In this document: positions 1-64,000 of the stretch, in pieces
How positions within the stretch are numbered: the first letter of the stretch is position 1
Layout of the letters: every line of letters starts with the position of its first letter
Source of the DNA: Octopus sinensis
Lineage: Eukaryota
Length of the DNA: 64,000 nt
Assembly (NCBI RefSeq): GCF_006345805.1
Contig: NC_043002.1
Span: 66,092,001 to 66,156,000, forward strand
Direction: 5' to 3'
Made by a program: the position numbers and the translations under genes
Notes under the pieces: generated by a model
The model's input: the letters and a program-made list of their open reading frames with translations, nothing else
Told to the model about the DNA's origin: nothing
The model's database searches: none

Positions 1-328
1 TACGAATTAAGGAATGATCTCACAGCAACATTCCGCCGATATCACAATACAATACAGTCGGCTCCTCCTCACACTGCATTTGCAATGACTAATGATTATG
101 ATCACACACACACACACAGACGTGTGTGTGTGTATTTATATATGTATATATATGTGGAATTCATAACTCGCATGAAGAAAACCCACGTGCATGCGCTTCT
201 ATGCTTATGTAAATGAAAATAGTGGCAGTGTGTGCGTGCTGAGATATACTAGTATAAAAGAATGCATCTAAACCTTGCTACACGTATGTTTCAGATGTGC
301 GTATATATAACCTCAACACACTAGGCAC

Positions 329-402
329 ATGTATAGGTTTATTAATATACGCACTTGTAAGTATAAAGACTTACAAGTACGTATATTAATAAAACTGTAC
401 AT
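329..402. repeat. 34-bp-stem hairpin/palindrome
   Basis: atgtataggtttattaatatacgcacttgtaagt pairs with acttacaagtacgtatattaataaaactgtacat (3 non-WC positions), 6-nt loop ataaag. Confidence 0.8.
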
Positions 403-1671
403 CAAATTTAAAATAATCTCTACAATTCCCAATGCCTATCACAATACGTTGTTGAAATTGATTGAAGTCAACACTATTACATAGGTCGTAAACACTATGT
501 AATAAATATACACATAAGTTACCTCACACACACACACATTATATATATATATATATATATATATTACACACACATGGCGGATTTATGGCTTGCGTAAATA
601 AATGGTAAAGCAGACAGTGCACCTTCTCTTTGTAACTTCAATTCCAATGAGGAAAAGAAAGGGAAAAGTAAATATAAAAGTAAATAACAAAAACAGCGAA
701 ACCAGAGGACAGAGATTTAAGTCAAAACAAAAAAATAACCTTGTGTACTCTAATATATAGGAAGGTAGTTCACTGAAATTTGCGTATAAAAGAATGCCAA
801 ATGAAATAATTCTTGGTGAAATATACCATATTATACATAGTAGAGAGAGAGAAATTGTCTTTATTATTAGAACTGGGTGTAATGTTGAGGTTGCAAGTGG
901 TTTGATAATCTGGGATTGGTTATCACGAAGAAAACTACACACAAACACAAAATATATATAAGGAAGGAAGGAGATAGATGGAAAAAGATAGTGAGTGAGA
1001 GAGATGATGCTAATAACGATCTTATTAATGCAGATGTGAACACCGTCACGGGGCCATTGAGAGAACTGGAAAATGAGATTTTGTGACGTTCATCGTTTTC
1101 CACTGCTACAAAATAGTTAAAGAACTGGTGGTGCCATGAAGCTTTTTAAAGAATTCGACGAAACCCCATATCAGCATCATAGAATAATTATAATTGAATA
1201 AAGCGGAATTCGATGAAATCTATGTGCGTATCGAAAAATCACAATTGAACAACAGTAGTAGTAGTTCAATAAAACCTCGGTCCGCATCGAAAAATCATAA
1301 CTGAATAAATGCTCTTGCGTAATACTGGAGGAAGCGGGGGTGCAGCATTCAATTCATGGAGGTTAGGGTGAAAGCTGAGACAGCTGTTTTCCACTAATAA
1401 ATAATAACAGTGCACAAGTAAAAGGTTAAAACATCAGCCTTGGAGAAGACGTTTTAATATATGGATGGATAGAGCGAAAGAGATGTGGTAGAGAGACAAC
1501 TAATATATATACGATTAATAAAGATTATAGAACGAGGAAGACTGTAGTTTGGCGAGTTTATACACACGCAAATCTGTGTATACATATACATAGACCATTC
1601 TATGTGTATATAAACATGTGGTTTTGGACGTGTGTGTGTATATATATATATATAATATATATGTGTGTGTG

Positions 1672-1950
1672 GCGACAGAGCGTGGCGTAGTGGTTAGATT
1701 GTTAGGCTCAAGATCGTAAAATCGTGGATTTGGTACAGTGTTCTTGAGCAAGACACTTTTATTTCTTATTTCAAATCATTATCAGTTTTTAAAAAATTAA
1801 TCCCAAGGGAAAAGGGGTTAACTGTACGACTACGTGGCGTCCCATCCATGAGCCTCCTGTCTTGTAATATTTCTCACTCACGAGCTTAAATATCTCGGAA
1901 TCTGGAGACAAACGACAACCTAATGAGCCTCGAGGCAACTTTACTTTTTA
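1672..1950 (+). mobile_element. Degenerate tRNA-derived SINE
   Basis: A-box-like tggcgtagtggttag, then cttgagcaagacactttt as in the SINE at 28075/56341, and tggcgtcccatcca resembling the central domain of the 30197 SINE. Confidence 0.55.
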
Positions 1951-1978
1951 ATACACATATGTAGAAAGCTATACTGTA

Positions 1979-2026
<48 letters not shown>

Positions 2027-4113
2027 GATACACAGGTTTTTCTTATGTGTTTATATACCCAGAACTTAGAGTTTTTTGCACGTGTATGTATAATTTCATG
2101 GCTATGTGATTGTCAATTTCATCCACAGGTCTATATATATATATATATATATATATAGGTACTCTTTAAGAAGGGTGGTCTTTTTAAATAGTACCATATA
2201 TATATATATATACATACACTCACACGTATGTGCAATTTGTGCATATATATGGAGATGGAGTTTTTTTTTATGAGTATATGCATGTAGAGATTTTAGCACG
2301 TGTGTGTGTGTCTATCTATATATATATATATATACACACAGACACACACACACGCGAAGTATTGTGCGCATATATGTGATCTTATATGTATACATATATA
2401 GACAGCTATTTAACCTGTTTGTATATAATACCTATGAGCGTATATACATACACATGTAGATAGCTATCTCTTAAGTGTGCATATTTACATTTATAAGAGA
2501 TTTACTCGTGTGTGTATGTATAAACTAGATAGAAAATAGAGATAAGATGAGAGAAATCTCTGGAATAACCACATCGAGAGAATAAAAGATAAACAAGATG
2601 AACAGATGGAAGAGACTGAACGTAGAGTAAATTGTATAATTATGGTGAAGCCGATGTTTTGGGGGATAAACTAGGTTAAATATATATATAATTGGTAATG
2701 GAAATGATTGAAAATTGTGTAACGAAATTGATGTGAACTATAATTGAAAATAAATAATAATAAATAAAATTAATAGTAATGCTGCGTGCGGCTTTTATGA
2801 AATGACTCAATAGATGACATTCGTAAGACCGTCCATTGAGATATGATGACGATGAATAAATAGAGGTTAAAATGAAGGAAGAAAAGAATGAAAAGTAATT
2901 AAACTGAAAGCAATGATCGAATAAAAATGATTTTGAAATATAAGACTGACCTGTCGTATCAGAAATTTGCGCCATTGTTTCTCGGATTAGAACCTTTGTC
3001 CGCCAAGATTCACAAATATGGCGTCCAAACAGATTTACCAACCAAGACTTATTATTCTCAGTGGGACGGGACCAAGTCTGTAAAAGGACTGTCTCTCCGA
3101 TTTACTACTCGTTAAAAATCGGCAATTTCCGGAAGCAACTTTTTATTGCTTCATTCTCAAGTACAACAGAGAACACAAAATCAACTAAAACAAAAATGCT
3201 CGGTGAGATACGAAAAATGCCGAAGTTTACCGATTTAATAATTCCGATCGTGTCAGAAATTTGTTTTTTTTCCTTCATTTTTGTAATTTTTGTAAATTTT
3301 CTTTTATTTTTGCTTCGTTATAAATTAATTTTTTTTTTACTTGATTTATTATTAAAATAACGTTTAAATTTTTTATAAAGGTATAAAAATTTAAATGAAT
3401 CATTTTTTTAAACAATTTTCCGAGGTTGATAGGCGAAAATATAAATCCGTATCAATAATATATATAATAATACTAATAAATTTTTTTTTTTTTTAACCTG
3501 CCAACTAGATGCAATTTTCGCGAAATGTCTCAGAATTATTAAATATCATAAAGATGGACTGATTTTCTCCTGAGAAGATTCCACATTACAATGTGACCTA
3601 CTTTCATCAATGAATACGTAGCTATTCATTACTTCGAATCGATAATTCTATTAAGATATATAAGGACACAGACAATATGATAATGATGTATTATTATCAT
3701 TATCATTATCATTAAGAAATAATTATCATTAAAAATAAAATAAATTAATATATTATCTCTCACTAATAATTGTAAAAAAACAATGTCACACGGATTTTTT
3801 TCTAATAATTTATTATATTAATCGCTGCTTCAGCTAAATATAACCATTAAAAAAAAAAAGAAAAACATGGTGGCAGAAGAAACGCCTGCTTTCTTCTTCT
3901 TGAGAAAAAATAAATAAACAATTTATAAAACCATTTTCGCAGCGTGCACATATCTATGTCTATGATTATATGTGTATACGTGTTGGTGTTAGTGTGTGCA
4001 ATTTTGTTTTTTTTTCCCTATCGCTACATTAAATGTTGTGGCATTAACTTGACTGTTAATTTACTGACGGACGGCGTCTCTGCGATAATTTACCTTAGTC
4101 ATAACACATACAT

Positions 4114-4146
<33 letters not shown>

Positions 4147-4167
4147 TATATACATACATACATACAT

Positions 4168-4207
<40 letters not shown>

Positions 4208-4384
4208 ATATGTGTGTGTGTGTATATATGTATATGTATTTATAAACGTGTATGTATATATATATAAATATATATATATATGTGTGTGTGTGTATTCCAT
4301 TTTCTGTCGTTTATCTGTAATGTGTGTTTGTGTGTACGCGCGAGTATAAATGTGTTTGTGTATGCGCGTGTTGTGTGCTTTTAT

Positions 4385-4630
4385 GAGGTCCTTCTGTGGA
4401 CAACTTCGATAAGTAACAACGGCGTTCCCAATATCAGCTGACGATTTTAATAGACATATTGGATCACGCCATTATAGCTCCTCTGGAATATATGGTGACT
4501 ATGGGCACACAAAATAAGGGAAGATCAAGGTAAAACTCTTGGAGTTCTGTAACGCAAATGATCTCGCGATCGGTGACACGAACTTAGGAAACCACTCAGC
4601 TGCTTGATCACTCCACCAATCAGGTATACA
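4385..4630 (+). mobile_element. Old RTE LINE endonuclease fragment
   Basis: Translates in pieces to DDFNRHIG...LLEFCNANDLAIGDTN, matching GDFNGHVG...LLEFCDANNLMICNTN of the RTE at 23.7-23.9 kb. Confidence 0.7.
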
Positions 4631-4650
4631 CACAAGCTATCTGATCAGTA

Positions 4651-4733
4651 CAGTATTCCCTCGACTACCACGGGTGTTACGTTCCCAAAACCCCGCGGTA
4701 GGTGAGAATCCGCGAAGTAGAAACAGTACTGTA
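4651..4733. mobile_element. Tigger/pogo-like MITE end, same family as 36877-37112
   Basis: TA-CAGTATTCCCTCGACT...GGTGTTACGTTCCCAAAACC matches the reverse complement of the right end of the 36877-37112 element. Confidence 0.6.
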
Positions 4734-4740
4734 TTGTATG

Positions 4741-4776
<36 letters not shown>

Positions 4777-5251
4777 GTATATATTTCCATTTCCATTTGG
4801 GGATTTGGTTTGCAAGATTCTTTATGTGAGTTCGTGTGTTGAAACATATTCTGTTGTGTGTGAGGAGAGTCATTTTCTTTTTGTGCCTTATAATTTAACA
4901 CCCTCACCGGTAAAATTTCCACTTATTTCTTATATTTATTTTCCTAAAATTTTCGTTGCGTCTTGCAACCTTTTCAATGTAGCTATTTTATTATAGATGC
5001 AAAACAACACTACAGAGGGGTCGACGTAAGCTTAAATAAACCGTGATAGGTGAACCACGATATGGCGAGGGATATGTCCTTTCAGAACCCATCTTCTTCA
5101 TTTCGTAAAAGTTTGTCCACCTCATCTTATAACCATTCAATGGCCACCTGATTAAACACCTATCCTGTTGGTGTAGTCCTTTTAAGTTTCCTTTCTTTGG
5201 AAGTTTCAAGAGATAGCCATGTTTCCAGTCTTCAAGGAACATATCTGTATT

Positions 5252-5406
5252 CAGGGGTGGACTGAGCCGTTGGTCAATCGAGCACTGCCTGAGGGCCCGG
5301 AACTCAGAGGGGCCCGCACTCTACATGTTAACTCTACTAAATAAATTCTAAAGGGCCCGGTAAACAGTTATGTCCGAGGGCCCTTAATATTCTACGTTCG
5401 CCCCTA
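5252..5406. mobile_element. hAT MITE, 155 bp
   Basis: TIRs caggggtggac / gttcgccccta; 8-bp TSD tctgtatt / cctgtatc; the LINE reading continues across it. Confidence 0.75.
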
Positions 5407-5820
5407 CCTGTATCCCAAATTTTTTGAACAGGTGGTAAAGAATTTCGATCGACTAATTCATATCCGTTTCCAGGGTCTCAGATGGGATTGCGTCTGGGCT
5501 AGGTGCGTTCCCGTTTCTCTTTTTAAAGATTGCTTTCCAAGTTTCTTCTTGGGGTGGGATCTCTGTGTGGTATTCTACGAGTTTCAGCTAAAGGTCTATC
5601 TGGATAACTGAGTGGAGCAAGACGGTTTTGAAACTTTACAAAGCTTTCCTTCCATCTCTCAACCGTTCCTGCTGGCTTGTAAAAATGTTTTTCCGTCATT
5701 GTCTTCGACTGGGATGGAAGTGGCTTGCAGATTTCCTGAGAAGGCTTTAGATGATGTAGAATTCTTTCAGGTTTCTCTTGATCTTTTCTTCTTCCGCTTC
5801 CCGAGCAAGTTCCTCTACAT

Positions 5821-6073
5821 CAATGGTTCTCAACCATTTTTTTTTTTTTATTCCTATAGACCCCTTTAATTTTATTCGGATGGACCCTCATAGCCATTCG
5901 ATTTTTTAAAACTCCTATTATATTTTTGTAATTCAATGTTATTTGGAATTGTATTTAAAAAAAAATGTTTTGCGTATTGCAGAAGTATATAAATAATTTC
6001 TTGTCCGTAAATTTTACAACAAAATTTTATATGGACCTCGAAGTGCCAGGTGGACCCACGTTGAGAACCATTG
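5821..6073. mobile_element. hAT (Charlie-like) MITE, 253 bp
   Basis: TIRs CAATGGTTCTCAAC / GTTGAGAACCATTG; 8-bp TSD ctctacat / ctctatat. Confidence 0.85.
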
Positions 6074-6369
6074 CTCTATATTGTTTCTCTTGTTTCTTTT
6101 TACACTTCATTTCACAGCCTAGGGGACTTCGGTTGTACTCTCTCTCTCTCTCTTTGTTTCTCTGCTTTGCTTGCTCTTGTTTTGCAGTTAAGTTCGGTTT
6201 TCTTCTTTTTGCGGACGGCTACTTCTCGTAGAATCTCTGTTGAAGGGGAAATGGGGTTAGCTGGGACACATCCTACGGAAACCTATTTCAAACATTACAA
6301 CGCAAGCCCTCCGATTGACATCCCAAAGGAGACACAAGTGTGACAGATCAAAAACAAGACTGACGTCCT

Positions 6370-6760
6370 AGAACTACAGCAGTTGATGAAGGATGTGGTG
6401 AGAAGGCAGTGGTTGTGTGAAAGGAAGACGAAGTATACATTTAGCAATGCACTTTACTTCAGTTGTTAGCCAGTTTTGTGGCACGTAGAATAAGATTGGT
6501 GGAGGTGCAACGCAAAGAGTACAATAATTGAGTCCGATGAAGATGGTGTTGTAAAAGAAAGGGTAAATGTAGAAGTGAAGACGAGAGCAGGAGATAAATC
6601 CGAGGATGTGAGAGGAGAAAGTTACGAAGTTTGCGAGCGCGCTTAAACGAGGGAAGACACGGAAACTGACAGAGCTTGATTGGAGGCGGTCGAATAGACG
6701 GAAGGTGGTCCGCTGGAAAGGCAATTTGTTGGTCTAGGGAAAGAAAAGAGAGCCAGGTAA
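6370..6760 (-). mobile_element. Possible very old CR1/L2-type LINE RT C-terminal fragment
   Basis: ILGFISCSR...FYNTIFIGLNYCTL resembles the LGFIxR...LY.slI.p.LdYc motif; weak. Confidence 0.35.
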
Positions 6761-7375
6761 GACGTGGGATTAAGTACAATCGTTTCATCACCTTTCATTG
6801 TAGTTAATATGTTGCGATATGTCAGTAAATATAGTCGGCAACTTAAGACATCCAAAAAATTTATAGTTGGCAACACAGTAGGATATTGTTTTATAACGAC
6901 AAGCAAAATTAATAACATGGAATGAAGCTAATTTTCTTGTCAAATTTAACTACTACTTCCTTATTCCGTTGTTTCTCTTGCACAAATGAAATTAATTAGA
7001 CCTGCCCAATTTGGAACTGTTGGTGGGTATTCATCCGCAAGGTCACAGAATCAACAAGCATATTACATTTTGTGAAATTCTGAAGAATCGACCTCATCTA
7101 GTGCTATAAAGGAAATCCTTTATTTCTCCAACAATAGTTTCCATGACGCAAGATTGGTTACTATAGAGAATGATGAAACTATTGTAAACGATATATTCAA
7201 ATAATTAGCTAACTCCGTTCTTCTATATTCGTTACAATATATACTCTACGGATATTTTGAGGATTTTCAGATAAGTAGAGTTGTGGCGAGAAAAAGCTTC
7301 CCACATTTCAATTTTCAGATAAACGATATTTGTCGAAGTTCTTTTGTGGATTATATAATGTCATTCCAGTTCACT

Positions 7376-7440
<65 letters not shown>

Positions 7441-7984
7441 AATTTTTTCCGTAATGAGATAAAAAAAAAACCTACGGCTGTGAAATACATGCACACATAC
7501 ATACATACGTAAAATACATCCTTTTAGTTTTCATCCAATAAATTTCACTACCAAAAAATTGGTAAACTCGTGCCACTCAGTGGATTTTACCTAAAACCAT
7601 GTGACTAGCAAATCTATTTTCTGAACCACATTGTAATTCGCATACATGCACACGTATACAATCACAATCTAGTATGTTTTTTTTTAGGTTTACTTTTGTA
7701 AGGTGAAAATGTGGACGTACAACTATTTCAATCTATTAAAAAAATGTTAAGTTTAACGACTTTTTTAGGCTTACACAATAATTTCAATATATAAGAATGT
7801 CAAGTTATACAACATTTAATGCACATTTTTTTTTATGACAGGCACATCTGTTGCCAACTCTTCGTAGAAAATAGGGTAACTTTTCGATATTGCTTGCATT
7901 AAGCAGAGAACGGCAAGCTTTTTTAAAACTTTGTAGCGAACTCAAGAGAACTTCCTCTCCTTATTATATATACATACATACGAA

Positions 7985-8236
7985 TGTAGCAGGTAACAGC
8001 TAACCTTTGGGCACTGTTTTGGATACCGTTGTGTCTACCACTCTGATTAGTTGCTGTTAGTTCAATTTGATCGTGTGCCAGTGTGCAACCCAATCAATCG
8101 CAGCTTCCAAATAAATCACGTGAGACAGTTTGTTCTAAACTATATTTGAGCCAACCTTTTGGCTATAAAAACTCACCTCCTCCTAGTTTCGGGGTCTGTT
8201 GGTTCTAGACCTTATAAGGTCTAACCACTGACAACA
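7985..8236 (+). repeat. Unclassified ~250-bp dispersed repeat, copy 1
   Basis: Its reverse complement aligns along its length with 57641-57892 (gtcagtgg.tagacctta, cacgtgatt, aatcagagt.g, atccaaa, caaagg.tagctgtt). Confidence 0.7.
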
Positions 8237-8989
8237 TTATAGCAACCTCCATCTTTGTCACCACCATCATGTCTCTCACCAACGTCGTTAACAACATCTA
8301 CACAACACCAACACACTGCACAGCTTTTAACATATCGCTGTTCCTGAACTCACCAGGGTTAACGGCAAACATACAACCCACATAGATGCATGTAGATATA
8401 TGAATAAATGTCCATCAGCCACTTCAGTTTATCATTCAGCTTGTGTTACCTCCTTGTTCCATGTATTTCTTTATACCGTGTTCCTGTCAAATGATATTAG
8501 AGCCTTCTGAGTAGAATCACATTATATGGAATACAACCTATCTGTTCTAAAACTTCATCAATGATACACCGTTTCAACTACACTGTTGCTCTAAAATTAT
8601 TTTCTTCATTTGCTTTCATTACTCTGCGACTCTGACGCCTTGGTCCCATCTAATTTGACTTACTAAGACACCGTCCATTGTGAATTTATAAATTGTGACT
8701 ACGTGATTCGCATATCCCCTTATCGTTTAACTGGGTCTTGGGAGGGGGTGTTATAAAGTCGAGGTCCCATGCAAGTTACTTTGTGTTATTGGCAGAATCG
8801 TTAAAACCTCAGACCATATGCTTTGCGACCTTTATTCTGACTCCTTCCGTTCTGATTTCAAATCCCGCCGGGGTCATCTGTCCCTTTCTTCCTTACAGAA
8901 GCGACAAAATAATACCAATCAAGTACTGAGACCGATATAATCGACTTTCCCCCTCCCCACCCCACCCCAAAAAATTACTAGCTTTATTC

Positions 8990-9217
8990 TTTTACTTGTT
9001 TCAGTCATTTTGACTGCGGCCATGCTGGAGCACCGCCTTTTAGTCGAACGTATCGATCCCCAGGACTTATTCCTTGTAAGCCTAGTACTTATCCTATCGG
9101 TACCTTTTGCCCGACCGCCAGTTTATGGGGACGTAAACACACCAACATCGGTTGTCACACGATGGTTAGAGGACAAACACAGACACACAAACATATACAT
9201 ATATGTGTGTGTGTGTG

Positions 9218-9254
<37 letters not shown>

Positions 9255-9625
9255 TCTACTCTTTTACTTGTTTCAGTCAAATGATGACTGTGGCCATGCT
9301 GGAGCACCGCCTTTAGTCGAGCAAATCGACCCCGGGACTTATTCTTTGTAATCCTAGTACTTATTCTATCGGTCTCTTTTGCAAAACCGCTAAGTTGCGG
9401 GGACATAAACACACCAGCATCGGTTGTCAAGCGATGTTGGGGAACAACACATACACACACACACACACACATATACGACGGGCTTCTTTCAGTTTCCGTC
9501 AACCAAATCTACTCACAAAGTTTTGGTCGGCCCAAGACTATAGTAGAAGACACTTGCCCAAAGTGCCACGCAGTGAGACTGAACCAGGAACCATGTGGTT
9601 GGGAAGCAAGCTTCTTATCACACAA
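8990..9625 (-). mobile_element. tRNA-derived SINE family A (partial plus near full copy)
   Basis: Same family as the + copies at 52452, 61352 and 63754: Pol III box-like head, CTTGGGCAAGTG core, internal (TA/TG)n, tail tgactgaaacaagtaaaag. Confidence 0.85.
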
Positions 9626-9649
9626 AATTAGAAAGTTAGAAAGTATTTT

Positions 9650-10190
9650 AAGTTCAAATTCCGCCACGGTCGACTTTGCCTTTCATCCTTTCGGGGTCGA
9701 TAAATTAAGTACCAGTTACGCACTGGGGTCGATGTAATCGACTTAATCCGTGTGTCTGTCCTTGTTCGTCCTCTCTGTGTTTAGCCCCTCGTGGGTAGTA
9801 AAGAAATAGAAATAGGTATTTCGTCTGCCGTTATGTTCTGAGTTCAAATTCCGCCGAGGTCAACTTTGCCTTTCATCCTTTCGGGGTCGATAAATTAAGT
9901 ACCAATTACACACGGGAATCGACTTAATCCCTTTGTCTGTCCTTGTTTGTCCCCTCTATGTTTAGCCCCTATGTTGGGCAATAAAGAAATAAGAAACGTT
10001 AGCAAGCCGGGCGAAGTGCTTAGCTGTATTTCGTCTGTCTTTATGTTCTGAGTTCAAATTCCGCCGTGGTCAACTTTGCCTTTCATCCTTTCGGGGTCGA
10101 TAAATTAAGTACCAGTTACGTACTGGGTCGATCTAATCGACTGGCCTCCTCCCCCAAAATTTCAGGCCTTATGCGTAGAGTAGAAAAGAA
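9650..10190 (+). mobile_element. SINE family B, three tandem partial copies
   Basis: gagttcaaattccgcc.aggtc.actttgcctttcatcctttcggggtcgataaattaagtacc repeated 3 times. Confidence 0.85.
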
Positions 10191-10321
10191 ATTTCAACGT
10201 TTTGGGTTTTTTTTTTCTCTTTTAGCAAGGAATTCTCAATTACAACCTATACAAGTTCGAGCTTAGTCTAACTCTACACTCCTCATTGATCTTCATACTC
10301 TTGATTCCACAATTCAAACGA

Positions 10322-10506
10322 GCGGATTTTAACACGTATAATGAACCATTGTGTATGAGAAACCCCTTAATTTTAAGGGTTTAAAATTCATAAAAAAAGG
10401 TTTTGCAAGGGATTATAATACTATCCATGTATAAAAAAAACTCCTATATTTTTTTAACCTAATTTTTGACAAAAAAGGGTTCCTTATACACGTTAAAATA
10501 CGGTAA
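10322..10506. mobile_element. Probable Tc1/pogo-type MITE
   Basis: attttaacacgtataa vs ttatacacgttaaaatacggta inverted ends; the left TIR is eroded. Confidence 0.45.
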
Positions 10507-10929
10507 TATGGAGAAAAAACCAGCAACATTCCCGTGGTGAGCTAGACAGAACTGTTGACGAATTGTTTGTGAACAGTACGCAGACTGCTTATTTGCACAT
10601 AACAAAGTTTGAAGAAAATTATCTTCAATAGTCAAAACTCTCATTATTACTGCCATTTAACAAAATTACTCTAGTGTTACGACAGTTCGTACGTTTTAGT
10701 ATCTTGAATTGTAAAGGTCACGGAGATACAACACTTTTTACTGTAAGAAGTTAGAGAACTTAGATATCTGCAAGTAAATATCCAGTGGACTTTTGACCTT
10801 TTAGGAGATACGGCTACTCGAATTGTTAGTGATGTCATACATATATATGCACGTGTGTGTGCATATAAAATATATATGTACATACAGACATATATGCACA
10901 CATATATTACATTATGTGTGTGTGTGTGT

Positions 10930-10993
<64 letters not shown>

Positions 10994-11889
10994 ATATAAT
11001 ATAATATAAATAATATATAAATATATGCATATATACATACATATACGTACATACCTACATATATATGTATATGTACATGCATATATGGGTACAGGAATAC
11101 ATACATATACATCTATATATGCATACATACGCATTCATTCATACATACATACATACATACATACATACATACATACATACATACATACATACATACATAC
11201 ATGTAACGACGGATCTCATTTAAAGTCTCTTTTCCATGCTAGTATGGGTTAGATGGTTGCACAAGATCCGGCGATCCGCAGTGCCGCGCTGAGTTCCAGT
11301 GCCAGCCTTGGCATGGTTTCTATGATTGGCAGTCCTTTAAATTACCAACTACATTACCGTGTGTATTTGGTGCTCATTTTCGTGCCACCGGTATCGGTGA
11401 GGTTGCTGAGTAATTTGCAAAACAGAAAAAGAACAGAGGAAAAAGAAAAAGCTCTCGCTACTAAGTGAGGCGAGGGTGCCTTTATGCCAGGTGTCAAAAG
11501 GCTAAAGTATGATGAAGAGACAAGCTACAGATGTCTTGCTATAGAAGAGATGCATGGCTACCTCGCATTATATCAGGATGGGTCGGTGGAGTTGAGAAAA
11601 TAAAAAGTAATGATGGAGTGGCAGAGAAAGTCTCAAGATATAAGGTGAGCATAAGTGGGAAAGAGAAAGTGGGTGTGGGTGTATTTGTGAGCCAACGAGT
11701 CTCTCGACGGAAAGAAAATCTTGTAACACCAGTAGAGAGCTCCTTCAAATACAGTCGCTGTATACGTGACTGTCACTCCCGTGTGGTCCTCTGCAGTTAT
11801 AGTAGACGCTGCACCACAAGCAGCCGACACAATTTCTTCGAGAGCAGGTCCGTAGTCTCTCGAGATCGACGAGTGCCTATTACTATATG

Positions 11890-12289
11890 GGATCTTTTCG
11901 GTTTGAACGGCAGTTTTTTCTAGCGGTGTCATATGAAATTGTCACCCATAATTATAACCCTAGTATCGATCAATTGCATTTCAATCTGTTTTAGGGTTAG
12001 GGGTGGGGGAAGGGTATCTTTTTTTCTTCACAAATGTAAATGAACCCAATCTGTGTCTTAAACGAGGGACATATTCATACGGCACAGAATGTTTTGTTTT
12101 TACCTCAATGGACGTCATTGATTGGTTGAAATTGCAGAAATTGAACAAAAAAACAACAAATATCTTACAACTATAGAATTTTCTCAATAAAGCCAAGAGA
12201 AAAAGATGTTTTATAAACACATTCTACCAGTATACGAAGTTTAAAATATTTTAGTCACCTAGAAATTATCTTAAAAACTGAAAAGATTC
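11890..12289. mobile_element. Non-autonomous DNA transposon, GGATC termini, 7-bp TSD
   Basis: Ends GGATCTTTT / AAAAGATTC; perfect TSD ctatatg (11883-11889, 12290-12296); shares gtcattgattggttgaaatt and acacattctaccagt with the arm of 14896-15629; internal ttagggttaggg. Confidence 0.8.
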
Positions 12290-12334
12290 CTATATGTGTT
12301 TGTGTGTATGTTTGTGTGTGTGTTTATACATACA

Positions 12335-12367
<33 letters not shown>

Positions 12368-12904
12368 TTATACGTATTATTTATTAACAGCTATACCATA
12401 AGTATTCATATGCAAATATGCAAGCTACCTTTGGTTTCATTTAAGAAAGTGACTCTAAATGTGTCTATAGAAAAATCCCACATTTGTCGGGCCTGTTTAA
12501 ATATTTAGGCAAGCCCAATGAATCTTGTTAATGGCGAAGTTTGTACCGCTTATAAAGAAACGTACTGGATAATTCACAATCATCAGAAAGATGTAAATTA
12601 TCCAATACAGTTCAGCTTTGACTCAAGTAATGTGATGACTTTCAAGTGGAAATTGATGCAATAATATGAAAAGGATTCATAAAGGTATTATATTGAACAT
12701 TAAACTCGCTGTTTTAACAAAGGTTTCATGTTGCAGAAAAATAAATCATTCATATTGATAAAAACAACGCCTGCAGCAGAAAAAATATATCTAATTAAAG
12801 ATGGACAATCCGTTAAATGCGTAGACATTTTTTTTCTTTTCTTTTTTTAATTTTTTTTTATATAGAGCTAGAATAACGATTAAAATGGAACGGGATTGGA
12901 CGTA

Positions 12905-13287
12905 ATACTTTTCTACTATAAGCATAAGGTCTGAAATTTGGTGGAGGGGGATAATAGATTTCATCGACCCAGTGCATAACTGGTACTTATTTCATTGACC
13001 CCGAAAGGATAAAAGGCAAAGTCGATCTCAGCGGAATCTGAACGTAGCAATGGGCGAAATACCTATTTCTTTACTACCCACAAGGGACTAAACACAGAGA
13101 GGACAAACAAAAGGATTAAGTTGATTATATCGACCTAAGTGCGTAACTGGTACTTATTTAATCGACCCCGAAAGGATGAAAGGCAAAGTCGACCTCGGTG
13201 GAATTTGAACTCAGAACGTAGCAGCAGACGAAATACCGCTTCGAATTTCGCCCGGCGTGCTAACGTTTCTGCCAGCTCGCCGCCTTT
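12905..13287 (-). mobile_element. SINE family B, two copies with CpGs retained
   Basis: atcgaccccgaaaggatgaaaggcaaagtcgacctcgg...tttctgccagctcgccgcc. Confidence 0.85.
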
Positions 13288-13842
13288 TGGATTGAACGAT
13301 CCAAGCGAAGGTTAAAAGTTTGCATGATAATTTTCAAAAGTGCAAGGTTGGTTTAAAAGGTTTAAAACAGGGGTATCAACCATATGACCCGTAGCAATGT
13401 TTAGTCTGGCCCCCAGCTCAATTTTATAAAAAATAAATTTTAGCATTATTTTTTAACATTTAAATATTTTGTAAAATATATACCGTTACTATATATGGTA
13501 TAGTTAACGAAGTATGCATCCAACTAAACTGATTAATACCGGCCCCTATTAATCAAAATCAAACCACCTAAAGGAATTCTTTATTGTAACCAAAGTAAAA
13601 AGAAGCTTGTGGATTCATATACCAAAAGATGTGGTTTTTTTGCCTCCCGCCTTCACACGTCAAGGAAAACGGGTGGTTTATTTATTTCAAATTTACACAC
13701 ATGTACATCCAAATGGATTTTGAACGATACAGAAAGGTTTTGCAGCTGAAATACTTCAATCTTACTATTAAATTTTTCTATTTTCGTTTTGACTTTAAAA
13801 ATACTTAATACAACTGTATATATGCAACATTGATGAATTCCA

Positions 13843-13886
<44 letters not shown>

Positions 13887-14499
13887 CTACATATAAACTT
13901 ATAGATGGGTAGTTAGTTGTTGAGCCACTTAATGTGACTCACTCAGAAGGTTGTAATCTCATTTGGTAGGAAACCCGGATGAAGAATATATAAAAAAGGT
14001 TGTAATTTTGTATACATTTAATGTGGCCACATGTATATGCACAACTGAATGATAAATGGAATGGTTGGTGCGTAGAGGCCATGGTCTTCAGTGCTTTTGC
14101 TCCTATCTGCTAGCTGGCGTGTGGTTGCGTCTTCATAGTTCGCATCCCAGTGCAGAAAGCGACAGAAGTGAATGTCTGAAACTTAATGTTGCATAACGCC
14201 CCCTATACGTGGCCGGCTTATTTGAACCCGATGTCAAGCGGGGTAACTGTGCCTACAAACTTTATTAACACCTCACATTGCCAATAAGGTTGTTTTAATG
14301 TATATTGACGCTTTTTTTTTTTCATTTACTTTGGCCTACATTAGAAATAGGAATTTTCAGGAATAATTGTTCTTCACTGTCCCGCAAAACCAAACAAGTT
14401 TGACATCATTGATTTAAGAGGTGTCTTGAATTGCACAACATTAAAATGGTTAGTAAGATAACAGGGTAATGCCATTAGTAAGATAGACAGGCAGGTGGA

Positions 14500-14745
14500 T
14501 GAGAAGAAATAAAGTACAATAGGAGAACTGGCACAGAGACTGCAACTAATTAACTTCAGAGTTGTAGAAAATTATCGATGAACAAGTTTACAAACCAGAA
14601 CAAGTGTAAAACGTTGATGAAACTGGGCTTGTTGGCATGTCTACTTGGATTTGTACTTAGACTGAAGAAAGCTCAATACCAAGCTTTTCAAACTTCTAAA
14701 AATTGTCTGACTCTTTTAATAAAAAGAAAAGCTGCTACTGCTGCC
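14500..14745 (+). pseudogene. Tigger/pogo transposase fragment
   Basis: KIIDEQVYKPEQV*NVDETGL ... AFQTSKNCLTLL matches the pogo DDE motif Y.peQifN.DETGL ... gfK.sK.RlTvl; contains stops and frameshifts. Confidence 0.75.
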
Positions 14746-14895
14746 ATGATATTAAGTCTCATACATATATTTTCTCCTAAAATGAAGGGTTTTTTTTTCT
14801 TTTCAAGTGTTTGTATAATATACCTGCGATTTGGCATTCAAATTAGAATGCTTGGATGACTATAAGTCTTTTCCAATACTGGTTGACAAACTTTT

Positions 14896-15629
14896 GGATT
14901 TTTACCTTTTGACCTACAGATTTAAAAAGAATTTTTTGTATCTAAACACTTTCAAACTTCATATACTGGTAGAATGTGTCATATAAAACATCTTTTACTC
15001 TTAGCGTTTTTGAGAAAAGCTTATATTTAGGAAGTTATTTCACGTTAAAATTTTAGTATTTCGGTAATTTCAACCAACCAATGGCGTGTATTCAGCTGAA
15101 TAAAATTACTGCTGTTGTTTGTCAACAAGAACTTCCAGCAGTGTATTTTTCGTTTGTCACTATTATTTATGACAACCCTAACCCTAACCCTAACCCTAAA
15201 ACCCTACCCCTAAAACCCTAACCCTAACTCTAAACCCTAACCCTAACCCTAAAACCCTAACCCTAAAACCCTAGCCCTAACCCTAAACCTAACCCTAACC
15301 CTAAAACCCTAACCCTAAAACCTTAAAACCAGTACAAACACATGAATGATGTCATAAATAATAGTGACAAATGAAAAATACACCGCTGATAGTTGTTGTT
15401 GACAAACAACAGCAGTAATTTTATTCAGCTGAATACATGTCATTGATTGGTTGAAATTACCGAAATACGAGAACTTTAATGTGAAATAACTTCGTAAATA
15501 TAAGTTTTTCTCAAAAATGCTAAGAGTAAAAGATATTTTATAAGACACATTCTACCAGTGTCCAAAGTTTGAAAGTGTTTAGTTACAAAAATTTATTTTT
15601 TAAATCTGTAGGTCAAAAGGTAAAGATCC
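14896..15629. mobile_element. Foldback DNA transposon with ~280-bp TIRs and a telomeric-repeat spacer
   Basis: Arms 14896-15174 and 15350-15629 are reverse complements; termini GGATTTTTACC / GGTAAAGATCC; perfect 7-bp TSD aactttt (14889-14895, 15630-15636). Confidence 0.9.
15174..15330 (-). repeat. Interstitial telomeric repeat (TTAGGG)n with TTTTAGGG variants
   Basis: (CCCTAA)n and CCCTAAAA units read directly on the + strand. Confidence 0.95.
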
Positions 15630-15679
15630 AACTTTTTTTCCACTGTAGAAAAACTACAGTACTAGGTGTAATATTTTCA

Positions 15680-17250
15680 GAAAATCCACCAAACTACCAA
15701 GGGAACTTAATTGATCTTTCTGATAATGAGAAGGCAAAATATAATGTCAAAAATACTTCTTTGCTGAAGCTAAAGGGTCAAAATGACATAGCTAACTTCC
15801 AGGCATATTATCTGAGAAAAGCAATTGATGAAAAAGATAAACCTATCGTTAAAGCCTCCTGGAAAATGTTAAACATTATGGATGCAGTGGATAATGGAGA
15901 CAAATTATGGGACAAAGTAAAATACTTGGCTATGAATGGTGTTCAGCAAAATGCATGATCAAAGTTATAATGACAAAATATTTGGTTGGTTAATAAAACA
16001 AAAATTTGTATGATGTCCATATACAAAAAATATTTATTTATCGTTTATAAAAAATTGTTGTCGTTACAATGAACGACAGAAGAGGGATATAAACACCAAA
16101 TGAATCAATTAGTGTGTCAACAATGATAGTGAAGCGTAGTAATTGTTGCATTCTGTAGCCGAAGCTGAATGACGTGAGTTCCTGCAGTAACTGGGTTTTG
16201 TTGTGTCACGATCCATGTTCTGTCAAAAAAGGTGCCAGAGACAAAATCGTTAATAACATTCCAATATGTTGTTTATCCAAAAATGGTTAGGGTGTTTACA
16301 ACAAATGAGATTCTAACGAGCTGAGCATCTGCTGGGTCTAATGTGGTTTTGCCAGTCGACCCAGCCACTGATAAAAACAAGTTCATAATCTGTCTACCAG
16401 AAATTTGAATGGCTAACTGCTTGCTGATGTTTTCAATCCCTGACAAAATCCTGTTTAAGTGTTTATAGTTATTTTTACATCTGAACACAGAAATTCAGTC
16501 TCAATTTCTAGTCAATGAGTTGGTGATTGGCACTCTTCCAATATTTCTGCTATGATTTATATCCATAACTTTGGAAGTTTTCCATCGGCAAAAAGTCTTC
16601 ATCAAGTTCAGTAAGACACTGCAACACAGAAAAATTATGTAGAGCTTGAAGATACCATTGATGTGCCTGAGATACTGGGATACCATAGCTTGCTAAATGA
16701 AAAAAGTGTATCTAACGAAAATCTGATGATGTTTGAGCTGCAAGTGCAAGAAGAGCATATCAAAGCACCACTTTAACTGACTACAAAGAATATGGCTAAA
16801 GAATTTGTACGTATAGAGGAAGGTCTGAAATCTTTACTGATAGGGATCCAAACCTTTAGTGCATCATAAAAATTCAAGAGGAGTTCATAATAAGCTCTTC
16901 AAAGAAATAGCATGCCATAAATGTCCACTTCGGATAAGTTTTACTTCTTTTATTTTTCAAAGGGTTTAAAGTCTGGTAACCACTACTGGGGTCGATCTAA
17001 TCGACTGGCCCCTTCCTGAGATACTTGTCTAATGAAAAAAGTGTGTCTAATGAAAATCTGATGATGTTTGAGCTGCAAGTGCAAGAAGAGGATATCGAAG
17101 CACTACTCTGACTGACTGCAAAAAATATGGCTAAAGAATTTGCACGTATAGAGAAAGGTCTGCACATTGGAGCTTCAAAGCAACTCTTGTTTTGCATTAG
17201 TCTTGCTTCAAGATGGCTCCTATTCAATTACAAACACTTTTTGTAACTTT
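15680..17250 (+). pseudogene. Probable decayed hAT-related (CGGBP1-like) transposase
   Basis: Ordered remnants LWDKVKYLAMNG, YPKMVRV and KVFIK...IPLMCLRYWDT resemble DKV..vtDaa, YPKMiHvtC and KKvFlK...P.TRWGT; many stops; ~150-bp local duplication 16666-16830 / 17015-17163. Confidence 0.45.
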
Positions 17251-17629
17251 TCTTTGTCTGCTGGTGAGCTGCATTGATAACAGGGCAATTAACACTAGAG
17301 TTATTTCCCCTGCTTTCATGTTCTTGATGGCATAACATTCTTTGCCTCTGCAATAGATGCTGACAATAATGATTTGCAGGGCAAAAGATAGTACTCCTCT
17401 CCCTCTCAGTAATTCACATTGCTATTTCATACAACACACAAATGTTAACAGCATTAAGTACTTAACACGCTACACTATATTCATATACAAGGTCTTCAGG
17501 CTAAATGTGACGATTTTTGTTTTCTTTTTTTTTTTTTTTTTTCAGAAGCAGCTTGGTGTATTGAGGTGTCAAAGGCATTAGAGAGCATAGAAAATATAGC
17601 AGGTATAGAGGACTGAAAGCTATCTGAAT

Positions 17630-17848
17630 ATTGGTTTCAAATTTTGTCACAAGGCTAGTTAGTTTGGGGGTGGGAGCAAGTTGATAACATTCACCCCCAA
17701 CCCCAGTACCCAGTTGGTACTTATCAACTCAAAAGGGATGAAAGGCAAAGGGAAGCTGAGCATAATTTGAACTCAGAATATAAGGTCAGACGAAATGCTG
17801 CTAAGCAGTTTGCCTGGCATGTTGACAACTCTGCCAGCGCACCATCTT
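17630..17848 (-). mobile_element. SINE family B, CpG-decayed copy
   Basis: ggatgaaaggcaaag...tttgaactcagaa...ctgccagc. Confidence 0.75.
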
Positions 17849-17934
17849 AAACCATTTAGATATTGGGGAAGAGTTACCCATAACATGATGATTCATGCTG
17901 AGTATCAAAACCTCCTCTAAGACACGATATGGAC

Positions 17935-18180
17935 ATCATGAAAACCAAGTTTCCCCAAACTGTGATGGTCTTTGGATGTTGTTGCCATTGAGGGTGACAT
18001 CATGTCGCTCCCACATCTTTGAACTGGGTCTTAGGCTCAATTCAGATGGCTATGTGAAGATGCTGAAGACTGTGGTCAAATCCTGGTTGGAGAGGGTTGC
18101 TGTTGAAAGCCATATGTTTAGTAGCAGGACTCTGCTCCTTGCCATACCACTGGAAAGAGTCAGAAGTGGTTGTCAGTGAA
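17935..18180 (+). pseudogene. Tc1/mariner (maT/DD37D-like) transposase fragment
   Basis: MKTKFPQTVMVFGC...HIFELGLRLNSDGYVKMLKTVVKSWLERVA...QDSAPCHTTGKSQKWL, joined across frameshifts. Confidence 0.75.
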
Positions 18181-18399
18181 GTATGCACCAGACTTTAAAA
18201 AGTATGAATTCTATGATTGATTTGATTGTCTAAATCATTCAATAGATTGCCCCAGCATGGCTGCATTCCAATGACTGAAATAACTAGAAGACTAAAAGGC
18301 TATTAGCAAAAAAATATATATTGTCAGGGAACATCATCAATATGACATAATGAAAGCAGAATGTCCAATATTGAAAGAAAAGTAACTCAAAGAATACAT

Positions 18400-20057
18400 C
18401 ATTCAAACTCTTTGGCACTTTTGTTACTATATTTCTTTTCTACTCTAGTTACAAGGCCTGAAATTTTGGGGGAAGGGGCCAGTCGATTAGATCGACTTCA
18501 GTACACAACTGGTACTTAATTTATTGACTCCAAAAGAATAAAAGGTAAAGTCGACCTTGAACTCAGAACATAAAGACAAATGAAATACTGCTAAGCATTT
18601 TACCCAGGATGCTAACGATTCTGCTGGCTTGTCACCTTCTTTTTGTAACTATATTTTTATTGAAATGTTTTGCTTTTGTTTCAGTTAATTTTGAAAATGA
18701 TTAAGGATTTAGTAAACTGACTTTGTCATTATTAATCTGGTGTTTAGAACAAATAAACATGAAATTTTGGTAGACGGTTTTGAGATCATTTTAACCCTTT
18801 TAGAACTAACCTACCTTAGACTGCCTCTGCTTCTATGAAGCAAACTTCTTATTTCAATCCTTTTGTTACCATATTTCTGACCAAATACACTACCTTTGTT
18901 TGCAATTAATTTTGAAGATAGTGAAGAATTTAGTAAAATAACTTAGTCATTATTGAGATAGGTTTTGGAACTAATGTAATCTTGATGGAAGGATTTAATT
19001 AATCTGTTGAATGCAGAAAGTGGATATATCCACTCAAAATTGCATTCCATTAGCTGCTTAAAGTGGTTTTACCTCATGGATTTGAAAAAAAACCTTTTCC
19101 TTGTGCTACAAGAAATGAAGACACCCCCAGAGGCACTTTTTACAAAAGACAATTTTTCAGATTTCCTTAATTTTCCCCCTACATCATCACCTCTTTTTGG
19201 AGCAAAAATCAAATACATCTAGTGACAGATATGTAAACTCGTACCTACAGAAGATGCTGAAAAAAGCATTACAGAAGTAGAAAATATGAATTCTCTTTTT
19301 GGTGGTGCAGAGGGATAATTACAGGAATGGCCATGAAATTTAATTAGGCAGTCAAAGGGTTAAGATCACCTTAAATCTTTTCATACCAACTTGCCAGAGA
19401 TCACTTCTGATTCTATGAAGCAAAACTTCTTATTTCAACCCTTCTGTTACCATATTTCTGACTAAATACACAGATGACTTAATACTCTTTTACTCTTTTA
19501 TTTGTTTCAGTTGTTTGACTGTGGCCATGCTGGAGCACCGCCTTTAGTCGAGCAAATTGACCGCAGGACTTATTCTTTGTAAACCTAGTACTTATTCTAT
19601 CGATCTCTTTTGCCGAACCGCTAAGTTACAGCGATGTAAACACACCAGCGTCGGTTGTCAAGCAATGCTGGAGGGACAAACACAAACATACACACGCACA
19701 TATATATATATACATATATATGACGGGCTTCTTTCAGTTTCCGTCTACCAAATCCACTCACAAGGCTTTGGTCAACCCGAGGCTATAGTAGAAGACACTT
19801 GCCCAAGGTGCTACACAGTGGGACTGAACCTGGAACCATGTGGTTGGTAAGCAAGCTACTTACCACACAGCCACTCCTACACCTAATGTCAATTAATTTT
19901 GAAAATAATGAAAAATTTAGTAAAACAACTTTGTCATTATTAATCCAGTGCTTAGAATATAACTTAACATGAATTTAATTTCGATGGCTTTAAAACAGAA
20001 AGCTTGTATCATAGGACCAGAGGCAGTCTCAGGCAGGATTGGTATTAAAAAGGTTAA
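18400..20057. mobile_element. Cluster of TTAA-flanked piggyBac-like MITEs with nested SINEs
   Basis: Repeated ttaaccctttt / aaaaggttaa ends and a repeated body (ttaattttgaa..a.tgaa.aatttagtaaa..aactt.gtcattatt); nested element 19003-19359 ends gcagtcaaagggTTAA. Confidence 0.6.
19485..19884 (-). mobile_element. SINE family A, full copy
   Basis: Head-to-tail match to the family A consensus. Confidence 0.9.
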
Positions 20058-20059
20058 TA

Positions 20060-20275
20060 CTGTGCTAGAAGGCATCTTTAAAAAGCTTAGAGGAGAAGAA
20101 AAAGGAATAAACCTTGATGGTTAATATTTAAAATCATTTCTGCCTTGCTAGTTACGTAGTTCACTTCGTGAATAATGATCATGGGCCAAAGAAATGAAGT
20201 GAACAGAGAAAAATAACAAGGCGAGACTAAAAATAAATGTGAGGAAAACATAACTCGTGTTCAACAGCCATCAAA
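20060..20275 (+). mobile_element. Old RTE RT fragment
   Basis: VLEGIFKKL..EEKGINLDG*YL...LKIN..KT, i.e. the RT motif 5-6 region. Confidence 0.55.
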
Positions 20276-20551
20276 GTCAACCATTATATATTCTATTAAT
20301 AACAGGTGATAAATATGTGTGTGTATATGTATGTATGTATATGTATCTGTATTCATTCTGTCACTGCTTCACACACCTACTCATGAAAATATAGATAGAC
20401 AGAGAGTTAGAGAGATAGATAGATGAGAGAGAGAGAGAGAGAGGTAGAAAGATTTACATACATACAAATATATGTCTGCATATGTATCTACCTCTCTTTC
20501 GCTCTATCTCTCTCCCTTTGTTTGTGTGCCAGCATGGATAATGGACATTAA

Positions 20552-20584
<33 letters not shown>

Positions 20585-20650
20585 GTAGTGTTATTAAGTT
20601 AGACATGGTCTGGACCAATACTGGCTGAAACCTATCAAAGTATATATATA

Positions 20651-23600
20651 TCATCATCATCATCATCATCGTTTAGCGTCCGTTTTCCATGCTAGCATGG
20701 GTTGGACGGTTCTACTGGGGTCTGTGAAGCCAGAAGGCTTCATCAGGCCCAGTCAAATCTGGCAGTGTTTCTACGGCTGGATGCCCTTCCTAACGCCAAC
20801 CACTCCGTGAGTGTAGTGGGTGCTTTTTACGTGCCACCCGCACTGGTGCCAGACAGAGCTGGCAAACGGCCACGAACGGATGGTGCTTTTTATGTGCAAC
20901 CGGCACGAGGGCCAGGCGAGGCTGGCAACGGACACGAAACGGGGCGGTGCTGGCAACAGTCGCGAAACGGAAAGTTCTCTTACATGCCACCGGCACTGGT
21001 AACACATCTGCAATTTCCATTGATCGATTTCCATTGATCGATTTCGATTCTGATCGTCACTTGCCTCAACGGGTCTTCACAAGCAGAGTTTTGACATGCC
21101 ACGGCACTGGTAGCACATCCGCAATTTCCATTGATCGATTTCGATTCTGATCCTCACTTGCCTCATCACGTCTTCACAAGTAGAGTTTTGTGTCCCAAGA
21201 AGGGAAGGTATGCATACGTAGGCTGGCTCCATCCCATGTAGAAGGCCACGGGTTATGGACTCACTTGTCCTGCCGGGTCTTCTCGCGCACAGCACACTTC
21301 TAGAGGTCTCGGTCTCTAGTCATTTCCTCAGTGAGACCTAAAGTTCGAAGGTCGTGCTTCACCACCTCGTCCCAGGTTTTCCTGGGTCTGCCTCTTCCAC
21401 AGGTTCCCTCAACCGCTAGGGTGTGGCACTTTTTCACACAACTATCTTCATCCATTCTCGCCACATGACCATACCAGCGCAAACGTCTCTCTTGCACACC
21501 ACAACTGATGCTTCTTAGGTCCAGCTTTTCTCTCAAGGTACTTACACTCTGCCGAGTGTGATAGTACCGGCATTACACATCCATCGGAGCATACTAGCTT
21601 CATTTCTAGCGAGCTTACGCATATCCTCAGCAGTCACGGCCCATGTTTCACTGCCATGTAGCATGGCTGTTCGTACACACGCATCATACAGTCTGCCTTT
21701 CACTCTGTGCGAGAGGCCTTTTGTCACCAGCAGAGGTAGAGCTCTCTGAACTTTGCCCAAGCTATTCTTACTCTAGCAGTTACACTTTCAGCACACCCGC
21801 CCCCGCTGCTGACTTGGTCACCTAGGTAACGGAAACTATCAACTATTTCTAGTTTTTCTCCCTGGAAAGTGACGGAAGTTGGTCTCAGAGCATTTTCAGT
21901 GTTTATTGTTCCTGAGCATCTGCCACATACAAAAACCATCTTCCTAGTTAGCCTTCCTTTGACATTGCTGCATCTCTTATGTGTCCATAGCTTACACTTG
22001 GTGTATCTTATAGAGTTTCTACCTACACATTTTCTACAGATCGAGCAGGGCCATCTACCTGAAGGTGTTTGTGATTTGTCTACCTTCCTACTGATTACGA
22101 CTTTGGTTTTAGCTAGATTGACTCTGAGGCCCTTCCATTCTAATCCTTGTTTCCACACCTGAAACTTCTCCTCCAGTTCTGATAGCGACTCAGCAATTAG
22201 AGCAAGGTCATCAGCATAGAGGAGCTCCCAAGGGCATCCTGTCTTGAATTCCTCCGTTATTGCCTGGAGGACTATGATAAATAGGAGGGGGCTGAGTACT
22301 GAGCCTTGGTGGACTCCTACCTCTCCCGGAATTCTTCACTGTACACATTTCCAACCCTCACCCTACTAGCGGCGTCCCTGTACATGGCCCGCACAGCTCT
22401 CACTAACCATTCATCTATCCCTAGTTCCTCATTGCCACCAGATAAGGGATCGGGGGACCCTGTCGAAGGCTTTCTCCATGTCAACAAAAGCCAGGTACAG
22501 GGCTTATCTTTGGCTAGGTATTTCTCCTGCAGCTGCCTTACCAGGAATATAGCATCAGTAGTACTTTTCCCTGGCACAAACCCAAACTGCATCTCATCTA
22601 AACTAACTCTCTCTCTAATTAGTTGGGCTATGACCCTCTCCGTAACCTTCATCACCTGGTCCAACAGCTTGATACCTCTGTAGTTATTTGTATCTAGGGC
22701 ATCACCTTTACCTTTGTAGCAGTTGACTATTATACTGCTACACCAGTCATTGGGTATGACCCCTTGTGTATCACCTGATTAACTATACGGGTGACTAGGC
22801 TATAGCCGACACTACCAGACATTTTGAGCATCTCTGCAGTGATTCCTGATGGGCCTGGGGCTTTCCCTGTCTTCATACTTCTAATTGCCTTAGCTACCAC
22901 GGAACTATCAACTCGGATAGCTGGTCCCTCTGTTGGGTCAACATTCGGCAGACTCTCTTTATCCCATTCATTTTCTTCATTCAGCAACCTTCATAGTGGC
23001 ATCTCCAAACCTCTCTCTTTGCATCCTCATTTAGCGCAAGTGAACCATCTTCCATGCGAACACACTTCTCTCCTACCACATCACGATTCTCTCTCACACA
23101 CTGTCTTGCAACACGAAACACCTCCAGTCTTTGGTCCTCACGGCGCAGAACATTGGCAAATTTTTTCTTATCTGCTTCCCCTCTGGCTAAATAAACCTGT
23201 CTCCTAGCTTCTCTTTTGGCAGTCTGATACAATCCCCTGCTACCCCATTTTTCCAGACCTTCCAAGCCTGTCTCTTTTCTCTAATAGCCCTGTCTACAAT
23301 ATTGTTCCACCACCACGTTATTCTAGGTCGAGAGGGGACTTTGCACCAGCCACAGATCTGGTCAGTGGCTCTCAGCAGGTTGTCCCTTAGAAACGTCCAG
23401 CTGTCTTCTACCCCCTGTGATGCTCTATCCCCTTCTACTTCGTCAGAGGCTTCAAGTAATATGTCCCTAAATCTCTGTCCATTTGCAGGATCTTTAAGCT
23501 TCCAGATCCTTCTTCTCCATATTTGTCGTCTTCTGGTTGTCCTCCTAGTCCTGATCCTAAAGTCACTAACTACCAGTCTATGTTGTGGGATACATTCTTC

Positions 23601-23974
23601 ACCTGGGAAGGTTTTGGCATTTATAAGCAGCCATCTCTCCTTTGCCTTGTAAGGATGTAGTCAATTTGGCTGGTATGTCGGCCCGCCCGATTGGTAAGTG
23701 ACTAGGTGGCTGGTAGGTTCCTGAAGTTAGTGTTGCAAATCATAAGATTATTTGCATCGCAGAACTCCAGCAGCCTGGTTCCCTCCTCGTTGCGGGAGCC
23801 ATAGCCATAGCCTCCATGTACGCCATGGAAGCCCCCAGCATGTCGTCCAACGTGACCATTGAAGTCACCAGCCACAAAGATAAGGTCTCTGTCGTTCGTC
23901 AACGAGGTAGTCTGCAGTAGAGTGTCATAGAATCGGTCTTTCTGTCCATCGGGTAGCCCCGACTGAGGAGCATA
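20651..23974 (-). mobile_element. RTE-clade LINE, 5'-truncated, with APE endonuclease + RT and frameshifts
   Basis: YAPQ, AGDFNGHVG, RLLEFC, QIDYIL; KAPGPSGI, QFGF, YADD (22207-22218), FRYLG, RRLRWYGHVARM, GRGRPRKTW; (GAT)n 3' tail; (TA)n on both flanks. Confidence 0.95.
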
Positions 23975-23994
23975 TATATATATATATATATACA

Positions 23995-24310
23995 CAGGTC
24001 GTTGCCAGTGCCTCCTGACTGGCTCCCGTGCCGGCGGCACGTAAAAAGCACCATTTGAGTGTGGTCAATGCTAGTACCAAGTACCAGCTAACTGGCCCTC
24101 ATGCCAGTGGTATGTAAAAAGCACCCACTACATTCTTGAAGTGGCTGGCATTAGGAAGGGCATCCAGCTGTGGAAACCTTGCCAGATCAGATTGGAGCCA
24201 GGTACAGCCTCTGGCTCGCCAGTCCACAGTCGAACCATCCAACCCATGCCAGCATAGAAAGCAGACGTTAAACAATGATGATGATGATGATGATGACGAT
24301 GATGATGACT
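23995..24310 (+). mobile_element. RTE 3' UTR fragment with (GAT)n tail
   Basis: ttaggaagggcatccagc...aacccatgccagcat...(gat)n, the same as the 3' end of the 20651-23974 element. Confidence 0.85.
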
Positions 24311-24688
24311 ATATATATACACATACATACATACATACATACATACATACATACATACATACATACATACATGTCTACATACATATATATATACACTCAT
24401 ACATAAATACATACATACAACCTTGTATGTAGGTTAGCTGTAAAAGTAGAATACAAACGTTTAGAAGAAATAAAGTGGTGAATACAGGGTGGATAGTGTA
24501 TATATTATACATAAAATGACATCATTAGAAGTAAAACACCATTAAACCAAAGCGCAGAGTATTGACCAGTCTGACCAGTCTAACATGCTAACCATAATCT
24601 ATGGCGCAGAGTCATGAACAATGGGAAGAAATATTTTGGTTGAGTCCAACTACTTAATATGTTCTATATTTAAGAGATGAGGAATTAT

Positions 24689-24856
24689 GTACATTATTTA
24701 CATTATTTACATTTGACGGATATTTGTCCTCATCTTGTTTGAAATTTCCCAAGACACCTGATGAACGCTGGAGGGTACATCAGCTGAAATGTTGTGTTAA
24801 CAACAAACAAGATGAGGACAAATATCTGTCAAATGTAAATAATGTAAATAATGTAC
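24689..24856 (+). mobile_element. Penelope-like inverted-repeat remnant with a degenerate hammerhead motif
   Basis: 53-bp inverted arms 24689-24741 / 24804-24856; between them gacac-CTGATGA-ac-gctg...cagc-t-GAAA-tgtt-gtgtt. Confidence 0.6.
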
Positions 24857-25114
24857 CTTATAGGTATTGATAGGTTTTCTTAAAGTGTGGTGAGCTGGAA
24901 GAATTGTTGGTACACTGAACAAAATCCTGAACAGCATTTCTTCTGGGTTTATGTTCTGTTATTTTGGTGTTGCCGAAATAAGTACACTTCAAGCACTGGG
25001 ATCAATGTAATCAACTTCCCCTCCCTTCAAAATTGCTGGCCTTGTGCTCAAAAGAGGAAAATAAAATACATTAGTGTTTTCTGTTATTGAGGACTATGAA
25101 GGATAATATACTCT

Positions 25115-25533
25115 CTTTACTCTTTTACTCTTTTACTTGTTTCAGTCACTTGACTGTGGCCATGCTGGAGCACTGGCTTTTTTTTTTAGTTGAGCAAATC
25201 AATCCCAGGACTTATTCTTTGTAAGCCTAGTACTTATTCTATCAGCCTCTTTTGCTGAACCACTAGGTTACGGAGACGCAAACACACCAGCATCGGTTGT
25301 CAAGCGATGCTGGGGGCACAAACAGACACACAAGCATATACACACACATACATATATATACATATACATATATACGACAAGCTTCTTTCAGTTTCTGTCT
25401 ACCAAACCCACTCACAAAGCCTTGGTCGGCCCGAGGCTATAATAGAAGACACTTGCCCAAGGTGGCAAGCAGTTGGACTGAACCTGGAACCATGTGGTTG
25501 GTAAGCAAGCTACTTACCACACAGACACTCCTG
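25115..25533 (-). mobile_element. SINE family A
   Basis: Full-length match to the family consensus. Confidence 0.9.
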
Positions 25534-25663
25534 CAAAAATTCAGTCAAACTTTTGATATTTATATGTGTTTTTTCACTTTCATAGTCATTCTTTATGATT
25601 GTGCTCTGATTTGAAAAACAAAAAAATAACAATGACTAATGTCTTTTATTCTTTTGGCTTCAG

Positions 25664-25718
25664 AATTCAAAAATCTGGAGAATAAACCTGCAACATTCCA
25701 GATGTGGTTTTGTCAACT
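25664..25718 (+). other. Candidate 55-nt internal exon
   Basis: Branch-like gactaat, polypyrimidine tract cttttattcttttggcttcAG, donor GTAAGC; two frames open; no recognisable product. Confidence 0.35.
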
Positions 25719-25734
25719 GTAAGCATTGTCATCA

Positions 25735-26095
25735 TCATCATCATTGCTTAACATCCACCTCCTATGTTGGCATGGGTGGGACGGTTTGACAGGAGCCTGC
25801 CAAGCAGAAGCTTACACTAAAACTCTGTAACTGTTCTGGCAGGATTTTACAGCTGAATGCCTTTCCTAACACCAAGCACCCAGCAGAATGGACTTAGTAC
25901 TTTTTATGTGGTACAAGCACAGGCAAGGTCAGTTTTGACAAGGTTTTTACAGCTGGGTGCCCTTCCTTACACCGACCACTCAGCAGAGTGGACTTAATAT
26001 TTTTCATGTGCTACAAGCACAGGCAAGGTCAGTTTTGACAAGGTTTTTACAGCTGGATGCCCTTCCTTGCACCAGCCACTCAGCAGAGTGGATTA
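25735..26095 (-). repeat. RTE-tail-derived ~110-bp tandem repeat (3 units)
   Basis: tttttacagctg..tgcc.ttcct...acc...cac.cagcaga.tgga repeated three times. Confidence 0.75.
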
Positions 26096-27113
26096 ACAGT
26101 AACTTCTAGCTCATCCTAATGTCGCGACAACATCAACAGGCAGCCACAAGTTTCTGCCAGTATTTTCACCTCAAGCCATATTTTTGGCCCCCCAAAAATA
26201 GCAATTTTCTTTTTCCATGACATCAATTACAATAAAACTATATCTTTCATCTTTTTGTTTCTTTAAGTCATTAGACTGCCACCACGCTACGACACTTTTA
26301 GTTGAATGATTCAACTTATTTTTTATTAAGCCTGGTACCTAGTCTGTCTGACTCTTTTGTTGAACCACTAGGTTATGGGGATGTAAACACACCAACACTG
26401 ATTGTCAAAGCACTGGTGGGGAATTAACACAAACACAAAGACGCACACAAATGCATGCCCACACACACACACACACACACACAAACACTCACAAATGCAT
26501 GCACAGACACACACACACAAACACATGCACACACACACATACACACACACACAAACACACACACACACACACACACATGTATATACAATAGGCTTCTCTC
26601 AGCTTTTGTCTACCAAATCCACTCACAAGGCTTTGGTCAGTTTGAGGCTATAGTAGAAGACACTTGTCCAAAGTGTCATGTGGTGGGACTGAACCTGGAA
26701 CCATGTGATAGGGAAACAAACCTCTTACAGCATAACTCTGCCTTGACTATTTCTTTGTGAAATAAAACAAAAGCACTCTGGAAAGCAGCATTGTTAAGGC
26801 CATCTGCCAGTTGGTGGTGATTCGTAATAGTGGCAATGATTTGTAACAGAATATCAACTATTTTGAGATTGTTTTTCAACTCTCGTACTCTTTCTGCTCA
26901 TGCTCAGTGGAGACCACATTCTTCCTTGTTAGTTTCTTGTTCAACAAGGATTCATGTTATCATCATCATCATCATCATCAGTCAGGTGTGTATGTGTGTG
27001 TATACACGTGCGCACACACACACACACATACACACACATATATTAATGACCGTTTTATTTTATTTTGGTGCCTTTTATTTTCCAACAAATTTAGAATAAA
27101 AAAAACATTTGTT

Positions 27114-27510
27114 AACTAAAAAAGCACACGGAGATCGCAGATCTCTGCCAAGCAGCTCATTTTAAGATAGATGCGTGAGTAAAATTACTAATAGAGAAAC
27201 GAAAATAAACTTTGGAAACAGCAAAGCCACCATAGGTTACGTGGAAACGATGAATGTGTTTTGAAGGGAGACAAAGAACGTAACATTGTAATACTTCAAG
27301 TAAAGTAAATATAACAAATGAAAAATCCTTTAACAGTCCATAAAAATTCCTGGATCACTACCAGAATTTCATCATCTGTTCCTTGTGTCATTACCAACTT
27401 TTTCTGCAAGTTTCATCAAATACCGTTCACAACTTTTTGACTTCTTTTGCATACTGACGGACAAACCAATGCTGATGAAAACATAACCTCCTTCCTTGGC
27501 AGAGGTAATT
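27114..27510. mobile_element. Helentron/HINE-like non-autonomous element
   Basis: Subterminal inverted repeats ctctgccaag / cttggcagag, terminal hairpin acctccttccttggcagaggt, start aactaaaaagcac. Confidence 0.5.
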
Positions 27511-27529
27511 ATACAGCCACTCAATATAT

Positions 27530-28035
27530 CATCATCATCATCATCGTTTAACGTCCGTTTTCTATGCTAGCATGGGTTGGACGGTTCGACTGGGGTCTGG
27601 GAAGCCAGGAGGCTGCACCAGGCTCCAGTCTGATCTGGCAGTATTTCTACAGCTGATGCCCTTCCTAATGCCAACCACTCTGTGAGTGTAGTGGGTACTT
27701 TTAAGTGCCACTGGCACAGGGGCCAGAGGAGGCTGGCAATGGCCACGATTGGTTGGTGCCTTTTATGTGCCACCGGCACAGATGCTAGTCTAGGCAACGC
27801 TGGCATTGGCCATGTTCAGATGGTGCTTTTTACATACCACCGGCACAGGTATCACAACTACAATTTCCATATGATTTTAATTTTGATGTTGATGTACTTG
27901 ACTCAATAGGTCTCCTCAAGCACAGCAGGTCACCCTACGATCCAAGGTAAGCACAGCAGGCCATCCTGCAAGCCATGAACCCACTTCATTTGTCAGGTCT
28001 TCGCAGTTACAGCATATCTTCAGAGGTCTCAGTCT
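27530..28035 (-). mobile_element. RTE 3' end
   Basis: Matches 20651-21310, including the ORF C-terminal end (agaggtctc). Confidence 0.85.
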
Positions 28036-28074
28036 TTTGATATATATACATATATATTATTAAAAAAAAATGTG

Positions 28075-28400
28075 AAGGCACGTAGCTTAGTGGTTAGGGC
28101 ATTCGGCTCATGAACATAATGGTGTGAGTTCAATTCCTGGCAATGCATTGTGTCCTTGAGGAAGACACTTTATTTCACGTTGCTCCAGTCCAATCAGCTG
28201 GCAAAAATGAGAAGTACTCGTATTTCAAAGGGCCAGCCTTGTCACACTTCATGTCATCCTCTCATGTCTCCCTGAGAACTATGTTAAGGGTACATATGTC
28301 TGTGGAGTGCTCAGCCACTTGCACATTAATTTCATGAGCAAACTATTCCGTTGATCGTATCAGCTGGGATCCTCATCGTTGTAGCTGACAGAGTGCTCCT
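28075..28400 (+). mobile_element. tRNA-derived SINE family C (other copies 35600-35920 -, 44590-44915 -, 56341-56645 +)
   Basis: A box tagcttagtggttag, B box gagttcaattcc, shared body ttgctccagt..a.tcagctggcaaaaatgag...tttcaaagggccagcctt. Confidence 0.85.
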
Positions 28401-28401
28401 A

Positions 28402-28473
28402 TATTCAAAAACAGTTTGATTCAGATTCTGTGCTACTTTAAGTTTCAGAATCTAAATCAAACTGCTTTGAATA
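28402..28473. repeat. 72-nt hairpin
   Basis: tattcaaaaacagtttgattcagattctg / cagaatctaaatcaaactgctttgaata with a 15-nt loop. Confidence 0.8.
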
Positions 28474-28692
28474 ATAATAATACATGTAACTCCTAATAAA
28501 TGTGTTGAGTGCCCTTATCTTTATATATATATATATATATATGCATATGAGAGGGATTACCACTATGTGGACACCCTAATGCTAGAAGCAGATCCACTAG
28601 TTTTTTAATATGCTAGACCACTGGTGTTAAATTGGTGTTATCAAATTAATATCCAATTTTTCACCCTCATTTTAATTTTAAATTTTATATAT

Positions 28693-28988
28693 ATCAGTCT
28701 CTTTTGCCAAAACGCTAAGTTACAGGGATGTAAACACACCAGCATCGGTTGTCAAGCAATGTTGGGGGCAAAACACAGACACACAAGTATTCACACACAC
28801 ACACACATATATATATACATATATATGATCGGCTTCCTTCAGTTTCTGTCTACCAAATCCACTCGCAAGGCTTTGGTCAACCCGAGGCAATACAGAAGAC
28901 AATTGCCCAAGGTGCCACGCAGTGGGACTGAACCTGGAACCATGTGGTTGGTAAGCAAGCTACTTACCACACAGCCACTCCTGCGCCT
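28693..28988 (-). mobile_element. SINE family A
   Basis: Head revcomp taggcgcaggagtggctgtgtggtaag. Confidence 0.9.
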
Positions 28989-29876
28989 ATATATATATTT
29001 GAAAGGTATAATGAATAAATGCTCTAATTGGTCAAAACGACTTTATAACATTCCCATATTATCATAAATTGAACATAAATATTTATTAAAACATTTATGT
29101 TTATATCATTTTAGTTTCATTGCCTTAAATTTTAAGTCACCTTTATTATGCATTAATTTGATTCAAATATATTTCTGCATTTGACTTCACTCGTATTACC
29201 CTTTTAGCTTTTATCACCTTTTATTCATATGTATGTATGTATTTTATAGTCTTGGGTTTTACCATTGGATGCCCTGTTGTTTTAATAAATATTTATGTTC
29301 GATTTATGATAATATTGATATGTTATAAAGTTGCTTCGACCAATTAGAGAGTTTATTCATTATACCTTTCAATTTATTTTTCCTTTTGTCTCAGTGTTAT
29401 ACACATATATATATATATGTGTATGCACACACACACACATATACAAGACAGGCTTCTTTCAGTTTCCATCTACCAAATCCACTCACAAGGCTTTGATTGG
29501 CCCGAGGCTATAGTTGAAGACACTTGCCCAAGGTACCACATAGTGGGACTGAACCCGGAAACATGTGGTTGGTAAGCAAGCTACTTACCACACAGCCACT
29601 CTTGCATCTTTATTTATTTAATTTAAACATCTTTATAAAGCACTGAAATCACTGACTAAAATACAGTTTTCTAATCCCCTACTAATAAAGACTCATCAAT
29701 TGTAAAAAACACAGAACAATTTAAATGTTTTGCTTTTTAAATCTTCTGGTTGCGTCTTTAAATTAAAAGATCTTATCAACATCGGCAGACTCTGAAAATG
29801 TCTTGTATCATTAACATTGGTAATCTTTTGAAATTTCACTTTAATATTTTATCAAACCAAATCTGAAAACTCTTAC

Positions 29877-29912
29877 ATTGAAATGTATAATGCCATGAAG
29901 TCTCTGAATAGT
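29877..29912 (-). other. Candidate 36-nt exon
   Basis: Minus strand ttttatattcttttgcAG ... GTAAGA; all three frames open. Confidence 0.35.
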
Positions 29913-30196
29913 CTGCAAAAGAATATAAAAGTGATTCTATATGGCCTAGTTTTGATAGTAGTAGATAATTAATGACAGATATAAATGTACTTTGTGAATA
30001 TGATTCATATGTAATCAACAAGATCTTTGTTTATCTGTATTATACATTAACATAATAAATTCCATAAGATGCTGTATGACAAAACGGAGGATAAAAGTTT
30101 GATAGTTTATGTGTTTTATGTGTAGAAAATCCTGGTTTCAAGACAGTAACACTATTGTATGGATTTGGATTTAGCAAAGAGTAATATATAATCCGT

Positions 30197-30497
30197 GGAG
30201 GCACATGGCCTAGTGGTTAGAACAGCGGACTCGTGGTCAAGGGACTGTGGGTTCGAATCTCAGATTGGGCAATGTGTGTGTTTATGAGCAAAACACCCAA
30301 GCTCCATGTGGCTCCAGCAGAAGGTAATGGCGAACTTCTGCTGACTCTTTCGCCACAACTTTCTCTCATTCTTTCCTCCTGCATCTTGTAGCGCACCTGC
30401 GACGGACCGGCGTCCCGTCCAGGTGGGGAACCTATATGCCAAGGAAACCGGGAAACCGGCCCTGTGAGCCAGGCATGGCCCAAGAAGGAACAAACAA
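30197..30497 (+). mobile_element. tRNA-derived SINE family D with a V-domain-like core
   Basis: A box tggcctagtggttag, B box gggttcgaatc, core cctgcgacggaccggcgtcccgtccagg similar to the V-SINE central domain. Confidence 0.75.
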
Positions 30498-31488
30498 TAT
30501 ATAATCCAAGTAAGAAGACAAAGGACTTTAGCATGTCTTTAATGGTCAGTTACAACTGTTTCTGTACCAAATCTGCTTTCAACACCAGTTCATGTAAAAG
30601 TCCAAAATAAAAATTTATGTGATATTTGCTGTTTTAAACATTAGATTAGCACTTCCTCAGACCTGCATCAAAGCTGCGCTCATGCTTGCATGAGTCAGAC
30701 AGAGTTTACTGAGGTAGATTTTCTATGACCCAATGCTCTTTGTGTCACCAACCCTCACCTGCTTCCAAGCAAGGTAATATTTCCCCATGGCCAAACATGT
30801 TCTCAGAGAATATGTTCACGACAAGCTTCAACACAGTTTCCATTTACTAGATACACTTACAAGGCATTGGTCAAATTGGAGCTTTAATAAAAGACACTTG
30901 CTCAAGGGGTCATGTAGGGAGACTAAACCCAAAATCACATTGCTGCATAGCAAGCTTGATAACCCCACACAGCCAAGCCCACACCTATAACATATTAAAT
31001 TTGCATTCTTCGATGAAGTAAGAAATTTAGCTCATGTCTGAAATATCAACAATTTCAATAAAGACTACAGTAGTAGTAGTGGTGGTGGCAGCGGCAGTGG
31101 CAGCAGCAGTGGTGCTGCTGCTGATGCTGTTACCACCACCACCACCACCAGCACTGCCACCTCCACCACTGCTGCCGCCACCATCACCAACACCACCACC
31201 ACCACCTCCAACACCACCACCACTACTACTACTGTAAAATTGCTCTAACGACAACAGTTAGAATAGCAAGAATAACCATAACAACAATGTCAACATTAAA
31301 AACAATGAGAATCACAGCAACAGCAACATCAATATTAACAAACTTGATGATTGAATTCATATTAATTTCCTGTCTTGGAAATTTGCTTCACTGTCGACTG
31401 TCCAGAAGTAATTCCTTTGGCATGAAACACCTTGACTGAATGAACTACAGTATATTACTGGTATGCATTGTATTATTGCACAGAACAT

Positions 31489-31550
<62 letters not shown>

Positions 31551-31586
31551 GTTGGTGGATTGATAGATAGACAGGCAGACAGATAA

Positions 31587-31619
<33 letters not shown>

Positions 31620-31620
31620 G

Positions 31621-31659
<39 letters not shown>

Positions 31660-31860
31660 TAGATACATAGATAGACAGACAGATAGATACATAGATAGAC
31701 CGACAGATAGATGGATGGATGGATAGATAGATAGATACTTATATGCATACATGCATGCATACATACATGCATACATACATACATACATACATACATACAT
31801 ACATACATACATACATACATACATACATACATACGTACGTACATACATATATACATACAT
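31489..31860. repeat. Compound (TAGA)n/(CAGA)n/(TACA)n microsatellite
   Basis: Direct reading. Confidence 0.95.
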
Positions 31861-32427
31861 GCACATATTCTTTTATTCTTTTGTTTTAGTCATTTGACTA
31901 TGGCCATGGTAGAGCACTGCCTTTAGTCAAACAAATGGACCACATGACTTATTCTTTGTAAGCCTTGTACTTATTCTATTGGTTCCTTTTGTTCTGCTAA
32001 GTTATGGAACCATAAACACACAAACATTAGTTGTCAAGTGATGGTAGGTAGACAAATGTAGACACACAAATACATACATATATACACACACACACACACA
32101 TACATACATACATACATACATACATACATACATACGTACATACATACATACATACATATATTTCTGTCTACCAATCTCGAGGCTATAGTATATGACACTT
32201 GCCCAAGATGCTATACAGTGGGACTGAACCTTGGACCATGGGGTTGGGAAGCAAGATTCTTATCATACAGCCACTCATAACATGTAAATATACATAAACA
32301 TATACAGCTAAATAGAGGAATTACTATATAAATATATAGGATTTTGGTAAGTGGGCGTTATAATTCTACAATTCTTCTGAAAACTTCATTTGTTTCCTTA
32401 TGGAACATGATAAATTTTCTAACTTAC

Positions 32428-32505
32428 CACTCTGTTTATTTGAAGTCACTTGAAGGTGGCAAGTTTTTGACATGATGTAACCTAAGCATTCATCAATAAA
32501 TGCTG
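32428..32505 (-). other. Candidate 78-nt phase-1 exon
   Basis: tttcAG ... G|GTAAGT; open frame AFIDECLGYIMSKTCHLQVTSNKQS; polypyrimidine tract is weak. Confidence 0.35.
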
Positions 32506-32556
32506 CTGAAACAGCTGTTGTGAATTTTAAACCCAGTTTGTGTTCTTTTATAAATA

Positions 32557-33228
32557 TTCCAGGGAGAAAAACTAGAAGTAGTTGACAGCTTCTGTTACCT
32601 AGGTGACCAAGTCAGTAGTGGGGGAGAGTGCGCTGAAAGTGTAACTCCTAGAATAAGAATAGCTTGGGCGAAGCTCAGAGAGCTCTTACTTCTGCTGGTG
32701 ACAAAGGGCCTCTCAGAGTAAAAGGTAGACTGTATAACGTATGTGTACGAACAGCCACGCTACATGGCAGTGAAACATGGGCCAGTGGAGCATTAAGAGT
32801 AACATCCAAGCATGATCGTTACCAGAGCAGCTGGCTGGCTTCTGTGCCAGTGGCATGTAAAATGCACCATTCAAGCATGATCATTACTAGTGTCGCCTTA
32901 CTGGCACTTATGCCAGTTGCACGTCAAAAAACATTCGAGTGAGGTCATTGTCAGTGCTGCTGGACTGGCTCCTGTGCAGGTGGCACGTGAAAAAACACCA
33001 TTTAAGCATGACCATTGCCAGTACCACCTGACTGGCTCTCGTGCTGGTGGCACGTAAAAGCACCCACTACACTTTCAGAGTGGTTGGCGTTAGGAAGGGC
33101 ATCCATCTGTAGAAACTCCACCAGATCAGACTGGAGCCTGGTGCAGCCATCTGGTTTGCCAGTCCTCAGTCAAATCGTCCAACCCATGCTAGCATGGAAA
33201 GTGAATGTTAAACGATGATGATGATGAT
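32557..33228 (+). mobile_element. Internally deleted RTE fragment (RT C-terminus joined to 3' UTR)
   Basis: FQGEKLEVVDSFCYLGDQVSSGGECAES...LHGSETWA, followed by the 3' UTR and (GAT)n. Confidence 0.9.
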
Positions 33229-33455
33229 CACACACACACACACACACATGCACACACATATTTGCATAGACACACATACATTCATACATACATCCATACA
33301 TACATAACAAAATATATGCATAGGTGGTTGAAGACATAGATAGAAAGACAGTTAACTAGTAAGCCAGCTAGATAGATAGATAGACAAGATTCATAAATAC
33401 ATGCATTCACAGATGACTCAGAACAGATATAGACAACAGAAATAGGTTAACAGAA

Positions 33456-33528
<73 letters not shown>

Positions 33529-33769
33529 TAGATAGATAGATAGATAGATAGACAGAAGGATAAATAACTAGACAGATAATCTAATTAGCAAAATATCTTA
33601 CAAAAGTATATTTTATTGCAACATGGTACATATAATTTCTAAATGTGCATAAATGCCTGAGAAAGCAGCTAAAAAGTATTTACAAACAGAAAGTGGACAA
33701 ACAAGTCATAACCTTGGACTAGACAGAAAATGAAAAGTTAATAACAATAATAATAGTAATCATCATCAG

Positions 33770-33812
<43 letters not shown>

Positions 33813-34387
33813 GTCGTTGATGTTGTCATCGATGTCATCATCATCATCATCATCATTGTTGTCATCGATGTCATTATCATCATCATCATCACCATCATTA
33901 TCATTATTGAGCAAGAGAGCAGCGCATGCAGTCAAAGTGACACTGGGGTACAAATATACAAAGCCCAATACACCTATCATGACTACCCGTCTGGTAAGGG
34001 TACACCAGGCACATGCATTACAATCATATGTGCATGGCATGGTGATCTCATATCAAGATAAACAGTACGTGGCCTTGCAGGTGGGGCTCAATTTGAATTT
34101 TCTTCAGGCCCTTGGCCTAGGAAATTTTTATCCCTATAGCCATTTCCATATCCACTCAGTTCAATTAGAGAAATCAAATTAAATAAAAATTAATTCAAAA
34201 GTTTCAGATTGAAAGTGGTTAATTGGGTATTTCATCAGGAGAGAATTTTCAGAAAGGAGTTACATTCCATTGTGTTGGTTGACCTTTGACAGACTCAGAT
34301 GTGTGTGTTTTTGTAATGCATGTGTTTTAAAAAAAAACCATTATGAGTATATTTATATACTTTTAAACAAATATGTATGAGGGAATG

Positions 34388-35078
34388 CAACCTTTGAAGC
34401 CAACCCTTAAAAACAGATTCAACCACAAATCATATGATTTCATAATTAGTGCACAAAATGCACTCTTTAATCGTCAGTGCAGGCATAATCAAGTCACATA
34501 AAAATAAACAAAATCAACATACCAGACAAACACCAAATGTATCCAACATAGTACATAGAGATATTCACTCTTATATATCTATGTAAGAGGTGGGGGGTTC
34601 AAATTGCATTTCGGTAAATGTGTATATTCAGAATAATTCAGCACTGAATATATTCCCATTAAATTTAAAATTTAAAATAGGATAAAATCTTTATAAGAAT
34701 TTATCAAGTAGTCAGTGTGAAAACCTCATAAGGGAAAAATTTATAATTATTTCCTTTAAATATATTTATTTATATTAAGGGCATTACTACACGTAAATGC
34801 CTCATGCTGTTAGGGACTCTTAAAGTCAAAATGACCATAATAAATGCATAGTGTACTGAATGCGAGGTAATCAACCTTTGAAGCCAATCCTTAAAAACAG
34901 ATTCAGCCACAAATCATATGATTTCATAGTTAGTGTACATAATCCACTTTCTAATCATCAGTGCAGGCATAATCAAGACACATAAAAATAAACAAAATCA
35001 ACATACCACACAAACACCAAATGTATCCAACATAGTACGTAGAGATGTTCACTCTTATATATCTATGTAAGAGGTGGG
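34388..35078. repeat. ~207-bp direct repeat pair with a short inverted copy of the spacer downstream
   Basis: 34388-34594 matches 34872-35078 (caacctttgaagccaa...atgtaagaggtggg); 35092-35118 is a partial reverse complement of 34772-34806. Confidence 0.85.
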
Positions 35079-35498
35079 CTTTTCAAATTGTGTGAGGCAT
35101 TTATGTGCCCTTAATATACATATATAAATATAAATATAAAGGATGAAAGGTAAAGTCAAATTTGAACTCAGAATGGAAAGACAGACGAAATACTGCTAAG
35201 CGCTTCACCTGGCGTGCTAACGTTTCTGCCAGCTCACCGCCTTATTTGAAACCAATATTCTTTTCTACTCTAGTCACAAGGCTCAAAATGTCCGGGGAGG
35301 GAGCCAGTTGATTAAATCAACCCCAGTACACAATTGGTACTTAATTTATCAACCCTGAAAGGATGAAAGGCAAAGTCAACCTCAGCAGAGCAGGTGAATC
35401 ATATTAAAAGTAATCAAACCTGTATAATATTTGGGGTGTGATAGGCATAATTTTCTTATTTTCCTGTTATTTTGGCATTTATATCTATATTCTCATAC

Positions 35499-35540
35499 TT
35501 TCATTAGCATGATCATCATGTACATTTTTCCACAATAGCT
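35499..35540 (-). other. Candidate 42-nt phase-1 exon
   Basis: tttttcccattAG ... A|GTATGA; frame LLWKNVHDDHANE joins in frame to 32428-32505. Confidence 0.3.
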
Positions 35541-35997
35541 CTAATGGGAAAAAATCTAATATTCATACATACAAACCAAAATACTGGAATTATAGCTGGT
35601 ACCCTGTCAGTTACAATGACAAGTATTCCAGGTTCATTCAATCAATGGAACAGCCTGCTCGTGAAATTAATGTGCATGTGGTTGAGCACTCCACAGACAC
35701 ATATACCCTTGACATGGTTCTCTGGGAGATTCAGCTAGACACAGAATGTGATGAGGCTGACCTCTTTGAATTACAAGGACAAGTCATTTTTGCCAGCTTA
35801 ATAGACTAGAACAACAAGAAATGAAATGTCTTGCTTGAAGACACAATGTGCCACCAAGAATTGAACTCATGACCGTACCATTGTGAGCCAAATATCCTAA
35901 CCACTAAACCATGTGCCTTCACTGTACTTATAACAAAGCTTAGTAAAACATCCGCCATCATTATTGACAGCTCAGGTTTTCTAATATACATATACAG

Positions 35998-36868
35998 TAA
36001 GGCAGAGAGCTGGCAGAAATGTTAGCACACCGGGCAAAATACTTAATGATATTTCGTCTGTCTTTACGTTCTACGTTCAAATTCCACCGAGGTCAACTTT
36101 GCCTTTCATCCTTTCAGAGTCGATAGATTAAGTACTAGTTGTGTACTGGGGTCGATGTAATTGACTGGCTCCCTCCCCCAAAATTTCAGGCCTTGTGATT
36201 AGAGTAGAAAAGAATATTGGTTTCAAATAAGGCAGAAATAGCAGAAACATTAGCCCGCCGGGTGAAATGCTTAGCAGTATTTCATCTGTCTTTAAGCTCA
36301 GAGTTCAAATTCAACTGAGGTCGAATTTACCTTTCATCCTTTTGGGGGTTGGTAAATTAAATACCAGTTGCGTACTGAGGTCGATCTAATCGACTGGATC
36401 CCTCCCCCAAAATTTCAGGACTTGTGATTAGAGCAGAAATGAATATTGGTTTCAAATAAGGTGGTGAGCTGGCAGAAACGTTAGCATGCCAAGCGAAATG
36501 CTTAGCGGTTTTTCGTTTGTCTTTCTGTTCTGAGTTCAAATTCTGCTGAGGTTGACTTTGCCTTTTATCCTTTTGGGTTGATTTAATCGACTGGCTCTCT
36601 CCCCCAAAATTTTGGGCCTTGTGACTAGACTAGAAAAGAATATTGGTTTCAAATAAGGCGGTGAGCTGGCAGAAATGTTAGCTTGCCGGGCAAAATGCTT
36701 AGAGGTATTTCATTCGTCTTTACACACTGAGTTCAAATTCCACTGAGGTCAACTTTGCCTTTCATCTGTTTGGTGTCAATAAATTAAGTACCAGTTGAGT
36801 ACTGGGGTCGATCTAATCGACTGGCCCCTTCTCCCATTTCGGGCCTTGTGACTGAGTAAAAAAGAATA
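35998..36868 (+). mobile_element. SINE family B, four head-to-tail copies
   Basis: Unit aaggc...gctggcagaaa.gttagc...aaaagaatattggtttcaaat repeated 4 times. Confidence 0.9.
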
Positions 36869-36876
36869 TACATATA

Positions 36877-37112
36877 CAGTAATCCCTCACCATATCATGG
36901 TTCACCTATTCTGCACTCAATACAACACAGTTCACCTATCATGCACTCTGAACGAAGCAGATTTTTCTGGCTAATAAATGTAAATTTATATCACAAACTC
37001 CCCAGTATATCGTGGGTTTCTGCAGCCAATAGGTATTTATATTTTTTTATATTTTAAATATTTCTGTGGGAGGTTTTGGGACATAACACCTGCAATAGTC
37101 GAGGGATTACTC
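36877..37112. mobile_element. Tigger/pogo-like MITE, 236 bp
   Basis: TA-CAGTAATCCCTC ... GAGGGATTACTC-TA. Confidence 0.8.
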
Positions 37113-37810
37113 TATTATGGATATATGTTCTTTACTTTTTAAAGCGCACAACTTATTGTGGTAGCTACTACTCTTTGTTCACTGGGAATGTGGCCCAACT
37201 ATAGGCAGTTTCTTCAGATATAAAAATAAAGATGCATTGGAGCATATTAGTAGCAAATATATAAATACATAAAACGAAGTATGTTGGTGGTGGAGGAAAA
37301 TGAGTCGTTTGTTAATCTTACAGAAACCAATTAAGATCTGATTGTATTTCTTCACTCGTTTTAATGATTTTTTTAGTCACTGGTCTACAGCCATATTGGG
37401 ATGGTGAACTTAGCTATATTGGTTTTACACTTTGGCACTAAGCCAGTAAGTTTCGAGCAGTGGGTAGGTTGGTTAAATCAACCTTGGTGGATGAAAGGCA
37501 AAGCTGACCTTGGTAAAATTTGAACTCAGAACATAAAAATGGATGGAATACCACTAATCATTTTGCCTGGCATGCTAATGATTCTGCCAGCTTGTCATCT
37601 TCAAGGACTTTGTTATTTTGATTTTAAATTTTGGTACAAGGCCAGCAGTGTGTGGGGTGGGGGTAAGTTGATTAAATTGACTCCACTGCTCAGCTGGAAC
37701 TTATTTTATCGACCCTGAGAGGATGAAAGGCAAAGTAATATTCATCTGACACGGCTTGGGTTATAACCCTATCTACATACTTTAAATGTCAATATATATG
37801 TATGTGTGTA

Positions 37811-37918
<108 letters not shown>

Positions 37919-37937
37919 AATCTAAATGTGTGTATAT

Positions 37938-38140
37938 ACAGGGTGTTCAAAAGTAAGTATTTTCTCAGCAGTAAGTATTTAATGGTTTTCAGGCGATTTA
38001 TGTAAACTGATCCTTTATTTACTCCCCATCAAAAAAAAAAAATGTCTGGCAGTGTTAAATTAGGTGATCTTGGTGGCCAAAGTATCTTTGAAGTAATCTG
38101 TTCACTGAAAAACTCTTGAAGTAGTGCCATGGTGAGGCGA
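37938..38140 (-). pseudogene. Tc1/mariner (rosa-like) transposase remnant
   Basis: TACAGGGTG end; minus-strand LLQEFFSEQITSKILWPPRSPNLTLPD. Confidence 0.65.
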
Positions 38141-38569
38141 AGGATATAAATGTATATATATATATGTATTTACATACATTCGTCCATACATACATGCATG
38201 CTTACATATGTACATACATACTTACATACATACATACACACACATACATACATACATCATACATACATACATACATACATATATACATACATACATACAT
38301 ACATACATACATACATACGTACATACATACATGCATACATACATACTCACATACATATGTACATACATACATGCATACATACCATACATACACACATACA
38401 TACAAAAATACCCTGTTGTTGATGTTGAAATTCCAATGAAGGAACCTTGGATCTAGGTTAGAAACCAGCTCTTTCTATTGGCAAGAAGAAATCTTGAAAT
38501 AAAACTGAACATTGACATACGTACATACATAGATATATATATATATACAGACACACACACACACACACA

Positions 38570-39041
38570 TACACACAACCATACATAAGATAACAATAGC
38601 ATAGACAGTGGTTTGGCACACTAACAAATTGGCTGATATATACATGCATCAAGTAAAGATGTATATTCATATATATGTGTGTGTGTACATATATCTATTG
38701 TATATGCATTTATGTATTTACGTATTTATGTACGCACACACACACACACTCACACACATACAGATATATAAACACACACACATACACACACCACACACAC
38801 ACACATACACACAACCATACATAAGATAACAATAGCATAGACAGTGGTTTGGCACACTAACAAATTGGCTGATATATACATGCATCAAGTAAAGATGTAT
38901 ATTCATATATATGTGTGTGTGTACATATATCTATTGTATATGCATTTATGTATTTACGTATTTATGTACGCACACACACACACACTCACACACATACAGA
39001 TATATAAACACACACACATACACACACACACACACACACAC
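38570..39041. repeat. Near-identical 236-bp tandem duplication
   Basis: Identical text at offset 236 (ORFs at 38608 and 38844 start identically). Confidence 0.9.
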
Positions 39042-39530
39042 TCTACACACCCATACCATATGTATATGCATATTTATGTCATGCATGTAGACATCAGCCA
39101 ATTTCCCAATGTGTCATTGCTGAAAGTCACTGTCTATATTATTGTTATGAGAAAAGAAAGAAAGAAAGAAAGAAAGAATAAAGAAAGAATGAAAAAAAGA
39201 AAGAAAGAAAGAAAGAAAGCTCATTTTAAGTAAAAAAATGTTTTCTAGTGTATTAAAATTGTTTTATCAATAGGGTTTCATGACATGGATACAAGCTATC
39301 TGTGTTTTTTATTCAATGTTTCGTATTACAAGTATTATGTCTTTGGCAAGGCTGTTCAGTTAACAAGATCACTTTAGAACCACATGGTTTCAGGTTCAAA
39401 CACACTGTGTGGCACCTTGCACAAATGTTTTCTGCTATTTCTTGGAGGCTGACCAATGCCTTTTGACTGTGAGGAAGCCTTTCATGTATGTATATGTGTA
39501 CATATATGTATATATACATATATATATATA

Positions 39531-40538
39531 TCTATATATATAAAACTGTAGTTGTGTGAGTGTCTGTCCCCTTCGATTTAGATTCCTAACTACTCCCACA
39601 TTTTGCGGTGCAGTTTAACCAAATTCGGGTATCTTATAGTCATGATTCATATCGAGCCTGTCTGGGTATTAGCGCGCGTCTACGATGAGTCTATGATTTT
39701 AAAAATAATTTAACATCATTTTTTATTCCATTTTAATGCATAATTTTTCGTGTGTCGATGGCGGCGGAGTTGGCGTCTACGCTCACACCTGCACCTGTGT
39801 TGCTTCTCCCCCTTCTTCCCTCCCTCGTGAAGCTGTGGGGAAGGGTTGTGTAAGGAAATCAACATCGTAATGCGTTGTCAAGGAGACCAGCGTTCTTTTA
39901 GAACAACGACTTCATGGCTTGAAGTCGCCAAAACAGAAATCGCTAAAAAAGCTGAAACAGATCCACAAAAACGGCAATTACCGCCACACAGGGCAGGTTT
40001 CCTGTGCAAACAATTTGCACAACCGAATGTTTTAGTTGTTGCACAAATCTTTATATATAAAAGTAAGGTTGTGTGTCTGTCTCCTACGATTTAGATTCCT
40101 AACTACTCCCACATTTTGGGGTGCAGTGTAACCAAAAGCAGGTATCTTATAGTCGTGATTCACATCGAGCCCTTCTGGGTATTAACGCGCGTCTACGATG
40201 AGTCTACAATTTTAAAAAAAATTACCATTTTTTATTCCATTTTAATGCATTTTTCGCTATTATATAAGGGAAGTAACTCTCTAAAAATGTCTACGATGAG
40301 TCAACGATTAAAAAAAAATTACCATCATTTTTTATTCCATTTTAATGCAATTTTCGCTATTATATAAGGAAGTAACTCTCTAAAAATGTCTACGATGAGT
40401 CAACGATTAAAAAAAAATTACCATCATTTTTTATTCCATTTTAATGCATTTTTTGCTATTTTTTTTGCTATAACTCACTAAAAATGCTTATATAGTTATT
40501 TCCCTTACAAACCCGAGCAACGCCGGGCGATACTGCTA

Positions 40539-40539
<1 letters not shown>
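39531..40539 (+). mobile_element. Compound non-autonomous Helitron
   Basis: A|TCtatatatataaaa 5' end at 39531, a second TC end at 40048, 3' hairpin cccgagcaacgccggg then CTAG|T; internal ~100-bp tandem repeats. Confidence 0.9.
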
Positions 40540-40581
<42 letters not shown>

Positions 40582-40759
40582 TAATAATAAGGGTTTTTTG
40601 CAACAAGTTATTATTATAATTATATAATTATATAATTATTATATAATTATTATTATAATTATATAAATTCTTAACGAATATGGTCCTTTTCCATACCGAA
40701 ATACTACTAGGTGAAATTTGTTGATTTTATTAAATTAATTATATTTCACCCTATATCTG

Positions 40760-40813
<54 letters not shown>

Positions 40814-40875
40814 ATATATATTTATGATGTTTCTTTTCAGATATCATCAGAAAAATGTAATTAAAATTCATTAAA

Positions 40876-41886
40876 ATGACAGATCTATTGGACTTTCAAA
40901 GAAGTCAAATTGTTGGTACTCGTATGGCAGGCGCTAGAGTAATGAAAAGAGCCGAAATTTATGGTGTATCAGGAAGTACCGTCTCAAAAGTAATAACAGC
41001 CTTTGAGAAAGAAGGAAAAACCTCCTCGTTGAAACAAAAGTCTGGAAAAAGACCAAAACTTTCAGATAGTGACTGTCAGACTCTTACACAGATTGTTAGA
41101 AAGGATCACAAAAGTATAGCTTCCAAAATTACTGCAGAGCTTAATGACCACCTCGAGAACCCAGTTTCCACAAAATCTGTTGGCCAGGAGCTGCACAAAA
41201 CCGAGTTTCACAGGAGGGTTGCAATCAGGAAGCCACTACTTCCAAAAACAAATGTTGCGAAGTGTTTAGAGTGGAGTAAAAACCTACAGAATTGGTCCCA
41301 GGAGCAATGGAAGAATCTTATTTTCTCGGATGTGTCATCGTTTACCTTATTTCCAACCACCAGCCGTGTATATGTGTGGAGACAGCCAAAAGAAGCATTT
41401 AACCCAGGCTTCTTTCTTCCAACTGTTAAACATGGAGAAGGATCTGTGATGATCTGGGAGGCTATATCTTGGAAATCCACCAGCCTAATGTTTTCCCTTC
41501 ATGTCAGAATTAATAGTCAAGACTATTTAAGCATTTTATCTGATCACATTCATCCTATGGTTGCAGAACTGCTTCCAGAGGGAAATGCAATATTTCAGGA
41601 TGATAATGCACCAATTCACAGATCTAAAGTTGTTACTGAATGGCACGAGGAACATTCTACTGAAGTCGAGCATCATATCTGGCCATCATAGTCGCCAGAC
41701 CTAAATATAATTGAACATTTATGGTGCATTTTAGAAAAACAAGTAAGGAGTCAATATCCTCCACCATCATCACTACAAGAACTGGTGACTATTTTAGCTG
41801 AAGAATGGACAAAAATTCCTTTGGAAATAATTCAAACTTTGTATGAGTCCATACATCAGAGAATTCAAGCTGTAATTACTACCAAC
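40876..41886 (+). pseudogene. Tc1-family transposase, DD36E spacing, one premature stop
   Basis: HTH N-terminus, IFSD, TVKHG.GSVMIW, FQDDNAPIH, WPS*SPDLNIIEHLW...EEW; the frame continues after the TAG at 41689-41691; no TIRs visible. Confidence 0.92.
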
Positions 41887-41898
41887 CACTGTGTGTGT

Positions 41899-41942
<44 letters not shown>

Positions 41943-44128
41943 TGTGTGTAAATATTTATGTATGCATGCATGTGTGTGTTGTGTTTGTCCCCATTACTGC
42001 TTGACAATTGGTGTTGGTTGGTTTGCATCCCTGTAACTTAACAGTTGAGCTTTAGAGAGGGAAAGAACAAGTACCAGACTTAGAAAATAGGTACTGGGGT
42101 TGATTTGTCTGACTAAAGCTGTCAATGTGGTACCCCAGCATGGCCACCCTCCAATGACTGAAACTAGTAAAAACTGATCCAGACAATGAACTATTTTAGA
42201 TGTTGCAATATCTGTGATAGAGGTGGGAATGCCATGGCTAGAACACTAATGAACTAATGAAGAGTAAACAACAGAAGCCCTTCATCATGGGGGATCTTCG
42301 TTAATTATTAAACATTATTAATTATTTCTTACAAAGCACAAAATATATAATTAGGTAGAAAGGGTTAGTTAATACCATTGACCCAGTACTTAGAAAGGTA
42401 CTTTATTTTATTGACCCCAAAAAGTTAGGTTACCCAGGACAGGATTTGAAACCAGAATGGAAGGAGCTGAAGAAATATTGCATAGCATGTTTTTCTGATG
42501 TTTTAACAATTCTTCCAGCTTGCCTTAAAATTTAAAAAAATGTCTTTTCCAGAACATTGTTGTAGGCTTGTTTTATTAATCCATCAACAGAGTCTCTGTG
42601 TAGTTGCTCAATGCATTGGACAGAGCAGTCAAATATCCCTCGAATCACATATGACTGTCTTGAAAAGGAAAAGAAGACACTGGATCATGTGATCTTGAAT
42701 ATGTAAATAGACAGGATGGTTATGGCTAGATCACATTCAGTCATAGGTCTGCTTGAGCAGGGATGATCTGCGATTAAACAACAACACTTCTCTTGTTTGT
42801 GTTTGCTGATTAATTCTTGCTTATGTTTAAGATGGAGTGATGTAAGTCTACTCAAGGAGATTACATCAATGCAACACAAGAACAATTATTCTAAACATCG
42901 TAACAGCAACAACAATAACAACCAGCATCTTGTTGGCAACAGCAAAACAGATTTGGTGCTGGGCTCTCAACCACTTTTATTTGTGTTTTTTATGTAAAAT
43001 TAGAACACTATACCAGGAAGTAGACCATTATGATTTCATATCCCCTTAGCTCAGTGGCTCTCGGTTTTATTTTCTCTTGACTTTGTGACACTCTAGAGAT
43101 TAAAAACAAAATTACTAACACGCTTTTGTTTTGAAAGTGAAAATAATTAATGGCACACTTCAAATGAGATGTAATTTTTCTTTTAAACAAAACTTTTAAA
43201 GTTTAACACCTAGGGAAAATATATATAAAAAAGTATTGTGTACTTTGTTTATCAATCAAAATTGTGTATAATGAAATTATGAATAAGTCTGTGAAAATCC
43301 ATTTTTGTGTCTTTTTGTGCTTGTTCCCCACCTGAACCACTTGACAGCTGAAGTTGGTTTATTTATATTCTGGAAATAGCAGTTTGGCAAATGAGATCAA
43401 TAGAATAAGCACCTAACTTAAAAATAAGTACTGGGGTTGTTTCATTTGACTAAAAAAATTTTCAAAACAGTGCCCCAGCATGGCCACAGTCTAATGATTA
43501 AAACAAATAAAAGATAGAAGTGATAGAGATGGGAACGGTGATTTCCCTTCACAAATACTGATTGGACACAGACAGTGTGTTGTTAGCCAGCTGGAGGAGA
43601 TGTCTTCCTGGGGTTATAAACAACAGTAGCATCATCCCCTATGGATCAGCCACATTTAGGTGGCAAATATACTTCACGATATCGTGCTGCTACTGTTTAC
43701 ATCTCACGCAGAGATTTATTATTGCTTGTTTCTCCTTTTTCAAGATCAGCAACAGTTTGTCACTGGGAAAAAGCATATAGTATTTTGTGTTTGGAATCAG
43801 CTCTAATCCCTAACGAGGGACATGTGTATGATGATGATACTCATTTCTATCTATTGCAAGATGTCAAGACAAGGAAGCACAAATGCAGGTACACATAGAC
43901 ACACTCACACATACATATGTGTGTGAGCATGTGTGTTTGTGTGTGTGTGTGTGTTATTGTTTAAAAACAGTTTGAGTGAGCCCCAGAAAACCGAAAGTTT
44001 TGTAGGTTCCTGTGATAAATCGATGAAATTTTAATTTGCACAGGGCTGAATCAAACTGCTTTAATTAATAATGTGTTTAATTCCTACCAAATGTATTGAG
44101 TCCTTCCTTCCTTCATTTGTCCACTTGT

Positions 44129-44159
<31 letters not shown>

Positions 44160-44527
44160 CACACACATATACACATATATACATACATACACACACATAT
44201 GCAATAATATATATATATATATATATAAAGATAGACACATATATAATACATATATGTGTGTGTGTTTGTGTGTGTCTGTGTATATACACCTAGATATACA
44301 TGAGTTTATATATGTATATGGACTAAACAGAACAGAAGGAGACATGTGGTATGGAGAGTCACTGAAGAGGTCACAAGTGTGTGACGACAGATTTCCAGAC
44401 AAAAGGACATAAAATAAGAACAATAATAAACAAGTGAAAAATGACTATATTGTGCATGTGTTTATCCGGGAAGAGAAAAATGTAACCATCCTAAAACATA
44501 ACAATATACATGTTTGTGAATGTATAT

Positions 44528-44575
<48 letters not shown>

Positions 44576-45758
44576 ATATTTAGAATCACTTTGTTGGCTA
44601 TGACGATGAGGATCCCAGCTGATATGATCAACAGAACAGCTTGTTCATGAAATTAATGTTCAAGTGACTGAGCACTCTACAGACACGTGTACCCTTAATG
44701 TAGTTCTCAGGGAGATTTAGCATGACAAAGAATGTGACAAGGCTGTCCCTTTGAAATACAAGTACTTCTGATTTTTTGCCAGCTGAGTGTGGACTGGAGC
44801 AATGTGAAATAATAAAGTGTCTTGCTCAAGGACTCAGCAAGTCGCTGCGAATTGAACTCATGATCATACGATTGTGATTCGAATACCCTAATCAATAAGC
44901 CACATGCCTTCACTTATGTGTCTGTATTTGTCCACCCACCCCCATCACCACTTGTCAACCAGTGTTGGTATATTTACATCCCTGTAACTTAGCAGTTTAG
45001 CAAAAGAGAGTGACAGAATAAGTACTAAGCTTTAAAAAATAAGTCCTGGAGTTGATTTGTTCAACTAAAAGCCTTCAAAGCAGTGCTCCAGCATGGTCAC
45101 AGTCAAATGGGTGAAACAAGCAAATGAATAAAAGAATATATATAAAAATGCATGTGTTCAAATTCCTCGGAGGTCAACTTTGCCTTTCATCCTTTTGGGG
45201 TCAATAAATAAATACCACTTATGTACTGCGGTTCATCTAAACGACTGCCCCCACCTCCCCTAAAATTTCGGGCCTTGTGCCTAGAGTAGAAAAGAATATA
45301 TATATGCATGTGAGTGTATGTGTGTGTGTGTGTATACATATATGATGGGCTTCTTTCAGTTTTTACCTCTTAAATCCATTCAAAAGGTTTTGCTTGACCC
45401 ATGATTATAGTAGAATGCACTTGTCCAAGGTGCCACACAGTAGGACTGAACCTGAAACCATGAGGTCGGGAAGTAAACTTCTTAACTATGCAACCATAGA
45501 CAGAGGTGGGGAGAGAAAGATTAGCTTTTTTTGTGTACTCTTTTACACTTTTATTTGTTTTAGTCATTTGACTGTGGCCATGCTGAAGCACCACTTTTAG
45601 TCAAGCAAATCCACCCCAGGACTTCTTCTTTATAAGCCTAGTACTTATTCTATTGTTCTCTTTTGCTGAACCACTAAGTTATGGGGACCCAAACACACCA
45701 ATATCAGTTGGCAAGCAATTGAGATGGGGTGGACAAACACAGACACACAAATATATAC

Positions 45759-45810
<52 letters not shown>

Positions 45811-45814
<4 letters not shown>

Positions 45815-47075
45815 ACGGAACGGACTGGAATCGCCCGTCGTCGCTCGTCCCGAACGGCTCACACAAGTTCCGCCACGGAGCCCAAAGAGGCGGAGAGAGA
45901 AGATACAGATAGATACTGCCACAACCTCAACAGCACAGAGATACAGAGGCACAACCCGAGATACAACCCAAAGAGGCAAGGCAACAACTGGCAACACTGG
46001 CTTATATTCAAACAACAGTTTATACGACAATTACAATTGCTACACATCAAATACATTTAAGGCAAACAACAAATCAATACATCATACGGTATACCACAGA
46101 TCAAAGCATTTAACAACATGCATGTAACAATATAACAGTGTTCAGTAACGACACAACAAGTCCAGATCAAATAATGTTCACGATACGTCACAGTCCAATC
46201 AGAACACTTCGATACATTATACAATGTTCGTATCACAACAATTCACATTACAATTCAACAAGTCCTTTACTCAATTCACAATGTCCTTTATCGACCACAT
46301 CGACAGAGTCCTTGACTGTTCTTTTCTGTCGGTCCGTATACACCGTGACACATATCAATGCACAAACACATACCTTAATTCCTAACTGAATCGCCAGTGT
46401 CCCATTCTGCACTCATCTCTGAATACTGCCAAATCCTCTGAATACTCTGCTAATTCCCCTCTGTGCATATTCCAATCGCTTGCCCCTAGGCCTCCTCGCA
46501 TCCCAGCTCGCTCCCAGGAATTCCAACGCTTGCTCCTTAAATCCAAGGTTCCATCCACTCGCTCTGACCTCCAGAGTCCGTCTGTCTTCTTCGAGGACCG
46601 GCCAGCGACTCCAAGATCCGTCTGTGTTCTTCGACGACCGCTCAACGACTGCCAAGACCTCACTTCGTCTCTGTGCTTCTTCCACTCCCTCATCTCCCTC
46701 TGTACCGCTCATACCCTCTCTAACTGCCCTGGTCCTTATACTCTATCTATATCCTCAATCTGTCCCTTACTGCTTATCCTTTCTATTTGCCCTCTGCTCT
46801 TACTCTATCGCTATCGCCTGCCAGACTCTTAGCCTCTCCATCCGTCCCTTTAGCCTTATACTCTATCTCTATTTGCTCTCAGCCCTTAATCTGTCTTCCT
46901 CTTTACTTCTTCAAGGGGTGCTCAGAATGACCTCCAATCGACCGCACAAGGTCACAGGTCATTCCAAAACCCATTAGTCCTCCATTAAACAAAAGACTGT
47001 CACTTTTCTACTAGACATGCCGGAACCATAATTCCAATGTGGGTCACCGGGAAATGCACCAGCTAAACCGTAACA
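45811..47075. mobile_element. Probable solo LTR (1265 bp) inserted in (TA)n
   Basis: TGTTACGG ... CCGTAACA termini, atat on both flanks, CpG-rich relative to its neighbourhood, no recognisable coding motifs. Confidence 0.7.
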
Positions 47076-47109
47076 ATATATATAATGTGGTCCATTTAAA
47101 AGTACCTTT

Positions 47110-47490
47110 CAATTGTCAGGCAATATGCAGTGCTTGAGAAAATATTTTGAGCCAAGCGAAATTGTTGTCATGGCCAAGGCCAGTGCTACTGACTGGCACC
47201 TGTGCCAGTGGCACATAAAAAGCATCATTTGAGGGTGGTCAATGCCAGTTACGCCTGATTGGCTCCCATGCCAGTGCCGCCTGATTGGCTCCCATGCCAG
47301 TGCCACCTGATTGGCCCACTCACTACACTCACAGAGTGGTTGGTGTTAGGAAGGGCATCCAGCTGTAGAAACCTTGCCAGAACAGATTGAAGTCTGGCGC
47401 AGCCTCCTGGCTTGCCATTCCTCAGTGAAACCATCCAACCCATGCCAACATGGAAAGCAGACATTAAAAGATGATGACAATGATGATGGT
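47110..47490 (+). mobile_element. RTE 3' UTR fragment
   Basis: ttaggaagggcatccagctgtagaaac...(gat)n. Confidence 0.85.
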
Positions 47491-47531
47491 ATATGTATAT
47501 GTTTGTATGTGTATGTGTGTGTATGTATACA

Positions 47532-47752
47532 TACTAGAGAATGTTGAAAAGTTCCTGGCTTTGGGTAAAAGAAAATACAGGAGGATCAGTTAATTATGAT
47601 TTTATTCAACATATTCCCTTCTTAGATTCACACAATTATTGCAGCAGTCCTTCAGTTTTTCTAAGCCTTGTTAAAGAACTCAAAATGATGGGCCTCCAGC
47701 CAGGCCTTTTGCGACACCCTTCACGCCATAAAGCTTCCAGTACTCCCTTCTA
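47532..47752. mobile_element. Degenerate mariner-like MITE
   Basis: Left end tac...tgaaaagttcctggc with an eroded right end. Confidence 0.5.
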
Positions 47753-47991
47753 TGTGTGTGTATATGAGTGTATTACAGTAATCAAAGCACATTGGGCAAA
47801 ATGCTTTGCAGCATTTTGTCCATCTGTGCGTTCTGAGTTCAATTTCCACTGAGGTCAACTTTGCCTTTCATCCTTTCAGTGTCAATTAATTAAGTACTAG
47901 TGAAACACAAAGACCAATGTAATCAACTAGCCCCCTCCCCTCAGATTTCAGGCCTTGTGCCTTTAGCAGAAATGATTATTTTTGTTATTGT

Positions 47992-48049
<58 letters not shown>

Positions 48050-48064
48050 ATATATATATATATG

Positions 48065-49095
48065 TATGCCGGTGGCATGCCCATGCTGGTGGTACGTAAA
48101 AAGCACCATCCGATCGTGGCCGTTTGCCAGCCTCGTCTGGCACCTGTGCCAGTGGCATGTAAAAGCACCCACTACACTCACGGAGTGGTTGGCATTAGGA
48201 AGGGCATCCAGCCGTAGAAACATTGCCAGATCAGACTGGGCCTGGTGCAACCTTCTGGCTTCCCTGACCCCAGTTGAACCGTCCAACCCATGCTAGCATG
48301 GAAAACGGACGCTAAACGATGATGATGATGATATATATATATATATATGCGTAGGTGTGACTGTGTGGTAAGAAGCTTGCTTCCTAACCACTTGGTTCCT
48401 GGTTCAGTTCCACTGTGTGGCACCTTGGGCAAGTGTCTTCTACTATAGCCTTGGGCCAACCAAAGCCTTTTGAGTAGATTTGGTAGAGGGAAACTGAAAT
48501 ATATATGTATATATTTGTGTGTTTGTGTCTGTGTTTCTGTTCCTTCACCATCGCTTGACAACCGATGTTGCTGTGTTTACGTCTCTGTAACTTAGAGGTT
48601 CGGCAAAGAAGACTGATAGAATAAATATTAGGCTTACAATGAATTAGACTGGGGCTCGATTTCTTCGACTAAAAGGTGGTGCTCCAGCATGGCCACGGTC
48701 AAAATGACTGAAACAAGAGTACATATATGGATACACACACACACAGATATGTAGTTAATTGTAGTTAAGATACCCGTGCTGGTGGCACATAAATAGCACC
48801 ATCCGAACGTGACTGATGCCAGTGCCGACTGACTGGCGTCCGTGTCGGTGACACGTAAAATGTACCATCTGATCGTGGCCGTTTGCTAGCCTCGCCTGGC
48901 CCCTGTGCCGGTGGCACGTAAAAATCACCCACTACACTCACGGAGTGGTTGCCGTTAGGAAGGGCATCCAGCTGTAGAAACACTGCCAGATCAGACTGGA
49001 GCCTGGCGCAGCCTCCTGGCTTCCCAGACCCCGGTCGAACCGTCCAACCCATACTAGCATGGAAAACGGACGTTAAACGATGATGATGATGATGA
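48065..49095 (+). mobile_element. RTE 3' UTR - SINE A - RTE 3' UTR cluster
   Basis: 48065-48330 and 48772-49095 match the RTE tail; 48349-48720 is SINE A. Confidence 0.85.
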
Positions 49096-49249
49096 TATAT
49101 ATATATAATATATAGTTGGACAGGAATGTATATAAAACTGAATGTGTTTATTTTGTGTGTCTATGTGTATCTACGTATACATGGATGTATGTTAAGCTTC
49201 ATCGGAATAAGTACCAGGTTGCAGTTGCGAGTTTTGAAGAACAACAGGT

Positions 49250-49780
49250 AGTTTCACCACCAACCATCACCATCGCTACCATGTTCTCTACAACAACTCT
49301 GAGGATTGCCGCCGCCACCACCACCACCACCACCAGCAGAAGCATAATCATCACTATGACAACCACCCAGACTACCATCGAGGCCACAACCATTACCATA
49401 GTCCTTACTACAAGCACTACCACGCCCGCCGCCACCGCCGCCGCAATAACCACTACGACTGTGAAGAGTACCACCTACACCAACACCGCTCTCACGCTGC
49501 CACGAATATGACGTACCTTACTACTACTACTACTACTACCACTACCATCACCACAACCACCACGACTGCTGCCTGCGCCTTCACAACTACAGCAATCACT
49601 ACCACCACCACCATTACCACAATCACCACCACCACCACTACCACTACCACAACCAACACCACTACCACCACCACTACCATCACCACCACCACCACCACCA
49701 CCACAAATATCTCCATCACCACCAACACCGCCCGTCACCACCGTGAATACCTCCACCACCACAACCATCGCTTCTCCACC
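49250..49780. repeat. Degenerate (ACC/ACT)n trinucleotide tract
   Basis: Direct reading. Confidence 0.9.
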
Positions 49781-49861
49781 CAAGCTGACAAAAGGAGTCA
49801 GTGACCTATATTCGTGTTGTCGGTGGACGGATGCCATTCGTCCCCACCCCCATTATCTTAC

Positions 49862-49933
49862 CTCATGCGTTCTTGATACTTGCTGGGTAAACGCATGAAT
49901 GCCACAGCTCAACTTTCCTTCTCTCCTAAAAAT
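49862..49933 (-). other. Candidate 72-nt (or 64-nt) exon
   Basis: gtttcAG (alternative tttttAG) ... GAG|GTAAGA; frame IFRREGKLSCGIHAFTQQVSRTHE. Confidence 0.35.
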
Positions 49934-51292
49934 CTGAAACTTCCTGCTTATATTAAGAAGCAAGAAGCTAGTCTGCCACAGCAGCAGCAGCTGTAGTAGT
50001 AGTAGTAGTAGTAGTAGTAGTTATTTAACCCACGGTCAGCCATAATGATTCAGCAGGCATATGAGCAAGGCGGCCCTAACATGACCATCCTGCCTTTTAT
50101 TCAAAGTGTGTTTCTAAAGACTACATTTATCCAATAGATTTTTTTTAACCCGGTAGTACGTGATTTGAGGTAGATTTAGTTGCTATTTCTAACAGGTCGA
50201 ACGACTTCCTAAAGTTCCCTCATTGACTTGGAGTAACAAAGAGTTGTGGCGAATCCAAGTCAGTCCTGCTTGGACAGATCAATGACCAAAGACGCTCCAG
50301 CTGTGACAATGCCATCGTTTTGTTCATTTAGGATTTACATGGGCCAAAAGGTGTCCTTCACATTTTTGTTATGCGTAGAATAAGGTTTGAAGGAATTTGA
50401 CTGCTATTTTTAGCATTTTGAGTGACCACACAGAGGTTCCCACGTTGGCTTGTGAATAATAATAGAAATTGCAGCAGCAGCAGCAGTAGTAGTAGCAGTA
50501 GTAGTAGTAGTAGCAGTAGTAGTAGTAGTAGTAGCAATATGAGGAAGGGTGTATATGGATGATCGACGTGTTATAAATAACAGTCAAATCCCTCTTTAAA
50601 AAAAATAATAAGGACATATTGGTTCAGATAGTCCAATAACAAGAAATGAAGGCGGGGTGGTCGCGATTGGAACCCACCCCCCATCCTTTGTTCATAGGTC
50701 TCTTGAATAAGAATATGACCTTGGGTTAAACAACAACATCGACAACAACGCTACAATGCAAGTTGTTGCAACAGCAACAGCAGCAGCAGCAGCGCCTGAA
50801 GGTAGTAGTAGTAGTAGTAGCACCACCAGCACCAACAACAACAACAACAATAACAACAACAGTCGTGAAATGCAAAAGCTGAGATAAATACTAAATATGA
50901 GATGATTTCCTTCTCTCTCTCTCCATCTCTCATTCTTCTTATCTCTTTATTTCTCTGTCATTCTTCCTATTGCTTTGTCTGTCTGTCTGTCTCTCTCTCT
51001 TAGTTTTCCTATCTTTCATCTTCTCTATTCTTCATTTACTCTTTATTTCTTACAATTTAAAGATTTCTTTCTTTTTTTCTCTTCTCACCCCCGTCTTTTA
51101 CATCCTTCTCCTTTTAGTCATCGTTATTTACTGGTGCGTTTTAGACAACTGGCATCAAAACAAAGAGCTGACGAAAATAACCAGTTTTCTCTGGGGGTAC
51201 TTACAGTCTTATTGTCTTTTCTAATCATTCTTTTTCAATTGTTTATCTTCTCTCTCTCTATCTATCTAATTATCTGTCTCTCTCTCTCTCTC

Positions 51293-51403
<111 letters not shown>

Positions 51404-52451
51404 TATGGTGTATTTAGGGCTAAAAATAACGACAGCAAGAAACCTATCTATGGTCATCATTAACTTCCTTAATGCTACCTACATTCAACTAATGAGTTGC
51501 GTAAGACATTTAATAAACCTAATGGAAACTTATATCAACATCGACTCGTATCACTCACGCTTTGTTTTTAAAAACCTCATCGATAATATCAGTAGAGGAA
51601 ATTTACGATAAGTTCGCCGCTTATTAACCAGTGAATTTAATATAAAAATAAAAGTACTAAGTAAGAAGATGCACAAGTTTATTAACATCAGAAGAAAGCT
51701 TCCTAGTTTTAAGCGTTCAACAGTTTACCCCTTACCATAAATAGTGAAAATTTTTTAACAGAAAATGTTAAATTACGTTGTAGTTTCCCCACCAATATGA
51801 TCTAAACCTAACTGATCCTGTAGAAACACCAATACATTTCCGTAAACTACGTCTCGTAATACAGAAGTGTTTATGCACAAAGCTGAAGCTTCTACGTCCA
51901 CCAAACCAAACCAAATCTCGACGCGATCCATAAACATTATAAAGGCAGGAGTGGGGAGATCAAATAAAGGTCTACAATCGTAGTTTTAGACACATCAGAA
52001 AGAGAAATGTAACAAAATTATCCGACTACACACGGCGATATAACGTGCAAGGCGCACTGCTTCTGACTCCCCTTATACCCAATTTTTATCTCTCTTGTTC
52101 ATTTATGCTCTGTCGCTCGTAGACCTTAATTTTACACATTCAGCTAAACATGTTCCCTTCATTTCTTTTCAGTTTTCGCAAATCCTCCGCGTTCAATATC
52201 TACACCAAGCAACAATATCTTAACCAGGCAACATTGTACTTTGTTCATAAGCATGATGCAATCTACCTTTCACTTGGAAAGAGACTCTTTGTTGCCAGCA
52301 GAGTTAAGAGCTCATCGAACCGTTTCCATGCCATTCTTACTATCTTTTGCCTCTTATCATTTACTTGTTTCAATCATTAGACTGCGGCCATGCTGGGGCA
52401 CCGAAACACCTTTTAATTAAATTACCAAAATAGAAGACGCTATCAATTATA

Positions 52452-52815
52452 GCTGTGGTAAGTAGCTTGCTTACCAACCACATGGTTCCTGGTTCAGTCC
52501 CACTACGTGGTACCTTGGGCAAGTGTCTTCTACTATAGCCTCGGGCCGACCAAAGCCTTGTGAGTGGATTTGGTAGACGGAAATTGAAAGAAGCCCGTCG
52601 TATATATGTATATGTATATGTGTGTGTCTGTGTTTGTCCCCCCAACATCGCTTGACAACCGATGCTGGTGTGTTTACGTCCCCGTTACTTAGCGGTTCGG
52701 CAAGACCGATAGAATAAGTACTAGGCTTGCAAAAAATAAGTCCTGGGGTCGATTTGCTCGACTAAAGACGGTGCTCCAGCATGACCGCAGTCGAATGATT
52801 GAAACAAATAAAAGT
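52452..52815 (+). mobile_element. SINE family A with CpGs retained
   Basis: gcctcgggccgacc, gacggaaa, gcccgtcg and atcgcttgacaaccgatg are intact. Confidence 0.9.
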
Positions 52816-53138
52816 AAAAGTAATTACTTTTAGGGGGCCCTTGAACTTTTATCCGGATGCTCTTCCTGCCAAGTACTCCTGAACATCTGCTGTGATGCCA
52901 AGGATGGCTTGTGTGCAAATAGTTTACATATAGGTGAGGTTGTGTCGTAAGAAGCTTGCTTCCCAAACATGATTTCGGGTTCAGTCCCACTGCGTGACAC
53001 TTTGGGTAAGTGTCTTCTCTCGGACCGACCAAAGCCTTGTGAGTGGATTTGGTAGAGGGAAACTGGAAGAAGTCCGTCATATATATGTTTGTGTGTGTCT
53101 TTGTGGCTATGTTTGTCTCTCTCGACAACTGGTATTGG

Positions 53139-55498
53139 CAGAGTGTTGCGCCGTTAATCGGAAAGTTAAATTCGTTAATTTGTTTACCAAAAAGTTAACT
53201 TCGTTAATCGTTAATCCGTTAATTCTTTGAAAATGCAACAGAAGTTAACGTTAATCCGTCAACATTAACGTTTATTGAAAAATGACATAACTACAGTTTA
53301 ATACTCCACCCATTTTGTTGCCTCATAATTTCCAGAAAATGGATACTTTTTAACGAAACTTTCACCAAATAATCGCTTATATCCTCTAGATTGAGTGTAT
53401 GTAAAGATTTGTTGAGAAAATATTTTCGAGGAGTTGGGGAGGAGTTTCGGGAAATTCACAGAACCCGACATTTTCCACCTCACAACTTTCTGGAAAATAG
53501 GTAATTTTAAATGAAATTTTATACAAATACCTTTCAAACGGTGTAGATTACGATTACAAAGAAATTTGTAGGCAAAATTTTTGGAAGGAGGCAAGGAAAA
53601 GCAGTTTCTGGAAAACGGAGTTTCAGATCAGACGACCCACATAAGTTGGAAGTTCTCCATTTTGACGGGGATTTTTCCAATGTTTTTCACCAAAGTCTTC
53701 AGAATGATAGGAGGCATTTTTTTACGAAAAAAAGAAAAAAATTTGAAAAATTTTTTTATCACTCCCCCGATCCCCTCACCACCCCAGTCCGAAACGATTT
53801 TGGCCATTTTTTTCCACTACGCACTTAAAGCCAATGAGAGAAACATTTTCGGTTTTGAAAAAATTGTTAATAATTTCAGTGGAAAATGTGTGACTTAAGG
53901 GAGATCTGGCTGTTGTTTCTAGCACATCTCCAAACCTCCCTCCTTGTTTCTTTCTCATATATCTAATGATATTTTTCAATATTTTTCTCCCCATAAACAA
54001 ATTTTATGGAATGATGATGTCAAAGTAACGCACGTGTAGTCCCAACCGAGCGAGGCCATGTTATGTGTGTGTGTGTAAGAAAACAAAAAGCACCTAAAAA
54101 CATCTTTAGTGTTCATATTAATCTGTCAAATGTAATGCTTATTTGTTCACGTCATTTTGAATTATTCAGGTTCAAGAGGGACGTTCACAATATTTGCTTG
54201 TAACTTTGTAAATTTTTTTACATACAGATTTGAAGTTTTGTCAGTGGATGCTTTGTATACCACTGGTTTATAGTTATATAATTTTAACTTATCTTGCTGA
54301 GTAAATTTGACTGGCAGGTAAATTTAATTAACAGGTGTAAAAGCAACAACATTATGGAGAAACACTAAAATTGAAATTCTTAATGCATCTTACCTGTTTG
54401 ATTTTATACTAAAATTTCCCCAGATGACAACCGACAAAAACTTAGCCACTTTTAAAAATGAACTACATTAATTTAAATTAATTAAAATACAGGTATAATC
54501 AGTACAAGATTTTATTCTTTCGGTAAATATTTCTTATCTCGGCGTGGAACAATTCTTTTCTAGTTTTGTTTTTTGGGTGCATTCAACGTATCTGACCTCC
54601 AAACCCGCCACGAGCCACTTTTTTCCAGAAAAGAAAGATGGGAAGGGTGGTGGGGACCTCGAATTTTCCACCAAGGGAATTTTGTTTCGAGTGATTTGTT
54701 TCTTTTCCAGGTTATTTTGCATGCTTTCAACGAAGGTGACATTGAAATCACGCGTAAACGGCTCCTTTTTCCAGAAAAGGAAAGATTTGGCTGCTATTCC
54801 TAGCATGCCCTGCTACCACGTAACAGCTATTTGCGTTCACACCGAAATATTTACCAACTTTTTTCCTTCCGTTTATTTATGGAAATCAATATTTTCTCTG
54901 TTGACATCCACCTCAGCGAGGTCACTGAACATGTGGAAACACATCAAACACTGTTCCCTCTTGACAGGACAAAGGAATTTTCCGTTGTCTTTACAAGCAA
55001 TAAGCGGGTGGGTTTGGTTTCAAATCCAGGCAGGGCCAAACGAGGTCCTACAAGTTATCTATAATAATAAGTGGTGTTATATCGGGTTTGAAAGAATAAC
55101 GCGTACAATATTGAATCTGCTAAGACACTAGCGTAGCAAGGGGTAGGGCGGTCCGCCCCGGGCGGCACTTTTAAAGGGGTGGCACTCTGGGTCTGCTGTA
55201 GGCAATATGTTTTTTTGTAGGGTCCGGGGGCGGCAAATGCAAGTTCTGCCCCGAGTGGCATACACTCTAGCTACGCTAGTGTGCTAAGACAATCTAAAAA
55301 CAATAGAAACTTTTAAACGTTTACCGGTTTGTATGAAATTTTGGGGTTAATGGACTTGAGTGAACGGAAGCTAAATGTAACGGAAGTTAATTTGTCCGAT
55401 GATGATTTTCAAAGTTAACTTAAAAGTTAAATCGTAAATGAAAATGTTAACTTCGCTAATTAACGATTAACAGATTAACGGACTCACGCCCAGCTCTG
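53139..55498. mobile_element. 2.36-kb non-autonomous hAT element splitting a SINE A copy
   Basis: Termini CAGAG / CTCTG; perfect 8-bp TSD ggtattgg (53131-53138, 55499-55506); subterminal GTTAA/TTAAC repeats at both ends; the SINE resumes at 55507. Confidence 0.85.
55126..55281. mobile_element. MITE with 8-bp TSD (hAT- or P-like) nested in the 2.36-kb element
   Basis: Perfect TIR CACTAGCGTAGC / GCTACGCTAGTG; perfect TSD tgctaaga. Confidence 0.9.
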
Positions 55499-56683
55499 GG
55501 TATTGGTGTGTTAAGTCTCCGTAACTTAGCGGTGCGGTAAAAATAACCAATAAAATAAATACCAGGCTTTAAAAAAATGAGTACTGGAATCGATTCATTC
55601 GACTAAAAGTACTTGAAGGCGATGTACTAGCATGGCCACAGTTGAATGACTGAAACAACTATGAGTATTAAAGAGGTCTTTCATCTGCCACATCTTTCGT
55701 CTCCTGATCGTTTTGTTCTCTGGAGCCCTCTAGCTCTCACTTCAATGTCACAAACAACTTCTTTATGTATGGACTTTCTCCTTAATCGTTTTCAATATAA
55801 CAAGCAAAGTTCCCTCCTTCATTGTAATGGTCATTTTTTTTCTCTCTCTACCAAATTAGAATTTTTGTCTTTAATGGGTTTATTTCTCGATTTTAGGTTT
55901 TGCTTCTCGTTTTGAACATCTTACTAATTCTTTGACAGAATAAGTCATGAGAACTAGGTCACCTTCGTGCATAGGTTCTCACTGTCAACCGGTCTTATAC
56001 TCACGTATTATGACCAGGAGAACTATTGTAACTAGGCTGAGAAACGAATTCTGGTGGACACTTAAAACCAGCACGTTAATTCTTCACTGAACTCGTTGCT
56101 TTCACATTGCTGACGATATCTCTGTTCAAGGCTTACACGGCTCTTAGTAGTCATTCTTCTACAGTTTAGCAAACACCTGACTACTTAGCGTGGTATCCTG
56201 TCAAAGGTCTTCTCTAGACCAATGAATGTTAGGCTTAGTGGTTTGCTCTTTTCTAAGAACTTCTACAGCTCTCTCACAAGCGAGATAAAGAAAAGATAGC
56301 CTTCCGTTCTCGTACATATCAATCCTGACTTCAGCTCAATGAAGGCGCGTGACTAAGTGGTTAGGATATTCAGTTCAAGATCGCAAAGTCGTGAGTTCGA
56401 TACCTGGCGGTTCGTTGTGACCTTGAGCAAGACACTTTATTTCATGTTGCTCCAGTTAACTCAGCTGGCAAAAATGAGTTGTACCTGTATTTCAAGGGGC
56501 CAGCCTTATCACACTCTGTGTCACAATGAATCCCCTTGAGAACTATGTTAGGGGTTCGCTTATTTGTGGGGTGCTTAGCCACTTGCCTGTTAATTTTATG
56601 AACAGGCCGTTCTGTTGATCGAATCAATTGAAACTCTTGTAGTGCCCTCTCAGTTAATTGGGTGAAAAAATAAAAGGGGTGTG

Positions 56684-57059
56684 TGTGACTTGGATGACCT
56701 TCCGTGGAGTGTTCTGGAACATTCCATGAATTTCCGGATGACGTGGAGGTGAGGGACTTCTGCTCCACGTATTATAAAGGGAAGAAGCGAAAGTTAATCT
56801 CCCCTTTTTGCATTTAAGCTTTGGATCAGAAGCATTGAGCGTATGCAGATTGTTCTTACAACTGTCCTCCGGTTATAAGATGTATCGTTTTTATTTCAAT
56901 GTATTCTGGTATGCTATGTCGCATACATAACACTGAGAAACTGTTATCTGTAAAGTTGCAGCACTCACCACAATGAATAAAACTCGTTGACCGAAGCTTT
57001 ATATTGTAAAGGACCGTGCAATGTGAGGTGCAAGAATGGCTCTTTCGTACCACATCACA
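56684..57059 (+). mobile_element. Possible short LTR
   Basis: TGTGA...TCACA ends, TATAAA at ~56774, AATAAA at ~56976, purine run aaaagggg just upstream; no TSD. Confidence 0.4.
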
Positions 57060-57640
57060 CGGCCGATACAATAAATATAAAATAGATAGAGTTATTTATT
57101 TGCCAGATGGAAATAGAGAAACACAACCGCGTGTAGTGATTAAGAAAAGATTTATTGATATGTTAACAAGTGTGTCTGCGTGTACGTCATGTATACAGAA
57201 TAATGGATAGGCCGTCATGACAACAAAGTGTATGTGCGTAGATGTATTCGCGTGTGTTAAGAACATATAAGGTTGGTAATGAAGAAGGCGACAGTGAAAG
57301 AGTCTATAGCCATCGAAGTTAGAAGTAAGTTCACAGACACAAGAAAGATGAACATACCAGTTCGTAGTCATTCGTACACGGTGGCTGAAATACTGTATCA
57401 GGAAGTCGCGGCCATGATGTTGAGCTGGTTACGCATACATAATGTATGTGAAGTCATGGCTGTGATGCTGCTGCCTGGATTACTTGATACAGGAGTTCAC
57501 ACATGTTGTATATTCTTTTCTGCTCTATGCACAAGGCCCGAAATTTTGGGGGAGGAGGCCAGTCGATTTATCGACCCCGAAAGGATGAAAAGCAAAGTCG
57601 ACCTCGGCGGAATACAGGTTGTATATTCTGGTTATGTCTT

Positions 57641-57892
57641 TGTGGTCAGTGGCTAGACCTTAAAAGAACCAAAGACTTCGAGACGAGAAGCTGGGTTTTT
57701 ATAAGGAACTGTAAGCTCAAAACAGGTAGAGAACAGGCTGTCCCACGTGATTGTATTTAGGGACTCCAACTGGTTATACGCGGCAAATTGACGCAATCGA
57801 GTAAGAGACAAATTGCTCCAATACCAACCAATCAGAGTAGTGGACATAACGGGATCCAAATAGCGGCCAAAGGCTAGCTGTTCCCTGTAACG
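57641..57892 (-). repeat. Unclassified ~250-bp dispersed repeat, copy 2
   Basis: Inverse copy of 7985-8236. Confidence 0.7.
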
Positions 57893-59246
57893 TTCGAATC
57901 ACAGTAAAAAAAAAAAATTATAGGGTACACTGTGAGCCAAGTAATTATTTTTCATATAGGATTTTGTTCTTTAAAAAAAGGGTTTTAATCCAATGTAGTG
58001 CAAGGAACTACAATGTAGGAAAAGAAGGGAGCCTACAACTTCAAAAGATGTCGATTGACAGAAAGCTTAAAGGGCCGAATATTATTGATTGAAGGAAAAT
58101 AAGACAATAGCATAAGTTCAGGAAAGCAGCAGTTGGAGGGAAGAACTATAGAGAGAATGATGGTAAAGGGTGACCACTTTAGAGAAAGTGTTCATAGAGA
58201 GGTCCTGTGAGATTTTGAAAAAATATCAGAAGGCATTTTTATACAAAATATTTTAATTTATTAAAGGATAACGAGAGCTGACAGGTAATATGAGCGTAGC
58301 CAGTGTATGTGCATAGGTCAGAGAAACATTTGAAAAATAGATTCAGTTGGATGTCGTTATAAGCTAACAGAAACGGAGCTAGTGTAAACGAGATATATTG
58401 CTCGTGATATGGCTAGAGTTATGGACTGGTGTGTTTCAGCAGAGCGAAGTTGGCGTAAATGAAATACACTGTTTATGATATGGCCAGAGTTGAGGGATGA
58501 TATAATTCAGAGCTAGCGGCTTGAAGTTGATGTGAAAAACAAAGGAGCTTAACACTTCGGGGGCAGAGAACAGCTTTTGGTATTAATACGCGCCCAGCCC
58601 TGATTGGCTGGAGTTGCCATAGCACAGCTGTGCTACAAACGCAATAACAAAAATAGCTTCTTGACTCGCTACAAAGCTATTAGAATAAAAGAACTTTGGA
58701 CTGAAAGAAAGCTCAACAGAGAAATGGTGTGGTATCAAGTTTAAAGACTTTAATAGAAGATAATAAACTAGAAAGTTCATCAGTCCAACGACCATGATTC
58801 TGAGAAGAGTTTTCATAGTGCAGTGCCATTCTCCAAATGGTGTAACAGTAAATGCAGGAGGCCAACAGTAAATTGGTGGATTTGTTTGGAGTGTGTGAAT
58901 TTCTAGAGTGCTTGCCTTTCAGGCAATATTGTAGTTTTTACATTTCTGCACACATAATATCTACAAACATATGTGGAAAACAATTTACATATGGGAAAAC
59001 AATTTACTTACTAACAAAAGCGTCAGCTGTTTCCTTGACTTTGCATTTTTAAACTATTCCTCTCTATTTTTTCTTTCTTTTCTTTCTGACATTTCTTGAT
59101 TTCTTAGTTTCCTTCTTTACTTCTTTCCTTCTTTACTTCTTTCACTTTCTCTTTTTTTTCCTTTCCTACACACACACACACACACACGCATACGCACACA
59201 CACACACGCATACGCACACACACACACACTTACAGAAGCTTTGAAT

Positions 59247-59410
59247 TATCATCATCATCATCATCATTATCATCATCATTTTCTTCATCGTCGTTATCAT
59301 CGTCGTCGTCATCATCATCATCATCATCATCACCATCATCATCATGATCATCATCGTCGTCATCATCATTGCCATCATCCTCATTGTCGTCATCATCATC
59401 ATCATCATCA
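59247..59410. repeat. (CAT)n microsatellite (others at 33760-33905 and 60845-60903)
   Basis: Direct reading. Confidence 0.95.
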
Positions 59411-60047
59411 CTAGGAGTCAGACTAGCAGAAGTGCTAGAGCGTTCATTGGACAAAATGCAGTGCTGCATTTGTTGTGGCATTTGTCGTGCCTAAGTTCAA
59501 ATCCCACCAAGGTTAACATTGCCTTTCGTCTCCCCAGGGTCAATGAAATTAAATACCAGTCTTATACTAGGGTAGATGCTATTGACTAAGACACCCACCA
59601 CCACCTACAAAATTACTGGCCCAGTGCCTAAATGCGAAACATGGTAGATAAGAGTGTTGATGTTCTTGTATGACTTTCAGGTTGGAGACAATGGGCCTTT
59701 CATTTAGACTGCGGCCATGCTGGATCACCATCTTGAAGAACTTTAGTCAAATGAATCAACCTCGGTACTTTTTTTCAAAAGCCTGGTACTTATTCTATCA
59801 CTCTCTTTTGCTGAACTGCTAAGTTATGGGGACACAAACCCACCAGCACCAGTTTTCATGTGGTGGTGGGAGACAAACAAACACAGTCATGGCAATGTGC
59901 TGTGCTTGAGAGGACCCGTCAAGCCAAGTGCACCCATACTGGTGGCATGTAAAGATCAACTTTAGAATGTTGGGCCTCATGGATAAAGGATTATCCAAAA
60001 TTCTGATTATCTCCTTTTTCTCAATATCTATAACACCACTTCAAACA

Positions 60048-60102
<55 letters not shown>

Positions 60103-60845
60103 GATAGTTTCCGTCTGCCATATCCTTTGGTTGGCGTGGGGCTATAGTAAAAGATACTTGCCCACGGTGCCACACACAGCAACTGAACCTGGAACCATGT
60201 GAATGGGAAGCAAACTTCCTTTCACAAAGCCACACATGCACCTATTCCTCCTGCATAATACAACACCCATGAAGGATTAGCTTCCTGTCCAGTAAGATTG
60301 ATTTCTCATCAACTGAATATTACAGGAACTAAAGTTGACTACAGGTCACTATGAAACCTAGAAATTTGGAAAAAAACTTATTTTCTGGTACTGAAAATTG
60401 TCAGCATAATCAGAAGTTTAATTCCTCTGTCCAGCATAAGATTTTATCTCTCATCAACAAAATACAAGAGTTGCCTAGACATTTGGAAATGACTCATTTT
60501 CCAGTGGGATAAACTTGACCAAGGCAGCATTTAAACTGGAAACTGAATTAGTGATGTCTATATGTTCTAAATTATTTTCTCTGGCATTTTTAACTTCCAG
60601 ACAAAAATCGACTTTGTCTGGATTTGATTAAGGAAGTTGAGGCCATTGAACAGGATACTGTAAAATCTCTTGTCTGGCTTATTAAATTCTTAACCGACTC
60701 CACCACCTCGAAAGAAGATAACATTATTGATCTGCAGAAGATTGAAATGGATCAATAAAATAGCAAATATAGATTTGTAGAATTGAATATTACTAGAATG
60801 GGATCAATTGGCATCAAGTGAATCACCACCAACACCACCACCACT

Positions 60846-60877
<32 letters not shown>

Positions 60878-61047
60878 TATCATTGTCATCATGATCATCA
60901 TCTTTTTAATGGCCACTTTTCCATGCTTGCATGGGTTGGATGGAATTTGTTGAGGCAGATGATCACATAACCCCTACCTATATAAGTATATATATATATA
61001 TATATATAATATATATATATTATATATATATATATATATTATATATA

Positions 61048-61153
<106 letters not shown>

Positions 61154-61351
61154 TCATCATCATCGTTTAACATCCGCTTTCCATGCTAAATGGGTTAGAC
61201 GATTTGACTGAGGACTGGTAAAACCAGATGGCTGCACCAGGCCCCAATCTGATCTGGCAGAGTTCTACAGCTGGATCCCCTCCTAATGCCAACCACTCGA
61301 AGAGTGACACACACACATGACACGCAAATTGTGAGCGTTCCATATTTTTTA

Positions 61352-61800
61352 GGCGCAGGGTGGCTGTGTGGTAAGTAGCTTTCTAACACACCAATGGATC
61401 CGGGTTCAGTCCCACTGCGTGGCATCTTGGGCAAGTGTCTTCTGCTATAGCCCCGGGCCGACCAATGCCTTGTGAGTGCCATTTGGTAGACGGAAACTAA
61501 AGAAGCCTGTCGTATATATATATATATATATATTATATAATATATATAATATATATATATATTATATTATAGATATATATAATTGTGTGGTTGTGTGTAT
61601 GTTTTTGTGTCTGTGTTTGTCCTCTAGCATTGTTGACAAACGATGCTGGTGTGTTACATCCCCGTCACTTAGTGGTTCGGGCAAAAGAGACCGATAGAAT
61701 AAGTACTGGCTACAAAGAATAAGTCCGGGGTCGAGTTGCTCGATTAAAGGCGGTTGCTCCAGCATGGCCGCAGTCAAATGACTGAAACAAGTAAAAGAGT
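61352..61800 (+). mobile_element. SINE family A
   Basis: ggcgcagggtggctgtgtggtaag head through to the aaacaagtaaaagag tail. Confidence 0.9.
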
Positions 61801-61972
61801 ATATATATATATATATATTTGTGAAATAGAAGATGAATAATCTTGTTGCAGATTAATCAAAAGTTTAAAACCGATACCTTGGTAGCAAAAATCACAGCAG
61901 AAGACAGCACGGTTGGAGGTACAACCCTATGGTGTTGTTGCAACCGTGCGTTTGTGCGGATAATTGAATTTT

Positions 61973-63075
61973 TATATTATTAGTGAATTGAAGAAATGGA
62001 GTTGAACGAAGAATTGAACGAAATCGTTTTATTGCATTCTACACGTGTTTCGAAAGGCACAATTTACCAAATTCCGATTGAATAAGGAGACCATATTGTG
62101 TCTTTTCCTTCAGGAAGAAATAGGAAATCCATTGGAAAAAACAAAAACAGAACAGAGGCGGAGCAAAACAATCGAACGAGGCTCCTAAGAGCCCATGGCC
62201 AAACTGTTTATCAATGTATGTTGAAACGGGTGGTGGGTGCGTGAAGATTTTAACGGGTCAGGACGCGGTCATTCCGGTGGGTGAGAGCACGGGGTGCTTA
62301 GATGTTCTTTGTGACCGGACTAAAGTTCTGACTATTTAAAGAATATTAGGTGTATTATATGGGGCGAGACAAAATCTACTTAGAAAACATGTGTGTGTGT
62401 ACTGTTCTATATGTGCGGCCGCAAATTGGTAAGAAGCGCTACACTCTGGTCACTGCTGAGAAATCCGTCAGGGTAGAAAGTAGGGGTAGAAGTATGTATT
62501 TATGTGTTCGTATGTGTGTTTGATCACGCGGCCGTCAGTTGGTAAACAGCCCTACACAATGGTCACTGCTGTAAAATCAGTCGGGTGGCAGAAAAATAAT
62601 AATAATTAAGTGTAGCGCTTCTTACCAACTTGCGGCCGCACATATAGAACAGTACACACACACATGTTTCTAAGTAGATTTTGTCTCGCCCCATATAATA
62701 CACCTAATATTCTTTAAATAGTCAGAACTTTAGTCTCGGTCACAAAGAACATCTAAGCACCCCGTGCTCTCACCCACCGGAATGACCGCTGCCTGACCCG
62801 TTAAAATCTTCAACGCACCCACCACCCGTTTTCAACATACATTGATAAACAGTTTGGCCATGGGCTCTTAGGAGCCTCGTTCGATTTGTTTTGCTCCGCC
62901 TCTGTTCTGTTTTTGTTTTTTCCAATGGATTTCCTATTTCTTCCTGAAGAGAAAGACACAATATGGTCTCCTTATTCAATCGGAATTTGGTAAATTGTGC
63001 CTTTCGAAACACGTGTAGAATGCAATAAAACGATTTCTGTTCAATCTTCGTTCAACTCCATTTCTTCAATTCACT

Positions 63076-63084
<9 letters not shown>
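61973..63084. mobile_element. Penelope-like inverted pseudo-LTR pair (~475-bp arms, 163-bp spacer)
   Basis: 61973-62445 is a near-perfect reverse complement of 62609-63084; each arm ends outward with a hammerhead-like motif and AATAAA. Confidence 0.7.
62941..63020 (+). ncRNA. Minimal type-I hammerhead ribozyme-like motif
   Basis: ttc-CTGAAGA-G-aaagacacaat...attgtgccttt-C-GAAAC-acgt-GTA-gaa: core boxes, long stem II, palindromic stem-III loop, only ~3 bp of clean stem I. Confidence 0.55.
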
Positions 63085-63118
<34 letters not shown>

Positions 63119-63439
63119 ACATATTTATTTCAATTTCTGTCTGCCAAATCCACTCACAAAGCTCTGGTCGGCCAAGGCTATAGTAGAAGACACTTGGCCA
63201 AGGTGCCATGCAGTAGGGCTGAACCCAGAACCATGTGGCTGGGAAGCAAACTACTTACCAAATAGTAATCCTGCGTGTTCACCTTCTGTTGCATTTATGT
63301 TTGTCTCTGTACCTTGTTTGTTTGTTATTTCCCAGCAGCTTCTTGTCACTGATGCCATCACATCAGCACCAGCAACAACAATGACAACAACAGCAATGAC
63401 AACAACAACAACAACAACAGCAGCAGCAACAACATGATG

Positions 63440-63746
63440 AATGGAGCCTCTACTTGGTCACCCAATTATGGTCAAGTGCAGTGTCTTTGTAAGATCCTTG
63501 GTGTTTTTCTCTGTAGCCAAATCTCAAACAAGAAAATCCAAAGACAATGCCGGCAGCAGCCGACCATTGGAGACCAAATCTGGCAGTGCAGGCTACAGTA
63601 GTTTGGCTGTAATCTGCAGGATGAGCACTGGAAGGCTACCACACCAACATCTGTGTTGGCAGCAACCAGTGCACAGGAGAATCCGGAGCAGAGCACCAAA
63701 GAATATATGGGTGAAACAAACTAAGGATGACCCGAGGAAACAGTAG
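63440..63746 (+). mobile_element. Old RTE-like LINE C-terminal fragment
   Basis: ICRMSTGRLPHQHLCWQQP..RRIRSRAPKNIWVKQTKDD resembles GHv.RM...RlP..ll.w.p...R.rGrP...W...v..D. Confidence 0.6.
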
Positions 63747-63753
63747 CCAAGTA

Positions 63754-64000
63754 GGCGCAGGAGTGGCTGTGTGGTAAGAAGCTTGCTTCTTAACCACATG
63801 GCTCCAGGTTCAGTCCCACTGCATGGCACCTTGAGCAAAGAGTCTTCTACTATAGCTTCAGGCCAACCAAAGCCTTGTGAGTGGATTTGGTAGATGGAAA
63901 CTGAAAGAAGCACATCGTATATATATATATATATATATTCATACATATATATATATGTATGTATGTGTGTGTGTGTTTGGCACCCACCCCCCTCACCATC
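63754..64000 (+). mobile_element. SINE family A, truncated by the window end
   Basis: ggcgcaggagtggctgtgtggtaag head. Confidence 0.9.

What the first reader, a model, noticed from the sequence alone, without database searches (positions are those of the whole stretch)
14896..15629. Foldback transposon that carries a telomeric-repeat array between 280-bp arms
Seen: a 734-bp element with two ~280-bp inverted arms, GGAT...ATCC ends, a perfect 7-bp TSD (aactttt), and a spacer made almost entirely of ~155 bp of (CCCTAA)n with CCCTAAAA variants. Known: 7-bp TSDs with GG ends do not fit hAT (8 bp), MULE (usually 9), PIF (3), Tc1 (TA) or piggyBac (TTAA). Inference: a mobile vehicle that disperses interstitial telomeric sequence (telomere-protein binding, G-quadruplex loop on a cruciform or dsRNA stem). 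The array may be an inherited module, or a scar of telomerase acting at the hairpin centre.
Basis: partly seen in the sequence, partly recalled or inferred. Interest (0 to 1): 0.72.

Follow-up and report, generated by a model that had tools for sequence, protein, structure and literature searches.

The report
Merlin mini-transposon spreading telomere repeats
This is one copy of an abundant gene-less jumping element, likely once moved by a now-broken Merlin-type enzyme, whose copies inherit a variable run of telomere-like repeats, and with its sister families it holds most of the scattered telomere-repeat sites in the chromosome stretch checked, though no function for the repeats is shown.

Summary
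The element is real: 734 bp, 279/280-bp arms (90.7% alike), a telomere-like spacer and an exact 7-bp duplication. The 7-bp TSD is not a family trait: of 58 two-ended copies, 36 have 8 bp (24 exact) and 2 an exact 7. It is a non-autonomous Merlin. Broken Merlin transposases with matching arms beside them exist in this genome (15 of 18 loci, against 0 of 60 controls), and target-site preference matches other Merlins. The array is inherited, not a per-copy telomerase scar: 41 of 42 full copies carry it next to one fixed anchor, as a 38-320-bp variable spacer, and longer parent forms hold it too. A distant relative has the empty site. No function is shown, and a sister family moved without the tract. 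The scan noted a similar family earlier in another genome (e1-9814440).

The parts
14889..14895 (+). Left target-site copy AACTTTT (7 bp here; family mode 8 bp)
14896..15174 (+). Left arm (279 bp), Merlin-type terminal inverted repeat with GG end
   Evidence: aligns end to end with the arm upstream of broken Merlin transposase L337 and over most of L344's
15175..15324 (-). Telomere-like tract, G-rich on the minus strand (TTAGGG and TTTTAGGG units); length varies between copies
15325..15349 (-). Fixed anchor, homologous to the 5' untranslated region of Merlin copy L340
   Evidence: present in 42 of 42 delimited spacers; 29 of 32 letters match L340; family copies hit this region at E ~1e-8
15350..15629 (-). 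Right arm (280 bp)
   Evidence: 81-86% to arms beside Merlin transposases L244/L332, L337, L340, L344, L349
15630..15636 (+). Right target-site copy AACTTTT
   Evidence: no indel listed here in short-read contigs of X5 and X7 (only 26 letters on the element side)
14524..16897 (+). Host: decayed pogo/Tigger-type DNA transposon that the element split (limits approximate)
   Evidence: about 70% paralogues that run across the site; paralogue frames hit PF03184 DDE_1 over cut-off
11889..12290 (+). Copy of sister family C (GGATCTTTTCGG end) with a two-unit TTAGGG tract near 11991-12002
   Evidence: 75% to the focal arm

Best explanation
The element is one of many dispersed copies of a gene-less foldback DNA transposon that normally makes 8-bp target duplications, likely mobilised in trans by a Merlin (IS1595-type) transposase, and its telomere-like tract is inherited cargo that likely changes length by replication slippage and likely has no role in transposition. 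Shown: dispersed copies with distinct TSDs; an empty site in a distant relative; broken Merlin transposases with homologous arms; the anchor's homology to a Merlin 5' UTR; longer related forms holding the same tract. Inferred: a Merlin lost its transposase interior, the tract entered with a flanking module from other repeats, successive internal deletions (L443/L476 form, then the 800-850-bp form, then the 600-900-bp focal form) left the tract as the loop, a related transposase amplified it when arms were about 4-5% less diverged, and tracts then grew or shrank in 6-, 8- and 14-bp steps. The result is that this clan supplies most short interstitial telomere-like sites sampled.
For: TSD census: of 58 distinct two-ended copies, 24 exact 8 bp, 12 8 bp with one mismatch, 2 at 9 bp, 2 exact 7, 1 7 with a mismatch, 1 6 bp, 16 none. 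Merlin is defined by GG ends, 24-462-bp TIRs and 8-9-bp TSDs, and often has internal tandem repeats (PMC8101967 passages). 15 of 18 loci of one Merlin lineage have an inward-pointing clan arm, against 0 of 30 other Merlin and 0 of 30 MULE loci; three of its frames pass the PF12762 cut-off. L344 and L337 begin with nearly the focal terminus. A matrix from 36 focal TSDs scores 15 Merlin TSDs at +1.32 against -1.44 (background) and -1.35 (shuffled), 0 of 10,000 in both. Anchor in 42 of 42 and tract in 41 of 42 delimited spacers, 38-320 bp, 168 CCCTAA and 87 CCCTAAAA units. 15 of 18 longer relatives pulled in by the Merlin 5' UTR hold a short tract. Empty site in X19. 57 of 67 (TTAGGG)3 sites lie in the clan. 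Family D (L169, 1620 bp, 8-bp TSD) and the partner Merlins carry no tract.
Against: No intact partner: the longest open stretch is 211 aa and the best arm identity is 82.6-86.3%, below the ~92% among focal copies, so the actual mobiliser is not in hand. The one partner with both arms (L341/L365) shows no clean TSD. Three of the 15 arm-bearing loci were found through their arms and L333/L350 share one flank. The target-preference test has no MULE control. 16 of 58 copies show no TSD. A tract sits 236-340 bp from an end in three families whose nearby sequence aligns poorly, which passive carriage does not predict. The ITS census covers 66.5 Mb of one contig.
Confidence: 0.83

Rival explanations
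1. The tract is kept by selection: host telomere-repeat-binding proteins bound 240-340 bp inside the ends help transposition or shield the element, or the sites now act in host regulation.
For: Families A, B and C each carry a tract 236-340 bp from an end with the G-rich strand reading toward that end, though homology between families fades after about 190-220 bp. Spacers carry 0-19 YTAGGGTTR sites, 11 in the window (motif recalled as a TRF-type site). TRF1/TRF2 bind some short human ITSs (PMC6410037 passage).
Against: Family D and the partner Merlins lack the tract. Tracts are degenerate, longest pure run 1-2 units in 31 of 42; 6 of 42 have no such site. No binding or expression data.
Confidence: 0.12
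2. Telomerase or a telomeric-RNA copy wrote the tract once, at a break in a founder element; transposition and slippage did the rest. This fits the best explanation except for the tract's origin.
For: In the focal form the G-rich strand runs 5' to 3' from a truncated Merlin 5' UTR that ends in a telomere-like seed. ITS insertion at repaired breaks with in-register seeds is described (PMC7215372 abstract and section 12).
Against: In the longer form L443 about 28 other letters lie between anchor and tract, and the tract sits in a module also found in L308, L473, L445 and L476, so the seed contact arose by deletion. About a third of units are 8-mers, and an 8-mer native to the Merlin UTR would give a TTAGGG-like repeat by simple duplication (inference).
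Confidence: 0.2
3. Each copy, or this copy, gained the array after insertion when telomerase healed a break at the hairpin or cruciform centre.
For: The element can fold into a near-complete stem with the array as loop (DNA MFE -243 kcal/mol); array lengths differ between copies.
Against: Same polarity, same junctions, same anchor and shared variant units in 41-42 of 42 copies; no pure run above 4 units; parent forms hold the tract off-centre.
Confidence: 0.02
4. The element belongs to another superfamily (MULE/Phantom, hAT, P/Galileo) or to a new 7-bp-TSD kind.
For: The window copy and L023 have exact 7-bp TSDs. MULEs have long TIRs and 8-11-bp TSDs (PMC6446971 passage).
Against: No clan arm encloses any of 30 MULE loci or the 10 wider MULE stretches; PF20700 has one weak hit. 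Focal targets favour A at 2 and T at 7 (64%), opposite to hAT nTnnnnAn (PMC10512250 passage). Both 7-bp cases begin with an A-run. hAT and P transposase loci were not searched.
Confidence: 0.04

Closest known systems
Merlin superfamily and its non-autonomous derivatives (Feschotte 2004 as summarised in Lopes et al. 2021, PMC8101967: passages and part 1 of 2 of S1 Table read)
   Same: GG ends, 8-bp (rarely 9-bp) TSD, TIR length in the 24-462-bp range, PF12762 partner, internal tandem repeats; Merlin is noted as abundant in an octopus genome.
   Different: The internal repeat is telomere-like and forms the loop; 'telomer' does not occur in that paper's main text, and the table gives repeat periods, not sequences (Merlin-1_Aplcal has a 6-bp repeat of unknown unit).
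Telomere-bearing elements TBE1-3 of Oxytricha (PMC4724952, passages read)
   Same: A DNA transposon that carries its host's telomere repeat.
   Different: TBEs are autonomous Tc1/mariner elements with ANT TSDs and a short fixed repeat at the TIR tips; here the repeat is internal, variable and in a gene-less Merlin derivative.
Short interstitial telomeric sequences of mammals (PMC7215372 abstract and section 12; PMC6410037 passages)
   Same: Short TTAGGG tracts scattered inside chromosomes.
   Different: Those are single insertions at repaired breaks; here most sampled sites are copies spread by transposition, a route the review names only as a possible mechanism for large heterochromatic ITSs.
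Foldback-type elements: Galileo (P), MULE/Phantom, Tetris (search listing; MULE passages; Galileo's 7-bp TSD is recalled)
   Same: Long inverted arms with little or no coding interior.
   Different: Different transposase lineage and TSD; the arms here are not themselves built of repeats.

Membership tests
Merlin (non-autonomous) | 5'-GG terminal dinucleotide | tested here: met
Merlin (non-autonomous) | 8- or 9-bp TSD | tested here: met
   38 of 58 copies at 8-9 bp (25 exact); 16 without TSD; the window copy itself has 7
Merlin (non-autonomous) | TIRs of 24-462 bp | tested here: met
   279/280 bp
Merlin (non-autonomous) | Homologous ends on an element with a DDE_Tnp_IS1595 transposase | tested here: met
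   15 of 18 partner loci, 81-86% arm identity for the closest; PF12762 over cut-off; D, D and E blocks visible
Merlin (non-autonomous) | A complete, intact autonomous partner with both TIRs and a TSD | tested here: inconclusive
   only broken copies found; L341/L365 has both arms but no clean TSD; 40 of 182 candidates scored
Merlin (non-autonomous) | Mobilisation by the transposase | not testable with these tools
   needs an excision or transposition assay
MULE/Phantom | 8-11-bp TSD and long TIRs | tested here: met
MULE/Phantom | Ends shared with a MULE transposase element | tested here: not met
   0 of 30 best PF10551 loci and 0 of 10 wider stretches; 88 matches existed, so coverage is partial
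hAT | 8-bp target of type nTnnnnAn or nnnTAnnn | tested here: not met
   A at 2 and T at 7 in 64% against the patterns
hAT | Ends shared with a hAT transposase element | not tested
   no hAT search was run
Telomerase-inserted short ITS (this copy) | Orthologous locus lacks only the telomeric tract | tested here: not met
   the X19 locus lacks the whole element; paralogues share the tract
Telomere-bearing elements (TBE) | Telomere repeat at TIR tips, Tc1/mariner transposase, ANT TSD | tested here: not met
   internal tract, 8-bp TSD, Merlin partner
Catalogued Repbase/Dfam family | Sequence match to a library consensus | not testable with these tools
   no such library is held; an octopus annotation lists 18 Merlin and 74 MITE families without sequences seen here

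The most novel reading that the evidence does not exclude
A Merlin clan kept telomere repeats a fixed distance inside its ends because host telomere proteins bound there aid or protect transposition, and in doing so it seeded this animal's chromosome interiors with thousands of shelterin-type binding sites that act as regulatory elements or as ready seeds for new telomeres at breaks.
Probability: 0.12. Interest if true: 0.78.

Novelty: new variant of a known kind. Interest (0 to 1): 0.45.

Why it matters
Short interstitial telomeric sequences are usually read as scars of break repair or chromosome fusion; spread by transposons is named in a review only as a possibility. Here one Merlin clan holds 57 of 67 sampled sites, so in this genome such sites mostly record transposition and should not be used as fusion marks. 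The clan is also a natural experiment: on the order of 1,800 focal copies (rough estimate) share flanks but differ in tract length (spacer 38-320 bp), and a tract-less sister family is a control, so the dependence of telomere-protein binding, fragility and slippage on tract length becomes directly testable.

Tried and rejected
Best Merlin hits as partner: none of the 30 loci has clan ends; of the 60 wider stretches none showed a clan TIR pair with TSD, though two (L073, L115) had a lone clan left end. L031, a Merlin with GGATCA ends and an 8-bp TSD, was rejected as partner: its close relatives lie only on small contigs and its TIR differs. MULE and PF20700 searches gave nothing. An assembly homopolymer error as cause of the 7-bp TSD found no support, but the contigs reach only 26 letters into the element; the empty allele has one T fewer, so a primary 7-bp duplication and an 8-bp one that lost an A cannot be told apart. 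No RNA holder listed. Run X11 is uninformative, its contigs stop short of both junctions. The right-flank frame has no significant Pfam hit on its own. The scan look-up by sequence and one by words were blank. PMC9071541 and PMC10294476 passages gave no element of this kind. One hAT paper was not held. Paper searches listed no description of a Merlin derivative with telomere repeats; subscription papers, Repbase and Dfam were not searchable, and bioRxiv supplements are closed.

Full report
Observation. Window 14896-15629 is 734 bp with arms of 279 and 280 bp at 90.7% identity, GG/CC ends and AACTTTT on both sides. The 175-bp spacer is about 150 bp of CCCTAA and CCCTAAAA units plus a 25-bp non-telomeric anchor. 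The window lies at G000:C6:66.09-66.16 Mb in a 2.72-Gb assembly. That the animal is an octopus is taken from earlier AI notes and was not tested; that its telomere repeat is TTAGGG is recalled for molluscs.

It is a dispersed family. The arm gave 3,547 first-look candidates, 40 scored (this includes sister families). The exact 25-bp end occurs 382 times, control 0, and the anchor 16-mer 520 times, control 2. As 12 of 42 sampled spacers hold that 16-mer exactly, the family has roughly 1,800 copies; the sample leans to well-preserved copies. Arms are 4.2% and 4.7% from their majority sequences, which differ from each other at 6 positions.

The TSD is 8 bp, not 7. I examined 100 loci: the 30 best arm hits, the first 30 exact end matches and 40 stretches picked from those two lists. 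They held 58 distinct two-ended elements; the rest were truncated, duplicated or pieces of another family. TSDs: 24 exact 8 bp, 12 8 bp with one mismatch, one exact and one mismatched 9 bp, 2 exact 7 bp (the window and L023, both starting in an A-run), one mismatched 7, one 6, and 16 none.

Empty site. In run X19 (organism E) a contig of 1,001 letters and depth 9.1 matches 14070-14895 with its letters 1-821, and a contig of the same length and depth matches 15634-15817 with letters 818-1001. I read these as one contig that lacks the element; its left flank differs from the window at 61 letters. X18 (same organism label, other study) also stops matching at 14895. X3, X5 and X7 run into the arms by 21-26 letters, under the tool's 31-letter bar, so 'filled' there is suggestive only. 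The host is a decayed pogo/Tigger-type element.

The mobiliser. GG ends, 8-9-bp TSDs and 24-462-bp TIRs define Merlin (PMC8101967 passages). The genome has many Merlins (690 candidates, 150 scored); those with resolvable ends have GG termini and 8-9-bp TSDs. A matrix from the 36 focal 8-bp TSDs scored 15 Merlin TSDs far above background and shuffles, 0 of 10,000 each; the preference (A at 2, T at 7) is opposite to the hAT pattern. The best-scoring Merlins were not partners. A weaker lineage was: L232 and L234 have a clan arm running into the transposase, and L244 has a right arm matching the whole focal arm at 81%. A search with that transposase (40 of 182 candidates scored) gave 30 loci. I kept the 18 distinct ones at 78% identity or more and left out overlapping duplicates and the 70-75% hits. 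15 of 18 have an inward-pointing clan arm, against 0 of 30 other Merlin and 0 of 30 MULE loci. Three of the 15 were known by their arms beforehand and two share a flank. Three frames pass the PF12762 cut-off. L337, L340 and L344 carry arms 82.6-86.3% like the focal arm, L344 with nearly its exact terminus. All partners are broken and none has both ends with a clean TSD, so the family is likely dead and the exact mobiliser is missing.

The tract is inherited. In 42 of the 58 elements both arms were complete enough to delimit the spacer. All 42 have the anchor, 41 have at least one CCCTAA and 38 at least two, in one polarity with shared junctions; spacers run 38-320 bp, median 85.5, so the window copy is among the longer ones. 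Units are 168 CCCTAA and 87 CCCTAAAA and no pure run exceeds 4. The anchor is a piece of a Merlin 5' UTR (29 of 32 letters to L340). Searching with that UTR brought in a longer form of about 800-850 bp with 8-bp TSDs where resolved (L406, L408, L409, L411): arm, UTR piece, a 65-bp module, short tract, anchor, arm; 15 of 18 such loci hold the tract. L443 and L476 are longer still, and the tract's flanking module recurs in L308, L473 and L445. The order long to short, by internal deletions, is my inference. The tract's ultimate origin (telomerase once, or duplication of a native 8-mer) is open.

Share of interstitial sites. All listed (TTAGGG)3 matches on C1 from 0 to 66.5 Mb, merged within 2 kb, gave 67 sites. 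With queries free of telomere repeats, 57 lie within 260 bp of a clan arm: 38 family C, 11 the focal family or its longer forms, 8 family B. Of the other 10, five share the tract module (two of them with a focal arm further off) and five are unrelated. A smaller look at (TTAGGG)4 gave 7 of 9. Large arrays also exist, such as one of 10 kb or more at C1:75.76 Mb, so the clan dominates by number of sites, not necessarily by bases.

Function. For: in families A, B and C a tract lies 236-340 bp from an end with the G-rich strand toward that end, although the families align only over their outer 190-220 bp. Against: family D moved with an 8-bp TSD and no tract (L169), the partner Merlins lack it, tracts are degenerate, and only 17 of 42 match a canonical G4 pattern. 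The stem folds as expected of any long inverted repeat. No binding or expression evidence was obtained.

Known work. Tandem repeats inside Merlins are reported and proposed to spread by transposition (PMC8101967, passages and part 1 of 2 of S1 Table). Transposition of telomeric repeats is named as a possible origin of large ITSs (PMC6410037 passage). TBEs carry telomere repeats at their tips (PMC4724952 passages). Break-repair insertion is the standard model for short ITSs (PMC7215372 abstract and section 12). A recent octopus repeat annotation lists 18 Merlin and 74 MITE families, and 'telomer' occurs neither in its text nor in its one supplement (PMC13282606); its library was not seen. Searches listed no description of this arrangement; Repbase and Dfam could not be checked. 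Earlier scan notes describe a likely Merlin-type family with TTAGGG cargo in another genome and telomere-like fillers in other elements of this genome; these are unchecked AI notes.

Verdict. A real, abundant, probably inactive non-autonomous Merlin family with an inherited telomere-like variable tract. The odd TSD is a property of this copy. What remains of interest is that one transposon clan accounts for most sampled short interstitial telomere-like sites. New variant of a known kind; interest 0.45.

Noticed in passing
window 11889-12290: Copy of sister family C, the commonest carrier of short TTAGGG tracts (38 of 67 sites); 8-bp TSDs in L303, L306, L307; palindromic two-arm variants exist (L096, L309).
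   Followed up: partly
window 14524-16897: Decayed pogo/Tigger-type transposon hosting the element; about 70% paralogues elsewhere.
   Followed up: partly
L311, G000:C1:75755700-75765460 and beyond: A degenerate TTAGGG block of at least 10 kb in the middle of the largest contig; possible fusion or subtelomere relic.
   Followed up: no
L064, L066, L074, L075: Palindromic Merlins of 3.3-3.5 kb with two inverted transposase copies and 8-9-bp TSDs.
   Followed up: no
L155, L158, L160, L166, L169 (about 1056-2680): Family D composite of about 1.6 kb carrying a 65-bp piece of the focal end plus microsatellite-rich DNA, amplified as a unit, without a telomere tract.
   Followed up: partly
L235:1-1261: A tandem array of about 103-bp units made from a clan terminus.
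   Followed up: no
L031:1194-2817: Merlin with GGATCA ends, internal tandem repeats and an 8-bp TSD whose close relatives lie only on small contigs, perhaps from a co-sequenced organism.
   Followed up: partly
L408 and L409 (G000:C4:99.507-99.511 Mb): Neighbouring copies of the longer form with the same 8-bp TSD, a local tandem duplication.
   Followed up: no
L014: A focal copy whose flanks are inverted copies of each other instead of a TSD.
   Followed up: no
L308, L473, L445: Telomere-like tract with the same flanking module outside clan arms; in L445 beside a GGTAC-type end. Possible donor of the tract.
   Followed up: partly
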